From NCBI GenBank assembly GCA_020184695.1, contig JAANOX010000275.1:62001-126000 (forward strand): a DNA stretch of 64,000 bases, written 5' to 3'. Numbering within the stretch: the stretch's first letter is position 1; every line of letters starts with the position of its first letter. This DNA is from Histomonas meleagridis 2922-C6/04-290x (taxonomy: Eukaryota > Protista > Parabasalia). The notes beneath the pieces are model-generated. The model was given only the letters and a program-made list of their open reading frames with translations. It searched no databases and had not been told where the DNA came from. Positions 1-64,000 of the stretch are shown in pieces. Position numbers and translations under genes: made by a program.

Positions 1-1101
1 TAAATCAGGAAATTCCATAATTTGCGGTATAAGGGAATATGAAGGATCAAATGAATAATATTGTGTCGAACGTGGATAATTTAATATATTAGAAAATGTA
101 AATGAAAGTGAACAAAATGATTTTGTTGAATGTGAATTTGTGATTTTTTGTTGAATTTCTTTCTCTTTCTCTTTTTCTTTCTCTTTCTCTGGAAATTCGT
201 TGTTCGATGGAACACGTTCAAAAATAGGTTGCTCTTCTTTAACATAAGGAAATTTTTCAGGTGGCGCAATTGGTGCTGCTATAAATGTAGTCGTATCTGT
301 TCGACTGAATGATGAAAGTTGATATTGTTCAACAAAATCTGGTGAATAAAGTGGAAATGGTCGTGAAATTTGATACGCTTCAATATTTGGGGGTTCTGTT
401 GGAAGAGAATCCATTGTGGAAGGATTGAAGCTTTTTGGAAATGAACGTAAACATGAAATTTTGAGTGAAAGAAGTGAATGAAAATTAAAAACAGATTTTT
501 CGTAGGAAGAATTTTGAAGAGTTTCAAAAAAATCTGTTGATATTGTACTAAGATATTGAGAAAGTTGCTGAAGACGAGTTGAAACTCGATGTTGGATAAG
601 AATACACGAAACAATCATTTTGAAATTAGAGAGATGTGATATTCTTGAATTAAAATTGGTGTTTTGAAGGGGATTAAATGTTGGAATTTGTTCACTATTT
701 ACAAAATTAGCAGGTGTGGGATCTGACTCTGTTTTAGACCGTGAAATCGTTTTTCGAATTTCGGTTTCTTTAACGCGTTCAAATAAGGAATTACGTGTGT
801 TTAATATTTCTGAAATCGTTTCCGGTGGAAGAAGGGGTTCAACTGGAGAATTAGAAGACTTTAATTCTTTGGTTCGAATTTGTAATGTTTTTTCTTCAAA
901 TGCCTTCATGAACAAAAAATATTTTTCTTTACGTGTCTTTTGTGAGAATGATGGAAGATATGGAAAAAGAGGTTTACTTAATGAAAAATCATCATTATTT
1001 GGACTTGAATATCTAGGTGATAAAACTGAACGTGTGCGTGAATTGTGAGTAACTCTTCTTATTAATATTTTTTCTTTGTTTTCTTCTTCTTTCTCTTCCA
1101 T
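1..1101 (-). CDS. Partial copy of hypothetical protein (duplicate of 9721-11112), cut by window edge, with indels
   Basis: Reverse complement of 9721-10824; ATG at 1101; small indels versus the intact copy split it in the ORF track. Confidence 0.75.
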   Translation of the reverse strand, partial: MEEKEEENKEKILIRRVTHNSRTRSVLSPRYSSPNNDDFSLSKPLFPYLPSFSQKTRKEKYFLFMKAFEEKTLQIRTKELKSSNSPVEPLLPPETISEILNTRNSLFERVKETEIRKTISRSKTESDPTPANFVNSEQIPTFNPLQNTNFNSRISHLSNFKMIVSCILIQHRVSTRLQQLSQYLSTISTDFFETLQNSSYEKSVFNFHSLLSLKISCLRSFPKSFNPSTMDSLPTEPPNIEAYQISRPFPLYSPDFVEQYQLSSFSRTDTTTFIAAPIAPPEKFPYVKEEQPIFERVPSNNEFPEKEKEKEKEKEIQQKITNSHSTKSFCSLSFTFSNILNYPRSTQYYSFDPSYSLIPQIMEFPDL

Positions 1102-1164
1102 AACGTAATAAAAAAAAAAAAAGGTCCACTTTTTGATATTCCACTTTTTAAAACACAATTTAAA

Positions 1165-1662
1165 ATGGAAGAAAATGAACAATTATCTAATTCAAATTGG
1201 ACACAACAAAGTGACGAAGCGTGGGAAATTCAAGATCATTCATTACGCCGTCCAAAAAATGCATTTCTTTTATTTACAGAAAAATTTCGATTAACTCTTC
1301 CAGAAGAATTTGAAAGAAAATCAAATGTTGAACTTACGAAAATAATCAGTCAAAAATGGAAAGAAATGAATGATGATGAAAAAGAACGATATAAGCAAAA
1401 AGCATCAGAATTATTTTCTGAGTTTAAAAATAAAAATCCAAATTATAATTACAAAAAGGTACAAAAAAAGAAGAAACTCAATAAAATTGCGAAAACTCTT
1501 TCAGAAAATCCATTACTTGAAGCTCAAATAGTTTCTGGTCAATTTGGTTCTGATGTTTTTCATTACCCAGTTGATCCAAATCTATTTTTTCTTTTTACTA
1601 TTGGAAACAGATACATTAATAGAGCGCTTCATGGGAAACCATTAAATATTTCATCTAAGTAA
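1165..1662 (+). CDS. Single HMG-box protein (SOX/TCF/MATA-like)
   Basis: RRPKNAFLLF...ELTKIISQKWKEMNDDEKERYKQKA...NPNYNYK matches the HMG-box pattern; basic tail KKVQKKKK. Confidence 0.85.
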   Translation: MEENEQLSNSNWTQQSDEAWEIQDHSLRRPKNAFLLFTEKFRLTLPEEFERKSNVELTKIISQKWKEMNDDEKERYKQKASELFSEFKNKNPNYNYKKVQKKKKLNKIAKTLSENPLLEAQIVSGQFGSDVFHYPVDPNLFFLFTIGNRYINRALHGKPLNISSK

Positions 1663-2050
1663 TTATCTAGATTATTTTGATTGAAAAAGAAAAGCACTAT
1701 TTTTAACTTAAAACATCACAATAATTAAATGCAATATATTCAGTCAGAACTTAATGCGAAAAAATGTTAAAACAAAAATATACTCCATGTTCCCAAAGCG
1801 TGGAGTAAAATTCAGTACAAAGTCCACTTTTGATAGATCTCATATAAAATTTCCTATCATATGTTGTAAAATTCACTTTTTGAATCATCTTATACAAATA
1901 ATTATTAGTTCACTCAAAAGTGGAGAAAGTGAATTCATCACAAATTTTGTATACTTTATATAACTCAAAATGTTGGAAAAAATGCCAACACCTCACATTC
2001 CATCGAACATCTATAAGTTCACAAATTTTAAATACTATAAACCGTTTTTT

Positions 2051-2633
2051 ATGAAAAACAAATTGTCAATTCAATTAATGCTCATAAAGTGCGTCGTTAT
2101 TGGTGACAAAGACATTGGTAAAACTGAACTGGCATATGTCTACAAAAATCACGAGCTTAACCACGATTATAATAAACGTAAAGTTACAATAGTTGAAAAT
2201 TATCAAATTGAAACTAATTTTAATAAGCATGACATAAAGATAAATGTATGTGACACATCAGGTCAAGAAGAATATGATAGGCTCAGACCAATTTCATATT
2301 CTGGTGCAGACGTTTTAATCGTATGTTTTTCCCTCTTTTCTCCAGAATCTTTTCGTAATGTCGATGAAATGTGGCTAAAAGACATTAGAGAATATTGCAA
2401 AGGAGTACCATACATTCTAGCTGGTTTTGAAGAATGACCTTATAGATAATATCTCTTCGGAAGAGATAATTACAAGACAACAAGGGGAAGCAATGAAAGA
2501 AAAAATTGGTGCTTATGGCTATATCGAATGCTCTGTTGATAAATACACAAGTGTAAACGAAGTTTTCGAATTAGCAATTCGGGCTGTCATCGCAAAAAAA
2601 GAAAAAAAATCCAAGGGATGTGAAATATATTAA
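2051..2633 (+). CDS. Atypical Rho/Rac-family GTPase, copy 1 (one 1-bp T-run frameshift near 2425, probably sequencing error)
   Basis: GDKDIGKT, DTSGQEEYDRLRPISY, LKND, ECS, polybasic KKEKKSKG + CEIY CaaX-like end; copy 2 is intact at this position. Confidence 0.8.
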
Positions 2634-2683
2634 AATTATACGGACCTTTTTTGAGCGAAGCTCAAAAAGTGTAGCTATAATTG

Positions 2684-2733
2684 AATTCTCAGAAAACTTT
2701 TTGATAATAATTTTGTGTAACAACTTTTTCAAT
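2684..2733 (+). repeat. 50-bp inverted repeat, left copy (partner 3494-3543)
   Basis: aattctcagaaaactttttgataataattttgtgtaacaactttttcaat is the exact reverse complement of 3494-3543; contains AACTTTTT twice (2695, 2722). Confidence 0.95.
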
Positions 2734-2746
2734 AGACCAGTGGTCC

Positions 2747-3265
2747 ATGAGCTACCACATGGATTTTAATAGTTTAATTCAAGCTAATGTATCTGTTGAA
2801 CAACAAAGGATTGCTGAAAACACACAAAGAACATATAATTCTAAGTTGCGTTCATATGACAATACAATGAATCAAATTTTTAATGCACCCGAATCATATC
2901 CCATTACTGAGAATAAATTACGTGCTTTTTTTAAATTTTATAGAAGTCAACACCCTCAAACAACCTATTCCTACCTTAAATCATTCGTCTCAGCTGTTGT
3001 ATCTTATTTAAGAAAAAATAACTTAGATGATTTTACGAAAACAAATAATTTTAAGTCGTACATGCTTGGCTTGGAATAAATAATGAAGGGGGATACATTA
3101 CCAAATGCGAAAAAGTATGTCACAATACAACTTATGATAAGACTTGCAAAAAGTACTAATCAAAATGTAAAAAATGAAATAGAACTTATGACAATTGAAA
3201 GTTTGTGCATTTATGGTTTTTTACGAATTTCTGAGGCGTGCAGATTCTTCATTTATATAACTTAA
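2747..3265 (+). pseudogene. Tyrosine recombinase N-terminal half, in-frame stop at 3077-3079, truncated after first catalytic Arg motif
   Basis: AENTQRTYNSKLRSY...TYSYLKSFVSAV resembles the core-binding (SAM-like) domain; the in-frame continuation has YGFLRISEA, the box I G-x-R-x-S-E motif. Confidence 0.75.
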
Positions 3266-3289
3266 TTCTTTCAATTTTGGTAACCATAG

Positions 3290-3385
3290 AAAAGGGGAAT
3301 AACTCTCTGGATTCACTCCAATTTTTTTAAGTTGCAATTTAAACTTTCTCCTAACTGTTCTATCACATAATGTAGAGACATTCAT
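3290..3385 (-). pseudogene. Inverted fragment resembling tyrosine recombinase segment preceding box II
   Basis: Manual minus-strand translation MNVSTLCDRTVRRKFKLQLKKIGVNPESYSP, like the helix-G-x-x-P-x-x-Y-S segment that precedes H-S-x-R; breaks where the His is expected. Confidence 0.55.
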
Positions 3386-3493
3386 GCTATCAGCGTTATA
3401 CTTCTATCCAAATGGTTGAGGCTGGAGATGCAATTACAGTAAAAATTTAATTAAAACTTAATTTAAATTTGTCCATATAATTTTTAATATGAG

Positions 3494-3543
3494 ATTGAAA
3501 AAGTTGTTACACAAAATTATTATCAAAAAGTTTTCTGAGAATT
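3494..3543 (-). repeat. 50-bp inverted repeat, right copy
   Basis: Exact reverse complement of 2684-2733. Confidence 0.95.
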
Positions 3544-4570
3544 AAAAAATATTTTTTGTAAAAAAAAATCTTTTTTGAAGGAAGCACGTCTCGGATCGGT
3601 TTTACAACCGTCACACATTGTCAATGTAACATCAACCACTTACTCAAAAAGTGGTATAATTGGTCATAAGCCATGCTACAAAAGACAACAATCATTCACA
3701 TGCTAAATAAACAACTCTCACATAAAACAGATTTATATTTAGATAAAGAAGTTAAAATATCTTTTCTGTACAAAACCAAAATGATGGAATAAAAATAATT
3801 CTTTTTTTAATATTTTAGAACGACTGTTTACATGAAGAACCAATGAGATTAAAAATTTGAGATTGTTCAATTAATTCAAGAAAAATTACCAAGTAAATGT
3901 ATGTTTTGTTGAGAATAATATTATAATAATTATCAAGAATAACTCGCTTAAATAATCATCGTGGCACATGTAAAAATCTCAATATTTTTTTTAATATTTT
4001 TAAATTTTCTCCATGATTTTTTTTCAAAATTATTAAACTTATTTAAAAGAACATTTTTTGAATTTTTCAGTGATTTAAAAACGTTCCTTTTTGTGGCATT
4101 TTCTCATATTATGACTGTTAATATATACAATAGAATTAGAAGTTGTAGGACATCCAAGTCTTTCCCATGTATTTTATTTTATTTTTTCCATGCTATAAAT
4201 CAGCTTTGTGCCAGAATATAATTTTCTTAAAATGTGATCTTTGTCGCTTATTTTTCTTCCGATGAAAATTTATTCCGCATCCAAAATTATTTTTGAATAA
4301 GCGAGCAAACGATAGAGATACGATAGAACATGTTTCTTTCAAATTCAGTTTTTGAATATTGATCCGATGATTATTCATTCATTTGATCCTATCGTTGAAT
4401 GACATTTATGGGTTCAATTAATTTTGCAAATGTTTTCAAGAAAATTCATACATTGTTAACTTAAAGCTTTAAGTTGATAGCATGCTATCAAAAAAATATG
4501 AAAGATGCCTTTAATAATCACGGATTAATAAATTCATTATTCATTTATTATGAAGTCCAAAGGTCGTTAT

Positions 4571-4578
4571 AACGGTTA
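4571..4578 (+). promoter_or_regulatory. M3-like core promoter element (AACGGTTA)
   Basis: Fits the Trichomonas M3 consensus DRCSGYTD, 13 bp upstream of the importin ATG. Confidence 0.45.
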
Positions 4579-4591
4579 GATTTCCAAGAAA

Positions 4592-7375
4592 ATGTTTCAA
4601 TATTCCAATGATAGCAGTGAGTTAATTGAAAACTTTAGTAATCTCATTTCTCAAGACCAAACAGCTCGCGAATCATCTGAAATGGCAATTAATCAAAAAA
4701 TGGTTGCAGATCCTATTAGATTTATTCATGCCTGCGGAGAAATTCTCAGTCAAGATGGCCACCATGCATCAGCCTATTTTTATGCTTTACTATTTATTGG
4801 CAGAAGTATTACTCCAAATGATGTTGTTAAAATAGAATCAATCAGAAATATTTGGATGTCTACTGATGAAGACCAACGAAGATCTCTCAAGGATGCTATT
4901 TTTCGCGGTTTAATGTTTCCAGATCCAACTGTGAATAATGAAGCTATTCAAGCGTTTTGCAAATTATTTAAGATAGAAAGGGAATTCATGTTCCCTGATA
5001 TTGATCGTTTACTTCATCTCATTGGTAGTCCTGAATACAACAAAGCGATACACATCAATGGTCTCAAAGTTCTTAATGAAATTTGTGCAGAAAGTCTTCA
5101 TAATATTATTGGTCAATATGGTGAAGAAGTCCAAGGGGTCTACACAAGGGTTTTTAATTTTGTTGGTGGTATTTTTGTTGGACTTCAATCCAGCATTAAT
5201 TATAACCTCGACATTTGTATTATTTTATGCGAAATATGCACGACACTAATTAAGTATGCAGCACCACTCTTTTATCCACGTGAAGTTTTTGATAAGTTTG
5301 TTATACTTGTTCAAAATTATCTCAATATGATTGGTAATAATCCAACGAATGAACAACTAGAATTCCATCGAAATTTAATCCAGATTTACACTACACTCAC
5401 AATGAGATTCTATGAATACGATGGCTTCAAATTCATCGATATCGGTAACGCTATTCTCAATTATCTCTTTGAAGAGACAAACAATGGGAAACTCCTCAAC
5501 ATCCTTGATTTTTGGATCGAACTCACAAAGTTTGAAATGAAGAAAGTCAAAGCAATTCAATTTAAACAAAGATATGAAAATTTATTAGAAGAACGTCAAT
5601 CATCAATTAAAACTTCATTACCACATATGAAAGACGCACGTATTCATCATATGAGAGATTTAATTTTACCAGTGCTTGGTAATCTAGTTCCTCGTTTAAT
5701 ACAAATGTTAACATTTATGAGAGAAGATGATCAACAACCAGAAGATCCAAACCAACCAACCCAAATTTATGGGAAAGCATTTCAAGTTCTTTCTAACATC
5801 TATGAATATCATCCTGATTGCGTATTCTCTGAGATTCAAAAATATTGGTCGCAGAATAATCCTCTTGCTTCTCCATATCCAGTTCTCCATTCCTTATTAT
5901 TAGCAATAGCAATTATTTCACGTCCACCTCAATCACCTCAACAAGGAAATGATGTTTATAACTATTTAACAAGAAATCATTTAGCTGAAGGTCAATTTTT
6001 TATTACCAAATTTTTGGTTCAAGCAATTGATCATCCAATTAATCGAGTATCAGATACTGCACTTTATGTTATTAGTTTGTTAGAAGAAAACTTTGATTTA
6101 TATATGGCAGAGGAATTTCTTCAAATTTTAATTCAACAAATGCAAAAGAATTTTATGAGACATCCTATTATTACAGAACGAGTTTTTTCAGTTGTTAATC
6201 AAATAATTTTAAGATGTTATAATTTTAATCATATATCACTATATGAAAAATTTTATGAATATTTAGGAAACTTTTGTGCAAAATTTCTAGATTTTTTTAC
6301 TCAAACATTTAATGCTCCACAAAGTTTATTACAAACATGTTCTTATGTAATGATAAATTTAATTAAGTATGCACCAGACAGTAAAAAAGAAAGTGTTGAA
6401 AAAATATTTAACCAATCAATGTCAACTATAGATAATTCTAAAGATTTTCAAAACGCGGGTAACAGCGCAAACTTTGCCCTAGTATCAGATAGTATTTATT
6501 TTGTTACAATGTGTTTCCATCGATTTCCTGATTATTTTCGACATTATGGTGTATCTGTAGCACAAAAATTATTAGGAATAATCAGGTTTAAAAATGTGTT
6601 ATTTGAAGAATGTTTATATGGTTTAATATCTATAATATCTTCATTAGGTGTCGAAGCAAAACAAATATTTCAGGAAATGTCCAATTGTATTGATTATGCA
6701 TTAAAAACTAGAAGCCCTTCAACAATAAATACTACTCTTGCAGCACTTGCCGAATTATATAGAAATATTTTAGTTGAAGGACCTTCAAATGAATGCGGTC
6801 ATGAATTGTTGGAAAAGATCCCTACAACATTCGAAATAATATCCAATTGTTTGGATAAGTTTAACTTCACACGTGAAATTAACGTTAAAATACTTCGAAG
6901 TTTCGCTAAAGTTATTAAAACTGTATCTCCTATCTTGTGTATTGAAGATAGGGATCGAATAATGAATATCTTCGAATCGTTCTTAAATACACCACTTAAT
7001 CTAAATGATAAAGATGATGGAAAATTCGCACCCGAATTATACACTGTTGTAATTAGAGGTTACGAAGCTTTACTATATACAGTTAAGCCAGAAGAATTGG
7101 ATAATAGAAAATTAAAGAAATTTTTCATTAATACACTTGTTGATAAAATATCAAATATGACTGTACAATCGTTCGAATGCTTAAGCGCTATACTCGATTA
7201 CTTTAAGACTTATAATGACGTTTTTGGAACAAAAGGAAATATCATATTAAATAGAGCTAAAAATTACCAATTGGTGCTCTTCGCTTATTGTTTATCTTTG
7301 CCTGGTAGAAGAAAGGATGAATTGAACTTAAAACAAAAAGCGAAGGAATTATTTGAAATCATGAAAAAGGCATAA
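4592..7375 (+). CDS. Importin beta-1-like karyopherin (divergent)
   Basis: 927-aa helical ORF; N-terminus follows the importin-beta N domain; ILDFWIELTKFE and LVPRLIQMLTFMREDD resemble GIEFWSNVCDEE and LVPILTQTLTKQDEND of importin beta-1. Confidence 0.7.
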   Translation: MFQYSNDSSELIENFSNLISQDQTARESSEMAINQKMVADPIRFIHACGEILSQDGHHASAYFYALLFIGRSITPNDVVKIESIRNIWMSTDEDQRRSLKDAIFRGLMFPDPTVNNEAIQAFCKLFKIEREFMFPDIDRLLHLIGSPEYNKAIHINGLKVLNEICAESLHNIIGQYGEEVQGVYTRVFNFVGGIFVGLQSSINYNLDICIILCEICTTLIKYAAPLFYPREVFDKFVILVQNYLNMIGNNPTNEQLEFHRNLIQIYTTLTMRFYEYDGFKFIDIGNAILNYLFEETNNGKLLNILDFWIELTKFEMKKVKAIQFKQRYENLLEERQSSIKTSLPHMKDARIHHMRDLILPVLGNLVPRLIQMLTFMREDDQQPEDPNQPTQIYGKAFQVLSNIYEYHPDCVFSEIQKYWSQNNPLASPYPVLHSLLLAIAIISRPPQSPQQGNDVYNYLTRNHLAEGQFFITKFLVQAIDHPINRVSDTALYVISLLEENFDLYMAEEFLQILIQQMQKNFMRHPIITERVFSVVNQIILRCYNFNHISLYEKFYEYLGNFCAKFLDFFTQTFNAPQSLLQTCSYVMINLIKYAPDSKKESVEKIFNQSMSTIDNSKDFQNAGNSANFALVSDSIYFVTMCFHRFPDYFRHYGVSVAQKLLGIIRFKNVLFEECLYGLISIISSLGVEAKQIFQEMSNCIDYALKTRSPSTINTTLAALAELYRNILVEGPSNECGHELLEKIPTTFEIISNCLDKFNFTREINVKILRSFAKVIKTVSPILCIEDRDRIMNIFESFLNTPLNLNDKDDGKFAPELYTVVIRGYEALLYTVKPEELDNRKLKKFFINTLVDKISNMTVQSFECLSAILDYFKTYNDVFGTKGNIILNRAKNYQLVLFAYCLSLPGRRKDELNLKQKAKELFEIMKKA

Positions 7376-8183
7376 AAATAAATAAAATTAAAATTCATTT
7401 TAAGTTAACGAAAAGCAATAAGTTACACTGTCGTGAAAAAACATTTTTTAAGAGTTTGTTAGAAAATAAAAATTTTTATATGAAATTTGTGTTCTCTCTG
7501 TTCAATGACAACGTGTAAGTCTACAAGCTTTTCTCATTAAGCTGTGACTGATCACTTAAAAATGCAAAAATGTTCTTTTTAATAAGTTTAATAATTTTGA
7601 AAAAAAATCATGGAGAAAATTTAAAAATATTTAAAAACTGTTAAAATATTTATTTATGATGAGCTGCTTCATCTCAAACCACCTTCATCTTTTAAAATTA
7701 TGAAAATAAATTCATTATAACCATTAATTTTATTAATTAATTTATATATTGAGATTTTACATGTGCCACGATGATTATTTAAGCGAGTTATTCTTGATAA
7801 TTATTATAATATTATTCTCAACAAAACATACATTTACTTGGTAATTTTTCTTGAATTAATTGAACAATCTCAAATTTTTAATCTCATTGGTTCTTCATGT
7901 AAACAGTCGTTCTAAAATATTAAAAAAAGAATTATTTTTATTCCATCATTTTGGTTTTGTACAGAAAAGATATTTTAACTTCTTTATCTAAATATAAATC
8001 TGTTTTATGTGAGAGTTGTTTATTTAGCATGTGAATGATTGTTGTCTTTTGTAGCATGGCTTATGACCAATTATACCACTTTTTGAGTAAGTGGTTGATG
8101 TTACATTGACAATGTGTGACGGTTGTAAAACCGATCCGAGACGTGCTTCCTTCAAAAAAGATTTTTTTTACAAAAAATATTTT

Positions 8184-8766
8184 TTAATATATTTCACATC
8201 CCTTGGATTTTTTTTCTTTTTTTGCGATGACAGCCCGAATTGCTAATTCGAAAACTTCGTTTACACTTGTGTATTTATCAACAGAGCATTCGATATAGCC
8301 ATAAGCACCAATTTTTTCTTTCATTGCTTCCCCTTGTTGTCTTGTAATTATCTCTTCCGAAGAGATATTATCTATAAGGTCATTCTTCAAACCAGCTAGA
8401 ATGTATGGTACTCCTTTGCAATATTCTCTAATGTCTTTTAGCCACATTTCATCGACATTACGAAAAGATTCTGGAGAAAAGAGGGAAAAACATACGATTA
8501 AAACGTCTGCACCAGAATATGAAATTGGTCTGAGCCTATCATATTCTTCTTGACCTGATGTGTCACATACATTTATCTTTATGTCATGCTTATTAAAAAT
8601 TAGTTTCAATTTGATAATTTTCAACTATTGTAACTTTACGTTTATTATAATCGTGGTTAAGCTCGTGATTTTTGTAGACATATGCCAGTTCAGTTTTACC
8701 AATGTCTTTGTCACCAATAACGACGCACTTTATGAGCATTAATTGAATTGACAATTTGTTTTTCAT
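8184..8766 (-). CDS. Atypical Rho/Rac-family GTPase, copy 2 (1-bp A-run frameshift near 8597, probably sequencing error)
   Basis: Same protein as 2051-2633; the frameshift is at a different homopolymer, so the two copies complement each other. Confidence 0.8.
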
Positions 8767-9158
8767 AAAAAACGGTTTATAGTATTTAAAATTTGTGAAC
8801 TTATAGATGTTCGATGGAATGTGAGGTGTTGGCATTTTTTCCAACATTTTGAGTTATATAAAGTATACAAAATTTGTGATGAATTCACTTTCTCCACTTT
8901 TGAGTGAACTAATAATTATTTGTATAAGATGATTCAAAAAGTGAATTTTACAACATATGATAGGAAATTTTATATGAGATCTATCAAAAGTGGACTTTGT
9001 ACTGAATTTTACTCCACGCTTTGGGAACATGGAGTATATTTTTTTTTTTTTAACATTTTTTTCGCATTAAGATCTGACTGAATAAATTGCAATTAATTAT
9101 TGTGATGTTTTAAGTTAAAAATAGTGCTTTTCTTTTTCAATCAAAATAATCTAGATAA

Positions 9159-9656
9159 TTACTTAGATGAAATATTTAATGGTTTCCCATGAAGCGCTCT
9201 ATTAATGTATCTGTTTCCAATAGTAAAAAGAAAAAATAGATTTGGATCAACTGGGTAATGAAAAACATCAGAACCAAATTGACCAGAAACTATTTGAGCT
9301 TCAAGTAATGGATTTTCTGAAAGAGTTTTCGCAATTTTATTGAGTTTCTTCTTTTTTTGTACCTTTTTGTAATTATAATTTGGATTTTTATTTTTAAACT
9401 CAGAAAATAATTCTGATGCTTTTTGCTTATATCGTTCTTTTTCATCATCATTCATTTCTTTCCATTTTTGACTGATTATTTTCGTAAGTTCAACATTTGA
9501 TTTTCTTTCAAATTCTTCTGGAAGAGTTAATCGAAATTTTTCTGTAAATAAAAGAAATGCATTTTTTGGACGGCGTAATGAATGATCTTGAATTTCCCAC
9601 GCTTCGTCACTTTGTTGTGTCCAATTTGAATTAGATAATTGTTCATTTTCTTCCAT
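9159..9656 (-). CDS. Single HMG-box protein, copy 2
   Basis: Identical translation to 1165-1662; ATG at 9656. Confidence 0.85.
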   Translation of the reverse strand: MEENEQLSNSNWTQQSDEAWEIQDHSLRRPKNAFLLFTEKFRLTLPEEFERKSNVELTKIISQKWKEMNDDEKERYKQKASELFSEFKNKNPNYNYKKVQKKKKLNKIAKTLSENPLLEAQIVSGQFGSDVFHYPVDPNLFFLFTIGNRYINRALHGKPLNISSK

Positions 9657-9720
9657 TTTAAATTGTGTTTTAAAAAAGTGGAATATCAAAAAGTGGACCT
9701 TTTTTCTATCACAATACGTT

Positions 9721-11112
9721 ATGGAAGAGAAAGAAGAAGAAAACAAAGAAAAAATATTAATAAGAAGAGATACTCACAATTCACGCACACGTTCAGTTTT
9801 ATCACCTAGATATTCAAGTCCAAATAATGATGATTTTTCATTAAGTAAACCTCTTTTTCCATATCTTCCATCATTCTCACAAAAGACACGTAAAGAAAAA
9901 TATTTTTTGTTCATGAAGGCATTTGAAGAAAAAACATTACAAATTCGAACCAAAGAATTAAAGTCTTCTAATTCTCCAGTTGAACCCCTTCTTCCACCGG
10001 AAACGATTTCAGAAATATTAAACACACGTAATTCCTTATTTGAACGCGTTAAAGAAACCGAAATTCGAAAAACGATTTCACGGTCTAAAACAGAGTCAGA
10101 TCCCACACCTGCTAATTTTGTAAATAGTGAACAAATTCCAACATTTAATCCCCTTCAAAACACCAATTTTAATTCAAGAATATCACATCTCTCTAATTTC
10201 AAAATGATTGTTTCGTGTATTCTTATCCAACATCGAGTTTCAACTCGTCTTCAGCAACTTTCTCAATATCTTAGTACAATATCAACAGATTTTTTTGAAA
10301 CTCTTCAAAATTCTTCCTACGAAAAATCTGCTTTTTTAATTTTCATTCACTTCTTTCACTCAAAATTTCATGTTTACGTTCATTTCCAAAAAGCTTCAAT
10401 CCTTCCACAATGGATTCTCTTCCAACAGAACCCCCAAATATTGAAGCGTATCAAATTTCACGACCATTTCCACTTTATTCACCAGATTTTTGTTAAACAA
10501 TATCAACTTTCATCATTCAGTCGAACAGAAAAGACTGCATTTGTAGCAGCACCAATAGCGCAACCAAAAAAATTTCCTTATGTTAAAGAAGAGCAACCTA
10601 TTTTTGAACGTGTTCCATCGAACAACGAATTTCCAGAGAAAGAGAAAGAAAAAGAGAAAGAGAAAGAAATTCAACAAAAAATCACAAATTCACATTCAAC
10701 AAAATCATTTTGTTCACTTTCATTTACATTTTCTAATATATTAAATTATCCACGTTCGACACAATATTATTCATTTGATCCTTCATATTCCCTTATACCG
10801 CAAATTATGGAATTTCCTGATTTACAAAATGAAATCGGAAAATCTTCAATTCTTTCATTGCCAACATTAGAAGAATATGAAAAAGTATCAATTTCTAAAA
10901 GTTCGTGTGTCGCTCCATTTGCATTTGCTGGAGTTCCCGATTTCTTTTTATCAGAAATGAGTGGTCCTGAATCAATTGATTTGAAAGAACTCGAAAATGA
11001 CGATGATGTCGATGGAATTGATGTAACAATCAAAACGAGGCCTATTGGTGATTTTCTAACGAAGCCTTTACCTCAAAAAGAATCGAAGTCATGTATTAGC
11101 AGAGGTAGTTGA
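9721..11112 (+). CDS. Hypothetical protein (463 aa)
   Basis: Long open frame, acidic N-terminus, EK dipeptide run; no family recognised. Confidence 0.7.
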   Translation: MEEKEEENKEKILIRRDTHNSRTRSVLSPRYSSPNNDDFSLSKPLFPYLPSFSQKTRKEKYFLFMKAFEEKTLQIRTKELKSSNSPVEPLLPPETISEILNTRNSLFERVKETEIRKTISRSKTESDPTPANFVNSEQIPTFNPLQNTNFNSRISHLSNFKMIVSCILIQHRVSTRLQQLSQYLSTISTDFFETLQNSSYEKSAFLIFIHFFHSKFHVYVHFQKASILPQWILFQQNPQILKRIKFHDHFHFIHQIFVKQYQLSSFSRTEKTAFVAAPIAQPKKFPYVKEEQPIFERVPSNNEFPEKEKEKEKEKEIQQKITNSHSTKSFCSLSFTFSNILNYPRSTQYYSFDPSYSLIPQIMEFPDLQNEIGKSSILSLPTLEEYEKVSISKSSCVAPFAFAGVPDFFLSEMSGPESIDLKELENDDDVDGIDVTIKTRPIGDFLTKPLPQKESKSCISRGS

Positions 11113-11874
11113 TAAACAACAAAATGAAATGAAAGATAAACAAACAAAAAGGAATCCAAAATGTTGTTAATGGAATTCAAGAAATTAATAAAATGATTCA
11201 AGAAAAATCACTAAAAATTCCATTGGATGATATTCAATCGTGTTTGAATTAATAAAAATAAATGTTTATAATGACAAAAATTATAATTCTTTTTTTACTA
11301 AAAGAAATGTTAATATTAATATTACAATAATCGAATAACTTACAATTTAATTAAATATTGATGAAATTTTAAAGAAGCTTAAATCGAAAAAAACTTCCCT
11401 GTTGTAACTTTAATAACTCAGGATAATAATTTTTCAAACAAATCAGGATATAATTTAAAGTGTGTTATTTATGATAGCTAACTTATCTAATGATGTTTAT
11501 AATAAGAAAAAAATTTTATTCATTGCTTACATCCTTATCTATTAAAATTAAATGCAATATTTACTTATAAGAAATGTGCAGAAAATGGAAAGATTGCTAT
11601 TCCCAAAATTTCAGGGAAAAATAAAAAATCTCTAATAACAAGATTTTAAAATTGCTTGTAAAACAATAGCTTCATGATATTCTTTTTCACATTTTTGTTG
11701 TTACGATTCTTGTCTCTAATACAAAACGGCAATCGTTTTTTGCTACAGACAAACCTTGTCAATTTTGATAGCAAAAAAACAATATGTATGTCATTTTACT
11801 TCTATTAAATTTGATAGATAAATAATAGGTGGAGCAAAATGTCATCAAATATTATTTATTTAGGATTATTTTTC

Positions 11875-12065
11875 AACTTTTGGGAAATGTTTTAATATTG
11901 TGATCTGGTTCACCACAATTCGAAAATCTATGTATATCTTTCGATTTTGGTTTTCCAGGAAGGATCACATTTTTAGACGGATGAATACAAATTTTCCCTT
12001 TTATCGAAAAATTATTTGGCATTCAAGTAGTACTTATAGTATATGTTTGTTTCAAATCTAAAATA
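11875..12065 (-). pseudogene. Possible decayed Mutator-like transposase C-terminus (zinc-knuckle remnant)
   Basis: Minus frame LPGKPKSKDIHRFSNCGEPDHNIKTFPK resembles GRPK...RCxxCxxxGHNxxTC with two Cys codons read as Phe; stops upstream. Confidence 0.35.
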
Positions 12066-12233
12066 TATATTTATATCTTTAAACTGGTCATTAAATGAAG
12101 AATATATCAAATGAATAAGAAAAATATTAAACAAAGATGTATCATTATTATTATGAATAAGCTTTTCTACATTTATGACAAATTCTTTGATATTTTCTTC
12201 ATTTAAGTTAAAAATAATTTTTTCAAGTGAAAG

Positions 12234-12344
12234 TTATATTTGTGATGTAACCCAGTTGCTTTTAGGTCTGTGGATAATTACTGGAGTTGGTACTGGTACC
12301 TTAGTAGATACAGTTTTGGTAGCAGTGCTTGAGTTGTTTCCCAT
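12234..12344 (-). CDS. Candidate 36-aa micropeptide with N-myristoylation motif
   Basis: MGNNSSTATKTVSTKVPVPTPVIIHRPKSNWVTSQI-stop; TCATT Inr 4 nt before the ATG; GC clearly higher than flanks; below the ORF-track length cut-off. Confidence 0.5.
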   Translation of the reverse strand: MGNNSSTATKTVSTKVPVPTPVIIHRPKSNWVTSQI

Positions 12345-12479
12345 AATAAATGATAATTTAACGGTCTATTGTATCCAATTGTTCATTAGGACTTTTGAGT
12401 GGATTTCTCTCACAAAAAACGAAATAAAATTTGTATTTGTAAATAAAAAAAAATTATTTTGTTTTTAAAATATGTTTAT

Positions 12480-14576
12480 TTACATCTGATTTATAAATTT
12501 TTCTTCTTTGAAATCGTCTGCAAATGGATCTTCTTCAATATTTGAATTATTGATCCCAACTGAAAATGTATTATCTATTTCAGTAATTTGATTATTATTT
12601 TCATCTGAAATATTCATTTCTTCTTCATTTTGCTTTCGCTTCTTATTTTGATATTTAATCATAAATATTACGATTCCGACAATTATCAAAACTATCACAA
12701 TAGCGCCGCATATAATACCAATTAACAATTCATTTGAGATCGAATTATCTTTTTGGTGTAACATCAGTGACAACTAATGTATAAAAGTCAGAATAATAAC
12801 TGTAATAAGACGAATAATATATAACAGTGTAATCGTAATAAATGACATTTGTCGATATATAACTATAAGTTGATTCAAATGTGAACAATGAAATTGTATT
12901 TATGTATTTACTATAAAAATGTAATCGAAAGTGTAATAGATAATGAATGTGTCAAAGTGAACGAATGTGTTAAAGATAAAGTTACATCCGATGAATGAGT
13001 AACTGATGAAGTTAGTGAATTTGATTTTGTAAATGTGTTTGAGTTAGTGAATGTGAGTGTTGGCGGGAGACATTCGTCAAGTGTTGTTCCCTTAGTAATT
13101 TCCATATTACCAAATGTTTCATTTTGATATGTTTCTATTGTCATAACTGTTGTCGCATTGATATTAACAAATGCATCATTTTGTATTTCTGGTGAAGTTT
13201 CTCCATTAAAATGAATACATTGAAGTGATGTACAATTAGTAAATGCACATGAATTAATATATTGAACATTTTCATCAATAAAAATTCTTTCTAAATTATT
13301 ACAACTTGCAAAAGCATAATTCATAATAGAAATGACTGATTTAGGAATTGTAAATGTTTTACTTTTCATATTCGGATAACTAATAATATATGTAATTTCT
13401 TTATTATATAAAACGCCATCGTTTTCATAATTCGAATATCCTTTGTTTTCTTCTGAAACATTAATAAATTGAAGATTTGTACATTCTAAAAAAATGGATT
13501 CCCAATAGAAGTAACAGAAAGAGGTATATAAATATTCACAAGGTTTGTACACCCTCTGAATGCATCTCAGTCCATATTTCGTACGCCTCCATATAATGTT
13601 ATCGCTTTAAGTCCTGTACATTTATAAAAATGCATTACCACTAATGCTATTACAACGGATTGTAATGTTATTTACTGAAATACATTCTGCAACTGCACTT
13701 CCTCCAATCCCACTCATTAATTTATCTGGAACTTGGACATATTTTTAATTGTTTACATGATGCAAATGCTCCACTACCGATATTTCCAACTGTTTCTCCA
13801 ATTATTACTGTTGTTAATAAAGGCCATTCTCTGAATGCATTACTTTCAAGCTCGCCAACATTAATAATTATAACACGTTCTGTAACATTCATATAAGCAT
13901 TTGAATAATCATTGGAATCAGATATTGTGAGTGTTTTTGTCTCTTCGTCATATGATTGTTTTGTATTAACAAAAAATATAATCATTAAAATCAAAAATAT
14001 ATTGATATTTTGCTTATTTTTGTTATAAATTAAATAACTTTTATAAAAATATTTAATAATAAGATAAAGAATATCAAATATAATTAAAAATGAAATAATA
14101 TACAAATTGTTAATTGTTGATTTAAATATGTAACAATAAAATTTCTTCAATAAAAAATAAAATATTTTCACTTTATTTATTATATAAATATCAAAATAGA
14201 TTGCATTTTTTTCTAAATAATAAATAAAGTGATTTTTAAATTAGAAAGAAGGAATTAATTCGAAACATTTGTCAAAGATATGAAATAGTTCTATAAATAT
14301 ATGACTAAATAAATAATGATAATATTCGAAACTTATTTGATAAATCTTTATATATGAGGAATATAAATTTTTGGAATTTGAATGATTTTTGTTATTGTTG
14401 AACAAATAATGAGTATATTCATTATGGTTCTGTTGATTTGTTGTTACATTTTTGTTTTTGATATATATATATTTCATATTTTCATTAAAAATATTTTCAT
14501 CATGAAATGTGTTGTAAATAAGATCAATAAACCAAATGCTGAAGGCCATTAATAGATATATTTCATTATTTTTCAT
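12480..14576 (-). pseudogene. BspA-like LRR surface protein, copy A (several frameshifts; pseudogene or poorly polished)
   Basis: ORF fragments 13722-14171, 12911-13552 and 12480-12773 match copy B; TM LLIGIICGAIVIVLIIVGIVIFM; tail with EEDPFADDFKEE. Confidence 0.75.
12660..13992. repeat. Near-identical 1.33-kb direct repeat (partner 15943-17269)
   Basis: Shared block runs from ILMIIFFVNTKQ to the end of the TM helix; flanks unrelated. Confidence 0.9.
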
Positions 14577-15795
14577 CAATTTAATGATTGGAATTGGAAG
14601 ATATATTCTTGATTTTGACTCGAACAAATGACTTTCAAATTTTCATCAAAAATGTATGAAACCTATTGTTTTTCATCTGAAATTGAAATTGTCTACAAAA
14701 ATTTAATCGATACGAGTCATAGACAATGATAAGTGAGATGATAATGTACTCTTCTCATTTTTGCTTGTAACTTGATACAAAATCTTTTTTGTTTTCATAG
14801 CATTTTGATTATGAAAACGATCAAAATCACTCAATACGACAATAATTCAATACTAAGCTTTCAAATTGAAATTTTCAGCTTTTCTATATAGTCGTATCAA
14901 TTATTTTAAAATCTAACTGCGCTTTACAGTCAAATTTATTCAAAAATATTCACAGAAATTATTTTCATAAACAATGAACATTTTTAAAAAGAATTACTCG
15001 TTGTTTTTTTGTTGATAGCTTATTTCTTGTATCCAGCAGTATTTCAGAAGCGTATTATATGTCTAAGCAAATCGATATATCCAGAAAAATAAGCCAAATA
15101 TATTTTGTTTATAAATCAACATATATTCATGATCTTTTTCATTTAGATTCATAATAACTCATTCGAACACTTTCACAAACATTAATCATCATTGGTATCT
15201 TTATACTATAACAAGTTCTTAATAAGGTTAATCCAAGTTTTATCAGTGTTTCATCTATTCGCAATTTCAATAGAAACAAACATTCCATTTTTTCAGGACA
15301 AATACTTTAAAATTCTTATAACATTTCGCAGAGTTCGTATTTGACTGCTCGTATTCATTATTCAGACGAAAACTCGTTTTAATACAACATGGCATTTAAA
15401 TAAATTCGATATCTTAGAATTTCATAAAGTTGAAAATGATTAGACACAAACCTTAATCAGGAATTATTCATCAGAAGTGTGATACACAATGATTCATAAA
15501 AATTAAAATATGTAATAAATTATATTGCATATCGCCATAGGTTGTACTCAGGAAAATATTCTGCACATAAAAATTATATTTACAAATTTTTAAACTGATT
15601 TACTATAAAATCTTTGAAAAAATTAACGCATGCGATAAAATATTTTCAATATTATTACTATAAAACTGTGCTCTGTTGCAGTCTGATGGCTCCTTCCCCA
15701 TATTTTTATGTAAAACAAATTTCTTTTCACAACAAACAAAGATTAACAAAAACAGAAAAACATTTTATTACCACATTTCATCAAATTTACTATAC

Positions 15796-17928
15796 TCAAA
15801 TCCATTGGTCCTCATCTTCCTTTATCAAACTATTAAATTCATTGTCCACTTCTTCGTGATTTCCTCCCGTAGTTGATGACGTATTATTATTTACATTCGA
15901 CAACGACTTTTTTTCTGTTGTTTGTTTCTTATTTCTCTTCAACATAAATATTACGATTCCGACAATTATCAAAACTATCACAATAGCGCCGCATATAATA
16001 CCAATTAACAATTCATTTGAGATCGAATTATCTTTTGGTGTAACATCAGTGACAACTAATGTATAAAAGTCAGAATAATAACTGTAATAAGACGAATAAT
16101 ATATAACAGTGTAATCGTAATAAATGACATTTGTCGATATATAACTATAAGTTGATTCAAATGTGAACAATGAAATTGTATTTATGTATTTACTATAAAA
16201 TGTAATCGAAAGTGTAATAGATAATGAATGTGTCAAAGTGAACGAATGTGTTAAAGATAAAGTTACATCCGATGAATGAGTAACTGATGAAGTTAGTGAA
16301 TTTGATTTTGTAAATGTGTTTGAGTTAGTGAATGTGAGTGTTGGCGGGAGACATTCGTCAAGTGTTGTTCCCTTAGTAATTTCCATATTACCAAATGTTT
16401 CATTTTGATATGTTTCTATTGTCATAACTGTTGTCGCATTGATATTAACAAATGCATCATTTTTTATTTCTGGTGAAATTACTCCATTAAAATGAATACA
16501 TTGAAGTGATGTACAATTAGTAAATGCACATGAATTAATATATTGAACATTTTCATCAATAAAAATTCTTTCTAAATTATTACAACTTGCAAAAGCATAA
16601 TTCATAATAGAAATGACTGATTTAGGAATTGTAAATGTTTTACTTTTCATATTCGGATAACTAATAATATATGTAATTTCTTTATTATATAAAACGCCAT
16701 CGTTTTCATAATTCGAATATCCTTTGTTTTCTTCTGAAACATTAATAAATTGAAGATTTGTACATTCTAAAAATGGATTCCCAATCGAAGTAACAGAACT
16801 TGGTATATAAATATTCACAAGGTTTGTACACCCTCTGAATGCATCTGAGTCAATATTTCGTACGCCTTCATATAATGTTATCGTTTCAAGTCCTGTACAT
16901 TTATAAAATGCATTACCACTAATGCTATTACAACGGATTGTAATGTTATTTAATGAAATACATTCTGCAAATGCACTTCCTCCAATTCCACTCATTAATT
17001 TATCTGGAAATTGGACATATTTTAATTGTTTACATGATGCAAATGCTCCACTACCGATATTTCCAACTGTTTCTCCAATTATTACTGTTGTTAATAAAGG
17101 CCATTCTCTGAATGCATTACTTTCAAGCTCGCCAACATTAATAATTATAACACGTTCTGTAACATTCATATAAGCATTTGAATAATCATTGGAATCAGAT
17201 ATTGTGAGTGTTTTTGTCTCTTCGTCATATGATTGTTTTGTATTAACAAAAAATATAATCATTAAAATCGGAATAACTTTGATTTTTTGATGAATGCTTT
17301 TCTGATTAAAATAAATTATAAAAAAGAAAGTAAAAACAAAAAATATAAATAAGAACAAATTTATGTTTGCATTTACCGAAGTAATTAATGCATTGAATAT
17401 CTTTGGTAGATTTTTAAGAATATTATTGTTGAAATTAATTGAAAAATAACATTTAAGACTTTCATTAAAATGATATATATTATGTAAGATATAAAAAATT
17501 ACAGTCATTTTAGAATAAAAATATGAAATTACTAATTTTGGAGAAATGATGTGCCAAAAGCATATTGCATTGTTATCAAGAGAATTGTTGAATGAAACCA
17601 ATTGTGAGAAATGATTTATGTTGTTTGCTGTTTGAATTTTAGATGAAAATATTTGACTTCTTATGTGTTTTATCCGATCAATAGGCATATAATGTATGCT
17701 TTGGTTATGCACATGCATGTTCGTTGTTTTATTTTCTGTGAGGGAATTAAAATAATATTTATTTCGAATAAAAACATTGTTGCTGATATTTACGAGGAGG
17801 ATGAAAGTGCCAATGTGAATTAATACTATCATCAATTGAGAATATCCATCATATTTCATCGATTTGGTATATGCGTTTACAATATTGGGATTGGATTTGG
17901 CTTTTCCAAATAACCTCAAATTTTTCAT
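15796..17928 (-). CDS. BspA-like (TpLRR) type I surface protein, copy B; start uncertain (17928 or 17262)
   Basis: Repeats such as IGSGAFASCKQLKYVQFP, IDSDAFRGCTNLVNIYIPSSVTSIG; Ser/Thr stalk, TM helix, acidic tail. Confidence 0.9.
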   Translation of the reverse strand: MKNLRLFGKAKSNPNIVNAYTKSMKYDGYSQLMIVLIHIGTFILLVNISNNVFIRNKYYFNSLTENKTTNMHVHNQSIHYMPIDRIKHIRSQIFSSKIQTANNINHFSQLVSFNNSLDNNAICFWHIISPKLVISYFYSKMTVIFYILHNIYHFNESLKCYFSINFNNNILKNLPKIFNALITSVNANINLFLFIFFVFTFFFIIYFNQKSIHQKIKVIPILMIIFFVNTKQSYDEETKTLTISDSNDYSNAYMNVTERVIIINVGELESNAFREWPLLTTVIIGETVGNIGSGAFASCKQLKYVQFPDKLMSGIGGSAFAECISLNNITIRCNSISGNAFYKCTGLETITLYEGVRNIDSDAFRGCTNLVNIYIPSSVTSIGNPFLECTNLQFINVSEENKGYSNYENDGVLYNKEITYIISYPNMKSKTFTIPKSVISIMNYAFASCNNLERIFIDENVQYINSCAFTNCTSLQCIHFNGVISPEIKNDAFVNINATTVMTIETYQNETFGNMEITKGTTLDECLPPTLTFTNSNTFTKSNSLTSSVTHSSDVTLSLTHSFTLTHSLSITLSITFYSKYINTISLFTFESTYSYISTNVIYYDYTVIYYSSYYSYYSDFYTLVVTDVTPKDNSISNELLIGIICGAIVIVLIIVGIVIFMLKRNKKQTTEKKSLSNVNNNTSSTTGGNHEEVDNEFNSLIKEDEDQWI

Positions 17929-18419
17929 TAGAAATGTGTGTAACAACTGTTGTTCAATGTGAAATGTGAGTTTTCATCGAAATTTTTTTGGATGTCAAGA
18001 CAAGCACATGAAGCATTAAGTGACATGAGAAGATTTCATTTACTTGCTCACAAGTGAGGAATTGACATTTGAATGGAATTTAAGGGAAAACGACAAATAC
18101 AACCAACTTTTTATGAAAAGTCATTCAACTTTTGTGTGCTCATGTCAAAATCGTATCAAAACCGTTTTCTGACAACACGCTTAAAAAGTTTACAAAAAGT
18201 CAAATCAACAATTCAGAACGCAGCGACCGTTATGCACCAAATCATAATCATTTATGTTCATTTATACCAAAAAATTTGTGTTCTGTTTTTCACTTATAAA
18301 ATGAATTAAGTTCTTTTGCCTCAAGAAATAAAAAAATTGAAATTTTACGCTTAATGACAGCACACGTAATATTTTAATGTATCCAACAGCTATTATGAAT
18401 AGTTTGAATTGGGTTTTAT

Positions 18420-19181
18420 TTACCATCCGGCACCTTCGCCAGCATTGTTCCATTCTTGTTCAGTTTGTGTTGCACCGCTTTCGGCAGTTGGTGTAGAATC
18501 AACAGTTGTAACATCAGTCGCAACTGTTTCTTCGCCTTCGTGATCGATTTGTTCTTGGATGTTTTGCTCATCGCGTGTATCACGATAGAAGTAAAGATCT
18601 GGAAGAACCTTCCATTCTTGTGTGCGGAGGAGTTCACCACGGAGACGTAAGACTTCACGGGTAAGTAACCACATAACAAGACCAATTGAGGTCTTATTCT
18701 TTGTATTACATGGAATAACACAATCAACATAACGGAGGCTGGCATCAGTATCGCAGAGAGCAATGCATGGGATGTTGGCATAAGCAGCTTCGGTGATGGC
18801 TTGTGTATCAGTATTTGGATCACAAACAATGATAAGACGTGGTTCCATGAACTTACCCTTGATGGAGTGGTTAGTGAAGAAACCTGGTGTGAAACGTTGG
18901 TTGATGCAAAGGCATCCAAGGAATTGTGAGAATTTATGAACTGCACGTTGACCAAATGGCTTTGCAGAAATAGCAAGAACATCACGTGGTTCTTCAACAG
19001 CATAGATCATACGAGCGGCGAGCTTAATTTTTTCGTATGTCATTCCAAGATTGATGATGTGTGTTCCTGTCTTTGTACGTGTGAAAACATATGGTTGCAT
19101 TCCAAAGGAAAGGTTGGATGAACCAATATGTACCTTAGCGGCGAGCATTTTCTTGATGGAGGCTTCTCTATCAGTTTGCAT
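18420..19181 (-). CDS. RPSA: 40S ribosomal protein SA (uS2)
   Basis: MLAAKVHIG, RFTPGFFTN, EPRLIIVCDPNTDTQAITEAAYANIPCIALCDTDASLRYVDCVIPCN; first ATG at 19181 (the track start is TTG). Confidence 0.97.
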   Translation of the reverse strand: MQTDREASIKKMLAAKVHIGSSNLSFGMQPYVFTRTKTGTHIINLGMTYEKIKLAARMIYAVEEPRDVLAISAKPFGQRAVHKFSQFLGCLCINQRFTPGFFTNHSIKGKFMEPRLIIVCDPNTDTQAITEAAYANIPCIALCDTDASLRYVDCVIPCNTKNKTSIGLVMWLLTREVLRLRGELLRTQEWKVLPDLYFYRDTRDEQNIQEQIDHEGEETVATDVTTVDSTPTAESGATQTEQEWNNAGEGAGW

Positions 19182-19186
19182 AGACG

Positions 19187-19218
19187 AAAGGACGGCCAAA
19201 CCGCTTATTTGACGGTTA
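19187..19218 (-). promoter_or_regulatory. M5 (CCTTT) plus two inverted M3-like elements upstream of RPSA
   Basis: Minus strand CCTTT 5 nt before the ATG; AGCGGTTT (minus, 19198-19205) and GACGGTTA (plus, 19211-19218). Confidence 0.6.
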
Positions 19219-20455
19219 TTTGCTCTTATGATGAAAAGAAAACCAATACCATTGGTAAACTGAAGATTTCTTTTCTATCCGAGTGTTAAAATAATGTGAA
19301 TAGTTTGAATTTCACATGTTGTTATTTGTGTTATATTTTGTTCTTATTTGATAAAAATTTGATTTTGAAGAAAAGAATAAGTTGTTTACTCCCATTAAAA
19401 AAATCGTGTTTTCTAATCGGCTTGCTAACTTGGATGTTATGTAACTTAAAAATTAAAATACAAATTATAAATTATAAAGTCAAATTTAAATTACACTCAA
19501 AACTCATTTCAATTCTCAGAAACACTCACCGCCTATATTTACATATAATATTTTTGAGAATAATAAATTACTGTTTAAAAATTATAAATCCTTGTAATCA
19601 TTAAAAACAAAAAACAACGAAATTCTCGTTATGCAATAGCATATAAAAGAAGTTAATTTCATTTAAATGACGACTTTACTAAATTTTGAAAATTTTAATT
19701 CATAAGAAGAATGATTTGAATACGACAAGTACATTAATTTTCAAAATACATCATAACCAAAATAATTATTATGATCAACTTTAGAAACAATATTTGGTCA
19801 CAAAAAAAAAATAAAAGAAAATAAACAATACCATTTTGATTACATTATTGAGCGAATAGCTTCACATGAAGATTCAGAGTTGGATAAAGAATGATTCCGA
19901 TTTCAGGATTACGCAGTTCGATGTAGCGAAAAAAGATGAAAATAACTGATTCAATTACAACCGGTCTTTTCAATTTATTTTCAAAATTGAGTTGCAACCG
20001 ATAGAATAACGTCGTTTATTGAATGTAATTTCCCATAATTCAATTGCACAACTTTGGAATAATTGGATTCAATTTTTGGATTTCTCCTCACAAATTTTCG
20101 TCTTTCAAAAAAGTTTGAAAAGAAAATATTTTTGAGACCAATTTTATCGGTAATTGGCTAAATTGTCTACCAGTAAAAAATTGGTCAATATGATTAATTA
20201 TCTGATCAAAATTTCGAGTAATATTTTAATATAAAATTAAAATTTATTTTATAACTAAACACTGTGATAAGTTGGGTTCGTATTTCTAAATTAATATTTT
20301 ATTCGCAAAATATGAACCGATAAGACTATAACGATAACGAAGTTCTGCTCTCAAAAAAAAAATATTTTCAGAGGTGTTAACTTTTATAGTGACTTTTTGT
20401 ATGCATTCTCTGAAACCGAAGTCTTCATTGAACTGAATTTCAAAAATCTTGTTCC

Positions 20456-20899
20456 ATGATAAGCGAAGCACATCAAATTGTTAGACCTCAACCAAGGAAA
20501 AGAGAGTTTATGCCTAGCGCTGATTTTTCACCAAGCCCAATAGCTTCACAACGAACACAAGAAAATATTTCAAACTCAAATTACCAAAGAATACGAATTG
20601 GGCCTCAATGCTCGACCCCTAAGCAAATCAAAATCACAGTGCCACGTTTCACAAAAAGAAAAAGAAGAATGACAGTAAGTGCTCTCGAAATTTCACCAAA
20701 AAGAATTAATCGTTGCGCAAGTAGCGATCAACAGTTATCAAAACAATTTATAAACAAGGCGAAAAAGTTTTTCGATTCACAGAACAAGTTAAATGATCAA
20801 AATGCAAAGAAAGAAGAAGAAGAACTACCAAAAATCATTGAAACGCAGCCCAAATTCCAAGTGTGCATGTCAAATGGGCGGAGGCTATCTTTAAGATAG
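20456..20899 (+). CDS. Hypothetical basic, likely disordered protein (147 aa)
   Basis: Open frame with higher GC than flanks; SP/TP motifs and basic clusters. Confidence 0.65.
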   Translation: MISEAHQIVRPQPRKREFMPSADFSPSPIASQRTQENISNSNYQRIRIGPQCSTPKQIKITVPRFTKRKRRMTVSALEISPKRINRCASSDQQLSKQFINKAKKFFDSQNKLNDQNAKKEEEELPKIIETQPKFQVCMSNGRRLSLR

Positions 20900-21879
20900 T
20901 TTTGCAAAATTTGACAAATACTTGTGATTTCAAAATAACTTATAACTTTCAAAATATTAAATAAAGAACTATCGCTATGATGCTTTTTTCGCCTTTGATC
21001 TTTCATTTTTCGAAATATTGATTTTTAAAAATTTAATTTTTTCTATTTAAATATTTAAATGCAAATAATTATAAATATATCGAAACCAATGTACATGTTT
21101 ATGAATTTTGATCCATTTTTTTAACGAAAAGAATATATTCATAAAAATTAATTGGAATCTAATTTTTTATCCTTAGAAACTCGAAAGTTCATCATCAATA
21201 GTATTTTTAATATGGACATTGGATGTCTGCAACAAATTTGAATTACATGTTTCTCACATAAAATCACAAAAGCACAGATTTATTTATTAAGTTTTACTTG
21301 TTGGAAATTCGACAAAAAGTGGTAAATGATTTTATGAATAAAAATGGATTCTTGCTTATCACATATAAAATATATTCTTTCTGCGGAATTAAAAAATAAA
21401 TTGATGACACATGACATATGTGTTATAATTTAAATAACAAAAAATATAAAGTATGGTCATTAAAAAGATTCATTACATAATGAGAAAATATGTTTTGAAA
21501 CCTCAAAATTTTAGCAAAAAATATGGAGACAACCAAGAATTTGTAATTTTTATTTGACCAATTATATATACATAAAGTTTTCTTTCTATCGGTATATGTT
21601 CCAACACTTTTTTTCTTCTGTGGCATGAGTCTAGTTTTGAATTGTTAATTCACAAAAAAGCACAAGAACCAAAAAATTTATGCATTTTTGTTAACAAGAT
21701 TTAATTGATACATATTACTAATGAATAAAATGAGGCTAATGTTTGCTAAGTACTTCGAAGGTATGACACAGTTTTATCTTTTTGAGCTTCACCCTTAAGA
21801 TGAACGAAGAACGCGCGAAATAAAAAACATAACGCACGGGGCACCCCAAATATCTTCTTGCCAACCGTTCGCGTCACAA

Positions 21880-24800
21880 ATGAAAACATCGCAGCCGTTC
21901 CATACCTTCGATCCACAGAAATACATCAAACGCCGTTACTCACCATTAGTTGTCACTGTTGTTGAAGACGATGTTGAGCAACTTTTCAAGCAAAGTAATT
22001 TAACCTTTACTGATTTTCTTGCCGCGTTTGTAGAGTACGACAATAATCCCATGCGAATCATCACCGGCGATATGCTTCGTCAAGAGACACAAGAAGAGTT
22101 ATTAATGAATGTTCGAAATGACACATTCCTATTCTCACAATCCTTTGCATTCCAAGAATTCGAAGATAGCGACGCCACTGATCCGCAGCTAAGTCCTATT
22201 CCCGACTTATTTCCAAAGGCAATTCATTATCCATCCAAAGAATCAATGAATCCTCCATGGTTCTCGTTATTTGCCGAGAAACTTCTTAAGTCGATGCAAT
22301 TTACGGACTTTGACTTTTGCGATCTTCCAACGTGCATTGTCTATGCGACAAAATCCAATTCCCAAATCCCACTTAAGACGCCAACTGATGTTATTCACTC
22401 AATAGCATTTCCACAATGGATGAATGAGTTCGTTAGTGGCATCCCAATTGTTCGAGTGATTGTATATGATGGACTTGTAACATCAGCAAGTAATACATCC
22501 AAAGGTCAATTCAAGGAAATTTATCACCTATGTTTCCGCACACGACACATTGATATGTCCGCTCCAATGGATAAGGTCACACTTCAAAATCTCTTCAAGT
22601 ACGATACACACCTTACGAAAAGTGACGACTTCTTTTCTGATGTTGGTCAATCTGACGTCAAAAGTGTCAAAGATTTTCTTAACATTCTCCACAAAATCAT
22701 AACGGCCGACATTGAAATTACGATCAAAAGTCACGACTTTGAAATCGAAGGGATGAACACCGTTTCGAATAAACTTAAGAATTTGTTTTCGAAGAACGTT
22801 CCGGAGCGTGTTACTGATTATCATTCAATTCCATGGAAAATTATCATCCATCAAAAGATCGCTTCGTTACATATGATCTTAGGCAATTATGACAATTCGC
22901 GCAAAAGTTTTCATGAGGCATCGAATTTATATTCTTCTAATAAGCAACATAATGATCTACGATTACATTGCTTATTATTACATACATTTTCATGTATTAA
23001 TAAGCAGAATTTCCTTTCTCATTTGAAGGATGGAATTACATACTTAATGTCGCATATAGCAGAAGCACGTAGCGTTCGATTCCTAATTATGGTTCCATTA
23101 CTTGTAGCAGAGTTTTATTCGTCGTTATTCGATTATAATCAGTCATGTCAATTGTATAAGTTAGCGATCAATAAAATCAAGAAATTGTGGTCAGGCAACA
23201 TCGACATCCGAAGTACTATACTTGGATTATTATATGAACGACTTGCAGGCTTAACGCAAGATAAGAACCATAGCTTATTATATACATCGATAGCAGCGAA
23301 GACGTATTTGTCATGTGAACAAATCCCTCATGCATTACGATGTTATATATGGCTATTAAAGTTATTACCGAATAACCAATGGGTATTATTAAGTCAAACT
23401 GCTTGGCTCGAGAAGGCGAAAATTCTTTGTAACTTAAACCAATTCATGAGAGCTTTAAATAACTTAAAAGAACTTTTGGCATTACCGAACTTACATCAAT
23501 CTTTACATGAACAAGTAATGTCATCATTTTGGGTTCCTTATAATCAAACTTCTCTTATTAAAGAAGAAAAGAAAATTAATATTCGATCATTATTAGATAT
23601 AAAAGGTATACAAATTGTAGATCAAAGTGAACCGGAATATTTCGGATTAAATAATGATGACTTCATGGAAATGATTAATGAATATGATAAACATGCTAAA
23701 CAAGCTTTAGGACTTACTTCAAGTGTATCATTTGATTCTTGGTATGAAGATTCAAATGATTATTCAAAGAAGAAGAAAATTATTAACAAAGTTGGAATAG
23801 GTAATGAAATTATAGTTATCATTAGTGTATATAATCATTATAAGTTTTCGATACATTTAAATAGTGCTATTTTACAAGCAAATTTCGTTGGGAATAATGA
23901 AGAGAATATTGAAACTTATAAAATAGAACAAATTAATAATATAAATATTCCTGGATTAACTAAGAAACCTATAGATTTAAAGTTTAAATTTACTCCATTG
24001 TTATCTGGTAAATATACTATTGATAAATTTAATAAAAGTTATTGGGGTCATATTAATACTGAAGTAAATTGTGAACCTTTAACATTTACTTCGATTGAAA
24101 ATATCCCACAAATTACTATGGATATTATAGATTTCCCATCAGAATGTTATTTAGGTCAATGTTATAAATTTTATATATCAATTACTAATAATGGAAACTT
24201 TTCAATTAATGGTTATGATATTATATATGATAAACCTTCAGTAATTGTACCATTAGAAAATAAGTATAAAATATTCGATAAAATTGGAGTGTTTTCTTAT
24301 AGAAAAGAAATTAAACCTAATGAAACTATAACTAATGAATTCATAGTACAAATTTCAAGTAATTTAACTTCATATTATCGATTCTTCGTAGCTATTGAAG
24401 GTAATCAATATGCTTATGCTGAAAAGAAAGTTATCACTAAACCTATAATGCGTGTTGAAGCTTGTATAATCAAGAAACAAAATGAAACTACAAATATGAT
24501 ATTTAGATCGAGTGTTACATCCATTAATAAAAACATTGAAATCATTGGATTCATTAATAAAAATGGATATTTATTAAAGACAATTAAAAATAATAATAAT
24601 AATCAATGTATTAATAATAATAAGAAATTTAATTTCTTCGGATATACTTCAGAAGAAACAATAGAAAAAACTGATGAATGGAGAACGAAAGTTATGGGTA
24701 AAGCACCAATGTCAATATTATTTAAGGTTGATAATGAAAAACTTTATGGTCAATTTAACTTAAATGTAATGGAATCGAAATCAAAATATTCATTAAAGTT

Positions 24801-25161
24801 TATAATGCCTAATGAATGTAAAATAGGTCAAAAAATTAATGCAAAAATTATGTTATTAAATCCATCAAATGAAAACATTAAATTATTTGTCGAACCTGCT
24901 CAATTTGAACTTGTAGGCGTAGTAGATGAAAGATCTCAAGTTGTTGGTTGTCGATGGATAGGTAAAAGAAGAATTCTTTTATCAAACCTTAATGAATTTA
25001 AAGCAGATCTTTCATTCATTACACAAAAAGGTGGGATATATAAAATCCATGGATTTTATATATCAGAAAATAATGACTTTTCAAATCCGAAGCTAATTGA
25101 ATTGACTCAAAGAATTTTCGTATCATCACGGAATTCAATAGGGCCGTTACGAATTGAATAA
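21880..25161 (+). CDS. TRAPP complex subunit 8 (Trs85)-like
   Basis: YSPLVVTVVEDDVEQLFKQSNLTFTDFLAAF fits the TRAPPC8 N-terminal pattern; central TPR-like helices; C-terminal beta-rich domains; 1093 aa. Confidence 0.65.
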   Translation: MKTSQPFHTFDPQKYIKRRYSPLVVTVVEDDVEQLFKQSNLTFTDFLAAFVEYDNNPMRIITGDMLRQETQEELLMNVRNDTFLFSQSFAFQEFEDSDATDPQLSPIPDLFPKAIHYPSKESMNPPWFSLFAEKLLKSMQFTDFDFCDLPTCIVYATKSNSQIPLKTPTDVIHSIAFPQWMNEFVSGIPIVRVIVYDGLVTSASNTSKGQFKEIYHLCFRTRHIDMSAPMDKVTLQNLFKYDTHLTKSDDFFSDVGQSDVKSVKDFLNILHKIITADIEITIKSHDFEIEGMNTVSNKLKNLFSKNVPERVTDYHSIPWKIIIHQKIASLHMILGNYDNSRKSFHEASNLYSSNKQHNDLRLHCLLLHTFSCINKQNFLSHLKDGITYLMSHIAEARSVRFLIMVPLLVAEFYSSLFDYNQSCQLYKLAINKIKKLWSGNIDIRSTILGLLYERLAGLTQDKNHSLLYTSIAAKTYLSCEQIPHALRCYIWLLKLLPNNQWVLLSQTAWLEKAKILCNLNQFMRALNNLKELLALPNLHQSLHEQVMSSFWVPYNQTSLIKEEKKINIRSLLDIKGIQIVDQSEPEYFGLNNDDFMEMINEYDKHAKQALGLTSSVSFDSWYEDSNDYSKKKKIINKVGIGNEIIVIISVYNHYKFSIHLNSAILQANFVGNNEENIETYKIEQINNINIPGLTKKPIDLKFKFTPLLSGKYTIDKFNKSYWGHINTEVNCEPLTFTSIENIPQITMDIIDFPSECYLGQCYKFYISITNNGNFSINGYDIIYDKPSVIVPLENKYKIFDKIGVFSYRKEIKPNETITNEFIVQISSNLTSYYRFFVAIEGNQYAYAEKKVITKPIMRVEACIIKKQNETTNMIFRSSVTSINKNIEIIGFINKNGYLLKTIKNNNNNQCINNNKKFNFFGYTSEETIEKTDEWRTKVMGKAPMSILFKVDNEKLYGQFNLNVMESKSKYSLKFIMPNECKIGQKINAKIMLLNPSNENIKLFVEPAQFELVGVVDERSQVVGCRWIGKRRILLSNLNEFKADLSFITQKGGIYKIHGFYISENNDFSNPKLIELTQRIFVSSRNSIGPLRIE

Positions 25162-25195
25162 AAGTTGTTACGATAAACCGTTTTTGAACCGCAAA

Positions 25196-27232
25196 ATGTT
25201 TTCTGTGTTCTTGGCTTTGTCATCGTGTTCAACAGAAAGAGCTATTCCTTCGTATTGGCTTAACAATTGGGATGGCACAGATACACTGATTGGCTTTTGG
25301 AACATGGCTTCAGATTCTTGGTCAGTCCCACCAAAATATCGACCAGGTATTCAAACTCTCCGTGCTTTTGATCAACTTGAGCGTGACCTAATTACAGATG
25401 ATAGCTTTGCTTTCAACATTGACGGCATTGGTTATCGTGACCCACTTATGATGAACTCATCTCATTTAGGAGGTTGTGTTCAAGAACCTACAGGTGAACT
25501 TTGGACAGAATATACTCATTACGGTACAAGAAAACTTCCTATTAAGATACGTCGTTCTTTCATAATGCCACCAAATGAAAAATTCTATATGGTCAAATAT
25601 CAAATAACATCAACTGATGGAGCAACACATACAGTTGATCTCCTCGATTTCCTTTCATCAGGACCATGTAATGAATGGGCACGTGGTAAATGTTCAGATG
25701 GAGTTTGTACTATTGATCAACAATATTGCCTTGGTTATGGTACTGCTATTTCCGTTGATACCACTCATGAAGTATCATATACTATGGGTAATGGTCAATT
25801 CACTGAAAGCGACAATCCATTAACACATTTCCAAAATAATGGTGAAGTTCCTTCATTCCCTGAATACGATCAATTCAAAGTTGGTTTTGGAGCACTTTAC
25901 AAGAACCTTCAAGTTACTACTGGTACCATTACAATCATTTCATATCGTGCATTTGGACGTTCACTTGACGATGCTCGTTCAACATTAACCAAATGTTTAT
26001 CTAAAACCAGCAGTCAATGGGAAGCAACAACAAATACATTATATACTAATTGGATTAATTCCGGAGAAGTTCCTTCATTAACAGGAGATGCACTCGACAT
26101 GTATAAGAAGTCACTTCTTGTTTTAAAGAATTCACAAAATCCAAAACTTGGTACCATTGCATCATCATTACATCCACTTTATGGCTATAAAACATGGAGC
26201 CGTGACTCAATCATGGCTGCATTCATGTTAGATGCATCTGGTCATCATTCTGAAGCTAAGCTTTATTACGATTGGATACCAAAAGCACCATTAACATCAA
26301 ATGGAGCATTCCACACATGTTATAATACATTTACAGGTGCTGAAGTCGGATTTGTTGAACCACAATATGATTCAATTGGTTATTATCTAATTGCTATGAA
26401 TTATCATCTTCAATGTTATGGTGATGAAACTTGGGTTAAGTCACATCTTGCAACCATCGAAAAGTTTGCGCAATGGATAATTGATAATAAAGGCGCACAA
26501 AACTTAGGATTAAGTGATCGTTCACCTTGGGAAGAATCAACTGATCATCATACAGGTGAACCAATCCCTGAACAATATTATACATTTAGTCAATCATTAT
26601 ATTATGGAGGCTTAAAAGCTGCCGTAATGATTGAAAAGAAGATTGGTACATCAATGAAAGAATTTTCTTATAATTCACGAGCAAATGAAATCCAACAACT
26701 TGTTCTCGAATACTTATGGGATGATACTAACTCCCATTTCTATAGAGGTAGATGGCAAGATACATTTATGCCAGACACTAGAGCTGACTCTTCTTCGTTA
26801 TCAGTTATATTTACTGGCCTCGTAAGGGATTCTAGAGCTCAATCGCATTTGAACTTCTGTGTCGATAAATTAGAAAAATTGGGCGGAGGTACCTCCAGAT
26901 ATGAAGGAGACCCATATTTCTTCGATTCAAAATGGAATCCTTGTGGTGAAGGTACTTCTGAAACTCAAAGAAATGAACCAGCTTGGCCGGTGACAACTGC
27001 TTATGTTGCTTGGGCTGAACATGCTCTTGGTAAGGATATCAGCAAAAGAGTTAATTGGATGTTGAAATATTCCGCTTATGGTAATATGCCAGTTGGTGAA
27101 GGTGTTGATTCAGCCGATGGCGCTATGATCGTCCCAAGTGCACCCGATTGCTTCGAACATGGTGGTGTATACGTGTATACGCAATTGCTGATTCAAGGAA
27201 AAGTTAAATCAATTTTGGAAACACTTGAATAA
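25196..27232 (+). CDS. Secreted glycoside hydrolase family 15 (glucoamylase-like)
   Basis: Signal-like MFSVFLALSSCS at ATG 25196; WSRD, QYDS, PWEE (acid Glu), RYEGDPY, AWP and PVGEG motifs. Confidence 0.85.
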   Translation: MFSVFLALSSCSTERAIPSYWLNNWDGTDTLIGFWNMASDSWSVPPKYRPGIQTLRAFDQLERDLITDDSFAFNIDGIGYRDPLMMNSSHLGGCVQEPTGELWTEYTHYGTRKLPIKIRRSFIMPPNEKFYMVKYQITSTDGATHTVDLLDFLSSGPCNEWARGKCSDGVCTIDQQYCLGYGTAISVDTTHEVSYTMGNGQFTESDNPLTHFQNNGEVPSFPEYDQFKVGFGALYKNLQVTTGTITIISYRAFGRSLDDARSTLTKCLSKTSSQWEATTNTLYTNWINSGEVPSLTGDALDMYKKSLLVLKNSQNPKLGTIASSLHPLYGYKTWSRDSIMAAFMLDASGHHSEAKLYYDWIPKAPLTSNGAFHTCYNTFTGAEVGFVEPQYDSIGYYLIAMNYHLQCYGDETWVKSHLATIEKFAQWIIDNKGAQNLGLSDRSPWEESTDHHTGEPIPEQYYTFSQSLYYGGLKAAVMIEKKIGTSMKEFSYNSRANEIQQLVLEYLWDDTNSHFYRGRWQDTFMPDTRADSSSLSVIFTGLVRDSRAQSHLNFCVDKLEKLGGGTSRYEGDPYFFDSKWNPCGEGTSETQRNEPAWPVTTAYVAWAEHALGKDISKRVNWMLKYSAYGNMPVGEGVDSADGAMIVPSAPDCFEHGGVYVYTQLLIQGKVKSILETLE

Positions 27233-27636
27233 ATGAGTCACTTTGATGTGCTTTTGATGCGACGTTTTCGTTTTGTTTAAATAACATTTTTTTATATCGT
27301 GAAAGGTGTTGTGAAGGAATCAGTGGACTTTCTTAACCTAAAGCAAAGAATAAATTTGAAATAGCTATATCAGTGTGGCTGCATAAGCAAGTTTATCAAC
27401 ATCTGATATTCTATCGTTCATCAGTATCGGCGGTTAGAATATTATTGGATGTCGAAATCAAGTCAAAAATAACAAATTCAGCAAAGAGAATTAAAAAACG
27501 AATTTGATTTTGCAAAAAATAAAGTTTGCATAATACAGAAAGAAGTAGACAAAAGAGATGAATAAAAAAAAAGAAAATTAAAACCCGCACTTTTAGCAAT
27601 CAATTATCGTTGCTAGAAAATTGGCACGCGCACTTG

Positions 27637-28155
27637 CTAAACCATGCACATGCTAGTAGAAAAATCAGAAAATTCCATTAAGGAAGAGAAACGCGATTTT
27701 TCCAATGGACAGTCAAAAACAGAAGGCCATTCTTCATCTTGAAAATTGTCAAAGACACTTTCATTTTCGACTGGATTAGCTGGAATAGGTGACACTTGAG
27801 ATGGAGAAGATTCAGGTGAAGGCGTTTCAACGGATCCAATTAGTACACTGCTTACCTTGCTCCAATTCTCGCAAAACCAGCATATTAGACAATCGCGTGA
27901 ACGTTTTGCCAAACGATCTACTCGAACGTTAATTTTTGGAGAAATCCAAAGGGCCGCATCAAGAAGTTGTTTCTTTTGCGGTGGTGCACCAAAAATTAAT
28001 TCAAGAGTTTGGAGAACTTGAGGCATAGATGCTTGATTAATTTTGATTCGGTTTGCTGTCATGACCTGATCTTTTTGTGTTTGCTTTGTGAGTTCTTTGT
28101 GCTTACCGACTCTTGGTATTGTGATTAGCTGCCTTTGGTCCACGCTCAGATTCAT
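27637..28155 (-). CDS. Conserved hypothetical protein with DRLAKR...LICWFCENW motif
   Basis: Motif recalled from parabasalid hypothetical proteins (not verified); acidic Ser/Pro-rich C-terminus. Confidence 0.7.
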   Translation of the reverse strand: MNLSVDQRQLITIPRVGKHKELTKQTQKDQVMTANRIKINQASMPQVLQTLELIFGAPPQKKQLLDAALWISPKINVRVDRLAKRSRDCLICWFCENWSKVSSVLIGSVETPSPESSPSQVSPIPANPVENESVFDNFQDEEWPSVFDCPLEKSRFSSLMEFSDFSTSMCMV

Positions 28156-28570
28156 CTGTAAAATTTTGGTTCTGGTTACTGAAAATTGAATTCAATTGAA
28201 TTAGCCTCACAAATTTTGAACCTAAATTTTACATGTTGGTTGATAAACGGTCGTTGTATCAATTTGGCTAACTAACAACGGCCGTTCAAAAGGCCAAACA
28301 AATTGACACTTTTCAAATAAAAAAATCTTTTGTTCGTATGAGTTGCACATGAGATAATAAGTATATTTTTTTATTTTTTTTTCATTGTCATAAATTTTCC
28401 ATAACAAAGATCTGAACAACAATCTAGATTAAGTGACAATATAATTTGTAAACAAAGATAACAATAACTTGGATTAATTTAACATGAAGTAGAGGCATTT
28501 TAATTATCGCACTCACACATTACACAACATGTGATTTGCTTGTTTTGAACGTTTTGTAGAAGAAAATTTT

Positions 28571-29221
28571 TCATTGATTGATCGGATCAAAATGTATATC
28601 TAACATTTTATAATCATTTTTCGAAATCATTGAACTGGTTCCATCAAAATAAGTGACCTTAATTGTACCATTTTCAAGAATCTCTTTATCGACAATCCAT
28701 TTTTGTCCAGATTTTGTAACCATAATAGACATACCTTCTGTTGTGCTGCTTGGCTTTTGTTTTTCTTGCTTAACAAAATTGAGATCTGAAAGTATTTCTT
28801 CTTGAGATAAAGGTTCACATGCCGCAGCGAATTCAGCATTTAGCTTTTGAGGCTTTGGTTTCTTTCTCATTCTTTTTTTAGTACCTCTAGTGGGGAATCT
28901 AATAAACAAATCAGGGCAAATCTTTTTTAATTTTTCATACTCATTTGGGTCATCTGTAATTTCTTGAATTTTTCCGCATGTATTGTATAAAAGGCGTTGC
29001 TTCATGTACAATATTTCTTCATTCATTTCCTTTTTTAATCTTTCTCTTTCCCTCTCGATCGGCAGCATTTCTTGCTCAAGCCTCATTAATAAATATTCTT
29101 GTGAAGAAGGATCAAGTTGATTATAAATATTGTTTTCTTCTTCTGTAAAGTTAAATTTTGCTTCTTTTTTGCTTGTTTCCATTCCGGGCTTTACATAAAC
29201 GGTCGCCTGAGTCTGATACAT
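28571..29221 (-). CDS. Possible Sds3/BRMS1-like coiled-coil protein
   Basis: Coiled coil (LEQEMLPIERERERLKKE), basic patch TRGTKKRMRKKPK, then LSQEEILSDL resembling the Sds3 L-x-x-x-E-I-x-x-D-L motif; TCATT Inr upstream. Confidence 0.45.
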   Translation of the reverse strand: MYQTQATVYVKPGMETSKKEAKFNFTEEENNIYNQLDPSSQEYLLMRLEQEMLPIERERERLKKEMNEEILYMKQRLLYNTCGKIQEITDDPNEYEKLKKICPDLFIRFPTRGTKKRMRKKPKPQKLNAEFAAACEPLSQEEILSDLNFVKQEKQKPSSTTEGMSIMVTKSGQKWIVDKEILENGTIKVTYFDGTSSMISKNDYKMLDIHFDPINQ

Positions 29222-29829
29222 TCAATTTAATGAAATAGGGAATTTTAGCAATTCCTCTTAAATAAAGGAAACTTATTAGTTGATATTATTCACTACATAT
29301 AGAGAGGCTCAAACAAGTTATCTGTAGATAACATAAAGCAATAAATTTTATAATTATGAAAATATAATGGATAATATTAAAAATAATAATATATTAAAAT
29401 GTTATATTACATTAGTTCAAACAATGAATTATTCAAATTGAACTCAAGCAAATATAAAATAAGTAAAAATAGAAATATAATTAAATTTAATTCCTTATTG
29501 ATTATTAAAATTTAAATACATGGGGTACTTTCGATTCCAAATTAAATTTGTTTATTACAGCATCCAATATTTTAGAAAATAATATATATATATAACAATA
29601 AAATAAAATCACTATATATATTGAAAGAATATTTTGTTTCGAATATAGCATCGATCTATATAGCATAATTAACTTGCTGAATGTCGTTTTCTCACTACTC
29701 ATGGCGTCAAACAATTTTTTATCCAATATCTCAAACATAATCAAATTTCTTTTCCATACACTGTAAACACCAATATTCCATACACTGTATTCCCTAAGTT
29801 TGAATGAAAATTCATGAAATTCCTAATGT

Positions 29830-32800
29830 TTAACCAATAGTATTATAAGACTTATAATCGCCGGTTCCCTTCTTCTTCTTATACACAATAACGCCGACAA
29901 TTATTGCAACAACGACAACAGCGACTATTACGCAACCGACAATTATAGCAGTCTTTGATCCACTGCTTCCGCCTCCGCTAATTTCAGGAGCAGCAGTTAA
30001 GTTCACGTTAATGCATGTCATTACCTTTGTGTTTAATGTGTCTGCGTTATTTGAGCAATAAGCCTTAAGCACAGAGTTCTCACCGTTGAGATCTTTCTCA
30101 GTTGCTTGGAAAGTAATTAATCCCAAATAACTTTCACAAGTCTCCAAAGTAAATGTTGTGTTATCTGTGCAATAAATTTCATTTGTCGTGCCGATGTAAT
30201 TATTTAAGTCAATGTTACCATCTTTCGTTTCATAATTCATTATGATTTGCTTTGGCTTAGATATTAATGCCTTAGTTTCAATTCTTGGAATTGTGCCAAT
30301 GTGATAATTAAATATTATCTTATTTCCATTTATGTTAATTGTGTCTACAACTAATGATGTACCTGATTTCATGACAACGTCATTCGAATTAATTGAACCT
30401 CCAACTGATGCTGTAGTTCTGACAACGACATCTTTAGCTTTAACTTCGTTACTTTCGATTGTTGTTGTTGTAGAAGCTGAGTTAAGTTTAAATTGTGCTC
30501 TTGATGAGAATTGGATTTCATTAAATTCGACTTCGCCATTAATATCAAATGTTACATTACCACTAACTTTCATTGGGTTTTCAACAACAAGTTTCTTTTG
30601 GCCATCTTTAAGATTAATTATAACATTACCTGTACCTTCAAGTGAAATGTTTAAGTTACTTGTGATGTTATTGATTGTAACATTGCCTGCATGTTTAATG
30701 ACGATAACACTATCGTTTACATTTTGTAATGATTCCCAATTTCCAACAAAGTTAATTACTGAGTTATTTCCAATTGGTGAAACATCAACTTTAAATCCTG
30801 GAATTGTTGTTGTTGAATTTAATATTAAATTAATTGGATTCATTGATGTGAATTTAGTGCCTAATGTGCCAGCAACTTTATCTTTAGATATAAGAACTCC
30901 ATTTGCATTAATTCCAGTGGATGTGATAGTAATATCTGATACTGTTTGATCAAATTCAACTGTTAAGTTTCCATATTTAGAATTATGAAGTTCTTGATAT
31001 GTTTGAAGATCTAAATATACCTTCTTACCAGTAAATGAGATTTGGTCTTTAAGTTGACCTATAATTGTTGATTGATAAATTGATAATGTTGGAACATTAA
31101 CTTCTGTATAATTATCAACTGGCGAATTCTTGATGTTAAAGTTAAGAATTGAATTTGTAACAGAAAGTGATGAACAATGATCCTTAATTGTTAAGTCCAT
31201 ATCAACATTAACTTGTGACTTTGTCTTAGATGAAATTGTAACTGCTGCTTCTTTATTGAGAAGATTTGGAAGTTGAATTGAGTATTGTTGTGTCATGTTT
31301 TCATTAATTTGTAAGTCAATCTTCTTTGTTCCTTTATGAACTTTGTTTTGAATTGCTGACATTGTTTGCATATCAATAGTAACATATCCTTGATCACATT
31401 TTCCGCCAACGCAATATTTCTCAGCAATACTTGGTGGAAGACTTATAAATACTAATTGAACACAACTTTGGTTTTTATCAGTTCCATATCTTAATTCAGT
31501 TACTTCAGAGAACATTCTTGCGAATTTATCTTCTTCATCTTCATATTCTTCATATTCATAATAATCGTCATCATTTTCTTCTTCTTCTTCAGTAACATAA
31601 TTTAATACCCATGAATCTCGTTCAATTGATTGTTTAGAGCATACAACATTCATTGGGATATCTAATTTAGATTTAATCATTTCGAAGTCTGATGTAGAAA
31701 CTTCAATATCAAACTTAAGGTCCATATTATATTTGGTTCCACTTTCTGGGATAATTGCTGAGTCTGTTGTGAGTCTTCCATATTGGAATTCTCCATCATC
31801 TTCAATTGATACTTCAACTTGTAAATGTCCATTGGATGCAAGGTTAAAGTTTTTGAGATATTTAACTTCGTCTTCAATTTCAATGTAATCATAAATTGTG
31901 TTAATATTATTTGCAATATGTTTGCTACTTGATTCAAATCGAAGATGAAGTGTGAGAGTAGAATTAGTATTGGCATTAATCTTAGCATTAGATTCTCCAT
32001 GAATACTACTTGTTGTAAATGTAATTGGTTCTTGAAGTGTTGAGCGAATCATATCATTAGCTGTAGCAACTTCAATTCGTCCTGTAATACCTGCATTTGG
32101 AGATGTAACGACTATGTCAAGTGGTTCTTTGCAATCATTAATGATATATGCTGGAATGTTTTGTGCACCAATTTCAATGGTTGATTTATGTGATTGTTTG
32201 ATCTCAAAGAATAATTCATCATCATCATCGTCATCATCACCAAGGTTTGTTAAGGTAAGTGGCCATGTGTCTGTTGGGAAGCTAAGTGTACCGCCGGAAA
32301 GTTTGAATTCATATTCCCACATTTCAAGATATGTAAACCAGCCTTCATGTGATACAGTAACATGATTCTTGATGCCAGAGAACTTAACTTTAGGTCTAAC
32401 AAATGTCGAGTTAAAAATGATTTTATGTTCGCAGCCAACTGGTGTGACATCAAGCCTAAGACGAGATATAAGTAAATTAAGATCTGCGGTGATCTCCTTT
32501 GCAATTTTGATTGAGTTTGACTTAGAAAGAGAGAACCTGAAGTTAATTGTTAAATCTGTTGAAAGATTTGCGTCAATATTTGTTAATTCAAACTTGCAAA
32601 CCTCAATATGACTTACGCCAATGATAGAATTAGTGTCAGAAACTAATTCATCTGAGAAGATCTTAAGAGCACCATTAATTGGTTTAAGAACAACATTTTC
32701 CAATATTAATTCAGATTTGTAAATTTCTGCGCTATGAACTTCAACAGTGATATTAATGATTTCAAGTTTTTTATCTTTGAGAGACGAGTTAGAAAATTTA

Positions 32801-33045
32801 AGACTGACAATTGATTCAGGAGTGAGACCTATTATATCAAGCTTGTCTTCAAGGATAGAAGCGTCGACGATAACAGAACTAATATTGCCATTAACATAGA
32901 GTTTGGTATATCCTGTGAGAGAACTTTGAGAAAATTGAGTTATTGGAACATAATCTGCGGTCACGCTACTGCACAGGTCTGCACTGTTCGCCACACAAAT
33001 GCCTTTGCATGAACAAAATTGAACTAACAAATAGCACAAGATCAT
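29830..33045 (-). CDS. Type I membrane surface protein (1071 aa)
   Basis: Signal peptide, two Cys-capped modules (ICVANSADLC, YCVGGKCD), acidic inserts, TM IIVGCVIVAVVVVAIIVGVIVY, KKKK stop-transfer, short Tyr-containing tail. Confidence 0.85.
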   Translation of the reverse strand: MILCYLLVQFCSCKGICVANSADLCSSVTADYVPITQFSQSSLTGYTKLYVNGNISSVIVDASILEDKLDIIGLTPESIVSLKFSNSSLKDKKLEIINITVEVHSAEIYKSELILENVVLKPINGALKIFSDELVSDTNSIIGVSHIEVCKFELTNIDANLSTDLTINFRFSLSKSNSIKIAKEITADLNLLISRLRLDVTPVGCEHKIIFNSTFVRPKVKFSGIKNHVTVSHEGWFTYLEMWEYEFKLSGGTLSFPTDTWPLTLTNLGDDDDDDDELFFEIKQSHKSTIEIGAQNIPAYIINDCKEPLDIVVTSPNAGITGRIEVATANDMIRSTLQEPITFTTSSIHGESNAKINANTNSTLTLHLRFESSSKHIANNINTIYDYIEIEDEVKYLKNFNLASNGHLQVEVSIEDDGEFQYGRLTTDSAIIPESGTKYNMDLKFDIEVSTSDFEMIKSKLDIPMNVVCSKQSIERDSWVLNYVTEEEEENDDDYYEYEEYEDEEDKFARMFSEVTELRYGTDKNQSCVQLVFISLPPSIAEKYCVGGKCDQGYVTIDMQTMSAIQNKVHKGTKKIDLQINENMTQQYSIQLPNLLNKEAAVTISSKTKSQVNVDMDLTIKDHCSSLSVTNSILNFNIKNSPVDNYTEVNVPTLSIYQSTIIGQLKDQISFTGKKVYLDLQTYQELHNSKYGNLTVEFDQTVSDITITSTGINANGVLISKDKVAGTLGTKFTSMNPINLILNSTTTIPGFKVDVSPIGNNSVINFVGNWESLQNVNDSVIVIKHAGNVTINNITSNLNISLEGTGNVIINLKDGQKKLVVENPMKVSGNVTFDINGEVEFNEIQFSSRAQFKLNSASTTTTIESNEVKAKDVVVRTTASVGGSINSNDVVMKSGTSLVVDTININGNKIIFNYHIGTIPRIETKALISKPKQIIMNYETKDGNIDLNNYIGTTNEIYCTDNTTFTLETCESYLGLITFQATEKDLNGENSVLKAYCSNNADTLNTKVMTCINVNLTAAPEISGGGSSGSKTAIIVGCVIVAVVVVAIIVGVIVYKKKKGTGDYKSYNTIG

Positions 33046-33617
33046 TACACCAAAATGAATTTAAGCCCACTCAAAATTGTATCATTTACGAAAAGCCCAT
33101 TCAAATAACACAATTTTCAATTATTGTTTTTTTGGAATTGAATTAAAATTATATCAAAAAGTTTCCAATATTTTCGGTTAATGTTCAAAATTTCAACTTC
33201 GATCAGGTCCAAAATTGACAAAAGCACTCAAATTCCGGTGTTCTCCAAAAACACTGCAAAGACAACAATGGAATACAAATATCAGTAAAAAATTATCACA
33301 TTGAGTGACAATTCCACTGTTTTGTGTTTGTATCATAATGTATTTCTGAAGACGATCAGATTTCCGTATAAATTTCATCATCTTTCAAAAAATATTTTAT
33401 AAACTTTCAAATACTTTATTAATGCACTCATTGTTGTAAAAATTTTCATCTTTCAATATTGTAATTTTAATACATTAATATTTTCTATTTTTGGATTTTT
33501 CATAAATTATTTTAATGAAGTCTCTGTTGTATATTGATTGATTTAATTTTAATGATTTTTTCCCCTGTAGGTTGGTTTTCCTGCGCAACTAAATCAGGGG
33601 AAGTCATTTGTTGAATT

Positions 33618-33625
33618 AACGGTTT
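33618..33625 (+). promoter_or_regulatory. M3-like element (AACGGTTT)
   Basis: Consensus match 14 bp upstream of ATG 33640. Confidence 0.4.
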
Positions 33626-33639
33626 CCGAAGAGAAGCTC

Positions 33640-36600
33640 ATGGATTCACCAATTTATATTGAGGATGTGTTTTCAGTAGCTTCTTTCAAGGATTCACTGG
33701 CTCAAACAGGGCTCGTATTTACAGATGATCAAATTATTTCTTTAATTAATGAAAAAACAATAACAATATTTTCGAATTCGAATTTTTTTCTTGTAAATTT
33801 GGAAAATCCTGAAACGTCCACACTTTTAGATGTAGGCGATACTACAAATGTAGACATTTCACCATCATTAAATACGATGGTTCAATTTCAGTTTGGAAAA
33901 ATACACTTTATGAATTATCAAACGCAAACCATATTTCTTTCATACAAGCTTGATGGCGATTTTTTTATCTCATTTTTAAAATGGGTTCTTAATGATACTG
34001 TAATTTTGATTCGGAATGATGGTTTTATTTTTCATATTGAAATAGACACTTATAAACAAACAAGTTCTTCATCTGATGTTTATCATATTCCCAAGATAGT
34101 TGAATTTGACATCATTTCAAATTGCATTGAATCAATTGACAAGAATTATTTTTGTGTTACTTGTCTTAAATCTGATAAATCGCTTGGCCGAGTTCTTCTT
34201 TTTACTAAAGGCCGAGATATTCCACGAATATATGAAGGTACAGCCTCAACATTTACTGATGATTATTCATATCTTATAATCTGTCACAAAATCCATAATA
34301 TGATAAAAGTATTTATAATTAAAGTTGATGATCAAACAGATGTTGATGATTCATTTAATAATCGAATCATTAATATTCATTTAGAAGAAACATTAATTGA
34401 AGATTATCCGACATATGTAATCTATAATCCGCGATATTCCAGTGCATTTGTATTTACTAATAAAGGCTTTTTATATATAATAAATATACAAACTGCAGAA
34501 GTAATATATTCCATGATAATTAGTCAGGAACTTAATATTCAACAATTTTATTTTTCGCAACAAATGAATGAAATATATATACTATTGCAAGATGAAAGTA
34601 TCAACAAAATTAAATTTAATGATCAAATATTTATTGATTATATTATAATTGAAAAAGAAATTCCAAGTTCATTATTTACAATGAATGATTATATTTCAAT
34701 ATGTTCAAACAAAGAATTTAATAACGTTCAATTAGAGCAATTAATTTCATCAAATAATTATACAGCAATTTCATTAATGGCATCGACTAATCCGAATTAT
34801 AAAGATATTTGTTTAATACGATTATTAAAAGAGAACAACAAAAAATTTACGTATTTATTCTTAAATCAAATGATCTCTATGAAAAATATCAAATTTAATG
34901 AAATCGAAACAATTATATTTTGTAAGTTATTAATCGAAAATAATCAACAAATGCAAATAGTCCAAATATTTATTGATAATTTAACTATAACTAAAAATGT
35001 TGCAGATAGATGTCGGAAAGATATTCGAATTGCTATGAAGTTTTATGATCATTTAAAGATGTATGATAATATTTTAGAGTTATGTATCGAAAACGAAATG
35101 TATAATAAAGTCCAAGAAATATTTCAAATGAAATCTGATTATTCACCAAATTGGATAAATATTATTCAAGTTATCATTGAAAAAAATCCCGACAAAATCG
35201 AAAACTTCATAAATTTCTTAAGAGTTCAAGACATTTTTAATGAAAACCTTAAAATTATCATCAAAATATTATGCGAAAATCAAATGTATTACATTGCAAT
35301 TAATTTTATATTATCATTAATTAAAAGAGGCCGACAAATTGATTCCGAAACACAAACGAAATTAATAAAATTATGTTTATTATATAAACCTAAATATGGA
35401 TTATCATTAATATCTAATAATATATGTAAAGATTATGATAAAGAAAAAATCGAACAAATTAAAAATTATATTATATCTAAGAATTATATATATACATTTT
35501 TAGATAATTTGGTTAATGTTAATTCGCCAATCATTAATACAATTCAATACTATATGTTTAAGAATTATTTCGAGAAACAAAACTATGAAAGTGCATCTAA
35601 ATTTTTATTATATAATTCTAAACTTTGTATATTTTTATCATCGTCACAATATTTCATGAATTATTTAATAACAAATTCGTTGACAGATATAATTCATACG
35701 ATATATTTCGTATATAAAAAATATAATTTAAACATTCAAACGATTACTAATCCAAATGATTTTATCTTAGCTTGTAAATATTGTACTTATCCAATTATAG
35801 CTATTCATGGACATAATGAAAGTTCTCCTTATTATCCTATAAATTTTGATTCCGAACAATATGAATCAGCTTTAAAGGTTTTGTTGGATAGAGATGATCC
35901 AGAGTTATTAATTAATTGTTTAAATGATTTGAATAAATTAATTGCAATAGAAGCTAATCCTATAACACCTTTATATTATGTTATAAAAGAAAAAAAAGTG
36001 TCGCTTTTAAAGCAAATGTGGATAATAATTAAACCGTTTGATTTAAATGATCATGATTTATTACTTGCTTATTCTTATTGGAAACATTTATATCCAAATG
36101 AAAAACCACCGTTTTATCTGGAGAGAACGTTAAAGAAACATATTTTGAACGTTAACTTCAAAATTGTGAGTATGAAAGCAAACGATAAAATTCCATTGAA
36201 TAATTCAATAAGTGTAACTGATTATCATTGTTTAAATGTTTCTTCAATTTTTTTGGATGCAAATAAACTTTTTAGTTATCTCTTAAATAGAATTAATCGT
36301 TATAATCTGGAATTTAATATTTCGCCTGTGATAATGATTAATAATCGATATCTAATTATGCAATTGCCTTGTTTGTTTTTGGCCGATTCAAATGCCCTGA
36401 TACATCCAAAACTTTATACAGAAGTGACACCTATCGGCGAGGAAGCAACTGGAACTGGACCCGTTCAAGATTTGTTTAATTCTTATTTTAAAGAATTATC
36501 AAAATTAGATATATTCGATGTGGATGAAAATACTACAATGATATTGCCGACTGCTGCTGCTAGTGCTTCCAAAGAAAGAATCGATGAAATTGAAAGAATA

Positions 36601-37524
36601 TTTTACGGACTTGGTGTTGTATTCTTAAAAACGTTAATAGACATGAGACAAATGGGAGGCGTCAATGATGTTAATAACAAGAAAATGCCAACAGAACTCA
36701 TTTTCCATCCTTGGATATTTCAAGCCTTAAGTTGGAAGTTTAGTTCCAATACAAAACATTTACTTAATGAAAGTCTTTTATACGATTACAAATTTGCCGA
36801 ATTTTTAAGTTCTGCTAAAGAATCAAATAATATTGAATTCATTAAGTATGAAGTAACCACAAACAAGTTATTCTTATTTAATCGAAAGCTCTTCTTTAGG
36901 GCCATATACGATGGCTTTAATTTAAATTATCGAAGAGGCTTTTTACCCAAGTCATTTAAAACCGAAATGGAAAAATCCAAGAAAGAGCTCACTGAATTTT
37001 ACAAGATCATCAACAGTATATCACCAGAGTCAGTGCAGCTATTAATAGTTGGCTCACCACGGATTCATGCGCATGTTCTCTTGGACAAATTCATCTTCCA
37101 AGCGTATGAAGGCGTTGACCTATCAGGCGAAGGCTCTGATAAGTTAATGGACTTATCAAAGAGTCCGCAAAACGCGAAACTCTTCGAGAAGGTAAAGAAC
37201 ATATTCCGTAATTACATCAAAAAACTTTGCGACAAGCCGCAGCAAACAAAGATAAAGCGATTCCTGAGTTACCTGTTCGGCGTTCCAAGTTTCTCGCCGC
37301 TCATGCACGAGAAATGGCTCTTTGCAGTTTCGTTCTATTCGAGGGCAAAGTTTTTGGACGCGTTCGCATGCGACAGGTTTGTTATTGTGCCGATGTTCGA
37401 CTCCGAAAAGGAATTGGACGAAATCGTAAATAACACGTTGATAAACCACGAAAAAGACGCAGTAAGCAGAGACGTAATATACGCCAGACAAGTCCACGAT
37501 ACGTTTGACCCAAAGAACGAATGA
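33640..37524 (+). CDS. Clathrin heavy chain N-terminal-like region fused to a HECT-like E3 ligase domain
   Basis: aa 1-600 align by eye to the clathrin propeller, linker and first repeats; aa ~925-1280 show HECT motifs with a candidate catalytic Cys1244 in DAFACDRFVIVPMF. Confidence 0.7.
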   Translation: MDSPIYIEDVFSVASFKDSLAQTGLVFTDDQIISLINEKTITIFSNSNFFLVNLENPETSTLLDVGDTTNVDISPSLNTMVQFQFGKIHFMNYQTQTIFLSYKLDGDFFISFLKWVLNDTVILIRNDGFIFHIEIDTYKQTSSSSDVYHIPKIVEFDIISNCIESIDKNYFCVTCLKSDKSLGRVLLFTKGRDIPRIYEGTASTFTDDYSYLIICHKIHNMIKVFIIKVDDQTDVDDSFNNRIINIHLEETLIEDYPTYVIYNPRYSSAFVFTNKGFLYIINIQTAEVIYSMIISQELNIQQFYFSQQMNEIYILLQDESINKIKFNDQIFIDYIIIEKEIPSSLFTMNDYISICSNKEFNNVQLEQLISSNNYTAISLMASTNPNYKDICLIRLLKENNKKFTYLFLNQMISMKNIKFNEIETIIFCKLLIENNQQMQIVQIFIDNLTITKNVADRCRKDIRIAMKFYDHLKMYDNILELCIENEMYNKVQEIFQMKSDYSPNWINIIQVIIEKNPDKIENFINFLRVQDIFNENLKIIIKILCENQMYYIAINFILSLIKRGRQIDSETQTKLIKLCLLYKPKYGLSLISNNICKDYDKEKIEQIKNYIISKNYIYTFLDNLVNVNSPIINTIQYYMFKNYFEKQNYESASKFLLYNSKLCIFLSSSQYFMNYLITNSLTDIIHTIYFVYKKYNLNIQTITNPNDFILACKYCTYPIIAIHGHNESSPYYPINFDSEQYESALKVLLDRDDPELLINCLNDLNKLIAIEANPITPLYYVIKEKKVSLLKQMWIIIKPFDLNDHDLLLAYSYWKHLYPNEKPPFYLERTLKKHILNVNFKIVSMKANDKIPLNNSISVTDYHCLNVSSIFLDANKLFSYLLNRINRYNLEFNISPVIMINNRYLIMQLPCLFLADSNALIHPKLYTEVTPIGEEATGTGPVQDLFNSYFKELSKLDIFDVDENTTMILPTAAASASKERIDEIERIFYGLGVVFLKTLIDMRQMGGVNDVNNKKMPTELIFHPWIFQALSWKFSSNTKHLLNESLLYDYKFAEFLSSAKESNNIEFIKYEVTTNKLFLFNRKLFFRAIYDGFNLNYRRGFLPKSFKTEMEKSKKELTEFYKIINSISPESVQLLIVGSPRIHAHVLLDKFIFQAYEGVDLSGEGSDKLMDLSKSPQNAKLFEKVKNIFRNYIKKLCDKPQQTKIKRFLSYLFGVPSFSPLMHEKWLFAVSFYSRAKFLDAFACDRFVIVPMFDSEKELDEIVNNTLINHEKDAVSRDVIYARQVHDTFDPKNE

Positions 37525-37877
37525 AATATAAAGATAAATTATTAATAAAATATAAATTAATTGTCGATATGGTAAATGTTTAAAAGTGAAACTTCTGCTA
37601 AAGCAATTAATGTAATTATTATTGTTTCATGTAGTTGGTCACTTAATTTATGCAATTTTTTATTATTGTTCGCATATGAAAACTCATTTTCAAACATTTT
37701 TACACCTACTTCTATACAGACATAGATTCACCCAAATTAAAATTTGGCAACGAATCTTCGTGGTCGGAATTAGGAAAAACGCGATAGACAACACTTAATT
37801 AACATTAATTCATTTTTGTTCAATGTGTAATTTATCTATTTAGAAGAAAAAGTTTTCTAAATGACACAAACTTGATG

Positions 37878-38300
37878 CTAAAGTGCTGTTTGGAATAATT
37901 TAAATAATTTCCAATTATTATTGAAATAAAGAATTATTAAATTTAATTTTAAATAAAACAAATAAATATCTTTAGCATTAAAATCAATTCCTTCTTGAAC
38001 AAGATGTAATTTAACTATTTCTATATAAAATAGTTTTAGAAATTTTAAGGAAAATTCAACTACTGCTTCATATGCATCTTTAAATGTTGAATGATTTTGT
38101 TCACATAAGTGAATGATTTCATCATTTCCACATCCAGCTGCATATCTACAAGTAATAATTGCATTCATAAGTAAATGGAAACTGAATCAAAAAAAGCTCC
38201 ATAATCAATTAATATAACATTTGGTTTGCTAACAAAAAATATTTTTCATCATATGCTAAAATGTTGATATATTGAAGTCTTTCTATTTAGGATTATAATC
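37878..38300 (-). pseudogene. Truncated DUF3447/ankyrin gene relic with one spacer-type insert
   Basis: IDYGAFF, GCGNDEIIHLCEQNH, EGIDFNAKD then an 81-nt AT-rich spacer, TAL, stop; paralogous to 49459-52358. Confidence 0.75.
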
Positions 38301-38841
38301 ATTAATGAATCTGATTCCCATTGAATTTCTCCCTCTAATTGTTTTTTAGTAAAATTTATTCTTTTCACGACTTGAGGAGGTGTGAGTTTTTGGATTGCTC
38401 TAAGTTAGAGAACTTCAATTTTATGAGCTTTATTTTTAAAAGCCTCTCTATAATGCTGCATAAAAATAGGTGGGATATACACTATATTTTTTATTAGATT
38501 TTTACTATAAGTTTAAAATTATTTTATCTAATCAAAAATAAAATTTCAATCACAACAAATAAAACTTCACCTAATGGTGTTACACATTTTAATGGAATAT
38601 TTCAAGATGTTTCTGATTATAAAGTCAATTGATTTAATAGAATGTTGAGATATCTTAAAAACTAATAAACAAAAATGACAGAATTTATCTTCTCCTTATT
38701 TTTTGGAGTTTTTTCCTAAGAATGTGACAAATTAGAAGAAACCGTCAAAGAGATTTTTTTCGCGTAAATAATTGAAAACAAATTTCTGATAAACGATAAC
38801 ATTTACATAAAAAGTGGATTCAATACATTGAAACATATCAC

Positions 38842-40611
38842 ATGACCGTTGAAACAGATGAGCTCGAAATCAAGAAACTTTTGGGGAAAAGAATCCGTGT
38901 AGATAACTTGGATGTGGTCATTGAGAATCAAATTTCCAAAAAGAAGAACACAATTGTTTATCTTGCTTCTGATATCCGTGGCAAAAGTTATGCTTTAAAA
39001 GCAATACAATCACCAAATGATAGTGAATTCAGGAATTCTATTCAGGAGTGCAAAATTTATCAGGAAGTTTCGTTAGAAACTAATATTATTTCTATTTTTG
39101 GAATAGAATTTTTTTCAAAAGCAAGAGTTGCCATAATTTTAATGGAACTTGCACAGTATTCATTAAAGGAGTATATGAAAAACAAAGCAAAAGAAATGAC
39201 AGAAAAAAAAATTATTGAAATTTTTCAATCAATTTGTACTGGAGTTCATTCACTCCATATACAAGATAACCCAATTGCGCACATGTGCCTCACTGCAAGT
39301 AATATTCTTTATAGCCATGGCGTTTGGAAGATAACAGATTTTGGAAGCTCAACATCCATTGATTCGGATTCAATCAACTACGATTCCATTAGCAAGAAGC
39401 TTTGTCCTCCAGAAATACTTCTTGGAAACGAAGTTGATAGCCTTAAAGTTGATATCTGGCAACTCGGATGTCTTCTTTATAAAATGTGTACGCAAAAATC
39501 ACCATTTAAAGGTAAAACAGAGTCCGAAATAATTCATGCAGAATGCGCAATACCTGAAAATCTTAATAGTCAAATGACAGAATTAATTAAGTTTTGCTTA
39601 AACCCTGATCCACGTTGTCGCCCCACAATAATTGGTGTTCTTTCGAAAACTCATTTATTGTTTCCTGCTTATACTGATCCACGACATTGTCACCCACCAA
39701 AACCAAATTGTTCAACTGAAATCTTATCTCTCCCACACTCACCTCACCCACCACTTCCATCTTTTCCACCGCCAGGTTCTAAGGTCACATCTGCCTCTTT
39801 GAATCAAATCCCACGACTTCAAAGAAGGCAGCACGTATCGTACAACCGCATTAACCGCTTTAAACGGCTGAGTGAATCACAATTGAATGAAATCAACTCA
39901 CAAGTTAACCGCCTTAATAATCTTCTTCCTCCTGTTAATGTTGAAGAAATACTTGATCGAATAATGAACGACCGTGACAATTTGGTTAACGAACTCTTAA
40001 ATAGTACTCCAAATGATTTCAACAATACATTAAATCTTGAAATGCAATTCTCACCTGAAGAAACTCAAAGATTTCTCTTTTGTATTCTTCATTCCAGCAA
40101 AACAAAGATCTCTTTTGTGCTCTCCAATGCTCCAATTTTTCATGATGAATATGCACAAAATGCATGGGACTCACGAGTCGAAATTAACAGAGAGTTCCCA
40201 ATGTTCGAAGGCAATTTCTCATTGCATAAGTTCAAACGACATTGCGTCAAAAACAACATTGAGATGGTTGGATCTTCTCCAATCTGCCTTAAAGCTATCA
40301 ACAAGCTCCAAAACCATGTCGACTTCATCATCGAGATGCTGTCTCATGACACATGCGTTGATTTTGCGAACGAAGCACTTTTTAGTTATCAGATTATCTC
40401 TTACATCATTAGCAAACTCCTTTCAAAGAACATAGATAAGGAAACTTTGGAGGGTAGTGTAATAAAGAGGCTAGAAGGACAACACAGAAAGTTGCTTCCG
40501 TTCTTTGCTAAATTGGGAAATGGAGATTTCCCAATACATGCACATACATTCAAAACAAATAAAATTATACACGGACCAAAGCGATCGCAAAAGAAAAAAT
40601 CACGGAAATAA
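38842..40611 (+). CDS. NAK-family-like protein kinase, probable pseudokinase
   Basis: YALK, NPIAHMCLTASNIL (HRD and Lys lost), KITDFGSS, KVDIWQLGCLLYKMC; Pro-rich linker and helical C-terminus. Confidence 0.75.
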   Translation: MTVETDELEIKKLLGKRIRVDNLDVVIENQISKKKNTIVYLASDIRGKSYALKAIQSPNDSEFRNSIQECKIYQEVSLETNIISIFGIEFFSKARVAIILMELAQYSLKEYMKNKAKEMTEKKIIEIFQSICTGVHSLHIQDNPIAHMCLTASNILYSHGVWKITDFGSSTSIDSDSINYDSISKKLCPPEILLGNEVDSLKVDIWQLGCLLYKMCTQKSPFKGKTESEIIHAECAIPENLNSQMTELIKFCLNPDPRCRPTIIGVLSKTHLLFPAYTDPRHCHPPKPNCSTEILSLPHSPHPPLPSFPPPGSKVTSASLNQIPRLQRRQHVSYNRINRFKRLSESQLNEINSQVNRLNNLLPPVNVEEILDRIMNDRDNLVNELLNSTPNDFNNTLNLEMQFSPEETQRFLFCILHSSKTKISFVLSNAPIFHDEYAQNAWDSRVEINREFPMFEGNFSLHKFKRHCVKNNIEMVGSSPICLKAINKLQNHVDFIIEMLSHDTCVDFANEALFSYQIISYIISKLLSKNIDKETLEGSVIKRLEGQHRKLLPFFAKLGNGDFPIHAHTFKTNKIIHGPKRSQKKKSRK

Positions 40612-40919
40612 CTGTTTTTTGTTTTTTGCCTAATTTTATACCATGAATAAAACATAATGAAATATTTTGTCAATTGACTTCTTTTGAATACATTTTGATC
40701 GGAATGTATTGAAACTGATTTACAATTTCACTATGTTCCATTGGGACAAAATAAATTTATGTTATTCGTTTAATTTTTTGACTATTATTTCTTTTGGAAA
40801 ATTTCTCATAAGTGTCAGAGCATCAGTTGATAAAACATATCTCTTTCCGGGGTGTATGTATTTTAGGTTTTTCATCCTTTATTATGTTATTTGATTCCAA
40901 TTTTTGATGGCTGGGCACA

Positions 40920-41390
40920 GTAAACAATAAACATTTCTTGGAGATTTATGTTCTCTTTTGCTGAAGTTTCACAAAATTTTGTACCAAGGCTTTCTGCAAG
41001 TTCTCTTCCTCGCAAGGAGCAAAGCTTTGCTCACTTTTCTTTCATCTGAAAGATTACATTTATTCCCACATATCAAAATCTGGTTATTTTTTGTTTCTTT
41101 TACAAATTTCATTTGCTCATAAAAGGTTCCTATAGCTCTAAAACTCGATTCTTTGGTTCTTGAGTCCATGATGATGGATCCGTCCCCTTGAGTTAAATTT
41201 TTTGACTAAAATTATATATTCTCTTCATCTGGGCCTATAAGGTCTTTGGTACATACTTCTTTACCGTTGACTCTTTGTTTTCACATAGAAAAATTGTGAT
41301 TTTCGTAATCATCATTAAATTATTTGTAGTTGTAATTGTTATAACCAACAGCATATGATCCAAGTACAATAATTGTTATTTGTGTGTCTA
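40920..41390 (-). pseudogene. Decayed Ras-family GTPase
   Basis: Minus-strand pieces IIVLGSYAVG, ILICGNKCNLSDERKVS, EELAESLGTKFCETSAKENINLQEMF with stops and frameshifts. Confidence 0.7.
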
Positions 41391-41529
41391 TACCAGAGTT
41401 GAGCGATTTAAATCACTTAAACAAGAAAAGTAGTAATAAATAAAGAATTGTTAAGGAACCAAACTTAAAAACATTTGTGTTTCACACCAGACAAATTATT
41501 AAACATAAAACAATTTTACTGAGATTAAG

Positions 41530-42186
41530 CTAATTAAAAATAGCTTTTAAAACACATTTAGTGGGAAGGTCTTTGAATATTTGATTTGGATTTTCATTTT
41601 CCTGTCGTTTAAGTTGCTCAAAAACAAACTTTTTACTAGCCCAAATTGGAATTGCTTTTCCATGAATTTCAAGTAATTCATCATCATATTCATTATCTGA
41701 AAAATCACTGTAATCTTCATCATCACTTTCTGTCATTTGATATGATTTCACATTTATATTATTAATAGAGAATCTAAATGGTACTGGTGGCGCAGCATAA
41801 GATGCGGAACGCTTTTGTTTTTCTGTATTGATTGCCCATTTCTGGTGAAATTGAGATGCAAACTCTGAGAGATCGTGATACATTCCGCATGTATTAGGAG
41901 TTATTTCTGTTTCATCGATATCAGAATCAGATAAAATAGATTCATCCATAAATTGCATATTTGAATTGTATGATCGAGATTCATCTGATATGTCTGTTGA
42001 ATTGTCTGTCTTTTCAGATATATTAGAAGTAAAATCACTTTTTTTAATATTTGTATCATAACAATTTATCTGAAATTCAACACTTTTCAACCAATCAAAG
42101 TGAATTCCTGTATTTACTTCAAAATTGTTTAGTTCACATTTTAATGTTGTTCTCAGATCTTTAACTTTCTCTATGATGCTTCTCAT
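41530..42186 (-). CDS. Short INCENP IN-box (Aurora-binding) domain protein
   Basis: YQMTESDDEDYSD...KAIPIWASKKFVFEQLKRQENENPNQIF...LKAIF fits the IN-box P-x-W-A...Q...P..IF...L..IF pattern. Confidence 0.65.
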   Translation of the reverse strand: MRSIIEKVKDLRTTLKCELNNFEVNTGIHFDWLKSVEFQINCYDTNIKKSDFTSNISEKTDNSTDISDESRSYNSNMQFMDESILSDSDIDETEITPNTCGMYHDLSEFASQFHQKWAINTEKQKRSASYAAPPVPFRFSINNINVKSYQMTESDDEDYSDFSDNEYDDELLEIHGKAIPIWASKKFVFEQLKRQENENPNQIFKDLPTKCVLKAIFN

Positions 42187-42252
42187 CCTTATTGGATTTT
42201 AACGTACATAAAAACATTGGCCGTTTATTATTCAGCCTCCAGCTAATTAGGA

Positions 42253-45200
42253 ATGAAATCCACGAGAAAAAATAGGCGAACAAAGTCCAGGTCAAAAAAG
42301 CAATCACCAAAAACAATAAGCGAACCTTCATATGCTGAATCTCAAAAAAATACAAAAGATCCTATTATTTATAAAAATTATGGTTTATTTGCCACGTCAT
42401 CTCTTTCCATTCCTAACGAGCCAAAATTATCTCAAATTTTTCATCCTGAAAATGATGAATTCTTAAATTTTTTTTTAAAAAAACGAACGATAAAATCTGT
42501 TAAATCCATAATCAAACAAACACCTCCAAAACAACCACAACTACCACAAACATTACAAGAACATGATTCAAACTATAAAGGAAGTATGGCTGCCAAACAG
42601 TCTTCTGATTCATCAGAAGAAATAAATCAAGATTCCAAATCAGTCGGTTATAATGAACCAAGTGCCGAAGTAAATGAAGCAAGCATGGAATTTGATGATG
42701 AAGTAGTCATGCCACCATCAGATGATTTAGACGATTTTATTCCTCAACAAAATAGTCAAGAAGCGGAAATGCAAAATACTGAATGCAAAAATATGCAACA
42801 ACAGGAAATAAATTCACAAATAGAAGATCAATTATATAATACTAACGATATTCAAACAGTGCTAAGTAATGATGAATTTGATAATGACAACAATCAATTT
42901 CCGCCATCACCAATTAATGATGAATTTGATAATGATAAAAATCAAAGTCATGTACCAATTAATGATGAAATTGTAAATACTAATAATCAAAGTCAAATAT
43001 TCCCAATTAATAGTGAATTTATCAATACTAATAATCAAAGTAAAGAACCAATCAATAGTGAATTTATTAATCCTAATAATCAAAGTCAAGAATCAATAAA
43101 TAGTGAATTTATCAATACTAATAATCAAAGTAAAGAACCAATCAATAGTGAATTTATTAATGCTAATAATCAAAGTAAAGAATCAATAAATAGTGAATTT
43201 ATCAATACTAATAACCAAAGTCAAATATTCCCAATTAATAGTGAATTTATTAATGCTAATAATCAAAGTAAAGAACCAATCAATAGTGAATTTATCAATA
43301 CTAATAACCAAAGTCAAATATTCCCAATAAATAGTGAATTTATCAATACTAATAACCAAAGTCAAGAATCAATCAATAGTGAATTTATTAATATTAATAA
43401 TCAACGTAAAGAACTAATTAATAGTGAATTTATTAATGCTAATAATCAAAGTAAAGAATCAATAAATAGTGAATTTATTAATGCTAATAATCAAAGTCAA
43501 GAATCAATAAATAGTGAATTTATCAATACTAATAACCAAAGTCAAATATTCCCAATTAATAGTGAATTTATTAATACTAATAATCAAAGTAAAGAACCAA
43601 TCAATAGTGAATTTATTAATGCTAATAATCAAAGTCAAGAATCAATCAATAGTGAATTTATTAAAACTAATAACCAAAGTCAAATATTCCCAATAAATAG
43701 TGAATTTATCAATACTAATAACCAAAGTCAAGAATCAATCAATAGTGAATTTATTAATACTAATAATCAAAGACAAGAATCAATCAATAGTGAATTTATT
43801 AAAACTAATAACCAAAGTCAAATATTCCCAATAAATAGTGAATTTATCAATACTAATAACCAAAGTCAAGAATCAATCAATAGTGAATTTATTAATATTA
43901 ATAATCAACGTAAAGAACTAATTAATAGTGAATTTATTAATGCTAATAATCAAAGTAAAGAACTAATTAATAGTGAATTTATTAATGCTAATAATCAAAG
44001 TAAAGAATCAATAAATAGTGAATTTATTAATGCTAATAATCAACGTAAAGAACTAATTAATAGTGAATTTATTAATGCTAATAATCAAAGTAAAGAATCA
44101 ATAAATAGTGAATTTATTAATGCTAATAACCAAAGTCAAATATTCCCAATTAATAGTGAATTTATTAATGCTAATAATCAACGTAAAGAACTAATTAATA
44201 GTGAATTTATTAATGCTAATAATCAAAGTAAAGAATCAATAAATAGTGAATTTATTAATGCTAATAATCAAAGTCAAGAATCAATAAATAGTGAATTTAT
44301 TAATACTAATAATCAAAGTAAAGAATCAATAAATAGTGAATTTATTAATATTAATAATCAAAGTAAAGAATCAATCAATAGTGAATTTATTAATGCTAAT
44401 AATCAAAGTAAAGAACCAATCAATAGTGAATTTATTAATCCTAATAATCAAAGTCAAGAATCAATAAATAGTGAATTTATTAATATTAATAATCAAAGTA
44501 AAGAATCAATAAATAGTGAATTTATCAATACTAATAATCAAAGTAAAGAACCAATCAATAGTGAATTTATTAATCCTAATAATCAAAGTCAAGAATCAAT
44601 AAATAGTGAATTTATCAATACTAATAATCAAAGTAAAGAACCAATCAATAGTGAATTTATTAATGCTAATAATCAAAGTAAAGAATCAATAAATAGTGAA
44701 TTTATCAATACTAATAACCAAAGTCAAATATTCCCAATTAATAGTGAATTTATTAATGCTAATAATCAAAGTAAAGAACCAATCAATAGTGAATTTATCA
44801 ATACTAATAACCAAAGTCAAATATTCCCAATAAATAGTGAATTTATCAATACTAATAACCAAAGTCAAGAATCAATCAATAGTGAATTTATTAATATTAA
44901 TAATCAACGTAAAGAACTAATTAATAGTGAATTTATTAATGCTAATAATCAAAGTAAAGAATCAATAAATAGTGAATTTATTAATGCTAATAATCAAAGT
45001 CAAGAATCAATAAATAGTGAATTTATTAATACTAATAATCAAAGTCAAGAATCAATAAATAGTGAATTTATTAATACTAATAATCAAAGTAAAGAACCAA
45101 TCAATAGTGAATTTATTAATGCTAATAATCAAAGTCAAGAATCAATAAATAGTGAATTTATTAATACTAATAATCAAAGTCAAGAATCAATAAATAGTGA

Positions 45201-47814
45201 ATTTATCAATACTAATAACCAAAGTCAAGAATCAATCAATAGTGAATTTATTAATATTAATAATCAACGTAAAGAACTAATTAATAGTGAATTTATTAAT
45301 GCTAATAATCAAAGTAAAGAATCAATAAATAGTGAATTTATTAATGCTAATAATCAAAGTCAAGAATCAATAAATAGTGAATTTATCAATACTAATAACC
45401 AAAGTCAAATATTCCCAATTAATAGTGAATTTATTAATACTAATAATCAAAGTAAAGAACCAATCAATAGTGAATTTATTAATGCTAATAATCAAAGTCA
45501 AGAATCAATAAATAGTGAATTTATTAATACTAATAATCAAAGTCAAGAATCAATCAATAGTGAATTTATCAATACTAATAATCAAAGTCAAGAATCAATC
45601 AATAGTGAATTTATTAATACTAATAACCAAAGTCAAATATTCCCAATAAATAGTGAATTTATCAATACTAATAACCAAAGTCAAGAATCAATCAATAGTG
45701 AATTTATTAATATTAATAATCAACGTAAAGAACTAATTAATAGTGAATTTATTAATGCTAATAATCAAAGTAAAGAATCAATAAATAGTGAATTTATTAA
45801 TGCTAATAATCAAAGTAAAGAATCAATAAATAGTGAATTTATCAATACTAATAACCAAAGTCAAATATTCCCAATTAATAGTGAATTTATTAATATTAAT
45901 AATCAAAGTAAAGAACCAATCAATAGTGAATTTATTAATGCTAATAATCAACGTAAAGAACTAATTAATAGTGAATTTATTAATATTAATAATCAAAGTA
46001 AAGAATCAATAAATAGTGAATTTATCAATACTAATAACCAAAGTCAAATATTCCCAATAAATAGTGAATTTATTAATGCTAATAATCAAAGTAAAGAATC
46101 AATCAATAGTGAATTTATTAATGCTAATAATCAAAGTAAAGAATCAATCAATAGTGAATTTATCAATACTAATAATCAAAGTAAAGAATCAATAAATAGT
46201 GAATTTATCAATGCTAATAATCAAAGTCAAGAATCAATAAATAGTGAATTTATTAATACTAATAATCAACGTAAAGAACTAATTAATAGTGAATTTATTA
46301 ATGCTAATAATCAAAGTAAAGAATCAATAAATAGTGAATTTATTAATGCTAATAATCAAAGTAAAGAATCAATAAATAGTGAATTTATCAATACTAATAA
46401 CCAAAGTCAAATATTCCCAATTAATAGTGAATTTATTAATATTAATAATCAACGTAAAGAACTAATTAATAGTGAATTTATTAATCCTAATAATCAAAGT
46501 CAAGCATCACCACTAAATAATGAATTTGTTGCTAATAACCAAACCCAAATAGCACAGAATAAATCCGAGATCATAAAAACTTCACAAGGTCAAATTGCAC
46601 ATGCAACATTTCGCGCATCTAATCAAACCCCAATTCATAGTGAAGCCATTCATACAAATTTCCAAGTTCCAACCAATAATAATCACAATCAATCAGTACC
46701 AAGTGTACAAGTAATGTCGAATCACTTCGCATTCCTTAGCAAGCTTGCGTACAATATTCAGGCACTCAGTAAGGCAAATCTCAAGGAGTCAATTGCGTCG
46801 AACATCCAGCAAAAAAAGTTATCATTATTAACAACAAACAAAAACGCGATTCCACACAGTGATCCATATCATGTCCAATTTCCACAGCCTCTCATAACAT
46901 CGCATGTTCATGAACATCCAATGGCAACGCGTGCGAGCAGTAACTCACCTGATAACAAATTCTCGAAGAAAAACACGTCAGATATAAATGTACAACATGT
47001 AAAGCGAATAATTCCGATTCAACAGCAGAACCCTAGTGTACGCAAAGTAAGCTCCAAACAAAAGCCAAAGCAAAATAATGAAATTAAAAATTTAAAAATG
47101 ATAAGCCCAAGATTCCCAACAAAAAGACGATACGCCAGCATAGACGAAATAAACGAGTACGGCAGGTGGGCATGGGAGGCGAAGGAGAGGCCCAAAATCG
47201 TGACGGAGCCCGTAAATTCGCTTCTTATCGCGTACACAAACATGAACAGCATCGAACCGTCGAAAACCGCGAGTAAAGTACTGGAAAATGTCGGTTATGA
47301 TTTCGCAAAGTTTTTGGTGCTTGGAATACCTGGAGATAGAAGTACAAATCAAATAAGCGAAAGAAAACATCAGATAGGAAGTAAGGGTAATGGAGTGACG
47401 CCTGTTAGAGCATTTTCTAGATCAAAGTTTTACCCATGTCATAAATACTTTAGAGAAATTGATACAGAAACAAATTTGGCAATAGCTTACTTGGTTAGAA
47501 ATACAGGGAAAATATTGGCAAGATATGCTGGAACTAAATTAACAAAGAAATATGGAATGTCAGAATTAAACAAAATCGCAGAATCAGTTTGGAAGGAATA
47601 TCAAATTAAAAATTATGAAGGCGACAATGTCATGTTACCAAACGCTTTGGATAATCTGAGAAAATTATTTGCATTGTTTGACGCAATACAGAAAAGTAAC
47701 ATTAGTTATACGTGCGATGTTATGTCTATTCCAAATAACAAAAATATGGCCAGAGAAATGCCGTTGGATAAAATATTTCGGGATTATCTAATTAGAAATA
47801 ATTTGTTTGAATAA
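42253..47814 (+). CDS. 1853-aa Asn-rich tandem-repeat protein
   Basis: Uninterrupted ORF; basic N-terminus, ~1180-aa repeat region, unique C-terminal domain. Confidence 0.85.
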   Translation: MKSTRKNRRTKSRSKKQSPKTISEPSYAESQKNTKDPIIYKNYGLFATSSLSIPNEPKLSQIFHPENDEFLNFFLKKRTIKSVKSIIKQTPPKQPQLPQTLQEHDSNYKGSMAAKQSSDSSEEINQDSKSVGYNEPSAEVNEASMEFDDEVVMPPSDDLDDFIPQQNSQEAEMQNTECKNMQQQEINSQIEDQLYNTNDIQTVLSNDEFDNDNNQFPPSPINDEFDNDKNQSHVPINDEIVNTNNQSQIFPINSEFINTNNQSKEPINSEFINPNNQSQESINSEFINTNNQSKEPINSEFINANNQSKESINSEFINTNNQSQIFPINSEFINANNQSKEPINSEFINTNNQSQIFPINSEFINTNNQSQESINSEFININNQRKELINSEFINANNQSKESINSEFINANNQSQESINSEFINTNNQSQIFPINSEFINTNNQSKEPINSEFINANNQSQESINSEFIKTNNQSQIFPINSEFINTNNQSQESINSEFINTNNQRQESINSEFIKTNNQSQIFPINSEFINTNNQSQESINSEFININNQRKELINSEFINANNQSKELINSEFINANNQSKESINSEFINANNQRKELINSEFINANNQSKESINSEFINANNQSQIFPINSEFINANNQRKELINSEFINANNQSKESINSEFINANNQSQESINSEFINTNNQSKESINSEFININNQSKESINSEFINANNQSKEPINSEFINPNNQSQESINSEFININNQSKESINSEFINTNNQSKEPINSEFINPNNQSQESINSEFINTNNQSKEPINSEFINANNQSKESINSEFINTNNQSQIFPINSEFINANNQSKEPINSEFINTNNQSQIFPINSEFINTNNQSQESINSEFININNQRKELINSEFINANNQSKESINSEFINANNQSQESINSEFINTNNQSQESINSEFINTNNQSKEPINSEFINANNQSQESINSEFINTNNQSQESINSEFINTNNQSQESINSEFININNQRKELINSEFINANNQSKESINSEFINANNQSQESINSEFINTNNQSQIFPINSEFINTNNQSKEPINSEFINANNQSQESINSEFINTNNQSQESINSEFINTNNQSQESINSEFINTNNQSQIFPINSEFINTNNQSQESINSEFININNQRKELINSEFINANNQSKESINSEFINANNQSKESINSEFINTNNQSQIFPINSEFININNQSKEPINSEFINANNQRKELINSEFININNQSKESINSEFINTNNQSQIFPINSEFINANNQSKESINSEFINANNQSKESINSEFINTNNQSKESINSEFINANNQSQESINSEFINTNNQRKELINSEFINANNQSKESINSEFINANNQSKESINSEFINTNNQSQIFPINSEFININNQRKELINSEFINPNNQSQASPLNNEFVANNQTQIAQNKSEIIKTSQGQIAHATFRASNQTPIHSEAIHTNFQVPTNNNHNQSVPSVQVMSNHFAFLSKLAYNIQALSKANLKESIASNIQQKKLSLLTTNKNAIPHSDPYHVQFPQPLITSHVHEHPMATRASSNSPDNKFSKKNTSDINVQHVKRIIPIQQQNPSVRKVSSKQKPKQNNEIKNLKMISPRFPTKRRYASIDEINEYGRWAWEAKERPKIVTEPVNSLLIAYTNMNSIEPSKTASKVLENVGYDFAKFLVLGIPGDRSTNQISERKHQIGSKGNGVTPVRAFSRSKFYPCHKYFREIDTETNLAIAYLVRNTGKILARYAGTKLTKKYGMSELNKIAESVWKEYQIKNYEGDNVMLPNALDNLRKLFALFDAIQKSNISYTCDVMSIPNNKNMAREMPLDKIFRDYLIRNNLFE
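42960..46520 (+). repeat. Coding minisatellite, roughly 75-80 units of 45 or 48 bp
   Basis: Unit Q-[SR]-[KEP/KES/QES/KEL/QIFP]-INSEFIN-[TAIP]-NN; higher-order block repeated at offset 1503 bp. Confidence 0.97.
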
Positions 47815-47937
47815 AAATAAATGTTTCTCCATTTTCCTAATGACAAAAGTTATCAAATTTTATATCTATGTTTTTAATCAAACATTTGACAAATTTAATT
47901 ATCTCTCCAAAAATTTGGTCCTAATACAAAAAAGTCG

Positions 47938-48744
47938 TCAGCGTTCATTGTCATTTTTCGTGAACTCCTTTTTCCAATTTATCGAAGATCTCTTACTTGG
48001 ATTCTGGAAACGGAGTTTATTGAGTCCACCTTCACTTGCTTTAGAGAATGCTTCACTAATACTGTCCAACCAGCGCTCTTCGAACCTTACAATTTCATCG
48101 AGAATTTTTTTGGCAGTTTTTTGATCATCATCTTCTTCAATATAAGTCGGATGTAATTTTGACCTATTTTGGCATAGCGTATTAAGGCCTTCGAAAAAAT
48201 GCTGAATTGATTCAATTCGGCCAGATAAAATGTTATCACAATATAAGTAATGACTAATCACACTACCAGATTGATATTCAGATGTATCTATAAAAGAACT
48301 TCGAATAACTATTGCTATGGTTTGTTTTGGTAGGTCATAAACACCAATTGCAGAATTTTCATGATAAGAACGACGAACATATCCAATAAAAATGTTTTGA
48401 AGACAGTCACGTAGTTCCGATGGCTCTGTTTCGGGATCTCTTCTTTCGCCTACTGCTGAACATGTGGAAAAATCATATTGAAATGTTTTACAAGCGATTG
48501 GATCATAAAATGTTCCGTCTTTTTGAAGTGCTTCAGGGCACAAAATAGCACCATAGTTTTGAAAAGGAACGTATGTGCATTGTCGCAAATTCCATTTGAG
48601 TATCGTTTTTGCTCTTGCCTCGAGAAGAAGCGTTTTATCAACAATTTCCGAGAGCAAGGAATAACATTGTTCGTATTCTTCTGGAAGAGAATTATAAAGG
48701 ATACTTGCAATTACATCTGTTGCATTTTCCTTGTTTTCTTCCAT
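47938..48744 (-). CDS. F-actin capping protein alpha subunit-like
   Basis: FYDPIACKTFQYDF, YVRRSYHENSAIGVY, GRIESIQHFFEGLN parallel FLDPRNKISFKFDH, YVKDHYSNGFCTVY, GVLKIQVHYYEDGN of capping protein alpha. Confidence 0.75.
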   Translation of the reverse strand: MEENKENATDVIASILYNSLPEEYEQCYSLLSEIVDKTLLLEARAKTILKWNLRQCTYVPFQNYGAILCPEALQKDGTFYDPIACKTFQYDFSTCSAVGERRDPETEPSELRDCLQNIFIGYVRRSYHENSAIGVYDLPKQTIAIVIRSSFIDTSEYQSGSVISHYLYCDNILSGRIESIQHFFEGLNTLCQNRSKLHPTYIEEDDDQKTAKKILDEIVRFEERWLDSISEAFSKASEGGLNKLRFQNPSKRSSINWKKEFTKNDNER

Positions 48745-49096
48745 TTTTTTTAACGTTTTTAGTAAACGTCTTCTATACTTGAACTGTCATTTATCATTTT
48801 ATCAAAATAATATCATAACTATTTATAATATTTCTAATTTTCGTGAGAGATATTATAAATAATGTATGAAAAAATATATATTCTTAAGAATATATATAGA
48901 CTAATTAAATTAAAATAATTCGAATACTTTCGATTTATAATCTCATGAAGTTAAAATGATTTTTTGGGAATATTCAAAATATCTAATTTATAAAAAATGA
49001 CCTATTAAATAATTTGGATAAAAATTAATAAAAAAAAGAAAATTATATTATAATAAAAGAATAATGAAAAAAGAAAAAAATTAATAAAAATAGGTA

Positions 49097-49165
49097 ATCA
49101 TATCAGTATATGTAGGAACTCGCCGGTTGACATGATATAGGGAAGAGGGTGGGCAAGTAAATCAT
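49097..49165 (-). ncRNA. Candidate small ncRNA (box C/D-like), tentative
   Basis: Isolated GC-rich island in very AT-rich intergenic DNA; minus strand ATGATTT...CTGA 63 nt apart; 9-bp stem completed by a G-U pair only on the minus strand. Confidence 0.25.
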
Positions 49166-49458
49166 TAAATTAAAAAATAGATGAAATGTCAAAAACATAA
49201 AAACACGAATTTTGAAACAAAAAAATCATAATCTATAAAAACATCATTTTTTATTAAAGATACACATCATATTAATAATTATTTTAAAATTGTAAACACT
49301 GTAATTTTGTCTATATATGTTTTTTTGGAAGCCTACTTTTCATTTTATATAATATATAGAAACGCAACATTAAAATTCCTAAATTATTAAGTACATTTGA
49401 AATCAAATTACAAAAATAAGTATGTTTTTATTAACTAAATTTCTAAACACCTCCTTTT

Positions 49459-51190
49459 TCAAGGTATAACACTAATATTTGTGTCAATTCCTTTTTGTTG
49501 AAGAAGTAAATTTATTATTTCAGTGTTACCTTTTTCATTTGCTAAGATGAATGATGTTTTAAATGTTCCAAATAATTTCCGAATATTATTTTGAAATATC
49601 AAATAATTTAAATATTTTTAAATAAAATAAATAATTATCTTTTTCATTAATTGCAATATCTTCATTAGCAAGAAGTAATTTAACTATTTCAATGTGTCCA
49701 TTTAAAGATGCTATCATAAATACAGTTCTAAATAAAGTAATTATTCTCCAAATATCATATCAAAACAGAATATTATCAAAACAAATTTCAAACAAAATAT
49801 ATTAACATTTTTATTATGTATATTAATTCCATCTTGCATAAGAAGTAATTTAACTATTTCTGTATGACCATTTTTAGATGCCCAAATAAGTGCTGTATTA
49901 AATAATTTAAATAATTTCCAAATATTATTTTGAAATATTTAAAAATTATTAAAATAAAATTTAAACAAAGCAAATATATATTTTTAGCATTAATATCAAT
50001 TCCTTCTTGTTCAAGAAGTAATTTAACTATTTCTGTATGACCATTTTTAGATGCCCAAATAAGTGCTGTATTAAATATTTTAAATAATTTCCAAATATTA
50101 TTTTGAAATATTCAAAAATTATTAAAATAAAATTTAAACAAAGTAAATATATATTTTTAGCATTAATATCAATTCCTTCTTGTTCAAGAAGTAATTTAAC
50201 TATTTCTATATAACCATTCCAAGATGCATACATAAGTGCTGTTATTAATATTTTAAATAATTTCCAAATATTTTTTCGAAACGTCATATTATTAAGAAAA
50301 ATATAAAATAAAATTAATAAATATCTTTAGCATTAATATCAATTCCTTTTTGAGCAAGGAGTAATTTAACTATTTCTGTGTAACCTTTTATGGATGCTAA
50401 AATAAGTGCTGTCAAAAATAATTTGATTAATTTCCAAATATTATATACAAACATCAAATTATTAAAATAAGTATAAAATTAAACAAATAAATGTTTTTAA
50501 CATTAACATCAATCCCTTCTTGTCTAAGAAGTAATTTAACTATTTTTATATTTCCTTTTTGAGATGCCAAAATAAGTGCTGTGTGAAATTTTATGAATAA
50601 ATTCCAAATATTATTTTGAAATATTAAATTATTAAAATAAATTTCAAATAAAATAAATAAATATCTTTAGCATTAATATCAATTCCTTCTTGTTCAAGAA
50701 GTAATTTAACTATTTCTATATAACCATTTTTAGATGCTTTTATAAGTGCTGTTCTAAATAATTTAAATAATTTCCAAATATTATTTTGAAATAGTCCAAA
50801 ATTATTAAAATAAAAATAAAATAAAATAAATAAATATTTTCCCCATTGATATCGATTCCTTTTTTCTCAAGAAGTAATTTAACTATTTCTGTATTACCTT
50901 CTTGAGATGCTAATACAAGTGCTTTATTAAATAGTTTGAATGATTTCCAAATATTCTTTTAAAATAAAAAATTGTTTAAATAAGTATTAAATGAAGAATA
51001 TAAATATTTTTGGCATTTACATCAATTCCTTTTTGTTTAAGAAGTAATTGAACCATTTCTGTATTGCCTTTATAAGATGCATAAATAAGGTCTTCATTAA
51101 AAATTGTAAATAATTTCCATATTTTAATTTAAAATTTTAAATTATTAAAATAAAAATTGAAAATTAATAAACAATTTTTTGTAAAGATAT
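49459..51190 (-). repeat. Tandem array: 87-nt ankyrin block + 82-86-nt AT-rich spacer
   Basis: Block starts at 51095, 50925, 50752, 50582, 50412, 50242, 50069, 49896, 49726, 49557 (periods 170,173,170,170,170,173,173,170,169). Confidence 0.95.
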
Positions 51191-52358
51191 ATATCCTTCA
51201 TTGATAAGATAGTTAAAAAGTTCTTCATTACCTAAAAATGTTGAATTTTCAGAAAAATTTATTGATATTGGATGTTTTTCAAAAAAATATTGTAAAGTGA
51301 ATATTACCAGTTTCAATTGATTCAATAATAAGATATCTATTGAGTTTCATTCCTTCTTTTTCTAAAAATGAAAGAATGTTAAAACTATTATACAGAATAC
51401 ACTTTATTGCCAATTGTGTTAAATTTATGATTTCAATATTACCTTTTCCATAAAGATAATGAAAGATATCATTTCGATGGAATTCAATTGCAGTTTCATA
51501 TGCATCTTCAAATGATGAATGATTCTGCTCACATAAATGAATAATTTCTTCATTTCCACCTGCAACTGCATATTTACCTGTATTTGTTACATTTGCACCA
51601 TTCATAAGTAAATATTTAAAACATTTAACTGAAGAAAAAAATGCTGCATAATCAATTAATGTAATATTATCTTTATTAATAAAAGAACATCTTTCATAAA
51701 GTGATGGTTCAATTGTTTGATTAAAATCAAAATTTGTTTGTGATGATATTTCTTGAAGTTTTTCTATTTCATCATTTCGAATTATTTTTGCAATTTCATT
51801 TGGATTATGTCCTTCTTTAATATATTTTTTATGAAGTTCCCAATCATTCTTTGATAGCTCATTGAAGTTTTGAAAAAAGTAAACTGAGAATTCGTTGGAT
51901 TTAAATTTTTCAATTTCTTCATATGAAAAGCATTGGGCAAAATAATAAGTTTTTTTCAATTTACATATTTTTGAATCAATTAATTCATTTTCAATCATTT
52001 TTTCAACAAGATAATTTGATTCTTGGGTTCTAATAAATAACAGAAATTTGGTAAAAACAGTTATGAATTTATAACGCAAATTATTTGTAATTTCATTTTC
52101 TTTAATATCAATTTTTTGTAAATATTGGAAACATAATTTATAAACATTTTTTGAAACAAAATATGAATATATAATTCTACATGTAATGAGTATGAATGAA
52201 TACGCTAATTCTGCATAAAAGTAAAATAAAAAAATGGTCGATTCTATTGATTTATCAATGTTATTTTCATTTAAATCAAAAATAACATTCTCGAGGTTTT
52301 GTAACATTTGTAAGTTTTTCTTATAATCGGGTGTTACCTGACTTTGGTTTCCACCCAT
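49459..52358 (-). CDS. DUF3447-type ankyrin-repeat protein interrupted by ten non-canonical spacers
   Basis: MGGNQS start with TCATT Inr; IDYAAFF...YAVAGGNEEIIHLCEQ domain; T-run slip near 51280; ten open ankyrin blocks ending at TGA 49459-49461. Confidence 0.7.
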
Positions 52359-53555
52359 CCAAAAAAATGATTTTTGAGTAAGATGTAAAATAATGTATAA
52401 AAATGTACATATGTAAATGAATGATTTTTTTTAACATTAGAATATTTAATTCTAAAAACAATTTACAAATTAAAGATACTTTAATGATTAAATTTCCTAA
52501 TGAAAACCCATATTCTAGAAATTTTATAAAGTCACTTTTGTTATTAAACAAAAAGGTGCGAATTGATAACATGTTATACATTTCATTTGTTTTGGAAGTA
52601 AAAGATTATGAAATATATATAAAATTCATTATAGGAATTCAAAAATCGAAACACCATTTTTAAAGAATTGTCTATATTTTAGACAATATGGGTTTGAATC
52701 TTTTTATCTTCTTGATAAATTAATTGATTATGGTTTTATTGAGCCATACATTTTCAAAGATTGTTTTCCAAAAAAAAAATTTCAAATCGGAGTTTCGGAT
52801 AAATTTCATAGAAAAATCGCGAAAATTTCGAAGAACTTTCCAAAAATGATCTATATAGATAAATTTATAAATAATTATGTACTAATTTTTTATGATATGT
52901 AAATTTATCTATACTTTCATTTCAATAACGTTATTCTTATATAATTTAGGCAAAAATTCTCATCAAATTCAGATTGATGATTCATTATGTATAAAAATAT
53001 AAAGCATTATAAAATTAACCAATATATTTTCAAAAATTATATCATGTTCACGCGTTTGTATATAGGTATCTATTTATTATTAATATATATTGGATTAGAC
53101 CACTTTTTGAAAATGAAACGAACAATATGAATTCAATATTTGAATTAAAGAAATTCCTAATTTTACCCTTATATTTGTCGGTTACTAGATATCCGTTAAG
53201 TAACTTCACTTTTTTATTTAAATCTGCCATCTCAATTTCACTTAATGAAACCCAAATAATCTGGAAAAAAATCGTGTAAAAAGATTTATTAAATTTTTTT
53301 CCCCTCTTAACTAGATGCACACCAACTCAAATAATTAAGTCTAATCTATATCATTAATGTTCTTTCTGTGTTCCAATATCGAATCTCAATTTGCAAAAAT
53401 ATTTATATCACTTTTTGTTATTGTATGTTAAACGCAAACATGTCACACGACAATGAAAAAGACACTTTCTTTCCTCAGAATTTCTTTAACAAAACGGTTC
53501 ACCCGAAGTCACTTTTAGTTCAAAATGAATGAAAAAGTTAATTGAAGCAATATTC

Positions 53556-53563
53556 GGCGGTTA
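53556..53563 (+). promoter_or_regulatory. M3-like element (GGCGGTTA)
   Basis: Consensus match 25 bp upstream of ATG 53589. Confidence 0.4.
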
Positions 53564-53588
53564 TTTGTTAATCTGGTCAAATTAAGCG

Positions 53589-56500
53589 ATGAGTGAGGGA
53601 GAAACTGAAACAACGATGATGGAGTTCCGTATCTCCAAGCGAATCGGTTCTCATGGCCGCTCATGGACTATTGACGTTACCAAACTCGGGAAAGAAATTC
53701 TTGAAGAAGCGATGGATTTTTTGAAGTTTGACGATGAAGAAAGAGAAGGTGAACATTGTTTAGTCCATAAAATTAGCGAAGGATATAAGTTTATTAACCT
53801 TGAAAAGCCACTTAAGGAATCTATGCCCGTTGCACATAACGCGCTTGTCGTTTCTAAAGTCAAGAAAATCATCAAAATCACAAACTTGGAATGTACCCGT
53901 TCCATTTTGATTGATCTGACTGTCCCAATCTGTGAATACTTGTCAATGATCGCAGAGAAGCTTCGATTCCATTGTCAGGCAGATCAGTACACACTTTATA
54001 CCCTTACAGAGGAAACAGAGACAGAAGAACAAAAGATCAAGCAACCACTTGAGCAATTACAACCTATTGCACTCCAGACATCAAACACCGAAAAGCTTGT
54101 CTTCAAGCGTCGGTTTTACCTAATTTTTATTGATCATTTTGCCGATTATGATAACGCATTACACATCTTCCGAGATGTCAAACAAGCATATTTCGAAGGG
54201 CCGATTATGATTTCAAACAAAAAAGATGCGTTAGACATTTGTTATCCGTTATTGTATGCAAGTGCAGCCACTCCAAGTGAAGCTAAAGAAGTAATTGCTA
54301 ATCTTCAAAAAGGTGGTCCACTTAATGACTTATTACCACCGTGTGTTAAACAAAGTCCAAAGCTTCGTAAAAAGATCATTAAACTCTTCGAAGAAAGTCC
54401 ACCACTTGATCGTCACGAAGCAATTTCTCAGTTCATTCAAAAAGTTCGGCCGTTACCTGGCTACGGTTGTGAGGTTTACCCCGCCAAGTTGGTGCTGGGG
54501 AAGGGGCAGACCCAAAAAGTGCGCATGTTAGTTGGTCCGCGAGGTGTCACTGTTTACGATAAGGAAATGACCAAAATCATTCAAAACATTCATATCTTAA
54601 AGCTACAGTCATATTCCAAGCATCACAAGAAGTTAGCGATCAAATATGTCAAAGAAGGTAAAGGCGGTAAATCGGCAGTTGATATATCCACGTTTTCATT
54701 ACCGAAAGGTGATGCTATATATTCATATATCAAGGAAAACTTCCAAGTGTTATGTAACAGATACTTTAAGATGCGTGAACGACGTAACTTACGTGCCGCA
54801 GGTTTACTTGATCAAGACTTTAACTTCGAACTTGTCCAAGGTATGTACATGACTGTCATTGAAGCTGAAGCAGCAATTAAACAGTTCTTATTTGAAGCAG
54901 AGAAATTACCCGAAGTTGATTATACTGATTATGGATTAGTAGTAGCGACAACACCAGAACAATGTACATTTAATGATAAGACTATGACACAAGACTTTGT
55001 TGAATTAAAGAAATTCATTGGCGAAAGTACTAACACAGGTAAAATAGTCTTGAAGCGTATGCCAGTAATAGCATTAGAAGATATCATATTTGAAGGTGCA
55101 ATTAGAAGAATTAAAATGATACAAGAGAACTTAATTGAGTATCGTAATAATATATTTAATGCTAATATTAAAGATGCGAAGTTCTTCTTTAAGACTACAC
55201 TTGATTACTTAGGATTTACTATTGCAGCATTTCAAGAAGAGAATTTATCAGATACATTACAGAATGCTAAAGATGTATTAACTACTGTCTTTAAATTGGT
55301 GTCTGATAGTGACTCTAGATCACGTGGTATATCTGAAATATCGGGTCAAATTGTGGAATATATTAATCGTATTATTAATGAAATGCCAAATTCGATTGGA
55401 TTCATAGAGAAATCTAGATATGGAAGACCGAAGTCAGTTGAAGCAGATGAATCTGCTTTATCACAAGTTAATAATGGACAATTATCTATTTTAGCGTTTA
55501 TAATGTGTTTAGAAGACTTAAGTGAATATATTTATAGGAATCGAATTGAAATCTCTAAGTTAGAATTACAATATGATATCTTATGTACAAGTATTAATAA
55601 TATGATCATTGAATCTCAAAAGTTTGCAATTAATTTAATTAAGAAAGATGTATTAGATTCCGAATTATTTGAAATCATTTGTTCATTATTTACAGGTTTC
55701 ATTGACTTTAATAATTCATTTAATAAAGGTGTAGTCCATGAACCTTATTATAGTGAAATCAAACGAAGGATTTTACTTGTCTTTAAGACATTTGATTTGG
55801 TAAATATTCGATTCCTTAAAGATGGAGAAACTTCTTCTTATCGATTATTCCCAGGTACATTAATTCATATGTTCCATGCTATGAATGCATTACAAGATAT
55901 GGAACAAACTATAAAGACATTATTACAATATGATTTTGCTCGATCTAATCAAGAAGTAAATAATTCATTACAACAAGCATTGAATTTCATCCAAAAGACA
56001 GAAGATGTAACATTATCTAATTATAAGAAACTTCAAAGTAATCCAAATGATCAAAAACTAAGAAATAATTCAATTCAATTACTTCATGAAGCACGACAAA
56101 AGATGTTTGAATTATTTGAAGTGATTCAACCTTATTCTTCTATAGTTGATGCTACACAACAATTCTTTTCATTCTTTGAACTTCTTGAAAATTCATTACA
56201 TAGTTTAACATCTGGTAATACTTCACCTACTAATGTTGATACATGTATTAAATCTATAACTATATTAATTAAAGAAATGGCTGAAGATAATATTGAAAAT
56301 CAACAACAATGGATTGATCGATTAACTTCAACATTAAATAAGATGAAAGAACATTATGAGAAATTAGTAGAACATCCTACAGATGGACGATTATTACAAC
56401 CTTTACATGAATTAATGCATATAACATTAAAAGATGTTAATTTCATTCAGAAATATTTACCAATTGAAAAACATCGAACAATACCATTAATTATAGAATT

Positions 56501-59500
56501 AATTTCACCATTCTTAAAAGCTGCTTTAGGTAATCCTTATATGACTGATGAATATGAGAAATGTGATCATATTCATTTATATTCTCAAATGCATTATAAC
56601 TTAGCATTATTAATTAATATGTATTTAACTACTATTGAAAAGCCTTATATTAAAATATCTAAAGCTTTATATGAAGATATTTCAAAACGTGTTAAAGTAT
56701 TAGAAAAGATTTATATTGAATTAGCTAATGATCGATCATTAATAATGGATAATCCTTATGCATTTTCTATATCTTATAAAATAGAACATACAATTCAACA
56801 ATTAGAAATATCTGAAGCTAACTTAATTAAGTCTACTACAGAATTAGATACAATATTATTAAATTGTACATTTAGAAAATGTTTGGCATTATCTATGAAA
56901 TCTATACGTGATTATTTCGATGAAGTTGGTCGAATGCATATTAGTCCTTATCGTCCTTTGCCTACTACAGAAGGTATTACTGAATATCGAAAGAATTTAA
57001 TTAACTTTACTGCAGCTTTACGTAATGTAGCTACAATGCCTGGCGTAAATCAAGACGATGCTAAATTCTTAACAGATGAATCAAATCAAATAATGAAAAT
57101 GGTTGTAGATGTAACTAAAGCTGGTAAATCTCCTTCACATGATTTTGATAATTTAATTATTAATATTGAACGTTATATCCAAAGTTTATATATTAGAGGT
57201 GATCAAATTAATGAATTTAAGAATTCGAATGAAATTACTGAGAAAATTGATGAATTACAAAATGCTAATGAAAAGATTATCTATGGATTACCTACTACAG
57301 AAGCATTATTTGAACAATTATTATGTTCTACTATTGAATGGTTAACTAAATTTACTACATTAGATGTAAGTAATATATCTAAAAATGCTCAGGAATTTGT
57401 ATATGTTTGTAGTGAAGGATTTAAAGATTTAATTAATTTCTTAAATCCTTATATTAATAATCATAAATATGATGAAGATATTATTATTACATTAAGAGAT
57501 ACAATGTTACAAATAGATAATGCTTGTCCTCCAATACCTAAAGATATATTAAATGCTCCTAATCAACAACAAACTATTAATTTAATGCAACATGCATTTT
57601 TATCTTTAAAGGATTCCATTAATTATGCACGTCAATTCATTAAACTTAAATCAATCGAATTAAACTTCCAAAAACTTGAAGTATCAGTAGCATCAGAAAT
57701 CCAAGAATTAGGTGATGTATTATTAGAACAACTTGAAACACTTTCATCAGTATTTGAGAAACAATTACTTACACATGTAATAGTTAAACGTAGTCAACGA
57801 TTACAAGTTTTTATTTCTCAATTATATACATTCTTTAATAATAATTATCAAGTATTATTAAGTAAGAAGAATGAATTAGAATCAATCTTAGAAGCATTTT
57901 GTAGAGAAATTTCTCCTACATTAGAAGTCATTATTTATAATGTACAATTACTTCATCCATTATTTACAGATGATAAATTAATTGGTTCATGTATTAATTT
58001 CCAACAAAATGTATTACAAGTAGTTAAACGATTTGAACATCATCATATGACTTCTGCTTTAGCTCAACAATTCATTGAAAATGAAATGGCAAGAATGAAT
58101 CAAATGAAACAAACATTACTTGATATATTAGAAAATCCAATTGTTCAAAGTGATCAAGCATTATTAGATTTCATTAATAATTCACTTAAATTATTTGATC
58201 AATTACCAGAAGATTTAAGTACAATGAAACCATCACAATTACAATCACATTGTGATGAGATTTATAATATGTTATCTGAATTATTAAATAATTATTTAGG
58301 AATTCTTAATGATATAGGTGTAGCAGGAGATTTAGTAATTATGCAAAAAGGTTTAGGTAAATATGTATCTTGTGAACAAAAGAATATTTATATTACTGAT
58401 TCATTAATTGTTAAAGAACAACCTGTAGGTGAATCTGAATTAAATATATTATTTGATCAAATCCTTGATCAACTTTCTGATGTTACACCAATTTCTTTAT
58501 CGATGAATGAATATTTAATTGGTTATATGTATAAATTATCTCAAAAGAAGAATTTAATTCCTTCTTATATATCACATGCTCAAAATGTATTTTCACCTGA
58601 AATTTCTCAAGGTAATATTCCTGTAGTAATGGGTTCATTAAGGACTTTAGCTTGTTCTGAAAAAGATCCAATGAAATCTCATGTTCATTTACAAAGAACT
58701 ATGATTAAATGTATGGTTAAAGCTGCATTATTAGCTAAGAATTTATTAGAAATTCTTAAGAAGACTAAACCTGTAACTATTTATCATGAAGGTTTAATTA
58801 ATTTATTAGAACAAGCTGATTTATCAATGTTAATTGAACATCAAAATTTACCTTCTGCTTTATTAGCTTATCCTCAATTAAAACAAATAGCTGAATATAT
58901 ACCATTAGTTCAAATTACTGATGAAGAATTTTCAACAATATCAACACAATTCTTAGAATTTATGAATGAAGTTGATTCTTCTATATCTAATGATTTTATG
59001 ATTTCTTATGATCATATCTTAAATAAATTAGAAATGTCAGGTAAATATGATGAATTCATTCAAAAGGCTTCAACTCATTTATTATCTAATAATCGATGTA
59101 TATCATTTTGTATATCGAAAGCTGCTGAATTAACTTCTATGTTATTTGAATTTGAAAATATATTTAGTTCTGAAATGAATAATATTAATAATTCACAAAA
59201 TTCTAATCTTAAAGATGCTTTAACTTATTTACAAAATATTAATCAATATAAACCAATATTAATGCAATGGTTAAATCCTCCTGGTTCACAAGTAGAAAAC
59301 TTATTAAAAGTAAGTTTACAATCTTCAATAGAAAACTTAAAGTCACATTTGAATTTATGTTCTATGTGTTTAAATACACATCCTGAAAAAATTCCTTTAT
59401 ATTATTCTATGCCTAGAGCAGAATTAGAAAAAATTGAAAACTTAATTAAAAATAATCCAAATTCTTCAAAATATATGGAATTACTTAAATCTCTAAAAGA

Positions 59501-61964
59501 AGTTTCCAATCAAATTGATATTAAATGTGATGAAGTTTATGTTGAACTTACAAGTGAAAAAGCTAAAAAAGCATTTGGTACATTAATACCTCAAATGATT
59601 AATCTTGTACAAGAATTATCAAATATGGTAGGAGAAATAGAACAATATACTCTTATACAAAAAGAAGCGCCATTAGCTCAAGAAATTAAAGAAGATAATA
59701 TTGAAGAAATTAATATCGAAACTAATGAAGAAGAAAAGAAAGTAGAAGAAGAAATTAAACCTGATGTAGATCCTGATAAATTAGTATTAGATATTTATAA
59801 TGCAATTCAAGATAGATCTATTGATAAACTTAGGAATTTAGTTGATACATTATTATTAGTAATTGATAATACACCTAAACTTAAAATGTTAAAGAATTGG
59901 GCATTAGAAACTAAAGAAGCTATTGAAAATGGTAACTTTGCTATTCTTGAAAAGAATAAATCAATTCTTATCCAATATTTCACTGAAAACTTACCATGGC
60001 AAACTTCATTACTTAAATCAGTTCAAGGTATATTAAATGTTAATGATGCATTCATAGATCAACAAAGAGCATTAAATGAAATATTAATTTCATATATTGA
60101 TTCTAGTGATCGACCAGCAGAATTAAAGAAATTAGCAAAGATAGCAGCAGATTCTCAATCATTAACAGTCCATTCCTTTAAATTCTTTAGTAATATTGAA
60201 CAAGGAATTTATTTTGATTTTTATCAAACTTCTCAACAAATGTGGGCTTCATTATTATTATTATTTGGTAATCCTACTGATGTAGCTATTAAACGATCTT
60301 TTAGATCTTTGGCTAGATTATTAGCAGGTTTATCTTATGTAGTAGAAGATGCTTCATTCCAACAACCGAATAATGAATTTACTGAATTTGAAACTAAGAA
60401 ACTTAAGTTTTATTTGTCAGCTTCTTTAATTTATTATCATACTGCTTATGCTATTTCAACATTTGCTATTTCACCTTTCCAAGAAGTTTATGATTCTGTT
60501 ATGAAAGATTTCGAAGAAGAATTCCAAAATTGTTATAATCAATTTTCATTTTCAGCTGATGAAATGGTTAAAATGAATAATTCTCAAACTACTACTGATT
60601 CATTTAATAATAAACGTTCAGTGTTTGAGAAATCATTCCATGATTTTGAAGTATTAATTCAAACAACAGAAAGTTTAAAGGATTTAATTGAAGGAGCACA
60701 AGAACTTCAATCCAATTTACAACAATTATGTATTATATCTAAACAATTATCAGATGTATATGTACAACAACCTGATTCTGAAAGTGTTTCTAAATTACCT
60801 TCGAAATTTGTTATGCCTTCATTACCTACTGAAGAAGTTAATATCGATATAGCATTAAAGACCTTAGAAGAAATAATGAATAATTATCAAGAATCTCAAA
60901 TGAACCTTAAAAATCTTTTGTTCGATAAATCTTCAACTAATAATCAAGAAATTGTTGATTATGCTAATCAATTCTTTAAGACTTCAACTGAATTTATTAC
61001 TTCTTCATTACAATTTTCTATTGTTTCTGATGACATTTCAGCTCAAAGTGAAATTACGTTACAACTTTCTCAATTAACAAATGAAGTTGAAAAGATTAAT
61101 AAATCTATTAAAGATAGATTAATGTTAAGAAATGATTGGGCTGATGAAGCTAATCAATCATTTGAAGCTATTAAAGAAAAGATTACTGAAATCTTAAATA
61201 TTGCTAATAATGCTATGGAACATAAGAAAGAACAAAGTGCTGTAGCTGATGAAATTAAATCTGAAATTGAATCTTCGATTAAGGCTATATTGAATTCTCA
61301 AGCCCCAATAGAATCATTTATTTCTTCATTAAATGATAAGCCTCAAGGAATCCAACGTGAATGGGCTACTTCTTTATCAGAGTTATGTATTAATTCTACA
61401 AGATCATTCCAAAAGATTTTATTATATCTTTATAATCATCCAAAAGAAATATCAAAATCAATTCAAGATGTAGTTAACGCATCAAATGAAACATCAAAAT
61501 TAATTGAAAAGTTTATGGAGAACGTTAAGAATATTTCAAATCTGAATAACGATGAAGATAATGAAGATAAAGTTATTGAAGTAGCTAAATCATTAATTCA
61601 ACCAATTAAATTAATGATGAGTCAATTTAATAATAAATCTACTGAAGGTAAAGTTCATGCTGAAACTTTAAATGCTATTATTGGTGGTATAGATACTATT
61701 TGTAATACTGCTGAGAAATCTAAGAAAATTAGAATCGAAAAGGCTGAGGCTGCTAAACTTAGAGCTGAAAGAAGAGCTGCAGCTGAAGAAAGAAGAAGAA
61801 AGGCTGCTCAAGAAAGAAAGAATAAGGCTCCACCTTCTTCAGCTCCTATTAAGACTAAGGAAGAATTAATGAAGAGATTAAATCTTGAATCAAGAGTTAT
61901 AAGAGCAAGAATGTTACTCGAAAATCAACAAATGAGACTTGAAAAGTTCAATAGTTCTCACTAA
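53589..61964 (+). CDS. Talin-like protein (FERM head, long helical rod, C-terminal dimerisation-like helix)
   Basis: LVFKRRFY, FIQKVRPLPGYG, RMLVGPRGVTVYDKEMTKIIQ parallel talin F1-F3; ~2300 aa helical rod; terminal helix LNLESRVIRARMLLE. Confidence 0.7.
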   Translation: MSEGETETTMMEFRISKRIGSHGRSWTIDVTKLGKEILEEAMDFLKFDDEEREGEHCLVHKISEGYKFINLEKPLKESMPVAHNALVVSKVKKIIKITNLECTRSILIDLTVPICEYLSMIAEKLRFHCQADQYTLYTLTEETETEEQKIKQPLEQLQPIALQTSNTEKLVFKRRFYLIFIDHFADYDNALHIFRDVKQAYFEGPIMISNKKDALDICYPLLYASAATPSEAKEVIANLQKGGPLNDLLPPCVKQSPKLRKKIIKLFEESPPLDRHEAISQFIQKVRPLPGYGCEVYPAKLVLGKGQTQKVRMLVGPRGVTVYDKEMTKIIQNIHILKLQSYSKHHKKLAIKYVKEGKGGKSAVDISTFSLPKGDAIYSYIKENFQVLCNRYFKMRERRNLRAAGLLDQDFNFELVQGMYMTVIEAEAAIKQFLFEAEKLPEVDYTDYGLVVATTPEQCTFNDKTMTQDFVELKKFIGESTNTGKIVLKRMPVIALEDIIFEGAIRRIKMIQENLIEYRNNIFNANIKDAKFFFKTTLDYLGFTIAAFQEENLSDTLQNAKDVLTTVFKLVSDSDSRSRGISEISGQIVEYINRIINEMPNSIGFIEKSRYGRPKSVEADESALSQVNNGQLSILAFIMCLEDLSEYIYRNRIEISKLELQYDILCTSINNMIIESQKFAINLIKKDVLDSELFEIICSLFTGFIDFNNSFNKGVVHEPYYSEIKRRILLVFKTFDLVNIRFLKDGETSSYRLFPGTLIHMFHAMNALQDMEQTIKTLLQYDFARSNQEVNNSLQQALNFIQKTEDVTLSNYKKLQSNPNDQKLRNNSIQLLHEARQKMFELFEVIQPYSSIVDATQQFFSFFELLENSLHSLTSGNTSPTNVDTCIKSITILIKEMAEDNIENQQQWIDRLTSTLNKMKEHYEKLVEHPTDGRLLQPLHELMHITLKDVNFIQKYLPIEKHRTIPLIIELISPFLKAALGNPYMTDEYEKCDHIHLYSQMHYNLALLINMYLTTIEKPYIKISKALYEDISKRVKVLEKIYIELANDRSLIMDNPYAFSISYKIEHTIQQLEISEANLIKSTTELDTILLNCTFRKCLALSMKSIRDYFDEVGRMHISPYRPLPTTEGITEYRKNLINFTAALRNVATMPGVNQDDAKFLTDESNQIMKMVVDVTKAGKSPSHDFDNLIINIERYIQSLYIRGDQINEFKNSNEITEKIDELQNANEKIIYGLPTTEALFEQLLCSTIEWLTKFTTLDVSNISKNAQEFVYVCSEGFKDLINFLNPYINNHKYDEDIIITLRDTMLQIDNACPPIPKDILNAPNQQQTINLMQHAFLSLKDSINYARQFIKLKSIELNFQKLEVSVASEIQELGDVLLEQLETLSSVFEKQLLTHVIVKRSQRLQVFISQLYTFFNNNYQVLLSKKNELESILEAFCREISPTLEVIIYNVQLLHPLFTDDKLIGSCINFQQNVLQVVKRFEHHHMTSALAQQFIENEMARMNQMKQTLLDILENPIVQSDQALLDFINNSLKLFDQLPEDLSTMKPSQLQSHCDEIYNMLSELLNNYLGILNDIGVAGDLVIMQKGLGKYVSCEQKNIYITDSLIVKEQPVGESELNILFDQILDQLSDVTPISLSMNEYLIGYMYKLSQKKNLIPSYISHAQNVFSPEISQGNIPVVMGSLRTLACSEKDPMKSHVHLQRTMIKCMVKAALLAKNLLEILKKTKPVTIYHEGLINLLEQADLSMLIEHQNLPSALLAYPQLKQIAEYIPLVQITDEEFSTISTQFLEFMNEVDSSISNDFMISYDHILNKLEMSGKYDEFIQKASTHLLSNNRCISFCISKAAELTSMLFEFENIFSSEMNNINNSQNSNLKDALTYLQNINQYKPILMQWLNPPGSQVENLLKVSLQSSIENLKSHLNLCSMCLNTHPEKIPLYYSMPRAELEKIENLIKNNPNSSKYMELLKSLKEVSNQIDIKCDEVYVELTSEKAKKAFGTLIPQMINLVQELSNMVGEIEQYTLIQKEAPLAQEIKEDNIEEINIETNEEEKKVEEEIKPDVDPDKLVLDIYNAIQDRSIDKLRNLVDTLLLVIDNTPKLKMLKNWALETKEAIENGNFAILEKNKSILIQYFTENLPWQTSLLKSVQGILNVNDAFIDQQRALNEILISYIDSSDRPAELKKLAKIAADSQSLTVHSFKFFSNIEQGIYFDFYQTSQQMWASLLLLFGNPTDVAIKRSFRSLARLLAGLSYVVEDASFQQPNNEFTEFETKKLKFYLSASLIYYHTAYAISTFAISPFQEVYDSVMKDFEEEFQNCYNQFSFSADEMVKMNNSQTTTDSFNNKRSVFEKSFHDFEVLIQTTESLKDLIEGAQELQSNLQQLCIISKQLSDVYVQQPDSESVSKLPSKFVMPSLPTEEVNIDIALKTLEEIMNNYQESQMNLKNLLFDKSSTNNQEIVDYANQFFKTSTEFITSSLQFSIVSDDISAQSEITLQLSQLTNEVEKINKSIKDRLMLRNDWADEANQSFEAIKEKITEILNIANNAMEHKKEQSAVADEIKSEIESSIKAILNSQAPIESFISSLNDKPQGIQREWATSLSELCINSTRSFQKILLYLYNHPKEISKSIQDVVNASNETSKLIEKFMENVKNISNLNNDEDNEDKVIEVAKSLIQPIKLMMSQFNNKSTEGKVHAETLNAIIGGIDTICNTAEKSKKIRIEKAEAAKLRAERRAAAEERRRKAAQERKNKAPPSSAPIKTKEELMKRLNLESRVIRARMLLENQQMRLEKFNSSH

Positions 61965-62008
61965 AAAAAAAATTTGATTTTTTCATGTCACATGTCTGAC
62001 AAAGGAAA

Positions 62009-63016
62009 ATGTTTTTTGTGTTCTTTTGTTTGATATTTTCTTGGGATATACCACCGGAACCTGACATTACTCAATACACTTCTTTCAATAATCGAGTTGT
62101 ATATGAAAGTTCAGTGACAATTACTAATTGTATTTTTGAATCGATAATTTCAAGTTCACCAGGAACTGCTATTTGTTTAGTCAATTCCAACATGAATGCT
62201 TATATTTGTTATTCATCATTTATCAATTGTCGAAATACAAATTTAAATTATGAATTTTTACCGACAATTTATTTATCGACTAACGATCTTGTCATATATT
62301 CAAGTTACTGTGGTAATTGTACTAGTGAAGCTGTTGGTTCATTTCTTGCTGCAGAATCTATAAATCCAACCATCATCAATTATACATCCATGTATTCATG
62401 CCACGCTATTGATTCCAACATCTGTAGAATATATGTCTCACACACAATAAATTTTTTAAATTGCAATTTCACATCTAATTTTGCAACTCAATCTTCGGTA
62501 TTTTCACATTTTGAATCTAAAACCATTTCATTTTGTTATTTTACTAATAATTCGGGTTCAACGTTGATAACAATGACAGGTAATCAAAATCCATTTGAAG
62601 ATTTTTCATATTGCGCGTTTTATAAAAACACTATAATCCAAGAGCCTGGGAGCTTATGTGGAATATTTAGGTTGGGAGTCTTTATAGATACGCAACTTTA
62701 TAATTGCATATTTCAACATAATAATTTAGTAGATAGTGGAATGAGTTCGAGCTCGTCAATAAGTTTAATTCATTGCGTATATGATAAAGACATCGAATAT
62801 ATATCCGTTGGAAATATTTATTTGGTAAACTGTACTCAAAATGATGAAACAGTTCCATTGCCGAGTTGGCCAATGGAACCTTTGTATCCTTTGCCGATAA
62901 TGACTTACTATGGATACAAAAGAATATATAAGCAAAGGTACAGAATTTACGAGTTTTTGGGATTCAAATACGCTGAAATTGTTGATGATGAAAATGATTT
63001 CGAAAAAGAAATTTAA
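62009..63016 (+). CDS. Secreted/surface beta-helix-like protein
   Basis: Signal-like N-terminus; recurring N-C-x-F / F-x-N-N turns (ITNCIFES, SSFINCRN, NCNFTSN, YCAFYKN, NCIFQHN). Confidence 0.7.
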   Translation: MFFVFFCLIFSWDIPPEPDITQYTSFNNRVVYESSVTITNCIFESIISSSPGTAICLVNSNMNAYICYSSFINCRNTNLNYEFLPTIYLSTNDLVIYSSYCGNCTSEAVGSFLAAESINPTIINYTSMYSCHAIDSNICRIYVSHTINFLNCNFTSNFATQSSVFSHFESKTISFCYFTNNSGSTLITMTGNQNPFEDFSYCAFYKNTIIQEPGSLCGIFRLGVFIDTQLYNCIFQHNNLVDSGMSSSSSISLIHCVYDKDIEYISVGNIYLVNCTQNDETVPLPSWPMEPLYPLPIMTYYGYKRIYKQRYRIYEFLGFKYAEIVDDENDFEKEI

Positions 63017-63451
63017 ATAGAAATGTGTTTGTGAATAAATGCTATAATAAATTACCTGATTTTATTTTTATTTATTGGGGATGTTTTGATATTTAATTGT
63101 TCATTTATAAATTAAATCGTTTGAATTTATTATATAAATTTTCTTAAATTAATTTCTTTGATAAATAAATTAATTACTCTAAAATAATAAGCATTTAGAA
63201 TTTTACATGAAAAATAAGAATTGGCCAATCGATCTTGTTTATGAAATGGTGTTCTTTTGGAATTTAAAATCTTTCTTTTTTCATTGTCGAAGATAGAAAT
63301 TTCAGAAGAATTTGGTGAATTGACTTTTGAATGACTCAAATTTGAATAGATAACGGTTATTTTAATTGTGATAACCGTTTTCTCTTAAATCCTACCTCCC
63401 TCCTTTCAAATGAAAGAAATCACATCACCTTCCTACCTGACTTCATTTATC

Positions 63452-64000
63452 ATGGAGGAAATCCAAAATGAGCCTCTTCTGAGTTCAAAGGATATTGGAT
63501 CCCATAAAGAAGTCAAACCAAAGAGATGGTTTTATTGGTTTGCGGCTTTATGTGTAGGAATTGGTTTAGTTGTTGGAACTACAATTGGGTATATTTCATT
63601 CCATAAAACAACTTCTACAACACAAACAACAATAGATACAACTACAGTTGGATCATCAAATGGATTAAACACAGATTTCAACTCACTTACAATTTATCAA
63701 ATTATGGTTTCATCATTCCAAGGTGATGGTTCATCATGTTATTGCACAGGTTATGGTCCAAGTAGTCATAGAGGTAATCTTAAAGGTATCATTAATGCAC
63801 TTGATTATATTAAAGGTCTTAATGTTAATGCAATTTGGCTTACACCAGTATTTGATTCAACAGGTGGAACTGGTGGTTCATTACTTCAATCAACTGGTTA
63901 CTTTGCAACTGATTATTTCAACGTTGATCCAAAATTCGGTTCTAATAATGATCTTCGTAATCTTATCAAAGGTTGTCATGATCGTGGAATGTATATCTTT
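63452..64000 (+). CDS. Type II membrane-anchored GH13 alpha-amylase-family protein, 3' truncated by window edge
   Basis: Manual translation: MEEIQNEPLL, TM WFYWFAALCVGIGLVVGTTIGYISF, Thr-rich stalk, IYQIMVSSF, GNLKGIINALDYIKGLNVNAIWLTPVF, GYFATDYFNVDPKFGS; TCATT Inr at 63443. Confidence 0.9.
   Translation, partial: MEEIQNEPLLSSKDIGSHKEVKPKRWFYWFAALCVGIGLVVGTTIGYISFHKTTSTTQTTIDTTTVGSSNGLNTDFNSLTIYQIMVSSFQGDGSSCYCTGYGPSSHRGNLKGIINALDYIKGLNVNAIWLTPVFDSTGGTGGSLLQSTGYFATDYFNVDPKFGSNNDLRNLIKGCHDRGMYIF

Follow-up and report, generated by a model that had tools for sequence, protein, structure and literature searches.

A Damaged Copy of a Putative Crypton-like Tyrosine Recombinase Element, with Its Filled and Empty Sites, in Histomonas meleagridis

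Crypton DNA transposons, reportedly described by Goodwin et al. in 2003, are to our knowledge still poorly understood, their ends being hard to define and no transposition step having, as far as we know, been shown biochemically. Tyrosine recombinases usually act over an overlap region of 6–8 bp. The loxP site consists of 13-bp arms around an 8-bp spacer, while for the bacterial integron attC sites and the attP(+) site of the CTX phage a single-stranded substrate has been demonstrated. The hallmark of Cryptons is a short terminal direct repeat that matches the target (PMC3212892, PMC13465315), which is 4–6 bp long and has been read as a recombination substrate rather than as a true duplication (PMC3212892). 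Cryptons have been described without terminal inverted repeats (PMC3212892, PMC13465315), and their excision as a circle followed by site-specific integration has been proposed (PMC3212892). DIRS1-type retrotransposons, on the other hand, combine a tyrosine recombinase with inverted terminal repeats (PMC13465315).

The present analysis concerns a 64,000-nucleotide stretch of H. meleagridis DNA (the window), which contains what is probably a defective member of a Crypton-like family of DNA transposons, the sole gene of which encodes a Cre-like tyrosine recombinase of ~300 amino acids. The positions of its features are collected in Table 1.

Self-comparison of the window reveals an inverted duplication. 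With the element left out, the two arms are 98.96% identical over 3082 alignment columns, and between 1774 and 3985 they differ by three 1-base homopolymer indels and not a single substitution. The duplication is recent, as the near-identity of the arms and the lack of substitutions in the 2.2 kb around the site indicate. The left arm carries an insertion of 912 bp (2636–3547) that the right arm does not have: the arm-to-arm match runs through 2635 and picks up again at 3541/3548, with ATTAAAA on both sides of the insertion in the filled arm and a single copy in the empty one. Public short-read contigs contain the empty joint 2628>3541 ("skips 912"), in which the 7 letters fit either side, at a depth of 388 in run X3 and 24 in run X2. 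The first-pass annotation had proposed a 912-bp element with exact boundaries, a 7-bp ATTAAAA repeat, and both filled and empty sites, all of which the arm alignment and the contig joint bear out. This pair, which is new for the family, fixes the ends of the element and its joining point to the base.

It could be argued that the pair is an artefact, in which two alleles or strains were folded back by the assembler, and the window does contain homopolymer errors of the long-read style (at 2425 and opposite 2217). However, in two DNA runs the read depth of the arms is about double that of the unique centre (left arm, 1047–1125 vs 568 in X1 and 900–1010 vs 389–449 in X3), and the empty joint and the rearranged junction described below are each at about single-copy depth. 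The runs of a second study also contain the empty joint, together with contigs beginning 30 nt to the outside of the filled left junction, which is one letter short of the 31 letters required for bridging. An assembly artefact is thus extremely improbable.

We have also considered that both arms were once filled and that one of them lost the element without any recombinase, through replication slippage or recombination between the 7-bp direct repeats. Such repeats bracket the insert, exactly one of them is retained in the empty site, and this route does not call for the mobilization of a dead copy in trans. Slippage over 912 bp with 7 bp of homology is rare, however, and no other such deletion exists between the arms, which makes the scenario quite unlikely; it would in any case alter only the history of the locus and not the nature of the element.

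The target lies at the end of a host Ras/Rho-family GTPase gene, and the ATTAAAA repeat does hold the TAA stop codon of this gene, as annotated before. The gene has an extra T at 2425, which is missing ("left out 1") from all X1 and X3 contigs, and the right arm reads through the equivalent position. Because no short-read contig has it, the resulting frameshift is probably an assembly error. The earlier suggestion that gene 3' ends are targeted is unsupported, as it builds on one case, and ATATTAAAA is found 13 times in the window, where 10.4 occurrences would be expected.

Table 1. Features of the element, its flanking gene, and the duplicated arms (positions in the window)
Feature	Position	Strand	Basis
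Left arm, filled	1 to about 4066		self-alignment and read depth
Host Ras/Rho-family GTPase gene, stop codon inside target	2060–2633	+	Pfam Ras, E = 7e-26
Left ATTAAAA, host TAA stop at 2631–2633	2629–2635	+	ATTA part common to left junctions of relatives
Left-terminal palindrome remnant	2636–2683	+	homologous perfect palindromes in relatives, folding
Left inverted repeat, 50 nt, two AACTTTTT motifs	2684–2733	+	self-comparison
Small second palindrome GACCA-G-TGGTC, just upstream of ORF	2735–2745	+	larger counterpart in relatives
Recombinase codons 1 to about 160, N-terminal core-binding domain through first catalytic Arg (LRISEACR)	2759–3246	+	tblastn
Reversed fragment A of recombinase gene, about codons 200–220 (YSPFLWLP...)	3247–3300	-	tblastn, L085 alignment
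Reversed fragment B, about codons 221–242 (...VRRKFKLQLKKIGV)	3301–3381	-	tblastn, L085 alignment
Last 22 codons with catalytic Tyr (CYQRYT), TAA stop at 3448–3450	3382–3450	+	tblastn, L085 alignment
Right inverted repeat	3494–3543	+	self-comparison
Right ATTAAAA	3541–3547	+	arm alignment, short-read contigs
Right arm, empty	about 7558–10824		self-alignment
Empty site, one ATTAAAA holding Rho stop codon (8186–8184)	8182–8188	-	arm alignment, X3/X2 joint

The recombinase gene is not intact in this copy. Its N-terminal segment aligns by tblastn with the family proteins P0012, P0004, and P0002 at 43–44% identity (E 1e-37 to 1e-43), and the Pfam model Phage_int_SAM_1 gives E = 0.004, under the family cut-off. 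The C-terminal segment encodes a protein stretch 64% identical to the C-terminus of P0012. The closest relative, L085, has a DNA identity of 84% (240–715) and 87% (1071–1232) to the N- and C-terminal parts, respectively, and is collinear where the window copy is rearranged. An in-frame TAA at 3077–3079 breaks the first segment. The middle of the gene is made up of two reversed fragments, A being bordered by contig loose ends at 3246 and 3297/3301 and B at 3381/3383. Fragment A precedes B on the plus strand, an order that no single inversion can give, and the contig spanning their junction has about single-copy depth (742 vs 568). Only the segments of the first Arg (LRISEACR) and of the Tyr (RYT) are retained in frame order, whereas the reversed fragments have taken the place of the Lys, His-x-x-Arg, and Trp regions, so that four of the six catalytic residues have been lost. 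This rearrangement and the catalytic death of the copy had been overlooked. With its in-frame stop and its catalytic middle replaced, the window copy is predicted to be unable to make the enzyme; an intact version of the element would measure about 1130 bp. A joint of the short-read contigs that "goes back 141", present in X2 and X5, corresponds to the B-to-A order that is normal in intact copies, possibly with a cycle in the graph mixed in.

Unless the damage is of later date, the presence of a dead copy in just one of two near-identical arms means that, after the duplication, the enzyme of another copy either inserted it or excised its twin. We infer from this that the window copy was acted on in trans. 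The contig depth indicates that the rearranged A/B junction exists about once in the genome, so that nothing points to an amplification of the dead form, which may have been rearranged in place after the insertion.

The element is multi-copy in this organism, with a depth of about 9–45 times the single-copy level in the short-read contigs, and in other copies the ORF continues past 3246 (loose end ...LMWKEITYDQ). An exhaustive protein search with a 110-aa N-terminal piece returned 74 matches, many of which are full-length proteins of ~300 aa. R153, K181, H250, R253, W276, and Y284 are invariant in 16 aligned full-length members, all of which match PF00589 at E <= 1 (best 5e-11). Among solved structures, the best match to the family profile by sequence is Cre of phage P1 (E = 8e-10, both domains), which has the same catalytic set R-K-H-R-W-Y, with Trp replacing the second His, although the identity to Cre is low and, unlike at loxP, no compact symmetric site of that kind surrounds the family core. 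On these sequence grounds we assign the ~300-aa family protein to the Cre-like tyrosine recombinases.

Intact members are 1.1–1.3 kb long and share one layout, namely the ATT(A) core, a terminal palindrome, the left inverted repeat, a small second palindrome, the recombinase ORF, the right inverted repeat, and again the ATT(A) core. The inverted repeats of the relatives span 33–67 nt and enclose, in each contig, one ORF of about 900 bp; no second ORF was found in these contigs, and Pfam gave nothing beyond the recombinase in the members. The earlier view of a tyrosine recombinase element without reverse transcriptase is thus upheld by the single ORF and by the PF00589 and Cre matches of the relatives. 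The close family comprises 19 protein clusters, none with a named entry in reference databases. All of its members come from metagenome or read-archive contigs under about 2 kb, the host range so far being the protist of the window plus metagenome contigs. The nearest clusters of the protein atlas, eukaryotic recombinases of ~330 aa from molluscs, sponges, and oomycetes, are a lead only. We could not find a published description of the family; such elements are mentioned neither in papers pairing tyrosine recombinase with trichomonad names nor in the 2026 Tritrichomonas foetus genome paper.

Other candidate members were set aside. A metagenome scan produced mostly distant recombinases with 22–35% identity, among which only L004 (35%) has a left palindrome. 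The multi-copy WLWD01 loci are without inverted repeats and represent a different kind of element, and a 15-mer of the palindrome/repeat boundary gave >115 chance matches in contigs of unrelated viruses (loci L088–L167), which were disregarded.

Turning to the anatomy of the ends, the two inverted repeats match at 50 of 50 positions, and a 32-mer of theirs is present exactly twice in the window and in none of 100 shuffles. Each repeat contains AACTTTTT twice, in line with the two sites per repeat noted at first. The asymmetry noted with them is only partly as described: the left repeat does begin 48 bp inside the element, while the right one, thought to be flush with the end, stops 4 bases short of 3547, its final three bases (ATT) being the first three of the right ATTAAAA. 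What had been missed is that the 48 extra bases on the left are a decayed terminal palindrome of the type common in the family. Perfect palindromes homologous to this stretch occupy the same place in L086, L204/205, L207, L084, and L206. In the window copy the outer arms TTATA/TATAA are retained and the mid-arm has decayed, leaving a hairpin with stems at 2648–2656 and 2660–2668, a GAA loop, and GCGAAGC at the centre, for which a folding energy of -7.4 kcal/mol (z = -3.3) is calculated as single-stranded DNA. The terminal palindromes of the family are usually centred on this same mini-hairpin, 7 of the 8 occurrences of GCGAAGC in 19.4 kb of family loci being at palindrome centres. The arm sequences differ between relatives with the pairing maintained, and L204 and L205 have the centre in opposite orientations; L001 has the same ends without a terminal palindrome. 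The second palindrome is also larger in relatives, i.e., L084 (GACCAC...GTGGTC), L086, L204, and L206. A search for symmetric recombinase-binding arms beside the core gave CAAAAAG 10 nt to either side in the window copy, a pattern that fails in L086 and L205.

Junctions could be placed in the relatives through their homology to the window copy, the left one in six and the right one also in five. ATTA or ATTT is found at the left junction of 7 insertions and likewise at the right junction wherever this can be placed. The first-pass annotation had likened the 7 bp, by size, to a crossover core. In the relatives, however, only ATT(A) recurs at both ends, and the last three bases vary: over bases 5–7 the left and right copies agree at 2/3, 1/3, 1/3, and 0/3 positions, and the flanking 7-mers are unequal in L086, L001, L204/205, and L207. 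The mismatch in L086 (ATTACTA and ATTAATA) is not due to decay, because its 67-nt inverted repeat is perfect. As the ends were placed by homology and the empty site is that of the window copy, the ATTA of the relatives may be part of the element and not of the target. L084 has no shared core at the expected place and does not fit the ATT(A) scheme. The constant core of 4 bp is also shorter than the usual overlap of tyrosine recombinases, which counts against the model below.

These junctions bear on the possibility that a DDE-type cut-and-paste transposase supplied from elsewhere moves the element, in which case ATTAAAA would be a genuine target-site duplication of 7 bp and the recombinase cargo or a resolvase, as in Tec and MarCry. 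The perfect 50-nt inverted repeats and the exact 7-bp flanking duplication would suit such a mode, for which MarCry-1_FO, a Crypton moved by a mariner transposase, is a precedent (PMC3212892). However, the left inverted repeat is not terminal but has 48 bp outside it, the right 7-mer shares its first three bases with the inverted repeat, ATT(A) is common to unrelated insertions, L086 has unequal 7-mers despite its perfect repeats, and no relative has a second ORF. The element and its relatives accordingly lack the repeats at the extreme ends and the identical duplications of fixed length and free sequence that define DDE transposons with terminal inverted repeats, and we regard this mode as very unlikely.

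In the mechanism that we favour, the element would exit as a circle in which its right end is joined to its left end at the core. Both inverted repeats and the terminal palindrome would then form one palindrome of 150–195 nt, with the core 25–35 nt off its centre. The recombinase would exchange strands between the core of the circle and an ATTA target, preferably ATATTA, so that the core would be present at both junctions after integration. The palindrome would stay at one end, which would give rise to the 48-bp asymmetry. The circle and the strand exchange at ATT(A) are inferred steps. The modelled circle junction folds as a continuous palindrome with -67 to -100 kcal/mol in four copies that have the terminal palindrome, compared to -41 kcal/mol in L001, which has none. 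The circle junction was not seen in the contigs of four runs, although contigs cannot show its absence.

By analogy to integron attC or CTX phage attP(+), the palindrome might instead act as a folded single-strand or cruciform substrate, one strand pair being exchanged beside ATT and replication resolving the rest. In those systems, too, a tyrosine recombinase goes with a structured palindrome that varies in sequence but keeps its pairing. In the circle junction, which would form one long palindrome, the core would fall where the stem is slightly mismatched, and the exchange of a single strand would account for ATT(A) being the sole constant part. The arms that diverge with their pairing kept, the flipped centre in L204/L205, and the GCGAAGC at the centres, which is an unusually stable mini-hairpin (PMC13037366), also agree with such a substrate. 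Single-stranded intermediates are, however, hypothetical here and borrowed by analogy from systems in which they are demonstrated, L001 has the same ends without the terminal palindrome, and palindromes could equally well be symmetric double-stranded binding sites. We therefore consider a folded substrate unlikely. Should it be true, it would be a eukaryotic counterpart of attC or CTX-phage integration, and the enzyme would in addition invert the palindrome centre as well as the ORF segment.

Returning to the favoured mechanism, the Crypton likeness, as compared by description, lies in a tyrosine recombinase as the sole enzyme, with neither reverse transcriptase nor DDE transposase in the family, in an ATTAAAA that is present at both ends and once in the empty site, with ATT(A) at both junctions in five relatives, and in the circle excision and site-specific integration proposed for both. 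The family differs in its inverted repeats, in the terminal palindrome of most members, and in its far smaller size, and at E <= 1 Pfam detects neither DUF3504 (CryptonA) nor GCR1_C (CryptonF) in the 16 members. The earlier statement that the ends resemble neither Crypton nor DIRS holds for the inverted repeats, which Cryptons do not have, but not for the direct repeat, because a terminal repeat matching the target is the Crypton hallmark. The combination of a tyrosine recombinase with inverted terminal repeats is shared with DIRS1 (PMC13465315); DIRS elements, however, have RT/RNase H, an internal complementary region, and about 5 kb, whereas the window element has one ORF in 912 bp, with no such internal region and none of the reverse transcriptase and RNase H by which DIRS, Ngaro, and VIPER are recognized. 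The Starship domain DUF3435 has no Pfam match in the 16 members, and ~1 kb contrasts with the tens of kb of Starship cargo. FLP of the yeast 2-micron plasmid is likewise a tyrosine recombinase encoded between inverted repeats, and in one relative (L206) the part between the repeats is turned around with respect to the terminal palindrome, as repeat–repeat recombination would produce; the family is nevertheless a chromosomal transposon and not a plasmid.

Because the family consists of unnamed clusters on contigs under about 2 kb, annotation pipelines probably overlook it. It offers sharp landmarks, namely inverted repeats, a terminal palindrome, a short constant core ATT(A), and a target motif, and the filled/empty pair now pins the ends to the base. 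With an enzyme of ~300 aa and an element of ~1.1 kb, an assay could be built from synthetic parts. The pair suggests recent recombinase activity in this genome, on a dead copy and presumably in trans, and the flip/flop centre and the inverted ORF segment hint at further reactions at the palindrome and the repeats.

The window opens with a 10.8-kb inverted duplication, in which near-identical arms of 3.3-4 kb surround a unique 3.5-kb centre that carries an intact importin-like gene (Table). The left arm contains 912 additional bases, the arms matching through 2635 and resuming with ATTAAAA in common, and this comparison of a filled with an empty arm bears out the first-pass annotation of a 912-bp insertion with a 7-bp ATTAAAA direct repeat. 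With the element taken out, the arms are 98.96% identical over 3082 alignment columns, the differences being concentrated in a handful of low-complexity patches; the stretch 1774-3985 shows 0 substitutions and only three one-base homopolymer indels. In two DNA runs from the same organism, short-read depth over the arms (1047-1125 in X1, 900-1010 in X3) is about twice that over the centre (568 and 389-449, respectively), confirming a copy number of two for the arms. The empty joint, a contig that skips the 912 bases with 7 letters fitting either side, has a depth of 388 in X3, close to single-copy, and is also seen in X2, a run from a second study. The contigs of the filled form (X2, 2606-3081, 0 differences) begin with 30 nt of flank beyond the left junction, one letter short of the 31-letter bridging rule, and lend it weak support. 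We regard both the duplication and the filled/empty pair as genuine.

Features of the window, junction bases of related loci, and modelled circle junctions (codon numbering of the related recombinase P0012).
Feature	Position	Strand	Details
Inverted duplication, arms	1-~4066 and ~7558-10824		first 10.8 kb
Importin-like gene	4592-7375		927 aa, intact; in unique centre
Element (filled arm)	2636-3547		912 bp
ATTAAAA, filled arm	2629-2635 and 3541-3547		two copies
ATTAAAA, empty arm	8182-8188	-	single copy
Inverted repeats	2684-2733 and 3494-3543		50/50 match; AACTTTTT twice in each
Codons 1-160	2759-3246	+	TAA at 3077
Codons ~200-220	3301 to 3239	-	reversed fragment A
Codons ~221-242	3379 to 3314	-	reversed fragment B
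Codons 279-300	3382-3447	+	stop 3448-3450
Long repeat arrays	42867-46000 and 49470-51270		periods 45/48 nt and 170/173 nt
Junctions, window			left ATTA AAA, right ATTA AAA; bases 5-7 agree 3/3
Junctions, L086			left ATTA CTA, right ATTA ATA; 2/3
Junctions, L001			left ATTT AAA, right ATTA GAA; 1/3
Junctions, L204, L205			left ATTA GCA, right ATTA TTA; 1/3
Junctions, L207			left ATTA GAA, right ATTT CAT; 0/3
Junctions, L206			left ATTA GCA, right beyond contig
Junctions, L085			left truncated, right ATTT TTT
Modelled circle junction, window			~150 nt, -67 kcal/mol
Modelled circle junction, L086			~195 nt, -100 kcal/mol
Modelled circle junction, L205			~190 nt, -94 kcal/mol

As had been claimed, the TAA stop of a Ras/Rho-family GTPase gene (2631-2633) falls within the repeat. 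The extra T at 2425, which breaks the Rho ORF in the left arm, is missing from every short-read contig, and a different extra T in the right arm (~8598, opposite 2217) is likewise unseen. Both resemble the homopolymer errors of long reads, and the Rho gene is therefore probably unbroken in either arm. Further frameshifted genes in the same assembly may be errors as well. The runs X2 and X5 look like RNA, given their uneven coverage and the poly(T) end of one contig. In an X5 contig a T run precedes 3985, which suggests that a minus-strand transcript ends and is polyadenylated at this point. If these runs are RNA, low-level transcripts would, tentatively, enter the element from the 3' end of Rho, and those of the empty arm would reach at least 110 nt beyond the stop; the proposed use of TAAA at the stop as a poly(A) signal is thus, again tentatively, not evident.

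The inverted repeats are asymmetric, with two sites each, as first described: the right one extends to the element end, its final ATT being the first bases of the right 7-mer, while the left one begins 48 bp inside. Alignment to full-length relatives shows that the window copy has lost codons 161-199 (including the SKTDQ lysine) and 243-278 (HSFRKG, GRW). Its nearest DNA relative, the ENA metagenome locus L085 (84-87% identity), is collinear where the window copy is scrambled, and by this comparison the intact form would be ~1130 bp long. On the + strand fragment A precedes fragment B, an order that no single inversion can yield. The three breakpoints carry the microhomologies GATT, GAATA, and ATTC, and the rearrangement is most simply read as template switching while the DNA was being replicated or repaired. 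These microhomologies also bear a weak resemblance to the GAATT(A) end. A contig over the A/B junction has a depth of 742 (single copy, 568), which puts the rearranged form at about one copy. The element itself is multi-copy in this organism (summed short-read depth ~9-45x single-copy), and other copies there extend the ORF beyond the 3246 breakpoint.

An exhaustive search with a 110-aa N-terminal piece returned 74 proteins, many of them full-length (~300 aa). The residues R, K, H-x-x-R, W, and Y are invariant in 16 aligned members, all of which match Pfam Phage_integrase at E <= 1 (best E = 5e-11), and a family profile finds Cre best among solved structures (E = 8e-10). A profile search of a large collection delimits a tight family of 19 clusters scoring 443 to 219 bits, the next hit standing at 117 bits; none of the 19 clusters has a reference-database name for its members, and the contigs of every member are metagenomic or read-archive, under ~2 kb. 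The WLWD01 contigs (L012, L013, L015-L017, L071; 20-365 kb) hold many copies of a ~305-aa recombinase ORF with 23-25% identity to the family and no inverted repeats within 1 kb; they may represent a separate Crypton-like family of another eukaryote.

The contigs of P0012, P0004, P0002, P0019, P0083, P0079, P0080, P0022, and P0015 share one layout, a single ~900-bp ORF between inverted repeats of 28-67 nt, and most relatives have a palindrome of 45-75 nt outside one repeat. Those of L086, L204/L205, and L206 are visibly homologous to window 2636-2683, since all start with TTATRYGG, are centred on GAGCGAAGC, and finish in ATAATKS. The 48 bp outside the left repeat are therefore what is left of a terminal palindrome that has decayed, with only 9+9 bp of stem and the outer TTATA/TATAA remaining. 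GCGAAGC, a classic DNA mini-hairpin of unusual stability (PMC13037366), or its complement is found eight times across the family loci (19.4 kb in all), seven of them at palindrome centres, and twice in the 64-kb window, once within the element. L204 and L205 come from two samples and have one recombinase in common. Within the element, their left ends are alike (L204:78-138 against L205:55-115) except for the 11 nt at the palindrome centre, which in one is the exact reverse complement; the left flanks are unlike upstream of ATATTA and the right flanks identical. In L206 (1024-1140), the terminal palindrome lies downstream of the right repeat, and the ORF segment between the repeats is inverted relative to it, unlike in all other members. 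Recombination between inverted sites would account for both this flip/flop and the inverted segment. L207 has a second GCGAAGC-centred palindrome (52-118), which lies ~360 bp upstream of the one in the element and may be a piece of another copy. L004, whose right end lies beyond the contig, has a near-perfect 75-2-75 palindrome (1-152) immediately upstream of a recombinase ORF with 35% identity to the family.

Junctions of the relatives were read by anchoring on the conserved ends (L206 on the reverse strand). The supposed 7-bp crossover core stands in part: ATT(A) recurs at both ends, but the following three bases vary, and in L086 they are unequal despite perfect 67-nt repeats. Since the palindrome directly follows ATTA in L204/L205, L207, and L086, the left bases 5-7 belong to the element in these loci. 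The window element starts with AAATTATA and its target is an A run there, so that the full 7-bp identity may be partly coincidental. ATAT frequently precedes the core (window, L204, L205, L206, L001), and the empty site assigns these four bases to the target in the window. ATATTAAAA is a common motif, found 13 times in the window versus 10.4 expected. The target is low in information, and the suggested targeting of gene 3' ends, with a single case, is unsupported.

A circle junction built in silico by script (right end, 7-mer, left end) forms one continuous palindrome in the window, L086, and L205. The core lies 25-35 nt off its centre, to one side, and pairs, with a small bulge, with a mirror partner at the boundary of palindrome and left repeat; in L001 the inner palindrome is absent and the core lies within a ~19-bp spacer between the repeat ends. 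Off-centre opening of such a circle would explain the integrated layout.

Cryptons are treated as a polyphyletic class; their defining features are a gene set limited to a recombinase and 4-6-bp terminal direct repeats matching the target, and inverted repeats are said to be absent (PMC3212892, PMC13465315). The first-pass view that the ends are unlike Crypton is accordingly half right: the short target-matching direct repeat is Crypton-like, the inverted repeats are not. The present family also differs in its hairpin palindrome, its much smaller size, and the absence of the Pfam accessory domains of the named Crypton groups, and none of the papers searched describes it. It does match the Crypton mode of movement, and such movement is the best reading of the sequences: the element would be excised as a circle and then integrate site-specifically by strand exchange at ATT(A). 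A dead copy within identical surrounding arms points to the recombinase of another copy, which, once the duplication had formed, would have either inserted the window copy or excised its twin; alternatively, the window copy was rearranged in place later.

What the first reader, a model, noticed from the sequence alone, without database searches (positions are those of the whole stretch)
33640..37524. Clathrin heavy chain terminal domain fused to a HECT ubiquitin ligase
The N-terminal ~600 aa track clathrin heavy chain in order. FLVNLENPE ~ VIIDMNDPS; ISFLKWVLNDTVILI ~ VTFWKWISLNTVALV; EQLISSNNYTAIS ~ NALFAQGNYSEAA; SDYSPNWINII ~ VGYTPDWIFLL; QTKLIKLCL...DYDKEKIEQI ~ QTRLLEMNL...HYDRAHIAQL. The leg and trimerisation domain are replaced by a HECT-like module (IGEEATGTGPVQDLF, FYGLGVVFLKTLID, IYDGF, VQLLIVG, RFLSYLFG, AFAC1244...VPMFDSEKEL). 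I know no described protein with this architecture. It could use the adaptor-binding propeller to ubiquitinate coat adaptors or cargo (inference).
Basis: partly seen in the sequence, partly recalled or inferred. Interest (0 to 1): 0.82.

Follow-up and report, generated by a model that had tools for sequence, protein, structure and literature searches.

The report
Clathrin-head fused to cryptic HECT ligase
One intact, transcribed 1294-codon gene of a parabasalid parasite joins a diverged copy of the front third of clathrin heavy chain to an ankyrin-like plus HECT ubiquitin-ligase module that is a free-standing protein in every relative found, so the ligase has probably gained a coat-protein part as its targeting device.

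Summary
ORF 33640-37524 (+) is 1294 codons. Residues 80-652 align colinearly with clathrin heavy chain (CHC) 79-663 (E 3.7e-18). Modelled with an alignment of 21 relatives (pLDDT 83), the C-terminal 669 residues are an ankyrin-like helical repeat (about 626-848) followed by a HECT fold (about 866-1275; VIA-align Z 22 to UBR5, 20.6 to E6AP; all 99 significant Foldseek PDB hits are HECT). Cys1244 is invariant in the 15-sequence alignment and aligns with the catalytic Cys of HERC5 and HERC6.

Pfam sees neither half. GenBank annotates only the last 388 residues.

- The ANK-like+HECT part is a complete member of a parabasalid family of standalone 650-726 aa proteins, including T. vaginalis TVAG_449750, "hypothetical".
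- All 10 relatives' loci have a stop just upstream of the start and no CHC-like DNA, so the fusion looks specific to this lineage.
- Only 2 of 8 experimentally defined adaptor-peptide-site residues of the clathrin terminal domain are kept, so binding of classical clathrin boxes is doubtful.

The junction is present in two DNA samples and three RNA data sets. A shorter internal isoform is not excluded. I rate it a new variant of a known kind (HECT E3 with an unprecedented N-terminal module). The function is inferred, and no ortholog with the fusion was found.

The parts
33640..37524 (+). Whole ORF, 1294 codons plus stop
   Evidence: identical in GenBank contig; RNA-library contigs cover 33610-37567
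33604..33608 (+). TCATT, an initiator-like motif 32-36 nt upstream of the ATG; candidate transcription start (inference)
   Evidence: Sequence. RNA contigs of two runs begin at 33610 and 33631. That parabasalid promoters use a TCA(+1)YW initiator is my own knowledge.
33640..34617 (+). Residues 1-326: counterpart of the clathrin heavy chain terminal domain (beta-propeller by homology; fold not modelled here)
   Evidence: phmmer against PDB: query 79-297 on terminal-domain chains 78-301, E 2e-4; part of the full alignment with E 3.7e-18
34618..35595 (+). Residues 327-652: counterpart of the clathrin linker and first part of the leg (CHC about 330-663)
   Evidence: colinear alignment; chains of CHC 1-574 score E 5e-11
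35515..36183 (+). Residues 626-848: ankyrin-like helical repeat domain, the N-terminal domain of the standalone family
   Evidence: Standalone relatives begin to align here. Model residues 1-223 have pLDDT above 90. VIA-align Z 7-8.2 to many ankyrin-repeat domains. No Pfam Ank hit.
36235..37464 (+). Residues 866-1275: HECT domain (N-lobe about 866-1140, C-lobe about 1140-1275)
   Evidence: C-lobe alone Z 11.9 to the UBR5 C-lobe, rmsd 2.1
37369..37371 (+). Codon TGC for Cys1244, the predicted catalytic cysteine
   Evidence: invariant in the 15-sequence alignment; aligned to the catalytic Cys region of HERC6 and HERC5 C-lobes
36358..37524 (+). The only part annotated in GenBank (388 aa, from Met907): a truncated model
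   Evidence: P0001 is 100% identical to residues 907-1294. Family conservation continues 280 residues upstream of it.

Best explanation
This is one real gene for a chimeric HECT-type ubiquitin ligase.

Shown:
- A diverged paralog of the first ~650 residues of clathrin heavy chain (terminal domain, linker, start of the leg) runs without interruption into a complete member of a parabasalid family of ankyrin-like + HECT proteins.
- That family is free-standing (650-726 aa) everywhere else it was found.
- The fusion point lies at about residues 626-652, where the two homologies abut.
- The frame is maintained, the locus is transcribed from just upstream of the first ATG to just past the stop, and the family's Cys is invariant in the 15-sequence alignment.

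Inferred:
- The HECT domain is catalytically active: E2 to Cys1244 thioester, then transfer to a substrate lysine.
- The clathrin-like part lacks the leg repeats beyond about CHC 663, the light-chain site and the trimerisation domain. It therefore cannot build a lattice and serves as a targeting or substrate-recruiting module.
- That module brings the ligase to partners of clathrin-type propellers or legs at coated membranes, in the way the RCC1 propeller of HERC ligases or the ankyrin repeats of HACE1 recruit their partners.
- Because most classical peptide-site residues are changed, the ligands are probably not canonical clathrin boxes.

My confidence is about 0.85 for the architecture and single gene, and about 0.35 for the targeting mechanism.
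For: - ORF and frame maintenance.
- CHC homology: E 3.7e-18, colinear 80-652 on 79-663. Language-model features of residues 1-640 point to propeller + solenoid coat proteins, including CHC, at 0.90-0.91.
- Family of standalone relatives: 23 hits, the full-length ones covering query 1-640; alignment.
- All 10 fetched loci have an in-frame stop 4-26 codons upstream of the start, and no CHC-like DNA by tblastn at E<=1.
- The window's protein sits inside a 100/100-supported clade with 8 standalone members.
- HECT fold: AF2 pLDDT 83.3, pTM 0.61; Foldseek PDB, 99 hits at E<=1e-3, the 50 listed all HECT; VIA-align Z 22.2, 20.6, 19.9, 18.2; both AFDB libraries give only HECT ligases.
- Cys.
- Transcription and junction: contigs of RNA libraries start at 33610/33631 and end at 37485-37567. 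Pieces 35338-35566, 35345-35548 and 35361-35607 cross the junction without a mismatch. The neighbouring stretch 38122-38900 is almost silent.
- The junction stretch is held at 1.00 in two DNA samples, and at 0.80-0.89 in three RNA runs of another study.
Against: - No ortholog with the fusion was found, so conservation of the joined state cannot be shown. The single genome may carry a young fusion of uncertain function.
- RNA word depth is about 2.5-3 times higher over the last 1.5-1.9 kb than over the 5' half. That fits 3' and GC bias, but also an internal promoter.
- The runs are only guessed to be RNA, and contigs cannot prove a single molecule.
- Neither half reaches any Pfam threshold.
- 6 of 8 defined peptide-site residues differ.
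- The Cys lies 50 residues from the C-terminus, not about 35 as I recall for classical HECTs, and the active-site loop reads AFACD rather than the usual AHTCFN (for this sequence; the classical values are my own knowledge).
Confidence: 0.6

Rival explanations
1. Two products from one ORF. The main product is the ordinary standalone-type ankyrin-like + HECT protein, made from an internal promoter and start (for example Met639, close to where the relatives begin). The clathrin-like part is translated only in a minor long isoform, or is a recently captured upstream gene with little function of its own.
For: All 14 full-length relatives are standalone and begin opposite residues ~600-640. Met639 lies there. 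RNA contig depth is about 13-22 over 35600-37500 against about 3-10 upstream. The GenBank annotators did not call the 5' part.
Against: - 640 upstream codons without a stop: P 2.5e-27.
- The upstream part keeps CHC homology at E 3.7e-18.
- RNA contigs begin right before the first ATG, and pieces cross the junction.
- The points where depth jumps differ between runs (35584, 35608, 35904, 35993). They follow the rise in GC from 0.21 to 0.29-0.44, as expected from coverage bias.
- The two high-depth contigs that start closest begin downstream of the Met639 codon (35554-35556).
Confidence: 0.2
2. The fusion is real, but the clathrin-like part does not recruit substrates. It could dock onto clathrin lattices through leg-leg contacts. 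It could act as a decoy that competes with clathrin for partners. Or it could be an autoinhibitory or oligomerisation module for the ligase.
For: The part retained extends into the leg (CHC 330-663), not only the propeller. Most classical peptide-site residues are changed. Many HECT ligases are regulated by intramolecular contacts with N-terminal domains, for example the autoinhibited Itch, WWP1 and Nedd4-2 structures among the hits.
Against: No direct evidence. The lattice contacts of the distal leg depend on trimeric geometry that this protein lacks (established knowledge of clathrin structure, not tested).
Confidence: 0.15
3. Assembly or sequencing artefact: two neighbouring genes merged by a lost stop codon or a chimeric join.
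For: The fusion is seen in one species only. The junction lies in the most AT-rich, low-complexity part of the ORF, where GC is 0.17-0.19 at all three codon positions of codons 601-700.
Against: The junction stretch 35250-35850 is complete in contigs of two DNA samples, and 80-89% complete in three RNA runs of a separate 2023 study. RNA contigs cross it with no mismatch, insertion or deletion. The two homologies abut or overlap (CHC to 652, family from about 626), leaving no room for a stop, an intergenic spacer and a start.
Confidence: 0.03

Closest known systems
Clathrin heavy chain (CHC17/CLTC and orthologs)
   Same: Residues 80-652 are homologous and colinear with CHC 79-663: terminal domain, linker, first leg segment.
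   Different: The leg beyond about CHC 663, the light-chain-binding region and the trimerisation domain are absent, so no triskelion is possible. About 20% identity. No Pfam clathrin model is matched. 6 of 8 defined peptide-site residues are changed.
HACE1 (ankyrin repeats + HECT)
   Same: The C-terminal 669 residues have the same order of parts: a helical ankyrin-like repeat domain, then HECT. HACE1 aligns over both in the fold searches, and HACE1 clusters rank 2-3 by language-model features.
   Different: No detectable sequence relationship. The ankyrin assignment rests on Z 7-8 only. HACE1 has no coat-protein domain.
HERC ligases (RCC1 beta-propeller + HECT; HERC1 binds clathrin heavy chain)
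   Same: A seven-bladed-propeller-type recruiting domain upstream of a C-terminal HECT. An RCC1+HECT cluster is the nearest atlas cluster to the whole protein, though at only 0.67. HERC6 and HERC5 C-lobes are the best profile hits. HERC1 is reported to bind clathrin heavy chain (PMC3673628).
   Different: The propeller here is of clathrin origin, not RCC1, and it is followed by a clathrin-type helical leg. This is an independent domain combination.
Parabasalid standalone ankyrin-like + HECT family (for example T. vaginalis TVAG_449750 / A2F4B9, 'hypothetical protein')
   Same: Residues 626-1294 are a full-length member: 20-37% identity over the whole length, with the same invariant Cys and motifs.
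   Different: All other members found are 650-726 aa, with a stop codon just upstream of their start. Only this one carries the 625-residue clathrin-like extension.

Membership tests
HECT E3 ubiquitin ligases | Bilobal HECT fold (large N-lobe, small C-lobe) at the C-terminus of the protein | tested here: met
   Model pLDDT 83. VIA-align Z 22.2 UBR5, 20.6 E6AP, 19.9 UBE3C, 18.2 Rsp5. The C-lobe alone gives Z 11.9 at rmsd 2.1. Foldseek hits in PDB and AFDB are all HECT.
HECT E3 ubiquitin ligases | Conserved catalytic cysteine in the C-lobe | tested here: met
   Cys1244 is invariant in the 15-sequence alignment. It aligns to the catalytic-Cys position of the HERC6 and HERC5 C-lobes. It lies 50 residues from the C-terminus, further than I recall for classical HECTs.
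HECT E3 ubiquitin ligases | Match to the Pfam HECT model PF00632 | tested here: not met
   No Pfam hit even at E<=10 for this protein, nor for 10 relatives at E<=1. The family profile against PDB reaches only E 0.008. It is a HECT by fold and motif order, and a sequence outlier.
HECT E3 ubiquitin ligases | E2-dependent ubiquitin thioester formation and transfer | not testable with these tools
   Needs a biochemical assay.
Clathrin heavy chain | N-terminal terminal domain and linker homologous to CHC 1-~500 | tested here: met
   phmmer E 3.7e-18 for full CHC, 5e-11 for CHC 1-574, 2e-4 for terminal-domain chains, all colinear. The fold was not modelled.
Clathrin heavy chain | Full leg of CHCR repeats, light-chain-binding region and C-terminal trimerisation domain | tested here: not met
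   CHC homology stops at CHC 663. The remaining 640 residues are ankyrin-like + HECT. It is therefore not a clathrin heavy chain, only a derivative of its N-terminal third.
Clathrin heavy chain | Residues of the adaptor-peptide sites: site 1 T87 Q89 K96 K98; site 2 Q152 I154; site 3 R188 Q192 (PMC7041688) | tested here: not met
   Counterparts read from the alignment and checked: gap, H89, Q96, I98; D157, I159; R192, R196. That is 2 of 8 identical. The alignment is at about 20% identity, so single positions are uncertain.
HACE1-like (ANK + HECT) | Ankyrin repeats N-terminal to HECT | tested here: inconclusive
   Residues 626-835 match some 30 ankyrin-repeat structures at Z 6.6-8.2. That is below the tool's caution level for helical repeats. 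No Pfam Ank hit.

The most novel reading that the evidence does not exclude
A coat-mimic ligase: the clathrin-derived propeller and leg still recognise linear motifs or surfaces of adaptor or coat proteins. The protein would then ubiquitinate adaptors, cargo or clathrin partners directly at budding sites. That would be the first case of a protocoatomer module reused as the substrate receptor of an E3, and a natural tool for finding the parasite's clathrin-interaction network.
Probability: 0.3. Interest if true: 0.75.

Novelty: new variant of a known kind. Interest (0 to 1): 0.55.

Why it matters
HECT ligases gain their specificity from whatever is fused upstream of the catalytic domain. A clathrin-heavy-chain head and neck in that position has not been described, as far as I could find.

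If the joined protein is made and active, it links coat recognition and ubiquitination in one polypeptide. That would give a simple handle (pull-downs with residues 1-650, C1244A trapping) on membrane-traffic regulation in a poorly studied poultry parasite.

The work also shows three smaller things:
- A parabasalid family annotated as 'hypothetical' (for example TVAG_449750) is a cryptic HECT ligase family.
- Domain databases miss both halves of this protein.
- The public gene model covers only 30% of the gene.

The limits are that it is a single-species fusion with no conserved ortholog found, and that its function is inferred.

Tried and rejected
- Pfam on the whole protein and on each half: nothing, even at E<=10.
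- phmmer of the C-terminal half against PDB: nothing.
- Single-sequence AlphaFold of the C-terminal half: useless, pLDDT 35. It succeeded only with the alignment of relatives.
- All three word-indexed homolog searches failed: whole protein, family profile, and residues 60-660. Only the GenBank fragment of the same gene was returned. So I have no parabasalid CHC for comparison, and no search of adequate sensitivity for relatives of the N-terminal half.
- The back-translated pattern scan of metagenome contigs found no relative.
- I looked for CHC-like DNA upstream of the relatives' genes: none in 10 loci. For the P0003/P0025 contigs no DNA could be fetched. Two unexplained upstream genes of 262 and 318 aa there remain unchecked.
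- I considered that the family's first helices are clathrin-derived, because of a faint Clathrin_H_link hit in P0002 (E 0.12). I rejected this: the structure search gives ankyrin-like repeats, and the family profile finds no clathrin in PDB.
- I considered conserved linkage with a protein kinase gene, since kinases neighbour the gene in the window, L002 and L008/L009. I rejected this: the kinases are only 24-27% identical, no closer than unrelated kinases.
- Rfam found nothing in 33000-39000.
- Earlier notes of this scan hold nothing on clathrin or this gene.
Full report
**What is there.** The window is AT-rich, intron-poor eukaryotic DNA. Its neighbours include a BspA-type LRR protein, a TRAPP subunit, an adaptin-like protein and a protein kinase. 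The stretch is identical to GenBank contig WSYJ01000177.1 of assembly GCA_020186115.1. From memory that assembly is Histomonas meleagridis, and a genome paper for that species is in the library (PMC8529796), but no tool confirmed the name.

At this composition a stop is expected about every 11 codons. The first 640 codons have none, while the other five frames of the same DNA have 42-85 (P 2.5e-27). The frame is therefore maintained by selection over the part that GenBank leaves unannotated.

**N-terminal half.**
- phmmer against all PDB sequences returns clathrin heavy chain (CHC) alone above noise: E 3.7e-18 for full-length CHC, with residues 80-652 aligned in order to CHC 79-663.
- CHC 1-574 scores 5e-11, and terminal-domain crystals score 2e-4.
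- Language-model features of residues 1-640 point to propeller-plus-solenoid coat proteins: IFT140, IFT122, WDR19 and CHC, all at 0.89-0.91.
- No Pfam clathrin model is reached, and identity is only about 20%.
- This is therefore an old, diverged paralog of the head, linker and first leg segment, not a recent copy of the housekeeping gene.

**C-terminal half.** It has no Pfam or PDB sequence hit on its own.

An exhaustive HMMER scan of 1.84 billion representatives found 23 relatives. The full-length ones are 650-726 aa and cover query residues 1-640 end to end. They come from metagenome and SRA assemblies. One cluster holds T. vaginalis TVAG_449750 (A2F4B9), 651 aa, 'hypothetical protein'.

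Their alignment shows blocks that follow the order of HECT motifs, and seven invariant residues, among them Cys1244. A profile of the family finds HECT C-lobes as its best PDB hits (HERC6 E 0.008, HERC5 0.017, E6AP 0.6). The invariant Cys sits on the catalytic-Cys position.

AlphaFold2 with the 21-sequence alignment gave a confident model: pLDDT 83.3, pTM 0.61. The single-sequence run had given 35.
- Foldseek against PDB gives 99 hits at E<=1e-3; the 50 listed are all HECT domains.
- Both AlphaFold DB libraries give only HECT ligases.
- The Foldseek-independent VIA-align search gives Z 22.2 (UBR5), 20.6 (E6AP-UbcH7 structure), 19.9 (UBE3C) and 18.2 (Rsp5). The C-lobe alone matches the UBR5 C-lobe at Z 11.9, rmsd 2.1 Å.
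- HECT maps to model residues about 241-650, that is protein residues 866-1275.

Model residues 1-223 (protein 626-848, pLDDT above 90) match some thirty ankyrin-repeat domains at Z 6.6-8.2. That is suggestive but below the tool's caution level for helical repeats, and there is no Pfam Ank hit. The C-terminal 669 residues thus resemble HACE1 in layout (ankyrin-like repeats + HECT). HACE1 clusters are also among the nearest by language-model features.

**The fusion.** The standalone relatives start to align at about residue 600-640 of this protein. CHC homology runs to residue 652. The two homologies abut, with no room for a stop, a spacer and a start.

In all ten relatives' loci that could be fetched, the gene has an in-frame stop 4-26 codons upstream of its ATG. 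tblastn with residues 1-640 finds nothing there at E<=1. In one locus the upstream neighbour, 24 bp away, is a kinase.

In a maximum-likelihood tree the window's protein lies inside a 100/100-supported clade with eight standalone members. The T. vaginalis member is in the sister clade (midpoint root). The simplest history is that a standalone ankyrin-like + HECT gene acquired a clathrin-derived 5' part in this lineage. No second species with the fusion was found. However, the searches available for the N-terminal half were weak.

**Is the joined form real and expressed?**
- The junction stretch 35250-35850 is complete in contigs of two DNA samples, and 80-89% complete in three runs of a separate 2023 study that are probably RNA.
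- Laid on 33000-38900, contigs of those runs cover the ORF from 33610/33631 to 37485-37567. That is from just before the ATG, and just after a TCATT initiator-like motif at 33604-33608.
- There are no mismatches, indels or joints inside the ORF.
- Pieces 35338-35566, 35345-35548 and 35361-35607 cross the junction.
- The downstream spacer 38122-38900 is nearly silent, which argues that this is RNA rather than contaminating DNA.

Word depth is 2.5-3 times higher over the last 1.5-1.9 kb. The position of the jump differs between runs (35584, 35608, 35904, 35993) and follows the rise in GC from 0.21 to 0.29-0.44. I attribute it to coverage bias, but an additional internal promoter giving a standalone-type product is not excluded. 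I give that rival 0.2. Contigs cannot prove a single molecule.

**Mechanism.**
Shown: the architecture, the invariant Cys, and the absence of every clathrin part needed for triskelion formation.

Inferred: the HECT domain takes ubiquitin from an E2 onto Cys1244 and passes it on. The clathrin-derived part acts as the targeting or substrate-recruiting module.

It is weakened by the state of the eight residues whose mutation defines three peptide sites of the terminal domain (T87, Q89, K96, K98; Q152, I154; R188, Q192; PMC7041688). Only I154 and R188 are kept. The others are a gap, H, Q, I, D and R. At 20% identity single columns are uncertain, but the classical site 1 is very unlikely to be intact.

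Alternatives are docking to clathrin legs, decoy action, or regulation of the ligase.

**Comparison and novelty.** By fold, position and Cys it is a HECT ligase, though a sequence outlier that Pfam misses. It is not a clathrin heavy chain, only a derivative of its first third.

The closest known layouts are HACE1 for the C-terminal module, and the HERC ligases for the general idea of a propeller upstream of HECT. HERC1 even binds clathrin heavy chain (PMC3673628).

No paper in the searched library describes a clathrin-derived domain in a HECT protein. The nearest atlas clusters to the whole protein score only 0.67. I class it as a new variant of a known kind.

The GenBank model (388 aa from Met907) is clearly too short. 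Family conservation continues 280 residues upstream of it, and CHC homology a further 625.

**Verdict.** This is a genuine and undescribed domain combination, but known from one genome only and without functional evidence. Interest 0.55.

Noticed in passing
window 37728-38121; ORF 37878-38168 (-): RNA-library word depth reaches 50,000-255,000 here, against about 5-20 on the neighbouring gene, with many short 'joints' and variant inserts. The stretch holds a 96-aa ORF on the minus strand with an ankyrin-like motif (…EGIDFNAKD…), and Rfam finds nothing. Most likely 45-50-nt pieces of many abundant ankyrin-repeat transcripts cross-map onto a degenerate ankyrin fragment. It is not a highly expressed local gene.
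   Followed up: partly
window 36940-37524 (codons 1101-1294 of the ORF): Third-position GC jumps to 0.50-0.60 in the last ~200 codons, against 0.14-0.23 in the first 1000. GC is 0.44 at 37000-37499. A 113-aa antisense ORF (37156-37497) lies there. The cause is unknown; gene conversion, a different local mutation bias or an overlapping feature are possible.
   Followed up: no
window 38842-40611 (+): A protein kinase ORF of 589 aa (Pkinase E 2e-36) lies 1.3 kb downstream. GenBank annotates only 442 aa of it. With the 388-aa model for the 1294-aa ORF, this suggests that this annotation systematically truncates 5' ends. The kinase is not orthologous to the kinases next to the relatives' genes.
   Followed up: partly
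window 33197-33456: A separate short transcribed piece (contigs 33249-33456 and 33263-33456, depth 13-42) sits in the spacer between the divergent 1071-aa surface-protein ORF and this gene. Its nature is unknown.
   Followed up: no
P0031 = T. vaginalis TVAG_449750 / A2F4B9; relatives P0002-P0018: A whole family of 650-726 aa parabasalid and metagenomic proteins, annotated as hypothetical and without any Pfam hit, is by this analysis an ankyrin-like + HECT ligase family with an invariant Cys.
   Followed up: partly
contigs of P0003/P0025 (ENA ERZ17292901, ERZ17292903; no DNA served): Two same-strand genes of 262 and 318 aa lie upstream of this close relative, with a 567-nt gap before it. They could not be read, so whether they are clathrin-like is unknown.
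   Followed up: no
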